From NCBI RefSeq assembly GCF_011745625.1, contig NW_027191468.1, forward strand, positions 434,001 to 498,000: DNA of 64,000 nucleotides, read 5' to 3'. This document shows, piece by piece, positions 1-64,000 of this stretch (position 1 is the first letter of the stretch; every line of letters begins with the position of its first letter). Origin of the DNA: Cladosporium halotolerans. Lineage: Eukaryota. Under the pieces are notes generated by a model. It did not search any database. It had not been told where the DNA came from and saw only the letters and a program-made list of their open reading frames with translations. The position numbers and the translations under genes are program-made.

Positions 1-1546
1 AGTGTTCGAAACCGATACCCTGGCGCCGCTGTCAATGGCACTGGTGGGCGCATGGAGAGAGAGATGAATAGCTTTTTGTATGGAGGTTGGCGGACCGTCG
101 TTTTGTAATGATCCCTCACTGAGCCCAACGCTCTTCCAAATGCTATCATCTGTTCTTCAGAAGAACGTGAAGTTTCTGGGAAGTGGTCCGAATCGTATTG
201 CTGCCGCATGTCCCCTTGCGAGGCTTCGTGTCTTGCTAGTAGGATGGAGTAATTTGTCATATTACCATACCTCATGCTTCAGTGTCAGATCATTGGGAAC
301 CCATGATATTCTACTGTGCATCGACAAGGACATCTCTACTGTCGTAACATGCCATGGAGGGGGCCTTCTGGCATGACTGAACGCTGTGGACGTACCAGAA
401 ACCGGCAAGGCTGGCAATCGAGCGGCCGTGTACATGTGGACTAGAGTATGACCCCTTCAAATGGTGCATGAGGACGCGTGCATTGCAGTTGTTGCGGTTG
501 TGGAATTATCGAACACGCAGCCGTGCTACGATGTTGATCTCACAAACAGGAGATATGCACGAGGGCGTAGCGTGCCTTGCAGGAGACCTGGGAGATACAA
601 TATCAAGGCAACATTTCACTCTGTCGAGTTGCCTTATGAAAAAAATCGGGCGTGGCAAGTGGCAAGACAGCTGTAACATTCAGCCGTGCGGTGCGACCAC
701 AGCTGAAGGCGCCAAGGCTGATGGGGGGACATCTTCACTCCGCGCTCGTACTTCTTTTTTGCCTCTTCTTTGGTCTTAGACATGCTCCTTTTCTGCAACC
801 TGCAGTTTAATCAGCCGAGCGAGTTGCGCAAAGGACCTTGGTGATGTCTGTGAAGCGTACAGTACCCCGCCGTCTTTCAGGCATAGACCTGTTCCAGCCC
901 GGTCACGTCAGCCCTCGTCTGATCGATGTGACTACCCGCGAACCTCAGCTCCATGTTTTCATTGCCTTACATCGCGAGTGACTGGGAGAAACATGCACTA
1001 CTTCTTGGTTGCTCTCAGCGGTCTAATGAGCGTTCTCGACCGTCACCGGTTGACTCTGTGGCAAGGCCATAATGGAAGCCATGACTTTGGCGGCAACCTT
1101 CCATTTCACCGATGGATTACAAAAAAGCTACGATCCCTCCTAAATAGACGAGTTCAAATATCACTGCGGTCACGCCATTTACATTGCTGAGCCATCTCGG
1201 CGATAAAAAGGTCGCGCCAGACCATTGGATGCACTATCTTTGTGACAGGCTACATAAGGTAGCTTGGCTTGCGGCCAATGCGTCTCAGCCTTGCCTATCA
1301 CCTGCCTTGACTAGATCCGCAAGGCTCAGGTAACGTCACACTCCTGCCGCTGAATCTATCTTGGTGCACAAGCAGCTTCTGCAAGACGGGGCTGTGCACT
1401 ACATGTACAGTACGTATGCGAGATTGCTGCAGTCGATCAAAGCAACGGTCGCGCATGTATAAAGTAAGCATGCTTGATCAAAACCTCTTACTTTGCACGC
1501 GTAATCCAGCTCACTGCTACTTACAATCATAAATCAAGCACACGTC

Positions 1547-3674
1547 ATGTTTGGGAAGATCAGCATCCATTGGTTTGGCCCGACCTCCATGCTAGCGGCC
1601 TTCATCACAGGTCTGGCCTTTGCGCTGGGTCATCATGTCTTTAACAACAGCCTCAACGACGAAGAAGTTCCTCAGGGTAACTATACCATATCGAGCTACA
1701 AGTCTGGCATCTCAAAACAGGAATCCTACCTCACAGCGGGAACCGCGTTCGCATTCGCTGTCCGAACTTGTTTGGTCATTGCCATATCTACTGCTTATGT
1801 TCAACTGTTCTGGAGGGCTCTTGCTACACAACTGTGTAACAGATCTTTCACTCTCGAGAATGTTGACAAAGCTTATTCAGCACTTCGCAATGCCACTTTG
1901 CTCGCCAACTTCTCAGGCTGGAGGTCTTTCCCAATGATGTTCGCTATTGCGCTGAAAGCTTGGTATGTTTTTGGTCATTGAAGCATCACGTCGAGACTGA
2001 CTCTTGTCTGGCAGGCTTGTACCGATAGCATCGATTGTTGCGCCTGCGACTCTGCTCGTCGAACAACGTTTGAAAAGTCCTCCACCGACGGATTTTAGGT
2101 ATGTGCCAGTCATCAACTTTGATACTATGGCGTACCACAATAGTACACCCTACGAATACCCCAGCGATCCAAGCATTTTAATTTATCACTACACCTGCCC
2201 AAGTGAAGCACTGCAACGGCTTGCCAGTGCGGCAAGTGCGCAAGGGACCGTCCTACACATCGAACCGCCGCTACCGAACTCAAGCTGGACGATGACCTTC
2301 CCTGGCCCCGCCCTACGTTGCGATCCGTTGTCCGAACCTGAATCGCAGAGTGTTCGAGAAAACGCCGCTGCATTCCTGGAGACCTCTTGGTACCTATCAG
2401 ATTCGATATGGGAGTCATACACCACATGGTACGGAAAACTGCCATACCACAATACGACGGTGTCGGATGCAAGGGATGGATCTCCCAACATATCATACTC
2501 GCTTGTACCAGCACGAAAAGACCAAGACAGGTATCAGGGCTTCCTCGCAGATGACGATCCTTCGTTCCGTGTGGCCGTGTGGCCACTTATTTGGGATGCA
2601 CCACAGACTGCAAACTTCAATGGTGAGGGCGTTTCAGGGTCTCATTTGACTTCAAAGTCCACAACGCTACAATGTGGACTGGTCAACTCGACCTACTACA
2701 CGACATTCAGTTACATCAACGGTAACCAAAAGGTCGACGTCTCGGTACCGAGAGACCAGGACGAAAACTTAGAACACCCATATGGGTATTTCCAAGGGCC
2801 ATCCAACGCCAGCTGTCCGGGGCTCCATCGAGGCTTCCCCCCCTATAACGAAACTGAGATGGAGCATATATGCGACTTTGAGCCGGGGACTAGTCGACGG
2901 CTAGCTTACGCAGCCATGACGGACGCATTTTTCGATTTGCTGCACGAAGACAACGTCGTAGCCACTCCTCTGGTGCAGACTCAAGAGCTGAGCTTTATGT
3001 CTGATCACGATCTCGCGATCCGCAACTCGTCAGTGCAGAACGCCCTGATTAGATCAGGACATGCGAGCGTGGCTGGTCTTATCGAGCCTATAGTGGCTGA
3101 AGACCGAATATCGCTCGCTCGTGGTTTGGAGCAGATGTTCGCCGATATCACGGTCAGCCTTATGAGCTCTCCATATTTCCAGTAAGGTCATATGCCGGAA
3201 GGCTTCTCAGGCTCACCAGGCTGACACCCACACAGACCGAACCTTTCGGACCCGGCCAGCTTGCCGATGACAGAAGTGACGCATGAGACGTACCACAACG
3301 TGTACGTCTACAGGTCATCGAGACTCTGGCTTGCCTACGGTCTCGCACTGGCAGGCGCTGCGATCGCAGTGGCATTGGGTTTGCATGCCATCATCATGAG
3401 CGGTCTGTCGTACAGCAACGACTTTTCCACAATCTTACGCGTCAGTCGTCACGCTTGTTTGGACCACGAGGTCGAGCTCTGTGACGCTAGTGGACAAGAT
3501 CCACTTCCTAAGTACCTTGCAAAGACAACTCTCACGATGATCGGAAAGGACGGAGAGGGAGAGACTTCGAGAGCGACGGATCAGAAACCTGCGGCGGCCG
3601 CGAGTTATCAATTGCTACCGCGCGGCGAAGAGCCGCCGAAGGCGGATGGAGGCTCACATGCGTCTAGTTGGTAG
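1547..3674 (+). CDS. Fungal multi-pass membrane protein of unknown function, 3 exons (1547-1962, 2015-3181, 3236-3674)
   Basis: Three ORF-track segments join in frame through GTATGT..CTGAC..CAG and GTAAGG..CTGAC..CAG introns. Hydrophobic helices lie at the N-terminus and near the C-terminus (LWLAYGLALAGAAIAVALGLHAII), with N-glycosylation sequons between. TATAAA at about 1458. Confidence 0.75.
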
Positions 3675-3862
3675 TTGAGGATTCGGGAGATTCAATTGAC
3701 AAGGCTTATGACTGGGTATAGAGGACATGGATCGCAATCCATTTCCGAGTACGTAGTCCGAATACTAAGCTCCAGGCTGTAATTTTCGTAGCAGTAACAA
3801 AGTTCGTTCTCACCAGCAGCCACGCTAAGGTTGACATGGTGTCGCTGGATGTTCGTGTATGC

Positions 3863-4675
3863 TTACAGCCACTGCTTCCACCACGCAGCCTTCTGCTTCT
3901 TCTCACCTGGCAATCTTAGCTCATCAATCTCCTGTTTCGTCACGTTCCGCCACTCCTCAACCGGCAGCCAGCCAATCCTCGCACGATCACCAAAGCCGCC
4001 GAACCAGAACACCTCTTCTACAACAAACCTGACATACTTCGACGAGTGCACATCGTTGCCCGGCTGCCACAGGACGGAATCCGGGTGCTTGCGGACGAAG
4101 CACGCCGCGACGCGCGCGTTGCGGAAGTCCTTCATGTTTAGATCTTCTAGGTGACCGTGGAGACTGAAACGTGGCAGCGCAGCAGGCGTGTGAGGGGTGG
4201 GAATATCTTGGGCATCTGCTCGTTTGTCCTCGAGGAAGGAGTAGGTGTGAGTTTGCGTCGGCCACCAGCGGACGGAGAGTGAAATGTTGCTGCCAGCTTT
4301 GTAGTTTCGGAAGGGCGTAGCGATATCAATAGCGAGAATTGTGGGGTTTCCGTCGTCCTCGCAGTCACCGATGTATTCCATCAGACCGATCGGGCTGCCA
4401 TCTAAGCCTGCCGGAAGTCCCCATAGTGCTTCTACGTCTTGCTCCGCCATGTTGCTCTTCGTATCTTTCTCCGGAAAACTCGTCACAAGTGTGCCTTCAG
4501 ATGCAAGGTGCAGGATCCTTCTCGCCATCACGGCAGATTCATGGATGGATGGGATCTTGTAGTACTGCTCCTCCAGCGGCGGGTTTGAGAACACATGGTG
4601 ACGCTCGGGCGCAAATACAATGGAGAGCGCAGATGTTACGCTCAGAAGTGAGCTAAGTGCCAAAGAGGTACGCAT
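3863..4675 (-). CDS. Secreted CREG-like / pyridoxamine-5'-phosphate-oxidase-like split-barrel protein
   Basis: 270-aa single-exon ORF with a signal peptide (MRTSLALSSLLSVTSALS). Motifs IPSIHESAVMARRIL, PIGLMEY, LPRFSLHG, CFVRKHPDS and FWFGGFGDRARIGW are typical of the fungal CREG family. Confidence 0.8.
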   Translation of the reverse strand: MRTSLALSSLLSVTSALSIVFAPERHHVFSNPPLEEQYYKIPSIHESAVMARRILHLASEGTLVTSFPEKDTKSNMAEQDVEALWGLPAGLDGSPIGLMEYIGDCEDDGNPTILAIDIATPFRNYKAGSNISLSVRWWPTQTHTYSFLEDKRADAQDIPTPHTPAALPRFSLHGHLEDLNMKDFRNARVAACFVRKHPDSVLWQPGNDVHSSKYVRFVVEEVFWFGGFGDRARIGWLPVEEWRNVTKQEIDELRLPGEKKQKAAWWKQWL

Positions 4676-4967
4676 TCTGACCTAGCAGTGCCAGCCTGGG
4701 ATACTGGTGTTGGAGCACGAGCAGGTGATAAGAGGTGAGCTCGTGCATGATACGGCGGAGCTTTGATCTTATCAATCGCAAAGCATGACGCATCATCAGT
4801 CCTCGCTAGCGCGATTCGCGTCACGTGAGCGGCCAGGACTTTACAGCCTCAGGCTCCACACAACCGCTGTCTTGGCAAAAGCGGGCACCAGCGAATTTGG
4901 GCGTTTTGGACTGTCAGCGACGACACCTTCAGTCTCTCCAAGCGACGTCGAATCCATCGCACAACAG

Positions 4968-5101
4968 GTACGTCTCCGCCGCCATCACCGCCGCGCCGCC
5001 AGCACACCAAACCCGCTGCCGCCGCGATCCCGGCGAATTTCGCGCACAAAACCCCGCAAGCCCCGGCAGAAAGACTGACTTCTCTTCTTCCTGCGCTACA
5101 G
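4968..5101 (+). other. Probable 5'-UTR intron of RPS30
   Basis: CAG|GTACGT donor at 4968, ACTGAC branch point, pyrimidine tract and CAG acceptor ending at 5101, 44 nt before the ATG. Confidence 0.7.
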
Positions 5102-5144
5102 ACGACTCCGACGACAAATCTAAAACCCCAGATCAACCGCCAAC

Positions 5145-5496
5145 ATGGGTAAGGTCCACGGCTCGCTCGCGCGTGCCGGTAAGGTCAAGTCGCAGACCCC
5201 CAAGGTACGATAACACCCGCTCCCTCGAAGGGCGGTCCAGCAAAAGCGCTGGCCGTCGCCACCCTCCCGGAAGAGACCAGCACCACATCACACCTTCCCG
5301 CGCCACCATCGCACCATCACAGCCATCTCTGCAGGACACCGGTAGCTAACGTCTTGCGCGCACACAGGTCGAGAAGCAGGAGAAGAAGAAGGTCCCCAAG
5401 GGCCGCGCGAAGAAGCGTGTCACCTACACCCGCCGCTTCGTGAACGTCGTCATGACCGGCGGCAAGCGCAAGATGAACCCCAACCCGACCTCTTAA
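5145..5496 (+). CDS. RPS30: 40S ribosomal protein S30 (eS30), 62 aa; exons 5145-5204 and 5368-5496
   Basis: Spliced translation [62 protein letters not shown]. Intron GTACGA..GCTAAC..CAG. The gene is absent from the ORF track. Confidence 0.97.
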
Positions 5497-5951
5497 GCGA
5501 CCAATTTTCCGATGAAAAGACAAGTTTTGCTGCGCTTGGGAACGATGACGGGATAGACGAGTGGAATGGGAGGTTGCAGTAGCGGAAAAAGGCAAATGGA
5601 ACAAATGCACCTTCACGGCGTTTTATGACCTTTTGCTGTTCTGACACCTGGTTATTTCTTGCAATGTCATGGATACTCTTTCTCATGCGTCCTGGACTGG
5701 AGATTGATGGGAGGCCGGGATGGCCTCTGGAACTCTGGGAGGATGGGGGTTGCGATGGGAACCATCAAGGGCGGAACGGATGCGGTATACTATAACAGGC
5801 ACTGTGTTTGAAACTGTCCTCCCGAAACTTTTCATTCCTGAGCTACGTACTCTGTCATTACGCCATTCCGGCACTTTGCCCCATGTTCGTGTGGCGACCG
5901 TGAAGTCCAGATTCCCCACTTCGCCTGCGAGACGCAGAAAGGAAACCACAA

Positions 5952-8900
5952 TCACTCGTTCTGCACTCTCGCCTGTTCCAAACCCTGATCAACAGACTGC
6001 TCCCCCGACTCCGGATCTGAAATAACACCACCAGAAAGAAATAGTCTCTGCACGAGGCGGTTTGTCCCCTCAGAAACACCTTCCTCGCCGTGAGAGATTA
6101 CGTAGACATTCGAGTTCCCTCCGTCCTCATCATCACTCGGGCTCGCGATCAGAATGCGGTTTCTGCTGTTTTCGACCTGGTACATGCGCATAAGCCTGGC
6201 GAATTGGGTAGTCGAAGATGATGTTTCGGTTGCTGATGCCGTTTGAGTCTCGGTGGGAGAGGTTACGCTCTTACTGCTGACCTTCCTTTTGATGTGACGA
6301 TTGCGAGGGGGACTGGGGACCAGAACGGGCTCGAACTTGGATTTGCTTTGTTCGATCAATTGCTTTCTGCTTTTTGTTTGGTGAGTGGGGGAGATAGGCG
6401 GCGTTGGCTCGCCCATCGTCGTGGATGAATCTTCCGAGTAATCGCCGGGCTGAAGCTCGTTGGATACACCAGGAAGGTTGGATGCACTGCTGGATTCCGT
6501 GACTGATACGTCTTCTTCATCTTCTTCGTTGATGGGACCGTCGTTTCTTGAAAGTCTACGCTGCTTTTTTGATTTGCTTTTCTTTTTCTTTTTCTTCGTG
6601 ATTTTCTTGACAATATCGCTGCTTGAAGGCAAGGTAAGCTGCTGAACGTCTGAGGACCGATAAGTAAACTCGAAGTTATCAAAGAGTGGATCATGGTTTG
6701 CGTCTGATTCGTTGCCTTTGGGTGAGGAATTCTCGGACTGCGTGTCAGGCAAGGCTTCATCTTGGTCTGGTACATCATTCGGTAGAACCTTCGGGCTGGT
6801 CAGCGCATCATCTGGTAGGGTATCGTTCGGTGAAGTCACCTTATCCGACAGTTTCGGGGATGTGATCATACTAGGCAGCAGTCCGAACAAGTTGCCAAAG
6901 GTACGCTTGCTAGGAGAAGATTGCTCGCTCGAGGCGGCTACGTCGCCTTGCTTGCAAGTTGGAGTATCAATGGTCTCGGACTTGTTGGTCGCAATGCTGA
7001 GAGCGGGCTTCTTCCTAGCAGGCGCGGGCATAGTTTTGCCGTTGGATTTCCCGCTGGTATCATCACTGTCGAGCTTTGCCGGGGCATTTGATTCATGCTG
7101 TTTGCCTTTGACGCTTCCCTTGGCCTTGGTCTGTTTCTTCTGCTTCTTCTGCTTTTTTCCGAACATGCTGAACGACTCAGTCTGACTAGGACCCTTTTTG
7201 GCCGCTGGCTTTGGCTGAAAATTAGATTGCGATGCAGAACTTGAGAGCAATGGTGTCTTAGGCGCGGCGGGTGTTGTCGGTGCGGTATGGTACGCAGTCA
7301 TCGGAGTAGGAGGAACGGAGACGCTGGGTGGTACGTTCAACTCAGGAGGCGCTAGCTTGTCGCTCTCATCGGGCTGGTTGTCAGGCTCTGTACCAAGAGG
7401 AGCTTTGTCAGATTTCGACATACCAGGCTTTGAATCGCCGGATTGGTCGTTCTGGATGTTGAGCTTTCGGGACTCGTTTTCCTTGAGACGATCGCTGGAA
7501 GGCCTCTTAGAAGCAGGTGTTGGCGTCTGGATGGAGATTGAAAGGTTGGCCCTCGACGGCTTCTCAGAAGTAGGGGTCTTCATGCTGTTGGGCGTAGGCT
7601 CGCTGCTAGCCTCAGCCTCTCGCACACTCGAACTCCCACCTGGGATCTGTTTGAATTGATCGGGAGAACCGCTGGCAGTGTGAAAACTGTCGTCCACGTG
7701 ATCCGATTCCGAAGCTCTGCCTACGATCACGGGCCGATCGACGTCGGAGGCTGGAGAGAATGATCGTAATCGGTTCACTTCGCTGGAAAGTGGCGAGATG
7801 AGGGCGGCATCGGATTTTGGCGACGCCATTGCATCATTAGTCTGCTTGATAGCGGAGATTGCTGGCTGAGAAGAAGAGACATCAGCTGGTACGGAAGATG
7901 GCTCCGTCGTGAGAGCAAATAGGGGCTCAGCCTGCAATTCCTTGGCGATGGCGGCGCCCTGCGATGATCGAGAACCGTCTGTGGTCGCATACGATGCCTG
8001 AACTACCCATTGATCGGATGGTTTCATGTCGACCTTCGATTCCAAGAAAGGATCATTAGTGGAAGAAAGGGCCGCTTGATGAAAGCTTGAGTTGCGACTC
8101 CCGTGGACGGGGGTATCTTCGCGGGGAAGTGGCTTCAATGGGCCACTCTTAGACAACATATCGTCATGAGCTGCACTCGATGGCGGCGCTTGTGTCTTGT
8201 TCTTGTTCCTCTTCTTGTTGCCTTTCTTCGGAGTGTTTGAATTGGACACGACAGGAGTCGTGTTGACGGATGGCGCCGTGGAAAAGACTCGCTCACCTCT
8301 ATCCGCACGGTTTGATGGTGTAGATGGTGGACCGTCCATGTGCCCAGTAGCCATACCATCGTTATGAGTCTTGTGGCTGATGCTCGGCAAAGGCCGTGCG
8401 CCCGGTTGTGCTGACGTGGAGAAGTCCTGCGGATATCCGCTCGGCCAACGAGTGAAGTTGTTTGTCGAGTCGATGAACCTGGCTGACGTAGCCCGATGGT
8501 GACGGTGGATGTCAGACTGATAGGGCTGTCCTTGTCCTCCTCGCATATTCAAAATATCCCTCGGGACCCTGACGTCGAGCGGCATTCCAAAAAGCTCAAC
8601 TTCTCTGAGATCAAGTACGCGACGAGCGGTATGATGGTTGTTGAAGTAGATGAACGCCAACGTCTTTTCTGGCTCATGAGCTGAGCGAGAATACTTTGGC
8701 GGGATCCTGGGCATAGTGACTCCTTTTACGTGAACGTCGCAAGCACGGGAAAAGGCGTTCCCGATTTCGTCTTCCGTAGCCCCCAGTGGGATTCCGAACA
8801 CGATTAGCTTGGTAGCAAAGGTAGCATCCGCGCCAATGTATCTCTCATCGACTTCATCGTCCAGTGGCATTGCCGCATGAGTCGGTTGGTCGGCGAATGG

Positions 8901-10625
8901 AGGCTGATGCGGCCCTGAGCCATGCCGGCCCTGAAATCCCATCGTGTGTTCGGTAGCACTCATGTATGGGGGAGCTTGTGGACGTCCTGCGCCTCCATTG
9001 AAGCCTTGGACATGGGTATATTGCTCTGGGCCAGAGAGCACACGCCGAGGCAGCGTGTTCTCGACTTGAGGGTGCTCACTGCCACTACGCCATGAGTTCT
9101 CCTGGTAGACGCTGCCGCGCCTCTTCGTGCGGCCGACGGACGACTTCGAGTAATGGTCGTAGAACGGCTTGCGAGTGTTGCATTTATCACCCTGAAGCCT
9201 GGAAACATCATGCATAGACTCACGGCCTCGGCCACCGCGAGGACGGCTTCCACGCATTGGGCCACCAGGGCCTTCCGAAAGGTTTATGTACCGTGCATCA
9301 CCAACCCTTGCAGAGTTGACCATATCGAAGAAAGATGAATAGCCCGACTCATCAAATGGCTGATTGCTAGCACTGGTAAATCTGTGGCTTTCCGGGGGAT
9401 GGTTGATGTGCCTCGCAGTTGATGCATACACATGTGGCACGTAGTTGTAGGGCATGTTATTGGCCGCCATGGGCTGGAACGGCGCACTAATCGCCATGGG
9501 GTGGTCGGCATTTTGCTGCCTTGGAAAGCGCGTGTTGTGGTAAGGAGCAGTCTGAGTCGGCGGTGCGCTCTGCCACGAGTAAGCGGTTGTCCGGGGTATA
9601 TTGTCACCAAAACGTCCTGGAGCCGTCTTTGGAGCCGAAGCGTCTCCCGTGTACGATGATGTACTCATTTCACTCAGTGCGAGGCTCGGGTAAGTGTTTT
9701 CGATGTAGCGAGGCTGGAAAGGTGGCTGCCGCCCGTCGTAGACTGAAGGACGAATGTTACTACCGCCTGAAAATCGCCCGCCTCGCTTGCGTCCGTAAAT
9801 CTGCGGAGGAGGGTTGTCGTAGCTTGGAGTGATGTTGCGGGTCTCACGGTCGCCAGATGGCAGTGCGACAGGTGGCTCCTCATAGACAGGAAATGGTATG
9901 ACCTGAGGGTCTGCCACTGCTGACGTTGACGGAATGCGAGATGAGTGGAAGCTCGATGCTCTGGTAGGACCTTGCTCAAGTTCACGCGGAGGCGCGTTTG
10001 CGGGCGAGTCAACAGATTCTGCCGGAATGCTTTCCACCGCAGGCGCATTCGTCGTTGGGGTTGGTGCATCGCTGCATGAGCTTGGAGCCAGAGGCTTATC
10101 GTTCTCAGCCCGAACCCTGTCTTGGATGCTTTTGACGACACACTCGATAATGTTTCTGCCGTACGCTTGAATGTCACGCGGCTGAAAGAAGGTCTCAGGT
10201 TTGACGTCGTCTTTGCAGAGGAACTCGCGCATCGTCGGGTCCCTCAAAATAGTGAGATTCTCCTCCTGAAGCCACCAATGGGCAGCGATGGCAGGCACGC
10301 GATGCTCATAGTTCCACAAAGCGATGCTGTACCATGCCTGCTTGAGGAAGCGGAAGCCGGCGCCGAGTCCATGCGCGCCACCTTGCATGTGAATGTCGAC
10401 ATCAGTGAAGTACTTGCGCATAAATTCTTCCTCGACCTCCTTGGAGCCGGTTTGGGGAAACTCCCATGGTAGGATGCAACCCCATTTCTGCGGCTCAGTG
10501 TAGTAAAGGTTCGTGCAGAACGGGAGGAGATCGTAAAAGCGGTTACTTGAAGCGATTACGCAATCTGGTAATTGCCACTCCTGGCTCATGGCATCTGCGG
10601 TGTCTGCGACGTTGTCTTCGACCAT
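5952..10625 (-). CDS. Large, mostly low-complexity protein with a central RRM-like domain and Lys-rich NLS-like tracts; start uncertain
   Basis: Uninterrupted ORF of over 1550 codons. First in-frame ATG is at 10625 (the track starts at a TTG at 10715). RRM-like segment KLIVFGIPLGATEDEIGNAF...LAFIYFNNHHTARRVL...LDVRVP. KKKKKKSKSKKQRR tract. Confidence 0.75.
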   Translation of the reverse strand: MVEDNVADTADAMSQEWQLPDCVIASSNRFYDLLPFCTNLYYTEPQKWGCILPWEFPQTGSKEVEEEFMRKYFTDVDIHMQGGAHGLGAGFRFLKQAWYSIALWNYEHRVPAIAAHWWLQEENLTILRDPTMREFLCKDDVKPETFFQPRDIQAYGRNIIECVVKSIQDRVRAENDKPLAPSSCSDAPTPTTNAPAVESIPAESVDSPANAPPRELEQGPTRASSFHSSRIPSTSAVADPQVIPFPVYEEPPVALPSGDRETRNITPSYDNPPPQIYGRKRGGRFSGGSNIRPSVYDGRQPPFQPRYIENTYPSLALSEMSTSSYTGDASAPKTAPGRFGDNIPRTTAYSWQSAPPTQTAPYHNTRFPRQQNADHPMAISAPFQPMAANNMPYNYVPHVYASTARHINHPPESHRFTSASNQPFDESGYSSFFDMVNSARVGDARYINLSEGPGGPMRGSRPRGGRGRESMHDVSRLQGDKCNTRKPFYDHYSKSSVGRTKRRGSVYQENSWRSGSEHPQVENTLPRRVLSGPEQYTHVQGFNGGAGRPQAPPYMSATEHTMGFQGRHGSGPHQPPFADQPTHAAMPLDDEVDERYIGADATFATKLIVFGIPLGATEDEIGNAFSRACDVHVKGVTMPRIPPKYSRSAHEPEKTLAFIYFNNHHTARRVLDLREVELFGMPLDVRVPRDILNMRGGQGQPYQSDIHRHHRATSARFIDSTNNFTRWPSGYPQDFSTSAQPGARPLPSISHKTHNDGMATGHMDGPPSTPSNRADRGERVFSTAPSVNTTPVVSNSNTPKKGNKKRNKNKTQAPPSSAAHDDMLSKSGPLKPLPREDTPVHGSRNSSFHQAALSSTNDPFLESKVDMKPSDQWVVQASYATTDGSRSSQGAAIAKELQAEPLFALTTEPSSVPADVSSSQPAISAIKQTNDAMASPKSDAALISPLSSEVNRLRSFSPASDVDRPVIVGRASESDHVDDSFHTASGSPDQFKQIPGGSSSVREAEASSEPTPNSMKTPTSEKPSRANLSISIQTPTPASKRPSSDRLKENESRKLNIQNDQSGDSKPGMSKSDKAPLGTEPDNQPDESDKLAPPELNVPPSVSVPPTPMTAYHTAPTTPAAPKTPLLSSSASQSNFQPKPAAKKGPSQTESFSMFGKKQKKQKKQTKAKGSVKGKQHESNAPAKLDSDDTSGKSNGKTMPAPARKKPALSIATNKSETIDTPTCKQGDVAASSEQSSPSKRTFGNLFGLLPSMITSPKLSDKVTSPNDTLPDDALTSPKVLPNDVPDQDEALPDTQSENSSPKGNESDANHDPLFDNFEFTYRSSDVQQLTLPSSSDIVKKITKKKKKKSKSKKQRRLSRNDGPINEEDEEDVSVTESSSASNLPGVSNELQPGDYSEDSSTTMGEPTPPISPTHQTKSRKQLIEQSKSKFEPVLVPSPPRNRHIKRKVSSKSVTSPTETQTASATETSSSTTQFARLMRMYQVENSRNRILIASPSDDEDGGNSNVYVISHGEEGVSEGTNRLVQRLFLSGGVISDPESGEQSVDQGLEQARVQNE

Positions 10626-11292
10626 GCTGAAGAGAGCTGGAGAAGAATGATCGTAGAGCGGAAGGTTGTTGTCGGCGTGGTGACAGTAATGTTGCGGGAA
10701 CAATTGCGTGCTCAACGAATGTTTGCTCAGCCACGGGCGAGATGACGCCTCTTGACTGAGCGACGATGTTTCGTGCGAAGTCGTGCTCGGCGATGCGGCG
10801 ATGTATGCTGTCGGGGTTGTGAAAGAGTGTGCGAGTGGATGTCGTGTGTGTTGGTCGAGAATGAAAGTGGCGGCGACTTTGCGCAGGCACGGAAGGTGGC
10901 GGTTGTCACGGGCGAGTGAATGTGGAAGGAGCGACTGCCGCTTTCGGCCATCGAACGGCCTTCACATCATTGCGGTGCTGCCTGAGGAAGTCATTATCTG
11001 GTGTGCAGTGAATTCACTGTCAGTGCTTTCAAAAGCTCACTTGAATTGAGGCGAAGGCAGTGAGCCTTGCGCACGGGTTGCAAGCGGTCTTCGTTTGCCT
11101 CCTCCCTCTCTGCAGACACCCGAAACCAGCGCGTCCGCAGACCAAGACCTCTGGTCTCAGTTTAATCCTCAAATACAGCTTCCCCCAAAATTGCTACCTA
11201 CCTTACGTGCGAAAGTCATTGCGATGCAATTGCATGTTCAATTGGGAGGTATCAACAGTGCTCTATTCGTACATTGGTGCTCTTGTCAAAGC

Positions 11293-12034
11293 TTACACCT
11301 TCTCGGTCTCCTTAGGAAGGGTGCGGATGAGCTTCATGATCTCGCTCTCATTGTCTCCAACAACTGATGTGTCGTCAGCTCAGTGTTCACTCGTTCTCTC
11401 AAGCAAAACGGAAGTAAAATGAGGATTGACGTACCTGCGCGAGCGTTCATCCAGTCAACCGTCACCGGGGCCTTGAAAGAGTTCTCGTTGGCCTTGAACT
11501 TCTTCAGCGCATCGGTGGTGCCTGTGGCGTCTGAGATAACACTGCCAGCCTGTGCGGGACCAAGGTATTCGAGGATGCTGCTCAATTGGTCGGTTGTAGG
11601 AGCGGTCTCTTGGACGTCTGCGCAAGGCTCGCGTCAGCCATACCTCTTCCAAATCCATATATTATCCTGCAACTTCGTATCACCTACCGAGCTCAAACTC
11701 TGTCCTCTCCAGCTTGCTTTGCGAGGCATGGTCGGCTGCCTGGTCCTCTGTAGCGGTCGCGGTAGCGTTTGCTGCCGTCTGTTTCAGGAGCGTGTGCGCG
11801 CGCACAGAAGCCTGGTTCGAGGGCTTGTGGAAGAGAGTGATGACATCCTTCTTGGCGGACTATGAGAGCATTTTTGTTAGCTATGGATGACAAAGGCTCG
11901 CTGTACTGGATGACGTTCGACATTGCGAAGCAGCACAGCTTTCGCGCCGGGTCATTGGGATGAAACCGCAGGTCCGTGACCTGAAGGAAAGATCGAAACC
12001 ATACCTCCTTGAACAGGTTCTTGAAGAAACTCAT
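11293..12034 (-). CDS. FMP46: Fmp46/DUF1687 thioredoxin-like (putative mitochondrial redox) protein; exons 12034-12005, 11859-11688, 11617-11435, 11363-11293
   Basis: Spliced translation MSFFKNLFKE/SAKKDVITLFHKPSNQASVRAHTLLKQTAANATATATEDQAADH...EFELD/VQETAPTTDQLSSILEYLG...PVTVDW...V/VGDNESEIMKLIRTLPKETEKV. All three introns are canonical. Confidence 0.85.
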
Positions 12035-12650
12035 TTTGGCGGCTGCAATGTTTATTGTCTAGCAAAGCATCTCAGGCCTGTGACTCTCGAGTCGCGTGTA
12101 GTCGGAGCTGCGAGGGAAGCTTGGGCCAACTGGCTGACATCATTTCACAGCCGTCAGTTTTCGTCCTGGACGCAGCGTCGTGCGGCAAATGTGAAATGTT
12201 ATGGGGTACATGGTAAGGTAGAAACCATTAATTATCGCTTACCGCTTTGCACTCAGTTTGAGATCACGTATCGTCGCCTGACGGCTAGCTCTGCAACGCT
12301 GCTCTCGTTTGGGATTCATCGACGCATGCGCGTTTGTTGAACTTGCAGCAGCTTCAATAGCTGCTGCAGCCAGACATGGGAGGCTTCGAGATTGTCGGCC
12401 AAATGTCTTCGGTCGAGAGCGCGCTCGAGAGCGACGAAATTATGGCCTTTCAGCATAAGCCGTTACAACAGATGATGTTTGAACCCATCAACCGGAACGC
12501 TGACGGATGTCGATCTGCCCCTCGGTAATCTGTGCCTAGCGGATCCAATCGCGTTCTATAGAATGAAGTCATTGCCCCTCCTTGGTGGAGGTACAGCAGA
12601 CAACAGCTCGAACTAACTGCAGGTATTTCTAATACCAATTCCACTTGATC

Positions 12651-13607
12651 ATGCTACGACTTCCCCTCTTAACCCCTCAAATTTGCAAAGCGCTCCCAAC
12701 CGTAACTTCGTCTCTACGCACCAAAGTTGTGAGAACAGCCAGCAAACAACCCTTTGAAATCTGCAACAAGCTCGGCATCAGAGCACTCGCGACCATGTCT
12801 ACGCAGTCGAAGGCTTGCTGCACCGTCCCGCCGGTCGTCAGCGAGGGCTACAAGGAGAAGGGCGAGTGGACCACCATCAATGGCATGAAGACCTACGCCA
12901 CCGGCCCCAAGGATGCAAAGTCCGCCCTCCTCGTCGTCTACGACATCTTCGGCTTTTTCCCGCAAACCCTCCAGGGTGCCGACATCCTTGCGCACGGCGA
13001 CAAGGAGCACCAGTACCAGGTGTTCATGCCTGGTAAGCGATTTATCCTCAGCGGCTTAAACAGCATTGAGTGATGGCTGACATTACACCTTCCAGACTTC
13101 TTCGATGGCAAGCCCGCCGACATCTCCTGGTACCCTCCGGACACCGACGACAAGGGCAAGAAGCTCGGCGAATTCTTCTCTACCCAGGCCGCGCCGCCCA
13201 AGACCCTCGAGCGTATTCCCAAGGTTCTCTCGGAGATTCAGAGCCAGCGCTCCAACATCAAGGAGTGGGGTGTGGTCGGATACTGCTGGGGCGGCAAGAT
13301 CGTAAACCTGAGCTCCCAGGAGGGCACACAATTCAAGGCCGCCGCCTCTTGCCACCCTGCCATGGTTGACGCGAACGACGCTCCCGGTATCAAGATCCCG
13401 TTCGCCATGCTGCCGTCCAAGGACGAGCCGAAGGAGGACGTCGAGAAGTGGCACGCCGCCGTTAAGACCAAGAACGTCGTCGAGTGGTTCCCCAACCAGG
13501 TTCACGGCTTCATGGCTGCCCGCGGCGACCTCAAGGACCCGGCGGTCAAGGCCGACTACGAGAAGGCCTACCAGCTTCTCCTCAACTTCTTCCACGAGCA
13601 CATGTGA
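12651..13607 (+). CDS. Dienelactone hydrolase family alpha/beta hydrolase (AIM2-like); intron 13033-13095; alternative start at 12795
   Basis: ACC..PP N-terminal motif, YDIFG, nucleophile motif GYCWGG and HGF. Codons become strongly C/G-ending after ATG 12795. Confidence 0.9.
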
Positions 13608-13900
13608 GTGAAAGCTTTCCCTTTCATCTCGAAACCATTCTGACTTTCATCGCTCCAGGTCTTAGGCTCGATCGAATAATGACTGATATGGTGACATCCT
13701 CTAGGCACGCAGGCTCGTCCTCGAAGATATAGTCGGTCTAGGATGTCGAAGTTTTACCAGGCTCATGAGTACATAATGAGAAATGAACAAGTTTGGACCT
13801 GCTTTCAATTTATATGCCCAAGTCCAGGTACGTGCTCAGTGGCCCCAAGGTCGGGTAGTACACCCTAATGGCTGCTCGTCAAGTCGCGTGTTTCGGCTCG

Positions 13901-14368
13901 TTATCTGTACTAAGGTCAAGGCTCGCCCTCAAACCACGTGCTTACCACGCTTATCACTCTACCTTGTAAACTGCCAAGCGTCATGCAAGTCATCCGGCCC
14001 GTATGTCGCTGGGAGAGCATATGCTCGAGTCTGATAAGTACCGTTGCAGGGCAATCATCACGCGACCGCTTTCTCCACGTTTGCGGAGCCCCAGGCTCTA
14101 AGATCATGGCGCGTTATCCAGATAACATCGGTGTCGCAATCTTGATAGGCAGCGATCTTGGACACGAGGGATGATAGCGCAAGGTCACGTGGCGGTCAAG
14201 ACTGCCCGAGTAGGCAGGCAAACTGCAGCACCACCGTCGTTCGGCGCCCAGGCCGCAGATCGTGCTTCGGAGGGATGGCGCTGTTTTGCGACATGCGTGC
14301 GCCAGGCGATTCGTGGACAGCACGACGCCGCTTATCGTCTTGCAGTTGGCGTGATAGATATGAGATAG
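13901..14368. promoter_or_regulatory. Cluster of nine HGATAR (AreA/GATA-factor) sites
   Basis: HGATAR on either strand at 13901, 13951, 14032, 14120, 14143, 14172, 14332, 14352 and 14363. Extra GATA cores at 14114 and 14356, two more sites at 14786 and 14807, and CACGTG at 13935 and 14186. Confidence 0.6.
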
Positions 14369-17300
14369 GTCGTGATCTTGTCGTGCTGGCGCGAAACGTA
14401 TAAGAGTCCTATGAAGTTCGGCTGGCAGATTTTCTGCACCACTCGAGCGAGTCGATCGTGTGCGCTCTTGCCTACAAGACGATGCTCCACCCCACTGGGC
14501 GACGGTCCCTGATCTCTCTACAATTGCCGACTCCCACTCCCTTCCTGTCTGGCCTCGTCACCGGCTGCCGGTGAATTGCACCAATGCAAGAACTCCATAT
14601 CACTCGCGCTCATCTGGACTAGGAGCTCTCTTGGGAACCCACGCCGTCCGACGCAGCCTCGCTTGCTCCTGCCCAACAGCGCCATATGCCCATGGAGGAC
14701 GTGTAATTCTTCCGTGACCCCCAAACATATCCGGCTCGTCGGATGAATGCTCCGCCACTCGCGCCAACAGCTGCCGGACCACCCTTTATCTCTGTCGACC
14801 CCACCGCTATCTCGTAGCTGCGGGCACTTGGGCCACCACCCACACGAGCACACCCACTCCCGCCGAGGCTTTGCATCGCCCACGCTGCACAGCAAAGCTA
14901 CCCGGCCACCTCCACGCCAGATCAGCGAGTCGAAACGCCACCGGCATGCGATCTTCACGGTCTCGAGTGGGATTTCTGCTCTTTCCGGCCATCGCGTCTG
15001 CCGAGGCTGCGTGTGCGTGGAAGTGGCAGGCGACGGCGGTGTCTCTGCCTGTCGCCTCAGCCTCACGTTACTTTTCGCCGAGTAATGCACCCGCCCACTC
15101 CGCTGTCTGACACGCTAGGGAGATGTGCCTTGTAGGGGGACCCCCACAAGGCCTCGTCGGCCTCATCACAACCGGCTGCGCAACACGACCGCTGAGATCC
15201 TTCGTGGCTGCTGGCCAGCTCGTTGAGAAGGGCATGCACCAGGTGTCGGAGCAGACCGTATCGCACACGCTGCCGTGTCTGGTCTGGGCCGCTGCAACAA
15301 TATTGCTGCGGATGCTCTCGTACTGCGACAAGCGGGTTCAGGCGCTGGGCGGCGCTGGCTGGCTCGCACTGGCATGTGAGAGCAAAGCCCGCGCGACCGG
15401 AGAACGAGAAACTTTCGGCTGGTCTGGGACTTGCGCCTCGCCGCGGTAGACTTCTCGTTCCCGCTCGTTTTCAATTACACCGCTCGGTGAGCAAGAAGGT
15501 AAAGTTTTTTGAACGCTTCGGAAAAGTGACGTCTGCAAGACATTCATTTTACGCTTACCACCGTCCGCACGTCTAGGCAATCCTTAGACGACCGACTTGC
15601 GCTTCTCCCCATGGGCGATTAAGTAACATTTTCTTCTCCAGGTCCAGAGGCGCCCAGCCTTATCTGCATTTCTACGGGTCCGTCGTCTGGCAAGGAATCA
15701 CACCGGCGTCCCACCGGCTCCACCTCAGTCTTCGACGTCGCAACCCTGCTTCTCCCGGTGCTTCCAGCGCGCGGGACACACGCTCGCAAGAACGCAGCGT
15801 GTGAGTCGCGCGCGGTTGGCATTCTCCGCCCGCCTGCGTGTGCTAGACCTGCAGTTCTCGTGGTTGGCTCCGCCTATGTACGACCGAGTCGTCGTTTGAA
15901 CAAGGACCCTGGCGATTGCTGCTTGCGCCATGGGCTCCACCTGTCTGCAAACTAGTACGCGACATGACTCTAGATCACCGCGAGGACTTGAGCGGACTGG
16001 CCGATGAGGTTCACAAGGGACTTCGGCATGGTCAGGGTACACCCGTTTTTGGCAAAAGCGCACGCGAGGACGCGAAACAGTCGTGTGCGCGATCGCCGAA
16101 ATGTGTTGCTTTTTAGGCGTGCAGCCACGCCAAAAAGAAAATGAGCTTCCCCAGCCTGGAATTCGCCCGTCGGAGTTTGTCTTATCAGCGGCCACGCGCC
16201 CTAATGGCCGTTCACACGCCGCTTGACAGGTCAAGCGCTGAGCGCCTCAACGGTCCAACGTCATCGGTCCTTTACAACTGCACCAGAGCCGTGCGATATT
16301 CGACTCCGCAGAGGTAGGAACATCACATCGCACGATTCGGACGAGTCGAGCGTATGTGGGCTGTAGCAACATCGCCTATGCGCTCGATCAGCGCATCGAA
16401 ACTCTGCAGAATGCCCTCTCCATCTCCAACAACGGAACGCGTCGCCATCTTCCGGACCACCTCGCTCCACCTGACTCGCGGCCGACCCTGGACAACTCCA
16501 GATCCCGCAGACATTGCTCCATATAGCTATATACATTCATTGATTGTCTTGATCCTAGTCGCTGCCCCACCCGTGCTCCAGACATCCAGCAGGACGTTTC
16601 AATATTAATCGTGCCCGCACGCTCCCACGCACGCCGGACACGCGACGTCGGACGAAAGCCGACGCTGAGTTCGCGCGCGGCGTTTGCCGACATAAGGCCC
16701 AGAAGCCAAATGCACCGCCCTGCGGACAAGCACTTGTCTCGAGCGTCCCACTTGTGGCGCTCAACTTGCTCCCTGCGCCGAAGCGCAACCCTAACGTCAT
16801 CCCCAGACGCTCGCTCAAACAGCCCAGAGGAAAAAAAAAAAAAGGTCAAGGCCCCGGACCCCGGCTGCAGGGCCGGGAGAAGGCTGGCATTACAGCGGGC
16901 GGGCAGGCAGGCGGGAGGTCGACGAGCCTGTAGCAGGGCAGCTAGGTGAGCAAGACGGCATGTCCTGCTCTAGCGATCGAGGTGCAGCAGACACGATCGA
17001 GGCGCGCCTCGGCCGCGATCCGTCCCAGCGCAGAGGAAACGGCGTCGCGTACGAGCAGCAGAGACGCGGCGGCGCACGACAAACGAGTGCGCGGGCGCTG
17101 CTGACCCTGGCCGTGCCCACGACTCGGCTCTGGCGACGAACGGACGCTTTGACATGTGATTGGGCCTGCGAGGGCGTGCATGCAGGGGCCCACTGGCCTT
17201 TTCATCCACCGTGCGGCTTCCATCCCACGCGGCGCATGCGGCGTGGTGGAGGCCCTCGCCCGCGCTTCTGCGGCTGCTTCTGCTGTGTTTCTGCGAGAGC

Positions 17301-18057
17301 TAGCGGGCGGCCGCGCGAGCCCGCCGACAGGGCCGCGCCACGGTTGGAGAGAGGCCGAGTTATTGCCTTGCAGCGGGCGTCGCTGGCCGCTGGGCGCTGG
17401 AGCTTCGGTTACTGCTAGTCGTCCGCGCGTGAGCCTCTGGCCTGCGCAGGCTGCACCGGCTGCACAGGCTGCGCTACTGGAGAGAGCAGCGCGCCACGGC
17501 CGGGGCAGCAGGGCCCGGTTGAGAGGTGGGCGAGGTGGGCGAGGTGGGTTGCGGGCGGTGGGCTCGCTGCTGGGTTGTGGGCTCGGTGACGGCAGCCAGG
17601 GCTTGACTTGACGCTCGCCGCTGCACGCTGGACTGCCGTTGCTGGCGCGCTTCCTCCCACTAATAAACCCACTGCCACTTTAACCCACCCTGTGCCTGCG
17701 CTTTGACTTCCGCCGGCGCCAGTAGAGCGAAGGTAGTCAGCATTTCGCCCGGCCCAAGACATATCGCTGGTAGTCCCTGGCTGCCCTTGTGCCCGGTCGC
17801 GCCCGTGACGACCAGCCGACACCTGCAGTATTACCACGCCTGGCGCTGCTGCGACTGGCCGCAGTCATACCAGCCCGTCCCTCCGCCGCCACTCCAACAC
17901 CACCACCACCACCGCGCCCGCCAGCACTCCTGCCCGCCCTCCGCGACACACCTTGCACTGCGCCCGCCCCCGAGTAGTCGCGTGCTCTGTCGCGCAGCAT
18001 TCCGCCCCCGACCCGGCGGACTTTCTTAGCAGCGACGCAGCCAGCCGGCCCACGGCC

Positions 18058-20985
18058 ATGCCCCAAGCCCACGGCGGCCGGGCGGCGCAGCGTGGGGGTC
18101 CTCTGCGAACGCCCGATGCCCTCGCCGACGACTTCATGGACTCCAACGCCGCCATTGCCTTCGGCGTCGACAAGGCCCTCGCCAGCCATACCTCGCCCTC
18201 GTCGCCGCGCAACGTGCGCATGCCTCCCTCGCAAGTCGACCCCACCGTCTCCGGCTCCTCGTCCGCGATCCAGTCGCTGACTTCGGCCAGCACGCTGAGC
18301 ACGCTCGAGGGCAGGCTGGACGGCTCGCCCAGCGAGGCCACCGCCCGCCAGGGCCTGCTGCAAGACTCGTTCCTGGACCAATGGAGGGATGACGGCGTGG
18401 AGACCGAGACGCCCGAGGACATGCAGAAGAACGACCCGCTGGGCACGCAGATTTGGAAGTTGTACGCCAGGACAAAGGGCCAGCTGCCGAACAGCGAGCG
18501 CCTCGAGAACTTGACGTGGCGCATGATGTCGATGAACTTGCGGAAAAAGGAGCGCGAGAGGCTGCAGCAAGGGTATGCGTTTTGGGTGTCTCCATCTATT
18601 GTCTTTGCTTACTAACGACGGCGAAATTACAGGCTGCCCTCGCGACCACCGCAACAGGCACGCAACGCTCCCAGTGGAATCGCTCAGCTGAGGCAGTCCT
18701 CCGATCAGACTATCAGGCCCGCGAACACCGATGAACCGATGAATCTGGACGACTTCATTGTACCCACATCCATCGGCACACCCGCAGGCATCTCGCCTAC
18801 CCCCTCAAGTGCAGTCGCCGACTTCGAGTCTACGCCTGCGACTGCTTCTGGTATTGCTATCAACAGACGCCAGCAGCAGATTCAAGATGATGAGTTCAAT
18901 CTATCTCGAGCTTCAGCTCCCTCTGTCGGTCCTTTCGAGCAAGGCCGCGCCCTGAACGAGTTTGGCTATGTGCCCAGGCATGTGCGGAAAACAAGCATTG
19001 ACGAGCGAAGGGTCAGTCCTTGATTACTAGTTTTTCGCGTCATGATTCAGAATCAAACTAACAGCGTGTAGCCACCTAAGCGACGAGCCGAAGCCTCGCC
19101 TCAGGTACCGCCCGTCAGTAACCACTCCCTCCTGGACCACAATGTACCGGCCGAAGCAGCACTGCCAGACTACTCTCTGGATGGCTCCAGCTCGGCGCAA
19201 ACGCTCCGTCCCAACATCCCTCAGGGGTCATTACCCTTCAACCTCGACACTTTTAATCTCGAGAACGACCCAATCATTAACTCCGCGGGACCGATGCAGA
19301 ACAACTTCAACTTCTCGCCAGTTGGCTCACCTATGATGAACAGTGGAGGGTTCAGCAACATGTACGGCATGCCAACTTCGATGCCACAGTCGCAGGCTCC
19401 TAGTAGTTTTCACTCACCCGTTGGATCGACCTTTCACTCTACAGTCTCGACACCTCAGCCTATGCCGGAAGAACAGATGTATTTTGGTCAGCAGCACCAA
19501 ACACATTATGGTTCTATGCCCAACTTCTCTCAGCACCACGGCCAAACCCCGTCTCACGGTTCTATGCCGCAGCAGCAATATGTCTTCAACCCCAACGGCG
19601 AATCCATGTTCAGCGCCCTGACCTCCGCCAGCCAACCGAGCTCTTTCAGCCAATCCGCATTCCAGATGCCCAGTAATTTCGATAGTCAGCACATGCGACA
19701 CGATTTTGGCGGCCCGAGCAGTCTTCCTTTTGGCCGCACCGAGAACATGTTCACTTTCGGCGCTGACTCCGACAACGACGAGGATGATGTGATGTCTTTT
19801 GGCGACCAAAGCATGTCCCAGAGCTTTTCGCCTATGGACGACAATCTTTCAGTGTCAGACGTGCCGAACAGCTACCAGTGGGAGCAGAACCTGTCCAACC
19901 AGTTCAACCCCACAGCTGCTCGATATCCCGGCGGTCCACCTCGCAAAGGTGTGACTATTGGGCACGCGGAGATGATTCCGTCTCCTCAGCAGCAGCAGGG
20001 TGGGTGGGACCAGGGCGGACTTGGTAGAGGACATGCTTCTTCCGCTTCGGTCAGCGACGTACGCAACCGTAGCGGACCGCAGCGAACACGGAAGATCCCT
20101 CGTACGACTTCGACACCGAACACTGTTGGCATGGCCACTGGCATGTTCTCGATTCGCCCGCAATCCTCGCCCAACTCACCGCCCGAGTCTAACTTCAGCT
20201 CTGCAGCTCCCTCCAGACCTGGCAGCCCACGTCCTGGCGGCGACAGCAGCGTTCCTACGACTTGTACTAACTGCTTTACGACTACTACACCACTTTGGCG
20301 CCGCAACCCGGAGGGTCATCCTCTCTGCAACGCCTGCGGCTTGTTCCTCAAGCTGCATGGTGTGGTTCGACCATTGAGTTTGAAGACTGATGTTATCAAG
20401 AAGCGCAACCGCGGCAGTGGCAACCCTTCGACTGGCACTTCTTCGCGATCGAAGAAGATGGCTAGCCGCAAGAACTCGATCGCGCAGTCCACGAACACGC
20501 CATCGAGGACTTCCGCCAACGACGCAGACTCGCCGAAATCAACCGCAGGCTCGGCTGGTACTGGCACTGCGGCTACCACTCCTACGAGTGCTGCCTCGGA
20601 GAAGCCGACGACGAAGAACCCGATTGCCATCGCACCTGGTCCGCCGAAACCTACTCCGATCGCACCCGCGTCAGCCCCTACGCGCGCCATCCCGCCGAAG
20701 AAACAGAGAGGTCAGAGCAAAACGTCCAACACTCTGAACCAAGACACGGAGATGGGCGACGCGGATGACATGAGCCTTGGCGGTGGCCTCAGGAGCAGGA
20801 AAGACGCGCAATCAAAGGTGTCACCGATGCACGGCCAGTTCTCATCGCAGCAGAACACCATGCCCATGCAAGCTGCCATGGGTCCGCAGGGTGGCAGCGC
20901 TTCTGGACCGCAACCACCTCCCGGCGTCCCTCCCAACATGATGACTGGCCCGCAGGAGTGGGAGTGGCTCACAATGAGCCTGTAA
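18058..20985 (+). CDS. areA: Global nitrogen regulator, GATA zinc-finger transcription factor AreA/NIT-2; exons 18058-18572, 18633-19011, 19072-20985
   Basis: [11 protein letters not shown]...[14 protein letters not shown] (DUF1752), [30 protein letters not shown] finger [50 protein letters not shown], and C-terminal [10 protein letters not shown]. Confidence 0.97.
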
Positions 20986-21971
20986 GTGATGTCTGAGAAT
21001 GAAAGGCATGCAACGCCAATGCGAAGGAGCGATTAGGAGTATGAAGGTAGACGGGCTACGATGATATACACCAAGAGTGTTCGATGATACCCGGGCGCGC
21101 CCTGAGCCGGCACCACTCCGTCCATCTGCAACAGGTGCGGAGAGGAGCGGCGGCGATAGGGCGCGCTCAAATCCCTGCACACGCAGCTCTTCGCGGCCGC
21201 CGGAAGCACTCATTTTTCCTGGCAGCCACGGAGTACGATTACCCATCTCGAGGAGCGGACTGTTACATCTGATTACTTGTTCTTTTGCAATTTATTCCAC
21301 GCGCGCGCGCGGCACCAGCTCCCGGACCTCGCAACATCTCTGGGACATTTCGATTCTATCAAACCCCCTTAACTTATTCTGTTTACACCACCTGGATTCC
21401 TCGGACGCGGCGGCTTGAATGAAATACCACGATTCAAGCCCGGGTTCGCCTCGCGCTCAGTTGCTCGCTACGTCACGGCTTGTTGGGAAGATGATACACC
21501 ACTGCTTTTTCTATTTCACCCCCTTTCGCCATGCTCTGCTTCGGTTAAGGGTTGGCTTGAGAGATTTTTCGATGATCCCCGCGATGGCCGTCTGCGCCTC
21601 GACCTGTCGCTTTTGTTGTTTCTGATTTCTGGTAGCGGGCTTTTGATTGGTTTTCGGCGATGAGCCATATGTGGCAGGATTTCTGTTTTTTTTGGCTTTG
21701 TCTTTAGTTTCTGACACGAGATCACGACTATTCTTGTATAGAGGAATCACTATTCGCTGTTACACATAAGCCTGCTTCACAGCCCGCACACTCTCGCTCT
21801 TGATCATGTCGGCGACTTCGATTTACAGAGGAATCTTCACCTGACCGCTTGGCCTGTGGGAGAATACAGCCCGCCCAACACCAACCTCAGCTCCCACAGG
21901 CAACAACCTTCAACGCCTCTTCTCCAGCACCTTGCCAATCGAGGCAGGATGACCGATGAAAAAGCATTGAT

Positions 21972-22080
21972 TCCAATCAGGGCCACTTGATCCTCATGTT
22001 AATTTCCGCGTCACCGGGGCCTCCACAATAAATCAGAGGCCTCCGCGCAGGCCGGAAAGAGGTGTCCTCATCAGCTCGGA
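21972..22080 (-). ncRNA. Candidate box C/D snoRNA-like RNA, about 110 nt
   Basis: Minus strand reads TCCGA-GC-TGATGA (box C, 22073-22068) ... CTGA (D', 22036-22033) ... ATGAGGA (C', 21997-21991) ... CTGA (box D, 21980-21977)-TTGGA. The terminal stem TCCGA/TTGGA has canonical 2-nt spacing and extends with GAT/ATC. No guide target was verified. Confidence 0.4.
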
Positions 22081-23455
22081 TATCTCAGCATATTGCGTGC
22101 TGTCCCCCAAGGTCCCCTCTCAAAAAGTCCCCGAAGGAACGATTGGCCGCTCCACCCAACACGCTCAATTCCGTCAATGTCGCCCACTGCGCGTGAAACC
22201 CGCGTCGACCGATCGGTACCACCCTCTCGGTCTCCGCGCGCGCGCGCCCCAGAACCTCTGTTCAGATCCGCTCTTCTGTCCGCCTTAAGGGGCCCGGACC
22301 GCCCCAGCAGCCCCGGCAAATCGCTCGCAGCAGCTCCGGCGGGCTACTCTTGAACCATCGCACCGCCTCGCTCGCGGGGCTCTTCGCTCGCCTCGCAGTG
22401 CATGTGATGGGAGCTCACGCCGCGCCGTCGGAACGCTGCACCGCCTCTTCTCTCCAGGCCAGTGGAGGGGTTCAATCCTGGTGGCCGTCTTGGCCCTCCG
22501 GTCACCGCCGCCCGGTGGTGGAGGATGGTGATGTTGCTGGTGAAGTGAGGTTGGGCGAGGCGGTACCATGTCAAGGCCGGCGACGAGGTGTCGCCAGCGA
22601 TGCTAGAAGGTCAGCTTTGAAGAGGAGGCCGACAACTTACCCGTCCCTGGTCTACTAGCCGTTTCTGGGAGTGACGGCGTTCCTGTCCGAAGACTTGGAT
22701 CAATACCGTCGACCGACCGGATGCTTCGTTAATGACCAGCTTCAGTCAGGGTCGGAGGGTCTTGAGGGGATCTGAGGATCGAGGGGGTTGTAGTTGCGCC
22801 TCGAGAGAAAATGGAGCGAGAAGTACGCGAAAGGAAAGATGGAAGAGAAGGGGAACAGCCGTCTGGGTGAATGGGTTGTCAGGCCCGTGGCCGTCAGGCT
22901 GTGGTGAGGAGGCGGAAGGGGTGAGGTAAATGAAGGGGAGGTTGGTGGTGATGTGCTGTGGTGGATGAAGAGTCGAGGTAGGTCGAAGCTGAGCGGGCGG
23001 CAAAACCAATATGTTTACGTTGTGCGCCAAGAGCGCGTTTGCTCCCGTGTCGCGGCAACGGGACGCTGTGTTGATATACAAAAGCGGAAGGAACGGGGGA
23101 GGCGAGGTACTGAGGCGGTCTGAGAGTTACTCACCTTGGGGTATGTCGCGTGAATATCGACGCGTCGGTGTTGTGGTATCAAGGTCGATTTTTGTCGGTG
23201 GATGTAAGTGAGGTTAAGTCACGTGGGTTAGCTCCCGATCATTTGGCAACCCCAGCTTGAGACGCCAAGTACCCTCAATCAACAAAGCGACGAACACAAA
23301 CAGGATTGATCACTGAGACCATAGAGTAACTCGATTCTAGATGCGTATATACAGTACCAGTCATGACTCCCATTCAACGCCATCGCTAGAAAGCTAACAA
23401 CCAAGCCGACAAATGCAAGCAAGAATCATCTGATCTAGTCTTTCATCTACAACGA

Positions 23456-25336
23456 TCACCGCGTCCTGTCCGGGCTCGCATCGTCACCATCACTACCGCT
23501 CTCCTCATCACTGCTGTGCTCATCGAAGCCGTCCGCCTCCAGCGCCGCGCTGCGGATCCCGATGCTTAACAGAAAGCCAACGAACGAGATACCAGCGAAT
23601 ATGCCGAAAGCCAGCAGCTCGCCCTTCTTCTCGACTTTAGTTGCAGCAGTGAACAGCGCTCCGCTGATAAAAGGCCCAACGGCCCTACCAGCGGCCGAAA
23701 GCGTCTGGGCAAGGCCATTGAGAGTGCCGAGCACGGCGTGCGAGGGCGCTGAGTTCGTGATGAGCAGCAGGGCAGAGGTGAGACCACCGACGGCGGCTAC
23801 GGTCTTGATGATCAAGACTGCGCCAAGTTCGACCCAAAGCCATACACGGCCTACAGTGGTTGTCGGGCCGCGAACACCACCGTGCGAACCGTCCTTGTAC
23901 CCTACCCACGGAATCAAGAGGAAAGCGACGACAAAGCCTGCCAGGCCAGTACGATAGGTGGTCTTGTTGCCGACCTTCTCCCGCAGGCGACCAAATATGC
24001 CGACCTGGAAGATGATAGTCACAATGCCGGCGAATGCGAGTGAGATCCCAATTTCTTCCGGGTTCAGGTCGCGACCAGTAGGCGGCGGAGCCTGCGCAAA
24101 GATGGGGTAGAGGCTGTTGAAAGAGATGTTGGCGAGCTGGAATATGAGGAAGGTGATGAGCAAAATGACTGTGTCACGGTTAAGAACCTCGCGAGCAGTG
24201 AGACGGTTGGACCCGTCGGTCGAGGCGAAGAATGCTGGCGTAGACTCAACGGAAGATTCGTCATCGTCGGAGTAGTCCTCATCTTCAGCGCCGTCGGAGA
24301 TGGTACCGTACTGCTGTCGCCGCTCTTGATGTTGCTTCCGAATCTTGGCACGGCGGAGGTACGTTGGGCGGCGAGAGCTCGTGAACTGCCAGATCCAGGT
24401 AAAGAGTGTGCCGACCCGCTTGCTGAGAGGCGGCAGGTTCTTTGCCTCGTCGAGCGACTCCTCGAGGAAGATCATAGTCAAGACGAGGTCGATGATTAGT
24501 ACAGCCGCTGAAAACAGGTTTGGCGGCAAGTAGGGGTAGGGGTTGTCCTTGTTTGTGAACGGGATTTTCTTGAGCACCAGCAGTCCTCCGACAATTGGAC
24601 CTGTGATACCGCCGAGCCCGTAGATGACAGGCAAGTACGTGAACGCTCTGCTCTGGTTCGAACGATCTGTGATCTCCCCCAGACAAGTGCTGATCACGCC
24701 CTGATTGCCGTTGACCAGACCCATCAATGCCTGCGCAAGCACCGCCTGCCATAGTGTCCGACAGAACCCAAAGCCCACGAAGCACACAGCCGTCAAAAAT
24801 GTCCCCAGCAGCACAATCGGTTTCCTCCCGATGCGATCAGACAGCAGGCCCCAAGCGAAGTTGGTCGCGAACTGCGCCAGCGCGAAGGAACTCGCGATCA
24901 ACCCCACGTATAGCCCAACTTGTCCATCCGACACCTCCGGGAATGTACTCGCCATCTCTGGCAAATACGGACTTATGCTGTTCAACGCCGTCTGTTCCGC
25001 CAGCGCTATCACCGCCAAAATCGCCAACTGTTTCCGGGGCAGTGGTGTCTCGTGGTGTTCGTGGTGTTCAGAGTCATTCTCGCTGGATTCCGAACGCGGA
25101 GGCGAAGGCACTCCCGTCGAGCCATTCTGCGCGGAGCCATTCTGCTTGAAGGATTCTTTCGAAGACCGGTTCCCCAGGTTGCGCGGCGGCGCGGCTGGGA
25201 AGGTGTGGTACTTGAAGGTCGAGGACTGGCGCTGCATCAGGGTTGGCTTGTCCAGCGGGTGGACTTGCGGCCTGGAGGATGTCGTGCGCGCGGCCAGTGG
25301 CCGAGTTTCTTCCCCGGTCGCCGAGCCTGGTCGCAT
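23456..25336 (-). CDS. MFS transporter (DHA1/tetracycline-resistance-like)
   Basis: TPLPRKQLAIL, motif A (WGLLSDRIGRK), about 12 hydrophobic segments and an acidic central loop. First ATG is at 25336 (MRPGSATGEE). Confidence 0.9.
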   Translation of the reverse strand: MRPGSATGEETRPLAARTTSSRPQVHPLDKPTLMQRQSSTFKYHTFPAAPPRNLGNRSSKESFKQNGSAQNGSTGVPSPPRSESSENDSEHHEHHETPLPRKQLAILAVIALAEQTALNSISPYLPEMASTFPEVSDGQVGLYVGLIASSFALAQFATNFAWGLLSDRIGRKPIVLLGTFLTAVCFVGFGFCRTLWQAVLAQALMGLVNGNQGVISTCLGEITDRSNQSRAFTYLPVIYGLGGITGPIVGGLLVLKKIPFTNKDNPYPYLPPNLFSAAVLIIDLVLTMIFLEESLDEAKNLPPLSKRVGTLFTWIWQFTSSRRPTYLRRAKIRKQHQERRQQYGTISDGAEDEDYSDDDESSVESTPAFFASTDGSNRLTAREVLNRDTVILLITFLIFQLANISFNSLYPIFAQAPPPTGRDLNPEEIGISLAFAGIVTIIFQVGIFGRLREKVGNKTTYRTGLAGFVVAFLLIPWVGYKDGSHGGVRGPTTTVGRVWLWVELGAVLIIKTVAAVGGLTSALLLITNSAPSHAVLGTLNGLAQTLSAAGRAVGPFISGALFTAATKVEKKGELLAFGIFAGISFVGFLLSIGIRSAALEADGFDEHSSDEESGSDGDDASPDRTR

Positions 25337-25835
25337 AATAAAGCGGTTTGCTTGTCCGGGTCGAGCCTCTGGGATGAGAGTTCGTTTGTGGTCGGCAGAG
25401 TGTAGCCCGAGTGGGCTGGCGGGCCGGGTCCGGTGCAGAGGCTGCGGACACAACGGGCGATACTGCTGAACCAGAAGGGAAGGTGGGATGGATCTTCTAT
25501 CGGCAAAACGAGGAATGGACTGCTGCAGCGGTGGATGGGTGTTGATCTGCGGTGTCGCGTTTGGGCTAGGAAATCTTCATGGGCGGGCGTACCAATCCAG
25601 CAGTCCAGCCTATCGGGCCAATGACGCAGGGCTCGGCTGGCGGCAGGAGGAGGCAGGTCCCTGCGCTTTGTGTCTCGCATTGCATTCGGGATGTGGACGC
25701 GTCTGAAAGCCGAAAGAGGTCGCGTGCATAATCATGCAATAATAAAATAGAGAAATCCGAGGTATATGTCTTTACTGTCATACAAGATCCGTCCCGTCCC
25801 ATCCATGCGCCCGAAACACCGGCTCATAGCCCGAA

Positions 25836-28811
25836 TTACAGCTCGAAAGTATCACATGCAGGCAAATCCCTCGAGCTGAAGCCCAAGCAGACCTCAAACT
25901 TGCCCTTCGGAAGCACCCAATTCTGGCGCTCAACGTCCCAATAGCTGAGGTCCTTCCTCGACACCTCGAAAAGCATCATTGTCTGTTTTCCGCTGTGGAT
26001 GCGGAACTTGTCGAACCGCCTCAGCACGCGTACAGGCATGTCGACGTGCTTGCCCGACGCAGACTTCACGTCTTGCGGCATGGAGACGTATAGCTGGACG
26101 ACAGCGTCACCAACGACATCGCCAGTGTTCGAGACAGTCGCCTGCAGTTTCACGGCTGGAGTCCAGAGGTCCGGATTACCGCCTTCCTCTCCTCCTGCGG
26201 GAGACAGTTCCTGCGGCTTGTCGTAGCCTTCAGGATACGGGTACCGGCCGTACTTGACGTCCGAGACGGAGTCGATATATGGGTAGATATACTTCTTCAG
26301 CTTCCGCAGCCCCTTAGGCCAGACTGCTTCCTTGGGATCTGGTTTCTTGGTGTCTAGCTTCGGTGGCTCAACGCCCATTGGTCGCGGCGCGGGCTCTGAC
26401 CCGCCGACCAAGCCCTGTACGCCCACAAACATCGAGGAGATGCTGAACGTGGTATAAGAGAGACCATAGCCAAATTCGTATCTTGGGGTGACGTTGTGCT
26501 TGTCGAAGTATCGGTAATCAAAGTATAGGCCTTCCTTGAAGTCTTGCTGAGGCACAATGTTGTTCGGATAGTACAGGATACCAGAGTCGGGCCCGTAGTC
26601 TTTCTCCGCTTTTGCGATAGTGTACGGCAGATGGCCGGACGGGTTCGCATCGCCGAAGAGGACATCAGTCACTGCATTTCCGCTTTCTTGGCCGGGCAGG
26701 TGCGCGATGAGAACACCTTTGACACCAGGAAGGTCTATCCATTTCTCGAGAATGGCCGGTCCGACCGTATGCATGACCACAATCGTATTGGCCGCAGTCC
26801 CGCTGCTGTTAGTTCCTCCACAGTTGGCAGCAACCTTCTGCACGAGAGCGTCGCCGCCCTTTTGTGCATAGAGGTCGTTCCGATCGCCTTTGACGCCATC
26901 CCAGCTAATGAAGCCTTCGCCTGCATCGGAGTTGATGAAAACGATGCACAAATCTTGGTCAGCGGCAATCTTTTGCGTCTGAGGATCAGAGTTGTCGCGG
27001 ACTTCAGACAGATCGATCGTACTGTAATCGAAATTCTTGCGCAAGGCATCGATAGGCGTGACCAGGTATGGCAATTCTACCGCGCCAGATCCCCAGCCCA
27101 TGGTCAACGTACCCTCGTTGCAGCCTCGATCAGCGCAGGCATTGTTGCCTTTGGAGTTGGAGAAGGCGTCTTCTCCGAATACTCCAATCTTAAACTTGCC
27201 GGTGGCGCTGCTGTCAGAATAGTCGCTGCCCTTGCGATGGATGGGAAGAACCTTGCCCTCATTCTTCACCAGAACAATGCCCTCAGTCGCAATTTGGCGA
27301 GCAAGCTTATCGTGATCGCCTCCTTCTTCAGTATTGCGGACCGGCACGAACTTGTTGACGAGACCCTTCTCATCCGAGTTCGGAGATCCTGGGTGCAGCT
27401 GGCCATACTCCTCGTCTGTCCAGCTGCTGAAGTTGGGTCCACCGCCGTCGGAAGGTTTAGGCCAGTTCTTCTTGTCATCTTGACCGAGCTGATACCACGC
27501 CGCTGCAATGCGCAGTACCATATCGTCCAGACGTTCCATTGGAACGCTTGAGTTGAGAACAGCTTTCGTGAGCTCCGCGCCCCACAGAGGCTTGCCGTCC
27601 TGCCATCGCAGACCGTCTCCTGGCATGGACATGTCGAGTCCTGAGAGCGCCGAAGCAACGCCAGATCGCTGCGCAAGCCAGTCTGACTGGACGAAGCCTT
27701 GGAATCCCATTTCATCTTTGAGGATACCGTTGAGGAGCTTGCTGTTCTGGCAAGCGTAGGAATTGTTGACTTGATTGTACGAGCACATGACGGATGCTAC
27801 TCCGGCTCTAATGCTGTCGGCAAACGGCCATGCGTAGACCTCGTGCAGTGTTCGGTCGTCGATATTCGAAGAGATGGCGTTCGGCGTACCCCATTCCCAC
27901 GACTGTCTGAAGTGCTCTTGCTCGTTGCCGACGTAGTGCTTTGCTGTTGCGATCACGCCAGACTCTTGGATACCTTTGATCGTCTCGGCTGCGGCGATAC
28001 CCTGAAGCACAGGATCTGCTCCAAATCCTTCCCAATTTCTCCCGCCAGCGGGTAGTCGACCGAGAGGACCCATGGAGGGTCCGAGCAGGATATGGATTCC
28101 TTTCTTCTTCGCTTCAAATCCATGCGCCTGGCCTCGCTTGTGCATCAATTGCTTGTTCCACGTTGCGCCTACTGTGATACCAGCCGGGAAAGCAGTCGCA
28201 TTGTCCACAAACCGCAGCCCCAGAGGTCCGTCCTGGAGACACAGACTGGGGAACCCCAGCCTGTCAACCGGTCCCGTATTGCCAACGCACATGCCCATGC
28301 TCCACCCCGTGCCAGTCGTGACATTCACCTTCTCGATCAGCGTCATTTGCTCAACCAACTTCGCAGCCTTCTCATAACTCTCCTTCCACCTCTCCACCGT
28401 CCCGCCCGGCGGGCTCGGATACCAAGGCTCGCTCTGCCCATAGCTCGGCACAGCCTCATGATAAACCCACAGCCCGCCCGCACTCAGCAACAGCACAAGC
28501 GTCGCGACGAACAGCAACACCAGCACACACAAAAACCGACTCGGTATCAGCCATCGCTGCCACCCCCCGCGCCGCCACTGCGAGTCCAGCCACGCGAGCG
28601 GCTGCCGCGCGCTCTTATCGGAGTCGAAGACGGACCGCAGCGGCTGCGATGCATCGTCTTTGTACGGCCGGTCGGCGCTCTTGAGGGGGTCGAACTCGTC
28701 GATGACCGAGACTTCGGAGTCCGAGGAGTACCGGTAGGGGCCGTCGAAGGGCTCGCGCGAGGGCGAGACGGGCCGGTCGAGCTCGTAGGATTCGGGGGCC
28801 TTGAAGGGCAT
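25836..28811 (-). CDS. GH3 beta-glucosidase with N-terminal type II membrane anchor (BglE-like)
   Basis: LCLQDGPLG, GGRNWEGF, KHY, SVMCSYN, catalytic SDW, GLDMSMPG, YEFGYGLSYT and a C-terminal Fn3-like domain. A TM segment LCVLVLLFVATLVLLLSAGGLWVY follows a cytosolic N-tail. ATG at 28811. Confidence 0.93.
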   Translation of the reverse strand: MPFKAPESYELDRPVSPSREPFDGPYRYSSDSEVSVIDEFDPLKSADRPYKDDASQPLRSVFDSDKSARQPLAWLDSQWRRGGWQRWLIPSRFLCVLVLLFVATLVLLLSAGGLWVYHEAVPSYGQSEPWYPSPPGGTVERWKESYEKAAKLVEQMTLIEKVNVTTGTGWSMGMCVGNTGPVDRLGFPSLCLQDGPLGLRFVDNATAFPAGITVGATWNKQLMHKRGQAHGFEAKKKGIHILLGPSMGPLGRLPAGGRNWEGFGADPVLQGIAAAETIKGIQESGVIATAKHYVGNEQEHFRQSWEWGTPNAISSNIDDRTLHEVYAWPFADSIRAGVASVMCSYNQVNNSYACQNSKLLNGILKDEMGFQGFVQSDWLAQRSGVASALSGLDMSMPGDGLRWQDGKPLWGAELTKAVLNSSVPMERLDDMVLRIAAAWYQLGQDDKKNWPKPSDGGGPNFSSWTDEEYGQLHPGSPNSDEKGLVNKFVPVRNTEEGGDHDKLARQIATEGIVLVKNEGKVLPIHRKGSDYSDSSATGKFKIGVFGEDAFSNSKGNNACADRGCNEGTLTMGWGSGAVELPYLVTPIDALRKNFDYSTIDLSEVRDNSDPQTQKIAADQDLCIVFINSDAGEGFISWDGVKGDRNDLYAQKGGDALVQKVAANCGGTNSSGTAANTIVVMHTVGPAILEKWIDLPGVKGVLIAHLPGQESGNAVTDVLFGDANPSGHLPYTIAKAEKDYGPDSGILYYPNNIVPQQDFKEGLYFDYRYFDKHNVTPRYEFGYGLSYTTFSISSMFVGVQGLVGGSEPAPRPMGVEPPKLDTKKPDPKEAVWPKGLRKLKKYIYPYIDSVSDVKYGRYPYPEGYDKPQELSPAGGEEGGNPDLWTPAVKLQATVSNTGDVVGDAVVQLYVSMPQDVKSASGKHVDMPVRVLRRFDKFRIHSGKQTMMLFEVSRKDLSYWDVERQNWVLPKGKFEVCLGFSSRDLPACDTFEL

Positions 28812-29238
28812 GTTGGGTGAGGATGGTGAGGCTATTGCATGTCGTGAGAAGGAAGGGAGTCGGGGTGTTGACCGGCTGAAAAAGCAGGCGGTGTGTGTTC
28901 TTCGAGGGTCAGTTGGGTGGTACGGCTCCGTCACCGCGCCCGCGCAGCTGATGGGTATATGTATGGCGTCAAGGGCGAGCTCGCGCCAGGCGTTTGGAGA
29001 TTGAGTTTCGACCCCTGCAGGTCGGCGCCAATCTCCGGGGAAGCAGGAAGCAGGAGAAGGCGAAGCTCATCATTAGTAATAAGAGACACCAGAAATGTTA
29101 TTTCAAGCAAACGTTAAGAGTTACTCATCGGCAGCTGGTTTCGAGATCGAGCATTTGTGCAATATACAAACATGAATGATCGACTGGAAGCCCCACCTTG
29201 TGGAGCCTCTCCTCCGTTGCGTACAGATCCAGCCCACC

Positions 29239-31401
29239 CTACATAACCACAGCAACATGGTCGTCCATGTACTTGCTGATATCTCCCAGAAAGCATGCTG
29301 CAATGATACTGACCGCACCGAAAGCAATGCTCACGTAGTACACGTACTTGTACGCTTCAGCGTAAGCAATCTGTCCTGCACCCACAACCAGCTCGTACGC
29401 TCCAGGCACGCCGGCAATGCCAGGGATCTCGTGCAGATTCTCCAGGAGAGAGGCGCCAGTCAGCTCAATGGCCTCACCGATGAGCTCTGGCGAGGTGATG
29501 TTCAGCTTTGTCGCCATGGCCCCGCCAATGTAGTGCGTCGCGGCGGGCACAAATTTGGAGATGAAAACGTTGTAGCTGGGGCGCGGTCAGTGGATGGCTG
29601 CTGTGAAACGTGGCGAGGGGGAGACTTACTACACGCAGTACCCGACTGAGCCACCGATAACTCGGATGGCCAGGGTAAGTGCCGCGACGGTGGCGATCAG
29701 ATCGTCTGGGCAGATGATCGTTGCTGGGAACTGGTCAGGCCCCATGCTATGAAAGTGACAACCTGACGCTACTTACAGATGATCGAAGCTGGGACCACAA
29801 TGCCTGTACGGAAGTGTCAGTCTGTCGTCTTTGACATTTTGGTGGTTCATGATCACATACCGCCGATGCCCAGTCCAGCAACAATCAGGATGCCCCAGAG
29901 CTGGTAGAGGTTGTCCGTACGAGCAACTGCTAGTGCGCCACAGCCAGCAGTCATCAACACCGATGATACAATGAGCAACTCCTTGTTGTGGCCTCTGAAA
30001 ACAGACAGTAGCCACAGCACAATGCAAGCGCCTGCCAGGATGGAGAATCCAACTGGAATACCTCTGACGCCCACACCGATCGGGTCGTGGCCATATACGT
30101 TCTGGTCGAAATTGGTCAGCAAGGACATTCTCGATCTTTTTTACTTCAGGAACCTTACGAAGGCTTGCGTTGGCCAGAACATGAGAATGGAGAAGAAGTT
30201 GGCTCCGGAGATGAATGTAATGACCAAGGTGAGGGCGAGGATGCGAGGATCCTGCTGCAGGCGCTTCGGGAACATTGGATTCTTTGCACCATAAGCCTCC
30301 CAGAGCACGAATGCCACGATGAGTACGAAGCCAAGAATCAGTGGGACCAGGACGTGTGCTGAGCCCCAGGGGTACTGGTATCTGCGTGAGAGTCAGCCAA
30401 TTGGTGGGTATAAACAGTGTCAATGATGGACATACCCTCCCCATTGCATTCCAGCGAGGAACAAGATCATACCGCTGACCGACAGGAGTCCACCCACGTA
30501 ATCGATCTGCGAGAGTACCTGCTTGCGGCTGAGTCCTTGGGAGTTAACACGCGGTGGGGGAAAGTAGAAGATGGCGGTCATGACAAGACCGATGAAAGCC
30601 CACAAGGCGCAGAAGAGACCAATCCAGCGCCAGGAAGAGTGGTAGGCGATTAGCTGTGCCCACAGGACCGACGGGCAGAAAGGCAAGATGGTGAAGATCA
30701 GGACGGCGACATATTTGCCGCGTTGGCTTGTAGGTGCCAGTTCGGACGTGGCAGCCAGTGCCGTTAGCTCATTAACGCCAGCACCGATGCCTGCGAATAC
30801 CATGCCGCCGATGAAGATGTTCATCGTGTGAGCTGTTGAGCAGATGATCATACCGACCACGATAAAACCCGCTCCAATCAATGCTACCCAGCGACGCCCG
30901 ATCAGGTCGGAAATGGAGCCAACGAATGGACAGACAGCAGCGAGCGAAAGCAAGTTGGCGAGGACGAACCAGATCCAGCGATCGGCTCCGCCAATGTCGC
31001 GGTAGACGTATGGTGGGACACCACCGAAGAGGTATACGGGAATCTGTGATCCGGTCCACACTACCCAGTTCACTGTCAGTCCGTTCACAAAGGTTTGGGA
31101 GGTGACAGCACTCACAGAACGCCATCGCGATCAGACTCATCATACGCTTGAAGGTCATCTTCGGAGCGTGGTCATGATCCGCGTCATCCCCGTAAGTTCG
31201 CAAGCCATTTTTCTCGTAGTAGTTCTCATGTCCAGGCACTCGCTCGTTTGTGTGCACCTGTTCGATGTGTTCCGTCGCTCCTGCAGTCTTTGGCTCCACC
31301 GGAGTCGACGAAGGACTCCCTGCAACTTCGTTCAGGATATGTTTCTGTTGACACGTGCAGTATCTGTGAGAAGCCTCACCTGAGCTGTTACTGGAAACCA
31401 T
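29239..31401 (-). CDS. MFS DHA14-type efflux pump, TRI12 (fungal trichothecene efflux pump)-like; multi-exon
   Basis: Segments WTGSQIPVYLFGG, GSISDLIGRR, TSELAPTSQRG, FYFPPPR, IDYVGGLL and YAEAYKYVYYVSIAFG. Several canonical minus-strand introns, the first with a GTGAGG donor at about 31379. Confidence 0.85.
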
Positions 31402-32251
31402 CACCGCGCGGCCCTTATGACCCTTTTTGAGATGAACAAAAAAGGTGAGCAGAGAACACAGATTGCAGCAATGCTCTTACTGCCCGTGTTGCTTCCGAGA
31501 ATGAGGAAACGATCTGACCTACCGTTACAGAGGCCAGAAACGCAATGTCATATAGTCAATGACCGTCCCGCAGATCATGAACACTCTACGTGCCGAGGCA
31601 TCCGCGCCCATCCATCTCGCTGTTACACAATGGACCGAGGAACAAGACGTGTCACCCCCAAAACGAGCCCTGCACATAGAGCTAGGGCGCGGGGTTAAGC
31701 AAATCATCTTGCACGTGGCTTGCAGATGGAGGCACGCTTGGCTTCACTTAGGCGCGGCTTGTCTGCATGACTTGGATAGGATTCTCAGCCGCCTATCAGA
31801 GGCGAGGAGGCTCTGATAGACTTTTGACCACTCTCCGGGGCGCCAACGGTGTCGTCCTCGAGATTCTAACCTAGGTATGTTTCTCAAGCCTCGTTAGTGT
31901 CTAGACTCAGGTGCTTGGAACGGGAAAGTGCATGTAGAGTCGGACACGCTGAGCCAATCACTGCTATGGGTCGGTCTCTATCGAGGCATCAAGGGAGAAC
32001 GGCAGGACGAGTAAGTCCACACAGTAAGCGTTCAGGTTCTCCGCCCTTGGGTACGAGGAAGAAGGTATCTTAGCTTGTATGCACCCCGCAACGCTTGTGT
32101 TGTTTCCGTGTGGAGAAAGCCTTGGCTAGATTGGGACCGATTCTCCGAACGTTCTCTCACAATCACTTTTCTCATTCCTGCTAAATCATTCAAGCTACAA
32201 ATACATATGACACCACTTAGCCTCGAAAACCAGTCCGCAAATCAAGGCTCG

Positions 32252-33665
32252 TCAGCTTGGGGGCCGAAAGCCCAAAAGGCATGTGCAAGCATTTCCAGCG
32301 TCTTTACTGGAGCAAAAGAACCTGTAATCTGGGGGACACGTGCCTTCGCAGTCCGCGTCCGTGTTGCAAACTTGGCCTGAGAAGTACGATGCATCGCTCT
32401 CGTCCATTCGGCCTGGATCGAGCTCCGCTTCATATTCCGCGTCAGGCAAAGAAGTTTCACCATTACGGTAGATTGTGTAACCGTCCGCTTGACCAGGTGG
32501 CGGGTTTTTCCATGCTGCTGGAGGCTGAGTCGCATCAACACCCCAGCGCGCTTTGACGAAGCACCAGAGCGCGTAGTAGACGTAGTTATCAACATTTTTG
32601 CGTGCCATCAGCATCCCTCCAACGGTCGCCTTGGCCAAATATTTTGCTTTTGCGGCATCGTAAGCCTTTCCCTTAAACCCTTTCCTCCGAATCTTTACAT
32701 CCCCAGCAGGGGGTCTTGTCAGACCGGCGCGATCTTCTATCTGGTCGAATCCTGTGTGTAACATCTCATGTAGAAACGTTGACCCTAAGAACGAGTCAGG
32801 TTCTAGTGTATCCTCCCAGAGTTCGCGGTGTAGTTCGCGGTGTACTGACGAACGTACCTTGAGTTTTCAGGCTCAGCAGATTGTCGCGACGATAAACTGT
32901 GTTCGGGTCATCCATCCGAGTAACCTTTTCCCTGAATGGAATCAAGTCCTCAAACCAATTGTCACAAAGGACGATGGTGTCGTAAGTGTTACCGACTTAC
33001 TTTTTTGAGACAGTATGCGCATGCGGATTACCACCATCTGAGCCGCGTCTGCAACCGTGACCTTCCGCATTAAGCAGATCATTGGCGTTATGGCATCTCA
33101 CTTCGTAGTATCTTGAAGAGCCAAGCTGTCAGTTCGAACATGCCAGTTTGAGCACGACATGTTTCCGATACTCACCGAGCGTTGAATATATCGCCCAACC
33201 ACCATTGATCCTTGATGCCTCGCATCCGCCTCAGGCTCGCTGAGCTTGTTTGTTAGTGAACACAAATGCAATCTAAGGGTACCATAACTCTATCTCACCT
33301 GTGATTGCCATCCAAGGTTTAGGGTCGTACTCTCCCCACCAAACTTTATTGTGCCATAACTTGGGATCGATCTTATCGACATCGCCAACTGTAGGCGCGA
33401 CAGCTGCAGCGATTTCGATAGCGTCTGCAAACGCTTGATTCACGGCTTTGCGATCTTCTTTACTCTTACAGCCGACGAGTCCGACAATGCGTAACAAGTT
33501 GTTGGAATCTATCTCTTCGGATTTGGTGATGTTTGTCGAATTCATCTGCTTGAGCGTGTAGTCTTCCTGTATCGCGCCGATAGTGCCAGCCTGGCTCGGC
33601 ATAGAGGCCAGCACGATGAGGGTAATGAAGGTAGTCAAGTACATCATGAAGGATTTTGAAGCCAT
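32252..33665 (-). CDS. Secreted M35/aspzincin-like zinc metalloprotease with a Cys-rich C-tail; in-frame TAA at 32999-32997 (possible pseudogene or intronised segment)
   Basis: Signal peptide (MASKSFMMYLTTFITLIVLA). Exons 33665-33299, 33239-33176, 33111-32858 and 32784-32252 give ...TIVLCDNWF...LKTQGSTFLHEMLH...KAY...NVDNYVYYAL and the tail CNTDADCEGTC...C...CTC. Confidence 0.7.
32821..32844. repeat. Exact 12-bp tandem duplication (GTTCGCGGTGTA x2) inside an intron of the metalloprotease gene
   Basis: Seen directly in the sequence. Confidence 0.9.
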
Positions 33666-34081
33666 GTTGCTTTGGGTACTCCCGTCAAATCTGGTATATT
33701 GTAGACAAGCACTCATATTCTGGCACTCCTAGATTAGAAGATATTTATATAGGGGTAAAAATCCATATGCTCTACAGTGACTAGGTAAGCGATAGGCACT
33801 GCAGTATCACAATGTTTGTCGCGCCAGCTGACGGTGCGGCAATGACATTGTCAATACCATATCTATAGTGAATAAACGTCTCGATGACCTTGGAGACTCG
33901 AGATTGACGGACGCATGGCAGTGCTCAGTGAATGGCGTACCACAACATCGCAAAGCTCGCTGGTTGCTATTGTAGGCGACCTCACAGCAGTCGCTACGTC
34001 AAACGCGGAGGCTCTCTCCATTCTCCAACCTCTTCCTCCCCATCGGACAACACGCAACCTTGAAGTCTTACGTTGACCACC

Positions 34082-35443
34082 ATGAAACGCATATACCTTT
34101 GTGTCATTCTGATTTTATTGTGCCTTTGTTCGGTGCCGATTTGCCTCCGCCCGCTGAGATTGTACGGAGTGTACCCAAAACCAAAACGGATCCAGAGACC
34201 AACTGGGGACAACCGCGAGCCATCATTTGGCGTCGAATTCACTGCCGATCGCTTGTTTGCTTCCGTCACGCTCGGGAACGAATCTACCTACAGCCTCGCT
34301 GTGGTCCCTGGTGACTCTGAGTACAAATCACTTATGCGCAAGTATCTCGAAACTTGCCGTCAGGCTTATCTCACACAAAAACTACCTTCGGACCCTAGCG
34401 ATCTACAGACCACGTCGACACGGGGTCGTGAGGAAGAACATGCACGGCGAGAGAGGTACATTCGCAGGCCCGAACACTCTTGGCGGGATAACTTCATGGT
34501 CTGGTTTCTCAACAAACCGCTTTATTCCCCAGAGGTATTTGAAGGTGACGAATACAAACAAGACCTCGAAGCAAAAATCGTCACAAACGCAGTCCGGAAC
34601 TTGAGACACGAAATGACGGAGGGAATGTTCCGTCTGTTCAACACCACGGAGCCTCGCTTGTGGGGATTCGCCAGCATCGTTGTACCAAATTTCTTCTTTA
34701 CCACAGTGGCCACAGAGCCTGGTCTGGGCATAGACGACGTCAACATAGACTGGAGTCGAGGACTCCAAGCAATATGGTTGCGCGACACGCTTCGAAAGTT
34801 CTCAGTGGCACTGTATCGAAACAAGTTCCGCTTGGATGAGCCGTCAGATTGGCAAGGAATACTTGACAGCTATGATCGAATGCTCGCCACCCCTACGTCT
34901 TTCCAGAGTCTATCGCACACGAGGAAGCATCACTGCATCAGAGAAGTCATGTCGGCGGAGCTTGATAACCAAATTTGTGGCGCGAGGACTCTATCTCCCA
35001 CGAGCATAGTAATTGACTACAACAACGACAGCCTTTCACTCTGGGTAGAGGGACCGCAAACCTTATGGACACCCTGGAGTACTTTTTCTGAGCTGGGTGA
35101 TCATGATGTCGTCGATCAGCAAAAGCGAGGTGATGAGTTGCTTGACCATTGGGACCGAGCTGCCGGAAAACTCGCCACATTAACTGATAGCTTGAGCCCG
35201 TCTGACAAAGGCGCCGTGGATCTGGTGTTTACCGGTCAGTGCTGGACTGATGGCCATGTAGATATGTTCAAAAACGCCTTGAAAGCGCAAAGGGTTACAG
35301 AGCAGATCCAGATAGTGAACGAAGTTCACCAGTCTGACACATTTGCAGCTAGTAAAAGAGCTGCGAGATGGGGACGGTACGACCTGGATACTTGGGATCT
35401 CTGCTACCAGTTTGTCAAGGATATAGCTCATGATGAATTGTAA
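34082..35443 (+). CDS. ER-luminal protein (signal peptide/anchor plus C-terminal HDEL), possibly with a divergent Hsp70/actin-like fold
   Basis: MKRIYLCVILILLCLCSVPIC at the N-terminus and IAHDEL* at the C-terminus. Motifs FGVEFTADRLFASV, IVVPNFF, IVIDYNNDSL, LVFTG and FAASKRAA fall in ASKHA-like order (inference). Confidence 0.75.
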   Translation: MKRIYLCVILILLCLCSVPICLRPLRLYGVYPKPKRIQRPTGDNREPSFGVEFTADRLFASVTLGNESTYSLAVVPGDSEYKSLMRKYLETCRQAYLTQKLPSDPSDLQTTSTRGREEEHARRERYIRRPEHSWRDNFMVWFLNKPLYSPEVFEGDEYKQDLEAKIVTNAVRNLRHEMTEGMFRLFNTTEPRLWGFASIVVPNFFFTTVATEPGLGIDDVNIDWSRGLQAIWLRDTLRKFSVALYRNKFRLDEPSDWQGILDSYDRMLATPTSFQSLSHTRKHHCIREVMSAELDNQICGARTLSPTSIVIDYNNDSLSLWVEGPQTLWTPWSTFSELGDHDVVDQQKRGDELLDHWDRAAGKLATLTDSLSPSDKGAVDLVFTGQCWTDGHVDMFKNALKAQRVTEQIQIVNEVHQSDTFAASKRAARWGRYDLDTWDLCYQFVKDIAHDEL

Positions 35444-35946
35444 GGGCGACCGCGATCGGGAAACTGTAAAGATAAGGCCGTTTGTGGCACATCCGCCTAG
35501 CGTTCATACAGTGATGTCAAGCGACCGGATCGGAAGCGTGAGGTATACGTTTCTTTCAGGTAGAAGTGAAGATGAATGAGAACCCGGAGGATTTTTCTAG
35601 AATGTCATATAATCAACCTTTCAGTGATCATATTCGCACAGTAACCATCCAATGATAGAAGAAAGAATCATCAGTCACGACAGCCCCTAATACAAATTGT
35701 TTTGGAAGTACGTAATCGTTGGACTTGACGAGTTCGCAGTTTCCCTGTGTACCGTGTTCTGCCAGCTAGAGATATTTCAGAACTGCGTCGTGCCTCGAGT
35801 CAACCCTCACACTTCAACAGCCTCCTCTTTTGCACTCATGCACAGCGGAGACTGCCGCGCGCTTGCTTTTCACCACTTCCTCGCTCTTACTCATATTTTC
35901 TCCTTCACATAGACAAAATCACCACCCGAGCACCTGGCCGGCCAAC

Positions 35947-37353
35947 ATGACGATCACTCAAAACTACCCAGAGGAGCTTCTACACATCAGAAGGCTCTTG
36001 CTCCTGAAGCGATACCAACAATGCATCGACGCCAGTCATTCAGTACTGAAGTCATGCGACGAGACTATTGAGAATCACCCGTTCTCTGAAGCATTCGCTA
36101 CGTTCTACCTCGCGCTTGCTCACGATGAGTTGGCGCGTTCGATGCATGAGCAGTCCTCATTCAAGATCTCGACCTTCAATCAAGCCGAGCAACACTATCG
36201 GCAGGCGATCGAAAAGTTTCCGACACTCGAGCAGTGCCACTCATTTCTGACAAAGGCTGAGTTACAACTCGACGTGTTCGAGGAAACGCCAACACCGACG
36301 CGCTGCTCATCATCTGCTAGCGAGTATTCCACATATGGAATTGACGTGCCTTCGCCGAACACACCTCCTCCTCACACCCACCCTGAATCGGATCGCGATG
36401 ACAACAGTACACCCGATGAGCCGAAGGACGCTGAAGCATCCGATAACGACAGCCAGGACGACTTCGACGATATATTGACCCCTCATCGAGTCCTACGGAG
36501 GGATATCTCTCGCATGTCTCTCCTGGACCAGCCATTGCAGCGCGATTACAGCAGCATGTCCCTCCTTGACGTTAGACCGAACCTCAGCAGATCAGTATCG
36601 CAGGGCCTGCTTAGGCCAATTCGTCCCGGCTCTCCACCGAAGCAATACCACCTACCGCCGAAACTGCCTTACAACAATCACAATCCTGCCTATCCTCGTC
36701 TCCCAAGGGCCGTATCGTCTCCGCCCCGAACCACCTCGTCCCAAGATACACCATCGCTCGCAGGTCAAAAGCGTATGCCTTCTCCGCAGACACCCGGTGC
36801 TCCGTCTAGACATTTCCACTCGACCTCAGGCGCTCAAGATACCTACACGGTATCTCCGCTTGATCCAGATTCAGCGAAAATGTACGATACTTCCAAGATC
36901 GGCTCACCTGTTTCGCCACCAACACCGCCACAACAGACTTTGCTCTGTGCACCGACACCCGCTGTACCAGAGTTAGTCCTCGACTCCGCTTCGGTCCAGG
37001 CACCTCTTGATCTCACTCTTCTCTCCGAGCACCTTTCGGGAATGCACGCTCAAATGCAAACCCACCTCGCCCTGCTCCACCAAGCCAAGCTCAGAACCAC
37101 TGTTGCGCAAGCCGAGCGCGCTGCGCGCATAGCCATGTCAAGGAGCCCGAGAGTGGGTATCACACCGAATGCCACCGCCAGTGGGAAGCGCGTCCCGCAT
37201 TCCAAGAGCTTTTGGTCTTTCACACCGGTAGACGTCAAGAAGGCTGAGAAGGAGAAGAGGATCGAGGAGCGGAGGGCGAAGGGCTGGGAGAGGAAGCGGT
37301 ACAAGTCTGAGAAGTACGTGGCGCTTGCTGAGAGCGCCCTAGCCGAATTGTGA
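35947..37353 (+). CDS. Hypothetical protein with a helical N-terminus and a Pro/Ser-rich body
   Basis: Long single ORF with ATG in good context (CCAACATGA). Charged C-terminal motif RIEERRAKGWERKRY..EKYVALAESALAEL. Confidence 0.75.
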   Translation: MTITQNYPEELLHIRRLLLLKRYQQCIDASHSVLKSCDETIENHPFSEAFATFYLALAHDELARSMHEQSSFKISTFNQAEQHYRQAIEKFPTLEQCHSFLTKAELQLDVFEETPTPTRCSSSASEYSTYGIDVPSPNTPPPHTHPESDRDDNSTPDEPKDAEASDNDSQDDFDDILTPHRVLRRDISRMSLLDQPLQRDYSSMSLLDVRPNLSRSVSQGLLRPIRPGSPPKQYHLPPKLPYNNHNPAYPRLPRAVSSPPRTTSSQDTPSLAGQKRMPSPQTPGAPSRHFHSTSGAQDTYTVSPLDPDSAKMYDTSKIGSPVSPPTPPQQTLLCAPTPAVPELVLDSASVQAPLDLTLLSEHLSGMHAQMQTHLALLHQAKLRTTVAQAERAARIAMSRSPRVGITPNATASGKRVPHSKSFWSFTPVDVKKAEKEKRIEERRAKGWERKRYKSEKYVALAESALAEL

Positions 37354-37569
37354 AGTGCGGATCGTAAGGTGGTGCTTTATGTGTACGGGAGCACTGGAGA
37401 TGACATGAGGCTGTCAAGAGACATGCTTTGCTTAAAACTACTTACATTGGCTTTGCACTCGAGGAAATTCGTCCGAGTTCGTTCGACCCTTCCAATGGTA
37501 CTTTGCTTCAGAATGTGGAACCGTCACGGCGCCAGTGTACTTCTTTTGAGCTTCCCCTCGCTCACCGTG

Positions 37570-39522
37570 TCAGCTTTCGTCGCTCTCGTCCTCATTCTCA
37601 TCCTGAGATACAGCACCAGGATCCTCATCACTGTCGTGCACGAGCGTCTCTGATTGCCGCGAAACTCCTCCATTCGCATCGTCTTCGTTCAGCTCCTCCT
37701 CATCATCTCTTGACTCCTCATGAGTCTCCGAGTCAATGCGTCGCCGTTTGCGCCTTCTAATCCCCTCAACGTCCGTCTTCCCGAATTCAGCCTGCTCGGG
37801 CAAGCCGCATGGCTGCTCCCAAGGAGCCTCATATTGAACCACTTCCCTCCAACCCGGAGGTCTTTGCTCAAATGCAGCACGCTTGAATAGGAATTCAGGC
37901 TTTGATCGTGGCTTCACGGGCAGAGGTTCTAAGCCCATAACGGAGCGAAGCTCGTTCTCCTCAACTTTGCTGTTGACACGATCGAGGGACTCAAGGTATC
38001 GTCTTTCAGCTCTATCGAAGCTGATGGGACTTAGAGGTCTTTTGCGACCTTTTTGTGTTGTCGCCTTATCGTTTTGTGGTTTGGAGTCTTCGTCATCTGA
38101 AGACTCGGAGGAGCTAGCGAATGTATAGGCGTCGCTATCGAGATCGTCGCTGTAAGTGTCGTCATTGTTTTCGATCGATTCGTCTGGGCGAGGGGCTGCG
38201 TCCGGGCTTTTCACTCCAAGCTCTAGTTCCAACTCTTTCTGGGTGAGCTTGAAGCCTCTTTTCGTTCCGTGTCTACCGTCTACGGCCCTCAGCCTGGTAG
38301 TGTCGCCATATATCTCAACGCGGCATCGCCTGACGGCTGCTGCCCAATAAGCGGGTTTGTTCACTTTCAGCCCGATGATATCTCGCGAAGCTTCGACATC
38401 ATTTCGGGTGACGTGGGGGATGTGGCGACTGTCGGACGATGCCCTCAAGCGAGAGAGACCTTGGAAGATGGCAACTTGGACTAGTCGCCGTGTGAGCGAT
38501 ACCGTCAGATTATAGAGATCGTCGAAAGCGGTCCGTCGTATACTCGGACCGGAGACGGATGGATCTCCCTCGATGACGTTGTGCCAGTTCTGTTCCAAGT
38601 TCGAGGAGTTCATGTACAGCGATCGGGAGAGTTGCAGGAAAGCGGCAGGCTTCAGGAGATGGTTGGAATTCAGCGGGTGTTCGTACTTGCTCTCATCATC
38701 CAGTTCGTGTTGAGATTCAGCGTCGTCGTAATGGTTGGGGCCAGTTTTGACCTCTTCTTCATCTTCGTCACCAGCTCCGGTGCCAGTCATGTCCACAGTA
38801 TCGTGTTTTGCTTCGATTTCGGCTGCTTGGTCTTCGTCGATCAGCCAGCCATCATCACCCCATTTCTTCTTTTCTAGGTCCTCCTCTGCATCTCTCGCTC
38901 TCTTCTCCAGCGCTTCTGCTAACAGGTACTCTGCATTCAAAGTCGTTTCTCCGATCTCCGCCGCCGCGGGAATGTCAGAAAGATCGAATTTCTCCACTCG
39001 TATGCCTGGGGCATCAAGCTCTCGAACGCCTGCCTGAAGAAGCAAGATGTAGGCTTTGACCTCGGGCTCAGACTTTGTGCTGATAGCTGCAGACAGAGCA
39101 GAAATGTTTCCAGGGCCACACGACGGGAGTGCTGAGAAGAATTTGTGCTTCTCCTGTGAGGTCCAGATTGAAACGCCGATTTGCGATGATGGTAGAGAGT
39201 CAGGGTCAGTGCCACTGTCCGGGTCCAAAGCCTCCGCCATTGACAGATTGAGAAGATCGCGATAGGCGCGGAGAATATGAGGTTTCGATTTGGGGACCTC
39301 ATCGTGGCGTTGTTTGCCTTTGCGATCCTGGCTCTCGAGCGCTGTGGGAGTCTCAGTCTTGTCGGCATGCCCGTTACCATTTTTGTCGGAAGCGAAATTT
39401 CTCTCCACGGCGCTTGCTGTTGTCACTTGTTCGCTTGAACGATCTCGGTCGCCCGAACCATCCTCATCGCTTGAATAATTCCCGCGTTTGACATGTTCGA
39501 GATCATCCGAGCCGTCGTCCAT
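37570..39522 (-). CDS. RRN5: RNA polymerase I upstream activation factor subunit Rrn5 (SANT/Myb-like)
   Basis: LPSSQIGVSIWTSQEKHKFFSAL...STKSEPEVKAYILLL, DIPAAAEI and TAFDDLYNLTVSLTRRLVQ motifs. Confidence 0.8.
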   Translation of the reverse strand: MDDGSDDLEHVKRGNYSSDEDGSGDRDRSSEQVTTASAVERNFASDKNGNGHADKTETPTALESQDRKGKQRHDEVPKSKPHILRAYRDLLNLSMAEALDPDSGTDPDSLPSSQIGVSIWTSQEKHKFFSALPSCGPGNISALSAAISTKSEPEVKAYILLLQAGVRELDAPGIRVEKFDLSDIPAAAEIGETTLNAEYLLAEALEKRARDAEEDLEKKKWGDDGWLIDEDQAAEIEAKHDTVDMTGTGAGDEDEEEVKTGPNHYDDAESQHELDDESKYEHPLNSNHLLKPAAFLQLSRSLYMNSSNLEQNWHNVIEGDPSVSGPSIRRTAFDDLYNLTVSLTRRLVQVAIFQGLSRLRASSDSRHIPHVTRNDVEASRDIIGLKVNKPAYWAAAVRRCRVEIYGDTTRLRAVDGRHGTKRGFKLTQKELELELGVKSPDAAPRPDESIENNDDTYSDDLDSDAYTFASSSESSDDEDSKPQNDKATTQKGRKRPLSPISFDRAERRYLESLDRVNSKVEENELRSVMGLEPLPVKPRSKPEFLFKRAAFEQRPPGWREVVQYEAPWEQPCGLPEQAEFGKTDVEGIRRRKRRRIDSETHEESRDDEEELNEDDANGGVSRQSETLVHDSDEDPGAVSQDENEDESDES

Positions 39523-40049
39523 CTTGCACACAATAGGGTATTATTGTATAGTGGTAATATGAACATTGTGTGCCCCGTGACATTAAAAGAATCCCCCAGC
39601 GAAATCGTGCAGACGTTGGACGGAGCCTTTGGCATCTAGAAGTCCATGTTCTGAGGATTGAATGGAAGAGCAGCAGCCAATAGCTCAGACTTGCAGAAAT
39701 GGGGACGTCGGGTGAGGTGAAACAAGCCGTGCTCAATACAACGCAACGTGAGCAAAGATTCGCAGATCCCTCGGGATCACAGGTTCGTGTATTTGACACC
39801 TGGTTATACACCTTTCACATCTATTGTACCAAAGACGCATTTACATTGTCGATAATAAAAAGTCCTATCGTGTTCACTACTTGCCGGTCACTCGCAAGAG
39901 CCTCCAAGAGCACCCAAGGAATCCACCTTCGGCTCGGGACTTCGGTCTCCCGGCGTCTGAGCTCTTCCCATCACAGCGGTTGCTGTACCTTCATTCGATC
40001 AGGAATCCCTTCTCCATTTCTCATTTCAAACACAACAAATCGATACAGC

Positions 40050-40495
40050 ATGCCTATCAACTGGTGGACAGTAGGAAGCCTCTACGGCGCAGCGTCCGTC
40101 GCTTTCGGCGCCTTCGGCGCTCACGGCCTGAAAGCCCGCGGCATCCCGGAGGCAAAGGTCGCCAACTGGGGCACCGCCGCACACTACCAAGTAAATACAC
40201 GACACTGAAACTTCGATCTAATCAGGGTTTCTTCGCTGACAGAGATTCCCAGCTCATCCACTCCGTCGCCCTGCTCGCAGTCGAGACCGCGTACCCAGGC
40301 AAGCAGAAGATCTGGGCCAAGTCGCTGCTGACGGCCGGCATGACGATGTTCAGCGGCTCGATCTACTTGCTGGTTCTCGACCCTCAACGCTTCAAGGTCA
40401 TGGGCCCCGTGACGCCGCTGGGAGGCACGGCGTTGATTGCGGGCTGGATTGCGTTGGCTGTTGGGACTAGGGGCAGGATCGCGCTGAGGTCGTGA
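40050..40495 (+). CDS. DUF423 / TMEM256 small membrane protein; intron 40191-40252
   Basis: GAFGAHGL, TAAHYQ/LIHS, FSGSIYLL and GPVTPLGG signature motifs. Confidence 0.92.
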
Positions 40496-40879
40496 GGGTT
40501 GGAGGGTTTGCGTTTGCGGATAGCGGCTCGAGACAGGTAATGTGTGAGTCCGCGAGGTAGCACGTGTTGTGGGACATTATACGATGTAGATGTATGATAG
40601 GTGTATTCTTGTAACTATTCTACTCTCTCACGAAGTATGGTCAACCGCGAGGCGATGATGGTCAGAGCCCGCCGCATGGCAATCATTTTCTCAGATTGCA
40701 TTTACGCGGTGTATTTTTTGTTTGATGGAAGAGGATCAAGTTCTTGTTTTTGGTTGTATCCAGATCTTCTAGATCTGGAGAATGCATGCGGACTGCTTAG
40801 AGCGTCTCGCGCAGAGTATGATTCGTGTTCTCGTTTCCGACACGAGAATTTCAGCCAATTGCCAGTCCAAAGGATACAA

Positions 40880-41250
40880 CGACGCTTCGCCTTTGTCTGC
40901 TGGACGACCATGAGTTTCGCACTAGCGACTCGAAGAGCCCTGCGTAGTACTTGTCCTCACGTGTCGCACAGCCAGACACCAGCGCGGCGTCGGGTTATTC
41001 GCTCTTTTCCTATTCCTCCATTTCTTGATCCACCGACGCTGCGCCTTCGACTGCTGGACGATCGCGGAACCCGCACTCGCGACTCGAAGAGCCCTGCAAA
41101 GCGTTTGTTCGCGGTGTCGCCTGGCATTGACCATGGGACTTCCACTAGCGACTCGAAGAGCCCTGCATAGTGTCATTCTCATGGCAACAGCCTGCAGTAA
41201 CACCAGCGCAGCGCCGGGTTATTCGCTATTTTTCTTTCCTCCATTTCCAG
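40880..41250. repeat. Degenerate local tandem duplication with three copies of a 19-nt core, GCGACTCGAAGAGCCCTGC
   Basis: Core at 40925-40943, 41079-41097 and 41148-41166. Flanking blocks are also duplicated (40880-40912 ~ 41034-41066; 40977-41023 ~ 41201-41247). Confidence 0.85.
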
Positions 41251-41553
41251 TTCTACTCCGGGTCGGCATGTCGTAAATTCGATTGCCTGGATCGACTGAC
41301 ACCGCACGTACCTCCTCTTTGCCTCGCAAAGCTCTTTAGGTGGATTTGCGTCCCTCATGTGGAGCATTGAAGTCTTTCAGGACCCGAAGATGTTGCCCAG
41401 TGGATTGGGTCCCGATCAAGAGTGCTGTCGGAATTGTTCACCGAGCATGCAAAGCTTGCGATGCGCTCATATGCATGATCTAGCTAACACTCGCAATTTG
41501 ATCGAGCACCTCCGATTATGCGCTGTTTTGAGATTTCCAGCCCTTAGAGTCTC

Positions 41554-42648
41554 TCACTTGGCGTGTAGCAGCATCTCCTGATAGAGGTCATCGGGCACCT
41601 TCCTCGCTAGCTCCAGAGTGACGTCTACGGTCTGCTTCGCTCTCAGAGGCTTGAAGTCAGGTTTCGGACTCGTGGTGTTGAGGAGCTGATCTCTGGCGAT
41701 GACGAGCTGAGCGACAATGCAAAGAAGGTTGAGATGTGGACCGTAGGCAAAGAGGAAGTCCCAGAGGATGAGCACCTCAGGCAGAGGAGGCGTGCACGCG
41801 CACATGGTGAGCACACTGGGGAAGGCGTAGATTTCGGCTTTCATGCCCTTCGAAAGCATGTGATTCGCCAGCTCGGGGTCCAGCAGCTCGAGCAGCCTGT
41901 CCACGAGCGCGAGGCCTTTGTGAACGCCGTCCATGCTCCCGCGGACGTAGCCGGGCACTTCCACGGTGATGAAGCGATCGAAGCCTGCGAAAGCCTCGGC
42001 TTCGCTGCGGGCGGCGTAGAGGAAAGGCGCGGCCATAACGTTCATGCCTTGCACGTATCCGACACTGGCTACAGAGTTGGTTGTCGAGGCTACATCGCCA
42101 GCCTCTGAGCCTTCGGTCCCGGCAAGAGACGCTCTTCCGTGTCGTGTGCTGACCGATGCGGGAGAGTGAAATGTGCCATCGCCGTCGCGCCCGTCTATGC
42201 TCTTTGGTATGTCCAGTGTAGGCGGAGACATCCAGCCATTGACGCGAGCCTCGTGAGCATCTTGTAACTTCCAGGCTATTGCATTGAGGACGCGAGAGAG
42301 CGTGTTTTCTGTCACGCGGCGTCGGAAGAGAGGGTCAGTGGTCAGTGTGCGGAAGGTGTCGTTGCGGATCTTGTCGTAGGCAGGCGATGCGCCCTGGCGG
42401 ACGAGGTCAAGGTACGTGTCGGTGCTGAGTGGAGGAGCGTTGAGGAGGATCAACCAGGTGTATGCGCGGAGATCAGACTGCAAACAGTGTCAGTTTGGTT
42501 TCAGCAGCGGATTGATGATGTCGCCTACCGTGCCGTCGTTGTTTGCCGGGATCCCATCAAGAAGCACAATCTGGCGGAGCTCCTCGAGGCTTGCTGTAAC
42601 ATCACCGCCCTGAGGACCTCTCTGTAGGAACAGGTCAAGGTTCGTCAT
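41554..42648 (-). CDS. BUB2: Bub2/Cdc16 TBC-domain GAP (mitotic exit / SIN regulator); exons 42648-42529 and 42477-41554
   Basis: LEELRQIVLLDGIP, LRAYTWLILL, KIRNDTFRTL, YVQGMNV, YAFPSVLT.CACTPPL and LWDFLFAYGPHLN. Confidence 0.92.
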
Positions 42649-44299
42649 TGTGTGCAGGGCTGAGTTGACGTACACAGCCTAGACGTGTGTGCGGTCGCAA
42701 TGCGGTTGGTGTTAAGGTTAATCCCAGCCAGTCGCGTCGGCAGGCGGGCGGGCGCGTCACCACGCTGGAGCGCTGCATGAAGCGCGCTCCAAAGCGGGGT
42801 CGACGGCTCGCACGTGCGCATGAAAATACGGACTGCACTCACTGATACGCAGAAGAGTGAGTACTGCGCTGATAGCTGATAAAGTGTAGGCGCCCGCAAG
42901 ATTTCTTCCTCGTTTCCTCGCTCTCATACAACTTTCTCGCGGTGATCTTGCCCTATCCCATCTGGCTTCGAGTTAACCCTTCAGCGGCACTCGTCATCGC
43001 GCTTCGTCCTCGGTGTTAGGGCCGAAGACGTGGACGTGGCGCTGCTGCTTTGCGGTATCCCTCAGGATGGCACCGCGTTGCTTGTGGTCTCCGAAATCTC
43101 GACACTGAGCTCAGCCCGTTAACGGCGGTCGCATCGGGTCAAGGACGCCGCGACCCAGCGGATGAAAGTTACTACGACGAGATCGACCCAACCGCCCGCG
43201 TTCTGCAACTCCACCGTGGGTAGCGCCAGTAGTTGAACCATTCGTTAACATGCGCATATAGTGACGACTGAGTGTTGGCGTTCGAAGCCACCCGGGCTCC
43301 GTGGGAGGCGGTCGCAGACGGCGGCGCCAGCGCTTTGACCGCTGAACTGCCGGCCGAACAAAGAGCTTACGTAGGCGTCATGTTCGCGTAGAGAAGCACG
43401 GCCAGCGCAGTGTCCTCCGTAGGGAGTGTATCTCAATGCTACCGCTACCGTGAGGTGTGAGACGAACTGTGTCTCAGCGTGGTCTCAACCTCGCCACGCC
43501 GCGGCCCAGCGCCGAATGCCCGAGAAGTCGCTGTTCTCGCTGGCTCTGCCGTTCCTCAGGGCTACCAGCGGGACCAGAATTCGCGGACCCTGCAAAGTCA
43601 TGATCACACAATCGAATCCAGTCCTAAAACGTGCCGCTAGCGGGCAGCTGGCCATCACGCAATCCTCTGGCTCTGGCCTGCAGCTCCACCACCGAACGTA
43701 ATCCGCTTGGCCCTATGGCAATGACCTCGCGGCGATGGCGTCTTTTCTATCGTTGATGTTGCAATTGCTCCCCTGACCTCGCCTTGCTGTCTTCGCGTGC
43801 TTGCCACGCTTCTGTCTCTGCTCGCAGCCAACCACGCAGCACCCTCACCCAGCACCGAACGACTGCATCTGCAGATCGCCCCGTCACCCGCGAACCTTCG
43901 CCGCCCCGTCGTCTGGGTCGACCATCTCGACGATTGCAGACCGTTACGACGAGCCGTCGTCCCTCGCGTGGTGTTCTCCGGAAGACATCGCGTGCTCATC
44001 AACAGCTCTTTGCCTCTCCTCGCGTGCTCTCGCGCCAGCCCGTGTCTGGCCCTTGCCAGGTCCCGGAGCCCTACCTCCTGCCTGCTCCATTGGCTGCCTT
44101 CGCTCATGGGCGTGTCTTCCTCCTAGACCTATCGAAAAGCGTTGTTCTTAGCAGCTCCAGAGCAATCTTCGGCCGACTTGGCGCATTGTGGCTGTCAGCC
44201 ACCACCACTCGTGATCATCTGTCTATTGCTTAAGTAGCGAAGCTTTGCTCGTTCTCCGTCCGCAGAGGTATCGCCCAGCCCTGCCGCGACAACTCAAAC

Positions 44300-46966
44300 A
44301 TGGCGAGCACCACCAGCAAGATTGGCCATGGCCTTGCAAAGGGCCTCGGCATCAAGCTTGACTACCGCGACGAAACCGGCAACAACAAGCTTTCTCGCGG
44401 TGAGTCTGTCTTCTCGGTCACGAGTGCAGATTCCTACCAAGAGGAGGAGCCCACCTCTGCCGAGTGGCTCGCCTCCATCTGGCCCAGCAAGCAAGACACC
44501 TGGCGTTACATCCGCAACCTGTTTCCCTTCACCCATTGGATCACCCGCTACAACCTACAATGGCTCTATGGAGATCTCGTTGCGGGTAAGTCTTCCTGTT
44601 TGTGCCAGCTCGACAATGAAGCTGTTGCTAACCCGCATCAGGTATCACTATCGGTGCCGTCGTCGTGCCCCAGAGTATGGCATATGCTAGGCTCGCGGCT
44701 CTGCCGGTCGAATATGGCCTGTACTCGTCCTTCATGGGTGTATTAATCTACTGGTTCTTCGCAACCTCGAAAGATATCACCATCGGCGTAAGTTTCTGTC
44801 GCAGAGTTCAGAGCTTTGCAAGTGGTCGCTAATACAACTCCACAGCCTGTCGCAGTCATGTCCACCCTGGTCGGCGATATCGTACTGGAAGCTGGCCGCA
44901 CGAACCCGGAAATTGCACCTCAAGACATTGCGATTGCGCTTGCAGTCCTTGTTGGAGGAATCGTTACTGGCCTGGGACTCCTCCGACTTGGCTGGATCGT
45001 GGACCTCATCTCTCTTCCAGCCATCTCTGCCTTCATGACTGGTTCTGCAATTTCCATTGCTGTTGGTCAAGTCAGAGATTTGATGGGTATCACCCTCTCA
45101 AAAGGAAGCACACGAGACGAACCGTACAAGGTCATTATCCACACATTGCAAGGCTTGCCCTCAACATCGCTCGACGCCGCGCTTGGCCTGACCGCTCTTA
45201 CTATGCTCTACTTGATTCGCAGCGGTTTCAACTACCTGGCGCGGAAGCAGCCTCACCGTAGAAGACTTTGGTTCTTCTGCAACACGCTAAGGACTGCTTT
45301 CGTCATCCTGCTTTACACCCTCATCAGTTGGGCGTGCCACAGATACCTCCCTGACCGCAGCTCGTACTCTGCGACAGAGCTCACCAGATGGAAGATTCTT
45401 GGACCCGTCCCTCGTGGCTTTACTCACGCCGCTGTGCCCAAGATGAACTCCACAATCATCAATCTCTTCACAAGCCAGCTTCCCGTATCGGTCATTGTCT
45501 TGCTCATTGAGCACATCTCAATCGCCAAGTCCTTTGGTAGGGTCAACAATTACACCATCAACCCTTCGCAGGAACTCGTTGCCATCGGTGTAACAAATCT
45601 TCTGGCCCCCTTCCTGGGAGGTTACCCTGCCACTGGCTCGTTCTCCCGCACTGCCATTAAGTCGAAGGCTGGTGTCCGCACTCCATTGGCTGGTGTTATC
45701 ACGGCAGTCGTCGTCCTTCTCGCGATCTACGCGCTTACGGTGGTCTTCTTCTACATCCCGAACTCTGCGCTATCTGCCGTCATCATTCACGCAGTAGGAG
45801 ACTTGATCACTCCTCCGAACACGGTCTACCAGTTTTGGAAGATCTCACCCCTGGAAGCGCTGGTTTTCCTTCTTGGTGTGTTTGTCACCGTCTTCTCCAG
45901 TATTGAAGATGGCATCTACGTGACGGTGTCATGCTCTTTTGGCATCTTCTTGTTCCGTGTCTTCAAAGCACAAGGCCGATTCCTCGGTCGGGTACAGATC
46001 CACTCCGTGGTCGGTGATCACGTCTTGGACGAGACCCGGACAACCTCGCGCAAGCCAAACAACGACCCGAACAACTCTACTCGCAACATCTACCTGCCAA
46101 TTTCACACGCCGACGGCTCGAACCCGAGCCTGGACGTCAACCATCCGCACCCTGGTGTCTTCATCTACCGCTTCTCGGAAGGCTACAACTATCCCAACGC
46201 GAATCACTACCTCGACTACATGGTCGAAGTGATTTTCAAGGAGACTCAAAGGACCGATCCGGCTACTTACGGGCGCCTTGGCGATCGCCCGTGGAATGAT
46301 CCTGGCCCTCGCAGGGGCAAGACAGCGCCAAACGACTCGCACAAGCCCACCCTCAAAGCGATCATCCTTGATTTCTCGTCTGTTAACAACGTCGATGTAA
46401 CATCCGTGCAGCATCTTATCGATGTTCGCAACCAGCTCGATCGCCACGCCGCTCCTGACACCGTTCAATGGCACTTTGCGTCGATTAACAACCGATGGAC
46501 AAAACGCGCTTTGGTCAACGCTGGTTTCGGGTACCCCACTCCGCACGGCGACGGAGGCTTCCACCGGTGGAAACCGATTTTCTCTGTGGCTGATATGGGC
46601 GGCGCGCAGTCTGCTGCCGCAGCTGCGGAGACTGAACTCAATTCTCGTCACTTGAGAAGAGAGCACACCAGAGACATTGAGGATGGCACCCAAAGGCAAG
46701 ATTTCCAGCCTGTGCCACAGACCGTGAGCGGTGGTGATGATTTTGAGGCTGAGATCGTCAAGTCCTCGGCCTACAGCACGGCTCCTGCGAACAACAACAT
46801 CGCTGTCGTTGCTGGTCTCAACAGGCCTTTCTTCCACCTTGATCTCACAAGCGCGGTCGAGAGCGCGATCAACAACATTGAGGTCCTTGCGCCGGCTCGG
46901 CCGACGGACGACGCCAGCTCTGAAGACCAGGGCAACGATGGCAAGGACACGCCGGCGACTTCTTGA
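44300..46966 (+). CDS. SulP/SLC26 sulfate permease with STAS domain; exons 44300-44585, 44642-44788, 44846-46966
   Basis: GDLVAG/ITIGAVVVPQSMAYA, YGLYSSF, FATSKDITIG/PVAVMS, EHISIAKSFGR, TGSFSRTAI and STAS motif IILDFSSVNNVD. Confidence 0.95.
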
Positions 46967-47816
46967 TGCGTTTCCGCATAGAGGGTCTTTTCTTTTTAAT
47001 CTCCGAATTTTTCAAAGCCTAATGTTGGTTTGCACTGAAAAGCATTTGGGAGACCTTTTCCGCATTTCTACGACATTATAGATGAGGGCAGTTCCCTCGC
47101 ATCTGGACGGTTTATTTTTGGGCATTCTAAGCGTACATACACGGCACATGCATCATTTCATGGGTCTTGGTCTCACCCGAACAACCCAATGCACAGATTT
47201 ATACGGCTCTGCCGTTTTCCTCTTTCACGAAATCTTCCTCTCAATGTTCACGGCATGTGCTTCCTCCCAAGGTCATCCGTAATTATCTGGCTGCGCAAAG
47301 CAAACAGCATTATTATTGGTCAGCTGCTGATGGCTCGTCCACTCACCCACGTTCTGATCGTACTTGTCACAGGCACGATGCAAGGCGTGTCCCTTGAGGA
47401 TCGTCAGAAAGAGCTCTCAATGAAGAACCGCCTTCGATAATAGCATCCCACATAAAGCTTCAGGAGTCAGCCCCGCGGGTACGTACCCTGGTATCCTTGT
47501 CCATCCCGTGTTTCACATTCAGACAAGGTTGTCAGCACGAGGCGGGGTCGCCGGGCATGCTGACTTCCTGCTCTTTGTTTACCAGCTCCTGCATGGCTTC
47601 CCGTCCAGCGATATCAACCCAGCGCTGACCGGTTGTTTTCGTTCAAACGCGCAGGTCGCACAACATCATCTTGGTCACGCTCAGCTCTCGAGAGTCTTTG
47701 TTGGACGGCGGGCTGGGCGAGTACCTAGCTGTTAGGTCGTCCTGCCGAGCGCGGCTCCGTCTTCTCTCGTCTGGAATCCACATCCTTTTGACAGGACTTT
47801 CACTTGAATCTGCAAA

Positions 47817-48260
47817 ATGGCATCTTCCAATCAAGAAGTTATCTCCCCCATCCGCACCGAGAAGCCCGACTTCATCGTCTCAGCCGCCAGCATCAACGCC
47901 GAGCCCGTGGAGCTGGACAGCACGCCAGCTTCGCCTTCGAAGGTGCGCCTCCGGGGAGCATCGAGAGACGAGCTCATTGCGGAATTGAGCGAAGAAGAGA
48001 AAGAGGTGAGTCGCCCTGACGGTCTTTGGCTCTTTTCTTGAGGCTCGGAATCTTTTGGGTTCGGCAGGAACCTGTCTCTGGCTCCTGGCTGACGTTGCTG
48101 CCATCAGAAACGCAAGCGCCTGCTTGAACAGCGACAAGGCGACCCAGCCGTCCTCGTCGACATCCCACAGACGCCTGGAGCGGACGAAATCGAGAAGGGT
48201 CGTCAGCTTCCGAGCGATTGGCATAATTACATGCTCAGCAATCACGGGACAAAGGCTTAA
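47817..48260 (+). CDS. Small hypothetical protein of about 113 aa; intron 48006-48107
   Basis: ATG in AAAATGG context. GAG|GTGAGT..GCTGAC..CAG splicing keeps the frame: MASSNQEVISPIRTEKPDF...SEEEKE/KRKRLLEQRQGDPAVLVDIPQTPGADE. The C-terminus is less certain. Confidence 0.6.
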
Positions 48261-48582
48261 GATGGGTACTTCCGCGAGGAATGCGGGCTGAGCACCGCTT
48301 GGGCATCCGTCTCAACCATGAATCACGAAACGGTCTACGATACTTTGGAGCATATTGTTGTTTCTTTTCGCGAAGCTGACGTGTACTTACACTCGTACCT
48401 ATAGCTACCGGAAATGGACGGTCGAAGTCTAGATTCGCCTTTGTTCTTGAAGGCTTCCATTGTTGCCACACCCGCCGACTTCACCAGAGTAAGTCGGGCA
48501 CGTCGCCTTTGTCTCATGATGTCTAGCACCGTCACTTTCGAGCTGTACTCACTAAGTCCCGTATGTTCCATGCGCGGCAACC

Positions 48583-51186
48583 ATGTTCATCGATTCGAGG
48601 CCAGTGACCGGCTATGGCGAGACCGCCGGCTGGAAGATGCCATTTGACGCCCAGGAACCGACACCTAGAGCTCCCCCGAGGAGGCCTCAGCTACTCACAG
48701 CCCAGTCTTCTGCTTCCTCGCTTGCCGGAATGGAACAGACTATCCCACCAACTTTGAAGAGACCGCCTCTCACCACTGCAAATAGCTCAAAATCATCCTT
48801 GGCCGGCATGGAACAAACGATCATGCCCTTCACGGACTTCACGAGACAAACACTACCGATCGAAGAAACCAAGCCGCTTCCGCCGACGCCACTGAGGCGT
48901 AGGAGGTCATCTCTCGGAGGCAATGTTTCGGCCTCCCCGCGAGAGGTCTCTCCCTCTGCGCCGCCTCGAAGATCTTCCAGCATTTACAGCCGGACAGTGA
49001 GCCAATGGCTTCCAGACTCTCCCATTTGGACAGTGTCAGACCTTGCAGATAACCCGGTCCCTGCTCTTCCACACGAGATCCTCAGACCGATAGCTTACAG
49101 CGCCAGCACGCCGCAGCTCGTCGAGAAGGACCCCGCGCCGCCTTTACTACAACCCAGGACATACCAGCCCTTGCTCACGACTCCGTCTCCAACCATTAGC
49201 AGACGCACGACGCCATCGCCCAACCCGGCACCCGTGAGAGAAGAAACGCGATCATCAACACTGTTACCTGTCACGGAAGAGAAAGCCCGGATCCCCAAAA
49301 CCCACCTCCGTACCGTGTCTCTCGAGAAAGCCAATGCCGCTTCCAAAGCGCCGGGAGCAGAGCACCTGCTACCTGAAGAGCTCCGCGCGAAGTCGAGGGG
49401 GACAACCGTCCGAAAGTCCCGGTCTCTCGAGCCCGTCGTCAAGGAACCCATCGTGCGAGACACGCTGGCCATGTTTGGCAGATCAATCGATTCGCCTCCA
49501 ATGCCGCCCGAGATCCCTGCAATGACTTTGGTGGATTCTGAAGGCAGAGATCGCGTAGTTGGATCTCCGAGACTAAGCGCGGCGCCTTTGCCGGGTTTTG
49601 CGTTTCCACAGGAGACGGTGCAGAGCTTCTATCCTATGATCGATGCTTTTCCGGTTGATAGAAATCCGCCTAGGAATATGGTTCCGCCTGCTACACAGGA
49701 TCAGCATGATTTTCAGTATGAAATCCCTCACCGCCAAGGGTATGAATTTGAAGATGAGGAGAGAGGGAGGACTTTCCAACGGGGACCGCCATACCCTAAC
49801 CAGCAGTACAACCAGCTAAACAGTCAACGACGACATGCGAGCTCACCTGATAGAAAGAACGATGGAACTCAGCAGATGGCACACGATTATGATTCCTTGT
49901 TGGCAGACCGATTTCGAGAGAATTCTGCGTCGACAGTATCGAATACTGTCGAGACTGATGCTGATGTCGGTCAACACATGAGGATGGTCCCACAGCCTCT
50001 GTTCCATAGTAAGCCCACGCAGACGCGGAAAATGAGCAGCCGGAACGACAGCGGGACTGGTTCCATCTCGCCATTCCACAGACGAGAGCAGAGCGGCAGC
50101 AGCTTCTCCTCGCAATCGCGGAGCCCAGGTCACCGCTATCTGCCTTCGCTGCCGCCACGCCTATCCCTCACCAAGAAGCTCCGTCGACGAAGCAGCATGG
50201 GCACCATCCCAATATCCCCACCCTTACAATACAACTCTACCTACACCACCCCAATGCCCTCCATACCTCAACCCCGCATCCTCCCGCGCCACCGCCGCAA
50301 CAGCAACGACAACCGCGTCTCCGCCTACTGGCACATCCCCACCGCCGGCGGCACCGAGCTCCTCTTCCGCCGCAGCAACGAAAGACCAACCCCCGCCCTC
50401 AAGTCCCCCGGCGTCCCCCTCCTCGCAGCGGACATCATCGCCCAGCGCCTCCTGACCCCCGAAGTGACCCCCGAGCCCACGCCCCTAGCCCACCCAACCT
50501 CCACCACCACCAGCATCACCACCACAAAGCCGCCCAAAGAACTAACAGCCAAACAAGCCCTCCTCGCCCGCATCACCAAAGGCGCCGCCAAATACGCCGA
50601 GCAGCTCACGCGGCCCGCGGGCCACGACCCCCGGCTCCCGCCCGAGCGGCCCCCGCCGCCCCAAAACCAGCACGCCCACGAACCCCTCACGCTCCAGGCA
50701 ATCCAGGACATGCTGTCCCCTCCGCCACCCTCGCAGTGGCTCCCAAGCCCCCCGAAACGTCCCACGCACGCCGCGCGCCCCAGCCTCGGCTGGTCGAGCG
50801 CCGCGAAGCAGGCGTTTGACTCCTCGAACGGGCACCGCCAGCAGCAGCAGCAGCACAAGCCGTCCGTGACGGCGTACACGCACGTCGTGGCGCCCGCGCG
50901 GCCGCTGGACGAGCGGGGGATGGGCGGGGCGGCAGACGAGGAGCGGCCGGGGGCGCGGCGGGGGAGTTTGTTTTCGTCGCTGCGGGAGCTGAGGCGGGAG
51001 GTGAAAGCTGAGAGGAGGCGGGAGGATATAAAGCGGAGTATTAGGGTTGTGGGGGTGCCTGGGGAAGTGGAGGTGGTAAGGGGGAGGAGTGCGGAGGGGC
51101 AGCGGGAGAGGGAAGAGGACGAGAGACCGGCGGTGGCGAGTGGGTGGGGGCGGAGGATGAGTTGGATTGGGGGCGGGATGGTGTGA
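48583..51186 (+). CDS. Pro/Ser/Arg-rich, probably disordered hypothetical protein
   Basis: 867-codon uninterrupted ORF with an internal duplication (SSLAGMEQTI x2) and a C-terminal ERRREDIKRSIRVVG motif. The start may be at 48637. Confidence 0.75.
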   Translation: MFIDSRPVTGYGETAGWKMPFDAQEPTPRAPPRRPQLLTAQSSASSLAGMEQTIPPTLKRPPLTTANSSKSSLAGMEQTIMPFTDFTRQTLPIEETKPLPPTPLRRRRSSLGGNVSASPREVSPSAPPRRSSSIYSRTVSQWLPDSPIWTVSDLADNPVPALPHEILRPIAYSASTPQLVEKDPAPPLLQPRTYQPLLTTPSPTISRRTTPSPNPAPVREETRSSTLLPVTEEKARIPKTHLRTVSLEKANAASKAPGAEHLLPEELRAKSRGTTVRKSRSLEPVVKEPIVRDTLAMFGRSIDSPPMPPEIPAMTLVDSEGRDRVVGSPRLSAAPLPGFAFPQETVQSFYPMIDAFPVDRNPPRNMVPPATQDQHDFQYEIPHRQGYEFEDEERGRTFQRGPPYPNQQYNQLNSQRRHASSPDRKNDGTQQMAHDYDSLLADRFRENSASTVSNTVETDADVGQHMRMVPQPLFHSKPTQTRKMSSRNDSGTGSISPFHRREQSGSSFSSQSRSPGHRYLPSLPPRLSLTKKLRRRSSMGTIPISPPLQYNSTYTTPMPSIPQPRILPRHRRNSNDNRVSAYWHIPTAGGTELLFRRSNERPTPALKSPGVPLLAADIIAQRLLTPEVTPEPTPLAHPTSTTTSITTTKPPKELTAKQALLARITKGAAKYAEQLTRPAGHDPRLPPERPPPPQNQHAHEPLTLQAIQDMLSPPPPSQWLPSPPKRPTHAARPSLGWSSAAKQAFDSSNGHRQQQQQHKPSVTAYTHVVAPARPLDERGMGGAADEERPGARRGSLFSSLRELRREVKAERRREDIKRSIRVVGVPGEVEVVRGRSAEGQREREEDERPAVASGWGRRMSWIGGGMV

Positions 51187-51520
51187 GGATTTTGAATTGG
51201 GTAGTCGAATGTTGTATACATCTGGAATCTTATCTGTATCGATCAAAAAGCAGCAGTAGTAGTAGTAATAGCACAGGGTTTTCAGCTTGATCCTATTTGC
51301 TGACAGGAAAGCCAATTAGCAACAACGCCCGATAGTGGTCCCGGGTCGTGTGCTCGTTCAGGTCCATATCCAGTAGCTGTCTCGCTCGCCGAAACCAGAT
51401 CCGCTAAAATCCAAAAATGAAAGAATGCCGCCTATGCATGGCTGTGTAGCCTTTGCTTCCCCATAGGAATGATGGAAACCTCTCGGTTTCCCGCGACTCG
51501 CTAAATGATTGGTGAGATGA

Positions 51521-54500
51521 TTAGAACTCCCAGTCCTCGCCAACACTCTTGATAGCCCAGTCGAACTTCTCGCGAAGGGTCTTTGAGAAGAAACGCTCGA
51601 TGGGGACGTCGAACTTCTTGGAGAAGACGACAGTAAGGCGCGGGTCTATGTAGTTCTGTTGATTGTTAGCGACTGGTCACGACGGTAAGGTAAGCCTTGC
51701 TGGGACAACTTACGATCTTGGAAGTACCGAGGGCAACCTCCTTGTTGTTCTCGCGATCCTCGCTTTGGGTCTTGGCCGTTGCGATGCGCTGATCCAACTT
51801 CTCGATTTGCGCCTCGTACTTGTCCACAGAGGGACCCTTGCCCTCAGCCTCGACCTTGCCGGTCTTCAGCTCCTTCTTAAACTTGGTCTCAAGATCGGTG
51901 GCGACAGCCATTCTGTCCTGAAGCTCCTTGGCCTTCATGGGCTTTTGACCCTCAGCTTCAAGCTTTTCGTTCTCCTTATCGAACTTCTTCTGAATCTTGA
52001 TCTTCTCCTGCTCGACAAGAGAAGCCTGGTGCTCCTTGACCCAGTCGCCGCTCAAATCTTCCGGCAGCGCGAAGTAATCCGCGCCCTTCTTCTTCTTGAT
52101 CTTGTTGTCGATATCGAGCATCATCTGCTTGATACGCCACTGCTGGTAACGCATGCCGTTAATCTTGTCCTCCATCTTCTCCATGGTCTGCGCGTGGGAG
52201 GCGGCAACAGTGCGCTTGTGGTTACAGAGAATGGCGACCTCACGGTTGGCGTTGTTGTAATCTTTGACCTTTTCAGGGATCGTACCGGTAGACTTCATCT
52301 TCTTGAGTAGCTCGGCCATGGTCCAGGAGGCGTTGTAAGTACGGAAGACCTTAGCGGTTAGACCAGGCATGTAGTTCGAAAGATGCTTGTTGAGACCAGA
52401 GGTAGTGAGACGATCGAAAACCTCGTCGCCCTCCTTCTTCGGCGAACGCTTGAAAATCTTCAAGTTCTTGAAGACCTGAGGGTCGACCTTGACCTCGTCG
52501 TAGAAGCGGATCGAATCCTTACCAAGGAAGTCAAAGATGACGGTCTCCGGCGGGCGAAGAGTGACGTGCTCGAATTTGAGAGAACAGCAACCAACAGTAT
52601 CCGCCTCATCCTCACCCTTCTCGTTTCCGGCACGCAGGGCGAACTGATCGATGAGGTAGACTGCGGTGGCACGCTGACGCTCAGCCATGACCTCAGACTT
52701 GAGCTCGCGCGCATAATCCTTACGAATAGCGTCGATGTGGAGTTTCAGTTCGCGCGCTTTCTCGAATTTCTTGTAATCGCTTTGTCCCTTGATGTCCGAG
52801 TTGGCAGCCAGCATGACATACTTATAGTTGCCGTTGATATTCTCCTGCCACATCGCGAGCCAAGTACCTTCTTGGTCGTGCTTCACTTCCTTCCACTTGT
52901 GGCCGGCCGGAGGCGCAGGAACCATAGCCTCTTTACCGATATTGATGGTGATTTGCTCCGGAGTCACGCGCTTCTTGAAACGGCCAGTCTTCGGGTGCTC
53001 GCCGCGGCCGCGGAACAGACCCGGAGGTTCGACACGGAAGTTGCCAACCTTCTGCTTACGGCCATCCCACATGCAGAACATGAACGGAGCCTCTTTCTCG
53101 TCTTTCTCAGCTTTGATCTTCTTCTTGTCGGCAGCAGAGAGGGCCTTCTTAGCCTGGCGCTCAGCATCCACGTGGTTGAAGATAGGCTGGAAGTCACACT
53201 TCTCGAACTTGAGGATCTTGACTTTGTTGCCGTCCTTATCCTTGCCATGGCCAGTCTTATCCAGTACCTCTTTGAAGTCCGCGAAGAAATTCTTTTGGAA
53301 AGTCGGGTTCTCAACGTTGTGGGTGGAGTTTAGCATGCCACCAAAAGCGTGCGCGATTTCCTCGGCTTTGATGTCCAGTGTGACGGGCACGCCATCGTAG
53401 AGCATCTTGACGTTCTTGGGAAGCGGTTCGTACTCCGGGGGGAAGACTACACCGTTATGCTCGAGTGTCGTCCATTTTGTCGTGCCATCGCCCTTGGTTG
53501 GGTCTTCCCACCAGCGGTACTCTTCTTCTCCCTCCTCGCCTTCCTCAAGGTCTTCTTCCTTGACCTTGCCTTTACCCTTCTTGGCCGAGGCGGGCTCAGC
53601 TTTAGGCGCGGCCTTGGTCTTTTTCGCAGCGGGAGCCTTCTTGGTCAAGGGCGCATCGTCATCCGATTCTTCCTTCTTGACCTTCTTTGTCCCGTTCGCT
53701 TGCTTCTTCGGCGCAGGCTTTTTGGCTAGAGGCTTGTCGTCTTCGCTGTCGCTCTCTTTCTTAGCCGCCTTGCGCTTGGCTTCGCCAGATTTTGAGGCCC
53801 GGCGCGTAGCAGCAGCCTGCTTTCCAGCCTTTTTCTCCATGGCGGCCTTTTCCTTTTGCAATTTTTCGCCGAGCGGGACGTCGTCATCGGATTCCTCGCC
53901 GATCTGGTGAGCAGTAGCCCTGATGGGACCTGACTTCTTCAGAGGCACGTCGTCGTCGTCGTCGGATTCAGCGGCCGCTGAGGTCTTTCGTCGCTTCTGC
54001 TGTTCGAGAGTCAGCTCTCCGGTTCGCGCAAAAGTGTGGTCAGCGGACAGAATCGCGCACCAGTGGAACATCGTCATCCTCAGAGTCGGATGCGTCCTTG
54101 TAGCTCTTGCCGTTCGGAAGCGAAGCTTTGCGCTTGCCGTTGACAGCAGCGCCATTGGTCGCGGGCTGATCGACATCCATGTTGTCGTCGTCCACCGGAC
54201 CAAAAGCTATGCTGACTCCAGGCTTGACGGTGTCGCTGTCGGTGGTAGGCATATCCTTGTCCATGGCGGCGTCGGTTGATTTAGAGATAGTCTCAGAGGA
54301 TTTGGCTGCAGCGGCGGGTGTCAGTGGGTGCGCGCATGCAGCGGTAGACGAGTGATGAGGTATATAAATGCAAGTGCAGGGTGCGGAGTGAATAGCAAAG
54401 AACAATTGAGATCAATAGCTTGCGCGGCAGTGAGCGAGGTTGGGAGGCAAAATTTGGCTAAGTCCCCACCCAGGTGAGGATTGACTTAGTCAAAACACGC

Positions 54501-54611
54501 GCTCCGCTCAGCTCAGCCCGGCAGCAAACTGCGTCACTCCTGAGGCAAACAGAGGGATGCACGTGACGTACCTTTGACCAAGGGCTGGTCGTCGTCTGAT
54601 GAGCTGGACAT
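51521..54611 (-). CDS. TOP1: DNA topoisomerase I (type IB); exons 54611-54572, 54305-54061, 53996-51714, 51655-51521
   Basis: [56 protein letters not shown], and catalytic motif GTSKI/NYIDPR across the last intron. Confidence 0.97.
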
Positions 54612-55141
54612 TTTGCCGGCAGTGAAGTAGGACCAGGGCGTGCGCGGGCAGGTCAATGAGGGCGGGCTGCGGACCTCGCGCTCTGGAGAAGTGGAAGAAT
54701 GGACGTGTCGCGCCTGGCGGCAGGCGGATGCAGGCAAGCGGGCAGGCGAGCGCGTGAAGGTGCGCGTGAGCGCTGGCCCGAGTCGCCAGCAGCTGGAGAG
54801 GGAGAGAATAATGCTGGAAGGACAGTTGTGTGCGGTGCAGATGCCGCGCGTAGTGAGGGAGCGTGAAAGAGTCAGAAAGGAAGGTTAGAGTGAAGGTAAG
54901 TAAGGTAAGTATCCAGGTGGTAAATGGGAACGAGAAGCGCCTCTCGCCCTGTATGCCAGCGACACGCATCGCCGCCGGCACGTGACAGCCGCCTGCCAGC
55001 GCGGGACAGGCCGGAGACCGGGCCGCGCCAAGGCTTCTCCTGCGAACCCGACCTCAATCGCAGCAGCTTCAGACTGCACTGGCGCCGGCCGTAGCATTGC
55101 GCATCCACCCCGTCTCCCCTCATCACCTCACCACCGCCGCC

Positions 55142-56235
55142 ATGCTGTCCAGAGCTGCCCGTCCCGCCTTCAGGGTTGGCGCCGCCGCCCTGCGGTATGT
55201 CCACCCCCAGCGAGCCCTCCGACTGCGCCGCCGACACCGCGCGCCGCTCCTCGCAGATGGCTCCTACACCTCATCAACCTCCACCTACTGACCTCCTCCG
55301 TGCAGCCCTGCGCCCGCCTGCTCCCCTCTTGTCGCCCAGACCGCCGGCTATGCCACCCTCCGCGAGATCGAGGACCGCCTCAAGTCCATCCGCAACATCG
55401 AGAAGATCACCAAGACCATGAAGATCGTCGCCTCCACCAAGCTCACCCGCGCCCAGAAGGCCATGAACGAGTCCCGCGTCTACGGTGAGACCTCCCAGAA
55501 GACCTTCGAGGAGGCCGAGACCAAGCCCATCGACGGTGAGGGCAAGAAGACTCTCCTCGTTGTCTGCTCTTCCGACAAGGGTCTCTGCGGTGGTATCCAC
55601 TCTGGTATGTCGCGTTACGTGCGCAGGCAGCTGGCCGCCGGCAACCTGCCCAGCGACATCGACATCGCCGTCCTCGGTGAGAAGTGCAAGGCCCAGCTCA
55701 GCAGAAGCAACCCCAAGAACATGGTCCTTTCCTTCTCTGGTGTCGGCAAGGCCATCCCGACTTTCGCCGATGCCACCGCCATCGCCGACCAGCTCTGCCT
55801 TCTCCCCACCCAGTACGACAGCGTCAAGATTTTGTACAACAAGTTCGTCAACGCGACCGCCTACGAGCCCACCATCATTGAGGCTTTCTCCGAGGAGGCC
55901 ATCAAGGAGTCTGGTATGTTTTTTTCTGGAGAATCTATGCGTAACGTGGAATTGCATGCTGACCTTCAAAACCAGCCAACTTCTCTTCCTTCGAGATTGA
56001 CGACACCGTCCTCCCCAGCCTCCGCGAGTACGCGCTCGCCAACTCCCTCTTCTGGGGTCTGGCCGAGGGCCACGCTTGCGAGCAGTCCGCCCGCCGCAAC
56101 GCCATGGACAACGCCTCCAAGAACGCCGGCGACATGATCAACAAGTTCCAGATTCTCTTCAACCGCACTCGCCAGGCCGTCATTACCGGCGAGCTGGTCG
56201 AGATTATCACTGGTGCTGCCGCCTCCGAGAACTAG
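55142..56235 (+). CDS. ATP3: Mitochondrial F1 ATP synthase gamma subunit; exons 55142-55194, 55306-55913, 55976-56235
   Basis: Presequence [65 protein letters not shown] and [19 protein letters not shown]. Confidence 0.97.
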
Positions 56236-56848
56236 ACTTTGGAGTAGAAAGAAAGAAAAGAGAAGACGAATGGGAGCCGAGCGTTGTGCAGGAGTCGATG
56301 TATGTATATAGTCGGATGAGAAGCGCTCCCGCAATGCTACAGTAGTTTTCTTTTGTGATGATCGGATTCGAAGTCTCAAATCTGCTTCTTTGACCCCTGA
56401 TAGCGAAAATGGCGAGAGGTTATCTTTTCAGCGAGAAACAATTGAACTAAAAAGCAGCAGGATTGACGACTGACATCCAGAGACCGACCTCCTGAACGCG
56501 AAACGCGTTCCGCGATCATCACGTCGTACGAGGCGTGTCAAGATCGCGCACATACGCCATAAACCCATGTGAGGAGTTATGCTACGCCTACCGGCCTTTC
56601 AACATTTTCGACTTATTAACTGCTTCTGAGCGCTGCCAACGAGCCTCCTATTCGTCGGGTCTTCACGACCTACCAGATGGGCATTTCGGCTACTCAACGG
56701 AAAGCAATTGCATGTCTCTGGCATTATGCGTAATTGCCTAGCATCTATGAACATCAACGGAGAAGGGTATTCTTGACCTATATTACAATCCTCACCCACC
56801 ATGCCCTCCATCATGAGACGTCCAGAACCCAGCGAGTCGCGTCAGACC

Positions 56849-57822
56849 TCATGTATCCTTCTTTTCCTTTGAGTCCTTCGTCCCTGCCTGCTCCTGCTCT
56901 CGCTTTTCCTCCGCCAGCTCCTGCGTTGTCTTGATCGCCTTTTCAACCTGCTCCACCGCCCGCTCGATCTCCACCTCCATCTCTGGCAGATGGAACGCCT
57001 CTGCCAGCAGCTTCCCGTTCCACTTCTGCAGGACCATCACCTCCTCCGTGTCGCCGTGCGTCTGCGCCTCTACCACCCTTGTCACTTGTTCGACGTCCTC
57101 TGCTGAGGGTGTTGCGGCCTCGCGAGATGCTTTTCGGGTCGGGTGAAGAAGGCCTGCCGCGTACATAGTGTCCATTTGAGAAGACGCTGTGGCTGTGACG
57201 ATGTTCTTGTTCATCAGATGCTCCAGCAATCGGCCGCCGTAGAGCGCGCGGTAATGCGAGTACGCGCGGAAGCAGAGGTAGAAGAATGGCAGATTGGGTA
57301 TCCTATGCGACCCGGTCAGTCAGTTCCACACACGCATCCACAGCGATTCCGCCTGGTAATCGAAGAAAGCAAAACTTACACCGGCACCACAGTAAACGGA
57401 ATCGTCACCGGCATCCACGCCAAACTTGACCACAGCTTCTTCCTATGCAACGCCTGCCTATCCAGCGCAATCCTCCTCAACACCTCCGGCACCCTGTCGG
57501 CCTTCAAAAACGCGCCCGGATACAGACACTCGAACTTCAGCTTGCCGGCATCCACGTCCTCGATCCTCTTCTGCGTCGCGGGCGGGATCGTCTTGAGCCC
57601 CCATTCCTCGAAGGGGATGCGGCGGAACAGCGCGTTGCCGTACTCCGTCACCTTCTTCTGCCACCCCTTCTCCGCCTTCTCCCAGCTCGTCCAGACCTCG
57701 CTGGACTTGTTCAGGATGCGGTCCGCGATGGGCTGCTTGGCGCCCGGCGTGGGCGTGTGCGGGACGCGCTCGCAGTAGATCAGCGTGCGGCGCGTCGAGA
57801 CGGGGAGGAGGAAGAGGCGCAT
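56849..57822 (-). CDS. Mitochondrial K+/H+ exchange-related protein (Mit_KHE1 / YDL183C-like); intron 57379-57303
   Basis: MRLFLLPVSTRRTLIYC, RIPFEEWGLK and PFTVVPV/IPNLPFFYLCFRAYSHYRAL. Confidence 0.85.
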
Positions 57823-58298
57823 TGTGGACTTGCGGTTGGCGCGGCGGGGAGGTGAGGTGAGGTGAGGTATCAGATTAAAACATTAAAGGGAATTGCTCAA
57901 TTCATGGTCGTGAAGTTGCCGCCTATGAAGACAAAGATAGGAGATGCGGAATTATAAGGTTGCGACTCGTCGCGCAACATTTTCCTGCCTGTTCCTGGCC
58001 ATGACGTCCCTCCATCACCACACGTGGGGAGAGAGGCCCGGCTGGGGGCTGGAACTGTCTGCGCTGCGCTGCGCTGCGCAGAGGCGACGGCCGTGCGTGC
58101 AGGCTATGCAAGTCGCCACGGCGAGGCGCAGTGATATTAAAGCTGGTTTTTAGGCTCCTGCAGGCTGAAATGCTTGGTTTGAACTGTATAATTGACGCTC
58201 GCCACTGGAAATCACGCGTGGTATCTACAACTCGGTCGCGCACTGTGCTCTCCGCGAGCCCCTTTTATGTAGATTCGCCTCCCTCTCGGCCCTTAGCC

Positions 58299-59195
58299 TT
58301 AGCTGTGCTTCTTGACGACCGCCTTTGCCGCCTCGTCTAGGCTCTCGTCTTCCAGCCCGAGGCGCTCCATGGCGAAGTCGTCCCGCATCTCCCAGTTGCC
58401 CTCGACGGCGCCCAGCAGCCAGACGAGGTTCTCCAGCGCCTCCTTGTCGCCCTCGTCGCGCTTGATCATCTGCTGGCGCTCGTACGACTCGTCGTCGAGC
58501 CAGTTGATCTCATATTCCGCGTCGCTCGCGCGTCCGAACGCCTGTACGATGTCGAGCTGCGTGACGCAGAAGCTCTGCACGAACAGCACGCGGTTCGCCG
58601 TCACCTCCGGCCGCTGCAGGATGCGCGAGGTCGCGCGCCCGACCTGCGCCAGCGTGCTGTAGGACGCCTTGAGGTTCTTGACGATCTCCGCGCGCTTCTC
58701 CTTCGGCCACACGTGCAGGAAGGCCGGGTCCCAGTCGAAGAAGTGCCCGCAGACGACGCTCGACCAGGTGAAGTCCTCCTTGCTCTCCTCGGCGAGTTTG
58801 GTGAGGTAGCTGCGGAGCTCGGTCTTGTGCTTGAACAGCGGCACGCATTCCTGCGCGTGCTCGCTCGACGAGTCGACGGAGCCGAAGTCGGCTGGAATGA
58901 AGCGGCGCACGCCCGCCTGCACCGCCGCGTCGGCCAGCCGCTTTTGGATGTCGACCTGCGTGCCTTTGATCGTGACCACGACGGCGTCTTGGCCCTTGAA
59001 GATGGGCACCAGGTCCTCGACTTTGAAGGCGTCGTCGACTTCGGCCGTCTTGACCCCTGAGGGGTAGTCTGAGGGAGATTTTGACGAGGCTCGGCGCAGC
59101 ACTGTGACGGTGAAGCCATCTTTCACCAGGGCATCGAGCACCGCGGGGCCAACGGTGCCGTTGGCACCCAGCAGACAGACGTTCTTTATGGGCAT
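58299..59195 (-). CDS. NmrA-like / isoflavone-reductase-like NAD(P)-binding protein
   Basis: Rossmann motif GANGTVG, GVRRFIPADFGS and CGHFFDW. Single exon of 298 aa. Confidence 0.9.
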   Translation of the reverse strand: MPIKNVCLLGANGTVGPAVLDALVKDGFTVTVLRRASSKSPSDYPSGVKTAEVDDAFKVEDLVPIFKGQDAVVVTIKGTQVDIQKRLADAAVQAGVRRFIPADFGSVDSSSEHAQECVPLFKHKTELRSYLTKLAEESKEDFTWSSVVCGHFFDWDPAFLHVWPKEKRAEIVKNLKASYSTLAQVGRATSRILQRPEVTANRVLFVQSFCVTQLDIVQAFGRASDAEYEINWLDDESYERQQMIKRDEGDKEALENLVWLLGAVEGNWEMRDDFAMERLGLEDESLDEAAKAVVKKHS

Positions 59196-59933
59196 GGTTC
59201 GTTGATTTCGTGAGTCGTGAGTGGTTGAGAGACGTGGATTGAGAGTTTGGATGGTTTGGAGGACACGGGAGTGGCGTATTTGAGTCTACGTTACAGCAAA
59301 ACCCCAAGGCCAGGGCTCTGCCCGAAGGAATACCAACGGCTTTGCCTCGCCTGACAGGTCGTATCCAATGCCCTGTCACGCCGGTTACGTAGGAGGCACG
59401 TGGTCACGGGCGGTGCATGCCATTCTGTGACGTACGCGCGGAATGAGTAGCGTTTGTACTTGAGCGTCTCCACTACGTGCCTTGGCCTGCCTCGCCTGGG
59501 CGGCCAGGGACGGCTCCACTGCTTGTCCTGACCCACCTCGCTCCGACCTCATATCTTATCTTGAGGCGCAGCATCTGGTGTGCCTCAAGTGAGGACCAAC
59601 TCAAGTGAGGGCCAACATGAACTTGACGATTGTGAATCCATCGTGCCTCTCCAAACAATATCCTCGCCCAACCAAGCGGATTCGAGAGTACCCTACATAC
59701 GTTCGCGTCAATTCCAAGCTCGTTCATTGTCCAAACTACCGGCGTCTCTTTGTTTCTCGCCGCACTCACGCCCTTCCTATTGATGAGCGGAACACAGTCG
59801 AATCCATTCCTTTGTCCTCGAGAGCCAGAAGTGCCCGCCGCCTGATAATGCTTCTCCAACTCAATCACCTCCGCACTTTTGCTTTCCTCTATCCATACAG
59901 TCCCATCAGTGACAATAGAACAAGACCGCAACC

Positions 59934-60482
59934 ATGAAGTCCATCACGCAGCTCCTCCTGCTCGTCCTCGCCCTCCTGGCCTTAGCCTACGCCGAAGCCG
60001 AGCCCGAAGCGGCCAGCACAAACTGGCGCGGCAACGGTGGCGGAAGCGATGTTCGTTATTCCTCCTTCCTGTCCCCTCCCATGACACATGTATACTGACC
60101 AAGACGCTTCCTTCCAGTGGGGCAAAGCAGCCTGCATCAAGCGCGCGCCCAACGTCCAAAAGGCCATCGAGCAGTACTGCAACTACAGCAACGGATTCGT
60201 ACGCCTGCCCTCATCCCCCTTACTGTCCCCCCTCTTCCTCGCAACCCACTAACCCCCTTCCTCCCACAGTCCATTCCCAGCGTGCACTCCGGCAACCACA
60301 AGCGCGTGGGCAACGCGGTGGTCGGGATCACGGGCGGGTGCCGCCCGGCGCAGTGGCTGCCGTGGGACATCTGCTTCAAGCAGTTCTACGAGATGTGCGT
60401 GTCGGGCAACGGGCGCGGGGAGCAGTCGCGCGTGTACGGCAAGAAGAAGTGCCAGAAGTGGAAGATTTCGAACCCGAAGTAG
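59934..60482 (+). CDS. Small secreted cysteine-rich protein (136 aa, 6 Cys), effector candidate; exons 59934-60050, 60118-60198, 60270-60482
   Basis: Spliced translation MKSITQLLLLVLALLALAYAEAEPEAASTNWRGNGGGSD/WGKAACIKRAPNVQKAIEQYCNYSNGF/SIPSVH...GCRPAQWLPWDICFKQFYEMCVSGNGRGEQSRVYGKKKCQKWKISNPK. Both introns are phase 0 with branch points. Confidence 0.85.
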
Positions 60483-60570
60483 GGTTGGGAAGGGGTTGAC
60501 GAACGGATGTGAGGTGTTATGATGCTGTTTGTGGATTCGTTCGTGCTATCTGTCTGCTATTTGTATCGAA

Positions 60571-60598
60571 TGCTTGCTTGCTTGCTTGCTTGCTTGCT
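60571..60598. repeat. (TGCT)n microsatellite, about 7 units, in the 3' region of the secreted-protein gene
   Basis: tgcttgcttgcttgcttgcttgcttgct seen directly. Confidence 0.9.
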
Positions 60599-60989
60599 GT
60601 CTTGATCTATGGTTCGTCGCTATGTTCTTTTTTTCAGTTTGTGTCATTATTGGTTTTGGGGTAATTACGGTAGTGAGGCGGCGGCTCCTTGCCTTTCCCT
60701 GCCTTGCCTGTTATCCGGTGGTTCCGATGGGTATTGAAGTTTAGGCCCTTTGAAGTTTTCTGTTATGCTTTCGATGGGGTTTTTCGTCAAAATTATGCAG
60801 CCTTTGCCGGTTCGTCCGTTGCCCGCCCCTGGAGGTCCCTGTATCCCTCGCTCCCAGCCGGGTGATTATATGACGTACGAAAAAATGAACAAAAAGAAGT
60901 GCCGTGGAAGGGAAAGAGCTGTCTTCAGGAAGACGCGGGAAACTGAAACTGGAAAAAGGAAAAATAAGCTCGGGTGGATGAGCTTGCGC

Positions 60990-62989
60990 TCATATCGAAG
61001 TGATCCTCGTCGAGCCGTTGACGCCCTTCTTCGGTCGCAGAGTGATGACGTTCTCGAGCTCCTTCATCATGCTGGTGTTGGCTTCGCGCCGCGCCATCAA
61101 GCTCGTGCGCCGCTCGCGCTCCTGGTTCATCTGTGTGATGCGCTCTTCGCGCGTGAGGGAAGAGCGCTTCTTCGGCATCGCGATCGCTTCAAAGACTGCT
61201 TCGCCTTCTTCCGACGGCGACGTGCCCAAGCTCGAGCGATTGGATGCCATCCCGTCCCCGTCGCCTGAGAGCAGTTTCAGCGCGTTCATCGGTGAACCGT
61301 CTTCGTCGACGGCTGTCAGGCCGCCGAGGGATGACACGGGAGAGCGTAGACCGGAGGCGTTGGAGGCGAAGGAGAGGCGCTTTTCCTGCCGTGAGATGTT
61401 GGACTGCAGGCTTGCCTTGCCAGTTTCCCAAGCTTGCATGAGGTCTTTCAGATCGGTGCCGATGGAGTCGTATTGCGCCATCAGGTTTGGCCCGAGATCA
61501 GTCAGGTCATCAGATGATTCGATTGAGCGATTCGTCTCTTCCCGTAAGACCTGCATCTTGGCTTGCAGGCTGCGGATTCCAGACGACAGGGCCGAGATTT
61601 TGCGCACTTGGCTGCGCATGTTGTCGCGAGCTTGTCCGGGATTGGGAGACTTTATAACCGGTGTCGTGGGGACGTTGAGCGTTTCCATCTCGGCCATGAC
61701 AGATTGAATTTTATCCGCCGAGGACGCTAGTGTGCTGCTGAGCGAAAAGAGGAGCTCAGTCGCCGTGTGCCATCGGGTGAAATCAGGTTTGCCGCCGTCT
61801 GCTTCTAGAGACATGAGCCCAGAGACAAACACACGACGGAGAATACTCGCGCGGTATCCCAAAACTCGGAGTGATTTCAACGACTCCGCATCGTCTTCCA
61901 AAACACTGAGTGCGTCAGGGCCAGAAGCATCTTGTGCATCCTGCGAATTGATATCGTAGATATCGAAGTATCGATCCAGATCATCCTCGTTGATCAAAGT
62001 GCGCAGAGTCGAGATGCCGGCAATGCATGCTGGGATAAGTGAAGCGTACGATTTGTGAAGCATTTTCCGGAGCCTGGCGCAACGCCTCGCGGGGCCGCTA
62101 TCCTCAAGCCTCGAGACTGGTGGCAAGGGAGTGCTGAGCCTGTAGCCTTTGGATACCAGCTCGACCTCCTGAATGAATTGCAAAGCACTAGTGCTCGAGA
62201 TCTCGAACGCTTGCCAATTTGTTGTCAATTCCGTCGCGCCGCCTACGGCTTGTTGGCGGAGGTATTTTACCCACTGCTTTCGGACGTAAGCATAGCCCAC
62301 CAGCGCAAGCAGTGCAAAAACGGCCATCACAAAGGTTACGCGACCCTTGTTGAGATATCCTCCTTTTGCCGACCTTGCCCAATGGATCAACCAAACTGCT
62401 GCGAAAGCAACCCCTGCCGTTGCAGCCGCGCCATAGAGACTGTTCGCGTTGTTGAAAATGGCCGGTTCGTTCGCAACGCCATCTGCGCCCTGACTTGATA
62501 TGGCCGTAGGTGGTGGTAAGGAGCCTTGATCCAAATACTCGTTCAGTAGCTGTGAGGCCACCAGTGTGTAGCGGAAGTGCTCGAGGAACTTCGCATTGTC
62601 CGCAGCCCCAAGGCGGGAGTTGACAGCTGTTGACCAAGCATTGTGGAACTGGGTCAGGGAAGCTCGCGTGTTCGGAGGGCTCGCGATGTGTATGGGTGGG
62701 AGGATCTTCCGGCGCAGGCGTGACGCGGGTGCAGGCAACGCGCTCGAGGGAGCGAATGATGTGGGCTTGTCGGCATCTTGCGCTCGAAGAGAAGGACTGT
62801 GGTCTACGTCGCTGTCATGGCTTGGATCATACGAGCCCTCGCCTGCACGGCTCTTGTCAGCACGGCGCTTGCGAGCGTCTCCGCGGAAAGACGGTCCGAG
62901 AAGGTGGGCAGCGAGGATAGTAGTAGGATGGAGGACCAACCTTCCAAGTAGGCAGCTAGAGGTGTACCGTCTGCATATATGGGCTCCAT
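60990..62989 (-). CDS. Vezatin-like (myosin-binding domain) membrane protein, VezA-like; exons 62989-62941 and 62842-60990
   Basis: MEPIYADGTPLAAYLE/GEG start, FLEHFRYTLVASQLL, two TM helices, IQEVELVSKGYRLSTPLPPVSRLE and a C-terminal coiled coil with ELENVI. Confidence 0.85.
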
Positions 62990-64000
62990 TCCATGACCCG
63001 CCTACGGGCGTGGGGGCAACTCGCCGGTCAGATGGGATTCAGGGTGCGGCCGTCTGCGCGTGGGATGATGTTGGTGTTGGTGCTCGGCTTATGGCTTGTG
63101 GGTCGCGTGAGTTGGTGACTGGACTGGTATACGGCGGTGACAGGGTGTTGCGACAGAGTGTTGTTTGTTTGGGCAAGGTGACGCACGGCGGCAGAGGTCG
63201 AGATTACAGACCATGTGTTCCAAACGGCCGCATGGGCGAAGTTCATGGAGATCACAAGGGTTGGCGCAACGGTCCCCCTGGCGCTGGCGCGCCTAGACGT
63301 GCCGTCCGTCGCCAGTGCACGCGCTGCAGATTGTGGGGTCGGTCGGCCACATGCTTTGGATTGGAAACGTGGTGTGAGTGCCCTCAAGATTGTGCTGCAC
63401 CAGCATATGACAATACAGGAGTGGCTTCTCTGACTCTGACGCGTGGTTGATCGACGAACACACGGAATTGTGGTGCCTGGCTGATTAGACTTCCACCTTG
63501 CGTGACGCCGCCAGCATCAAACCTCCGAAGCCCATCGTCATCCGTCAACGGCCGGGCCCTGATGTGGGAATTATTAGCACGACGCCGTGGCGCGGGACAT
63601 GCGCCTCAATGAACGCCTCACTGGATCTACGCCTTACACATCTAAAAGGCATTTAAATTCGTTGCTGATTTGCAGCAAAACCACTTTCATTCGCAACTCG
63701 TTAATTTATGCACATGCACCGAGGGCAACGTCCAGAAAGAGTGCACGCCTTGCAAGGAAATACCATGCACTTCGGCGCTGACCTCACTCCGTCGACCGCT
63801 GCTGTATGCGGATTCACGCCTATACCTCGCGATTGTGCGATGATCGATCGATGTTGGACACCTGCATCTCCCATCTCAGCTCACTCACACCTAGGTAGCG
63901 AGACTGCCTTCCTTTCGATGATGTTTTGGGGCTATGTGCGGCCGTCTAGGGCCGAGGTGCTGCATAATTAGGTTGTTGCTGCGATAAGGCCGGCTGACTA

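Follow-up and report, generated by a model that had tools for sequence, protein, structure and literature searches.

The question raised by the locus was what lies between areA and its convergent neighbour in Cladosporium halotolerans. The stretch of DNA analysed, hereafter the window, comprised 64,000 nucleotides (contig NW_027191468.1, positions 434,001 to 498,000). On one flank of the gap, the last exon of areA (GATA finger, plus strand) ends at 20985; on the other, a minus-strand MFS gene without introns has its stop at 23456 and encodes a protein whose closest named homologs were from Cladosporium species (78-79% identity). A sequence-only reading had proposed that this gap encodes an undescribed, spliced and highly structured minus-strand transcript, a Pol II lncRNA or snoRNA host extending to 21750 and facing the areA 3' UTR. 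The gap was single-copy in the genome, and Rfam searches of the window and of sub-regions of the gap gave no family at the gathering threshold; the sub-threshold matches in the gap were weak archaeal C/D models only (E 0.2-4.6), placed on the same C/D boxes as those in Table 1. Judging from its sequence features, the gap most likely holds an uncatalogued minus-strand non-coding RNA gene ending in a box C/D snoRNA-type domain.

Table 1. Putative features of the areA-MFS gap (positions in the window).
Feature	Position	Strand	Remarks
CACGTG promoter element	23220..23225	.	Found near known sn/snoRNA starts
Second TATA-like element	23078-23070	-	TATATCAAC, as in the U4b promoter
TATA-like element	23008..23017	-	About 45-50 nt upstream of 22966
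272-nt intron-like motif	22863..23134	-	Unspliced in X6; probably largely promoter
Best-guess transcription start, 22966	22960..22970	-	CTCTTC|ATCC, like the U1 and U4 starts; inferred; alternatives ~23030, 23151 and 22829
Pyrimidine tract	22800..22858	-	Resembles the sequence immediately 5' of snRNA starts; a start near 22829 is an alternative
Inferred 5' leader, ~880 nt	22085..22966	-	3' half tolerates indels; may be removed or retained
38-nt intron-like motif	22603..22640	-	Retained in the sole covering RNA contig
94-aa ORF, judged non-coding	22285..22569	-	No homolog, no Pfam, Atlas first match 0.76; 1-nt and 23-nt X6 deletions inside
UUCG hairpin	22127..22140	-	Broken in the relative X6 by a 3-nt deletion at 22135
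Candidate box C/D RNA domain, ~116 nt	21969..22084	-	Terminal stem 22084-22076 with 21976-21969
Box C (GC-TGATGA)	22068..22075	-	TGATGA at 22073; 9-nt context GCTGATGAG identical to the terminal box of the genome's own U3
Box D' (CTGA)	22033..22036	-	
Box C' variant (ATGAGGA)	21991..21997	-	
D-guide interval	21982..21990	-	All 9 nt complementary to the 5' part of L071 RNA; lead only
Box D (CTGA)	21977..21980	-	
snRNA-type 3'-end hairpin	21909..21970	-	25 bp; TTTTC-A-TCGG..CTGG-A-GAAG core with A.A mismatch; -33.1 kcal/mol

The decisive feature, overlooked in the sequence-only reading, was the snRNA-type hairpin at the 3' end, which begins where the terminal stem of the C/D domain ends. In the flanks of the U2, U3 and MRP genes of this genome, TTTCAYC followed by a hairpin and GGAGAAG was found after five of the six genes first inspected, and the identical element stands directly 3' of box D of the candidate RNA. 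A genome-wide search with this pattern gave 26 matches (4 for a control pattern); nine of the 25 distinct loci were Rfam sn/snoRNA genes (U1, U2, U3, U4 and the snR107/U14 host). With a stricter pattern, 11 matches were obtained in the genome versus 1 for the control, the sole new locus being a U1 gene. The signal directly followed 11 Rfam-identified loci: U1 (three), U2 (three), U3 (two), U4 (two) and the U14 host (one). U5, U6 and MRP genes without it were also present in this genome, and the signal is not universal.

A covariance model was built from 10 of the Rfam-identified loci, the candidate hairpin being held out. It scored this hairpin at 31.8 bits with E 1.5e-6, and no other match in the window was strong (next match, 11.9 bits); the top score on 200 kb of control DNA was 16.8 bits. 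Sixteen pattern loci outside the training set were scored, four of them at 30-37 bits and 12 at 18.7 bits or less, and 1 of 80 pattern-selected viral loci reached 30 bits. The number of signal-bearing genes obtained in this way is a lower bound, the loci having been selected by pattern and not by a genome-wide model search. Of the 32 metagenome loci, 21 were scored with the model, and none of these gave a match. As a marker of the 3' ends of snRNA-class genes in this genome, the hairpin with the A.A-mismatch core offers a way to find further non-coding RNA genes: it predicted one more U1 gene and led to three RNAs that have an Sm site but no Rfam family (L071 among them), all carrying the same 3' signal.

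Pol II sn/snoRNA genes terminated by RNase III are recognised by a hairpin of at least 20 bp directly after the mature 3' end (PMC8421224, available part), and the candidate has 25 bp abutting the C/D stem. An identical A.A-mismatch core was found 5 nt after the 25S rRNA, in the rDNA 3' ETS (18.7 bits), a region known as a Pac1 substrate from the available text of PMC8421224. A single-domain RNase III frame is also present in this genome. The hairpin would serve as the signal at which an RNase III of the Pac1/Rnt1 type cuts the transcript and transcription ends. The covariance model did not detect the leader hairpin at 22544-22450, and the search for an RNase III site on the 5' side gave no clear candidate; an RNase III stem or long hairpin spanning the predicted intron junctions was likewise not found.

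Upstream of this hairpin, the TGATGA and CTGA boxes of the previously noted box C/D motif were present, and they belong to a complete C, D', C', D set with a terminal stem that had gone unnoticed. The TGATGA at 22073 and the CTGA at 21980 are 93 nt apart, and the stem (5 bp, or 8 bp with one bulge) lies in the k-turn register, as in the genome's own U3; this register is well established for C/D terminal stems. In shuffled sequences, stems of at least 5 bp were obtained with P 0.0034 and 8-bp stems with one bulge with P 0.001. In 264 kb there were 95 TGATGA..CTGA pairs, only three of which had a stem of at least 4 bp; the candidate ranked best and alone had inner D'/C' boxes. Stem-closed C/D pairs of at least 5 bp numbered 2 per 528 kb of strand, which by simple arithmetic gives a chance of ~1e-4 that one ends within 20 nt of the hairpin. 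The base before UGAUGA was C instead of R. In the available part of PMC2780460, N. crassa snoRNAs include examples of a C at this place, of UUCG loops and of the AUGAGGA variant, the last being internal in CD14 and CD49. None of the N. crassa box C/D sequences listed there resembled the candidate when compared by eye, and no homolog of this single-copy, Rfam-less RNA was retrieved among the collections searched.

The element CACGTG was present at the place given in the sequence-only reading and was by itself unremarkable (P 0.28, 2000 block shuffles). It was found within 400 nt of the start in 7 of the 11 known Pol II sn/snoRNA genes of this genome versus 24 of 480 background windows, at 130-304 nt upstream in these seven, and a pyrimidine-rich run preceded the start in all 11. 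This spacing would place the candidate start at ~23095-22920, inside the first intron of the sequence-only reading; with a start at 22966, the first donor (23134) would belong to the promoter, which agrees with the absence of a junction described below. The papers on promoter and intron context (PMC4138321, PMC3596301), as far as their available text goes, neither support nor contradict the snRNA-class reading. Taken together, the promoter element, the C/D'/C'/D boxes with their terminal stem and the abutting hairpin of the U1/U2/U3/U4 type point, with considerable confidence, to an independently transcribed Pol II gene of the snRNA class.

RNA from the locus was represented by assembled contigs from four (X6, X8, X4 and X1) of 24 listed runs; the contigs give neither strand nor transcript ends. 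Spliced areA was present in all four. Three of the runs (X8, X4 and X1) had no contig over 21801-23200, an absence not taken as silence; their areA contigs terminated at 21744 (X8) and 21769 (X4), and the MFS contig of X1 at 23333. The sole RNA contig over the gap came from X6, a relative ~97% identical: this single 7,797-nt contig, with both areA introns spliced, extends from 19071 to beyond 24400 and runs on unbroken into the MFS mRNA. Its length places its ends close to the areA and MFS starts, which suggests that RNA, not DNA, bridges the gap.

Both intron motifs of the sequence-only reading were found, the longer with an AAG|GTGAGT donor at 23134 and a CCTGAC..CAG acceptor ending at 22863, the shorter as GTAAGT..GCTGAC..TAG. 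In 2000 block shuffles, and for motifs chosen after the fact, a pair of strict intron motifs sharing a strand had P 0.013, and a pair of UUCG hairpins had P 0.0045. The splicing inferred from them did not hold: the X6 contig reads straight through both predicted introns (rare forms are lost from contigs, and minor splicing is possible), and 38 nt falls below the 50-64-nt peak of intron-motif lengths in this genome (3 of 49 motifs were shorter than 46 nt). The individual hairpins were also real, namely C(UUCG)G at 22692 and 22136, a 9-bp hairpin at 22598-22576 and CAGCA/TGCTG at 22102-22086, but the body was not highly structured overall (z = -0.79 for 22660-21760 and +1.20 for 22966-21969); 4 of 37 minus-strand windows of 120 nt were at z < -2, versus 6.9% in the background. 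As previously described, there is no minus-strand ATG from 23242 to 22569, where the 94-aa ORF opens.

Relative to the gap, X6 carried deletions of 3, 18, 23, 1 and 12 nt, all within 22135-22537 and 57 nt in total. Depth bins showed none in 22601-24400 (four inserted letters could not be placed), and among the listed differences there was no indel between 22134 and 21866, which includes the C/D domain. An estimated ~5-6% of spacer sites differed, versus a pS of 6.4% in areA (26 of its 28 listed changes were synonymous), so the whole spacer diverges at about the synonymous rate. In metagenomes, areA was beside the MFS gene in none of 32 MFS-anchored loci, only 15 of which had at least 1 kb of downstream DNA; no homolog of the gap RNA was found in these 32, and scans of the viral and prokaryote collections for areA and the MFS gene gave nothing.

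From these features, Pol II would start near 22966 and produce a ~1-kb capped precursor. A stand-alone RNase III would cut the 3' hairpin, and transcription would end before the areA 3' end without polyadenylation. The exosome would then trim the RNA back to the C/D stem, giving an end at ~21969 instead of the 21750 proposed earlier, with the hairpin running to 21909; Snu13, Nop1, Nop56 and Nop58 are predicted to bind the C/D motif. The leader would most likely be cut off and trimmed, leaving a ~116-nt orphan box C/D snoRNA, an outcome held somewhat more probable than all others together. Yeast snoRNA leaders are usually shorter than a few hundred nucleotides, and ~880 nt is long by comparison. 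Removal of a capped leader is the usual route for independent C/D snoRNAs (PMC12508059, available part). Of the earlier proposal, the Pol II non-coding gene on the minus strand with its box C/D element was supported, on firmer ground than first put forward, by the 3' signal shared with the 11 Rfam-identified loci; the intronic host was not, in view of the terminal position of the C/D domain, the absence of TGATGA from both intron-like segments, the absence of a CTRAC branch site after the domain and before 21037, and the lack of junctions. Orphan C/D snoRNAs with genes of their own, and 3' hairpins of the RNase III type, are both established categories, and the candidate RNA is absent from Rfam; a partial literature search gave no paper describing this RNA, or this hairpin core in Pezizomycotina.

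No guide complement of 10-21 nt next to D or D' was found in rRNA or spliceosomal snRNAs, and complements to U1, U2, U4, U5 and U6 did not exceed 9 bp. The best D' match, 9 bp with one G-U to 18S helix 44, was equalled in 14-19% of controls. Folding predictions bury the D' guide, a GC-rich segment, inside a hairpin. The best rRNA duplex energy was -38.4 (shuffle mean -38.1; 125 of 300 shuffles were as good). Extra pairing near guides is described in the available part of PMC3116282, and a bipartite D' pairing to helix 44 with an 11-bp pairing nearby was considered and rejected (P 0.0015-0.002 at fitted thresholds, 0.26 at looser ones, with a null duplex energy). An acetylation guide of the snR4/snR45 type was also rejected, since the sites at the 18S 3' end and in helix 34 had no complement at the expected places. 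We infer that the candidate guides no standard rRNA methylation. Orphan C/D RNAs elsewhere turned out to guide acetylation or to chaperone rRNA. The best target lead would be L071, a lineage-specific Sm-site RNA, matched perfectly over 9 bp by the D interval, at a site predicted to be paired inside L071. The probability of such a match by chance was 0.6-0.9% when 13 small RNAs were considered and 2-3% when rRNA was included as well, values that the presence of two guides would double. L071 as the actual target is rather unlikely.

Several other explanations were weighed against the short snoRNA. The mature RNA may keep its ~0.9-kb 5' part, as a capped long RNA with the C/D RNP at its 3' end and its function in the 5' part, as in U3, or with the leader as a separate RNA like mamRNA. 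Ten of the 11 identified signal loci encode U1-U4 RNAs, which keep their capped 5' end, a well-established property. The box C context and the stem register are those of U3, the whole leader is covered unspliced in X6, and deletions are absent from 22601-24400 versus five in 22135-22537. The mamRNA upstream of snoU14 in S. pombe is a precedent (PMC12508059, in its available part). The leader nevertheless folds no better than shuffles, lost 57 nt and an intact UUCG hairpin in a ~97% identical relative, and precedes 116 nt that contain all four boxes (C, D', C' and D), as would suit an ordinary snoRNA; retention is the main rival but a minority possibility. An elaborated form, in which a ~1-kb capped, oversized U3-like RNA belongs to an uncatalogued lineage-specific snRNA-class set in Cladosporium-like fungi and would pair with and methylate L071 through its D guide, is quite unlikely. 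A further possibility is a U3-derived relic or other decayed or recently assembled snRNA-class gene without a current role. The 10-mer TTCACGCGAC with a GTGAGT donor after it (an arrangement also present at the 5' end of U3), the U3-like box C context, the missing guide and the indel-rich body would fit a relic, but no significant U3 alignment was found beyond promoter-like composition, TTCACGCGAC also occurs twice in the 200 kb control, and the hairpin scores comparably to functional loci; this origin appears very improbable.

Alternatively, the gap would hold no functional RNA, and the hairpin would serve, through RNase III, as a fail-safe terminator that stops MFS read-through or cryptic transcripts on their way into areA, with C/D boxes arisen by chance. 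The continuity of X6 cover with the MFS mRNA, the near-neutral divergence and the lack of a target agree with this, as does the ending of some protein-coding transcripts by Pac1 in S. pombe (PMC8421224, in the part available); the ~1e-4 chance of the stem-closed boxes next to the hairpin and the snRNA-type promoter element upstream argue against it and make it improbable. If the gap instead encoded a small protein (94 aa, or ~140 aa when read from a near-cognate codon), the introns would lie in its 5' UTR; in favour are a reasonable ATG context and one spliced frame with a single stop in ~207 codons. Against it, the ORF had no homolog, X6 deletions shift its frame, and an RNA ending at the RNase III hairpin would lack poly(A); the upstream 44-aa frame also had no protein homology. 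Telomerase RNA would fit the lack of any other genome locus among the RF02462 matches listed, but an 8- or 9-nt TTAGGG template was absent, and alternative repeats derived from local words (14-nt and TCAGGG) were missing from the assembly, in which no telomere repeat was seen. Both coding and telomerase readings are scarcely credible. RNase MRP RNA was discarded (look-alike words only, short of RF00030, and the true MRP is on another contig).

The spliced, structured lncRNA acting on the areA 3' UTR that had been proposed earlier drew on the co-directional intron motifs and UUCG hairpins, whose probabilities are given above, on the convergent arrangement, and on the role of this UTR in governing mRNA decay in A. 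nidulans (PMC4282371, available part). Besides the missing X6 junctions, the ends do not overlap, areA contigs ending at 21744-21769 and the processing hairpin at 21909, ~140 nt away. The best complementarity to the areA 3' UTR was 13 bp with one G-U, within the UUCG hairpin that is broken in X6, other matches being GC repeats, and the neighbours differ in metagenome relatives. With distance, complementarity and synteny all against it, a link between the candidate RNA and areA is unsupported, and this version is highly improbable.

Among known systems, the telomerase RNA of Pezizomycotina (PMC3592445, available part) is likewise a long, fast-evolving Pol II non-coding RNA; the candidate differs in having no template or RF02462 match and only a single P6.1-like loop, near the 5' end and with no template upstream. 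The snR4/snR45 (U13) guides, as presented in the available text of PMC5464676, are also orphan-looking independent C/D RNAs with bipartite 18S pairing, whereas the candidate lacks complementarity both to helix 34 and to the 18S 3' end at the expected places. The mamRNA-snR107-snoU14 precursor of S. pombe (PMC12508059, available part) and the snR107/U14 host of this genome (L074) are non-coding Pol II precursors with intron signals, and L074 ends in the same 3' hairpin; in the candidate, however, the intron-like segments contain no snoRNA, have no junction hairpin and are unspliced in X6. The intergenic, orphan box C/D snoRNAs CD52-CD55 of N. crassa (PMC2780460, in the part available) have a Pol II promoter and a size range that includes 116 nt; they show no sequence likeness by eye, and the candidate has a GC-rich, self-pairing guide region and a very long leader. 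Compared with U3, the candidate has no recognised box A', A or B, would be ~3 times longer if the leader were kept, and was rejected as a U3 snoRNA (both real U3 copies score above 120 bits with the Rfam model, RF01846, which gave no match to the candidate). With the two U3 copies of this genome it nevertheless shares the predicted organisation as an independent Pol II gene, the terminal C/D motif with its GC-TGATGAG context and stem register, and the RNase III-type hairpin directly after box D; the S. pombe U3 genes snU3 and snU32 are likewise terminated by Pac1 (PMC8421224, available part).

The 3' hairpin following the sn/snoRNA genes had a sequence-specific core, genome-wide and at L041 (L041:2030-2082, minus strand), with an A.A mismatch beside UCAG/CUGG. 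This core was located in the rDNA 3' ETS as well as at the 3' ends of U1, U2, U3, U4 and the U14 host; U5, U6 and RNase MRP lacked it.

The same hairpin (30-37 bits with the 3'-hairpin model) was present in three loci, L071, L079 and L093, which shared the Sm-type site AATTTTTG and whose sense strands gave no Rfam match at E values up to 2. L071 opened with a tandem CCACTTGA, complementary also to a portion of U2. These three loci are possibly undescribed Sm-class snRNAs.

Features located in the window and in the assembly of this genome (G000)
Feature	Position	Strand	Basis or signals
areA 3' UTR	window 20986-21770	+	RNA contig ends
RNase MRP (L034)	G000:C35:149937-150413
L071	G000:C35, about 504250-504410	+	TATA, pyrimidine-rich start, Sm-type site, 3' hairpin
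L079	G000:C153, about 236860-236959	+	TATA, pyrimidine-rich start, Sm-type site, 3' hairpin
L093	G000:C681, about 12170-12338	+	TATA, pyrimidine-rich start, Sm-type site, 3' hairpin

The MRP RNA was 477 nt long (vs. a 266-position model) and contained GTAAGT close to its 3' end. One match each was obtained for U5 and for U6: U5 (L226) was preceded by a partial duplicate, with an N gap between the two, and U6 (L225) had an atypical-looking 5' part, perhaps interrupted by an intron. A further TGATGA..CTGA pair with a 6-bp in-register stem (L049:4587, plus strand) lacked inner boxes and had no match in Rfam. Interstitial CCCTAACCCTAACCCT sites, spread over many contigs, numbered 47 in the assembly (vs. 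4 in the control); no four-unit TTAGGG run was found in it.

The RNA contig ends gave an areA 3' UTR of about 760-780 nt, in which X6, the RNA run from a relative, showed only three small indels. Just beyond the areA mRNA end, the model matched a second, weak hairpin (window 21830-21869, plus strand; 11.9 bits, E 0.67) which might stop areA read-through, though X6 has insertions within it.

L093 resembled U1 in its loops but lacked the 5' splice-site-pairing end. On the minus strand of the window (23154-23129), TTCACGCGAC was followed by a GTGAGT donor; the 10-mer was also found twice in a 200 kb control, and the 5' ends of both U3 genes showed the same order of word and donor.
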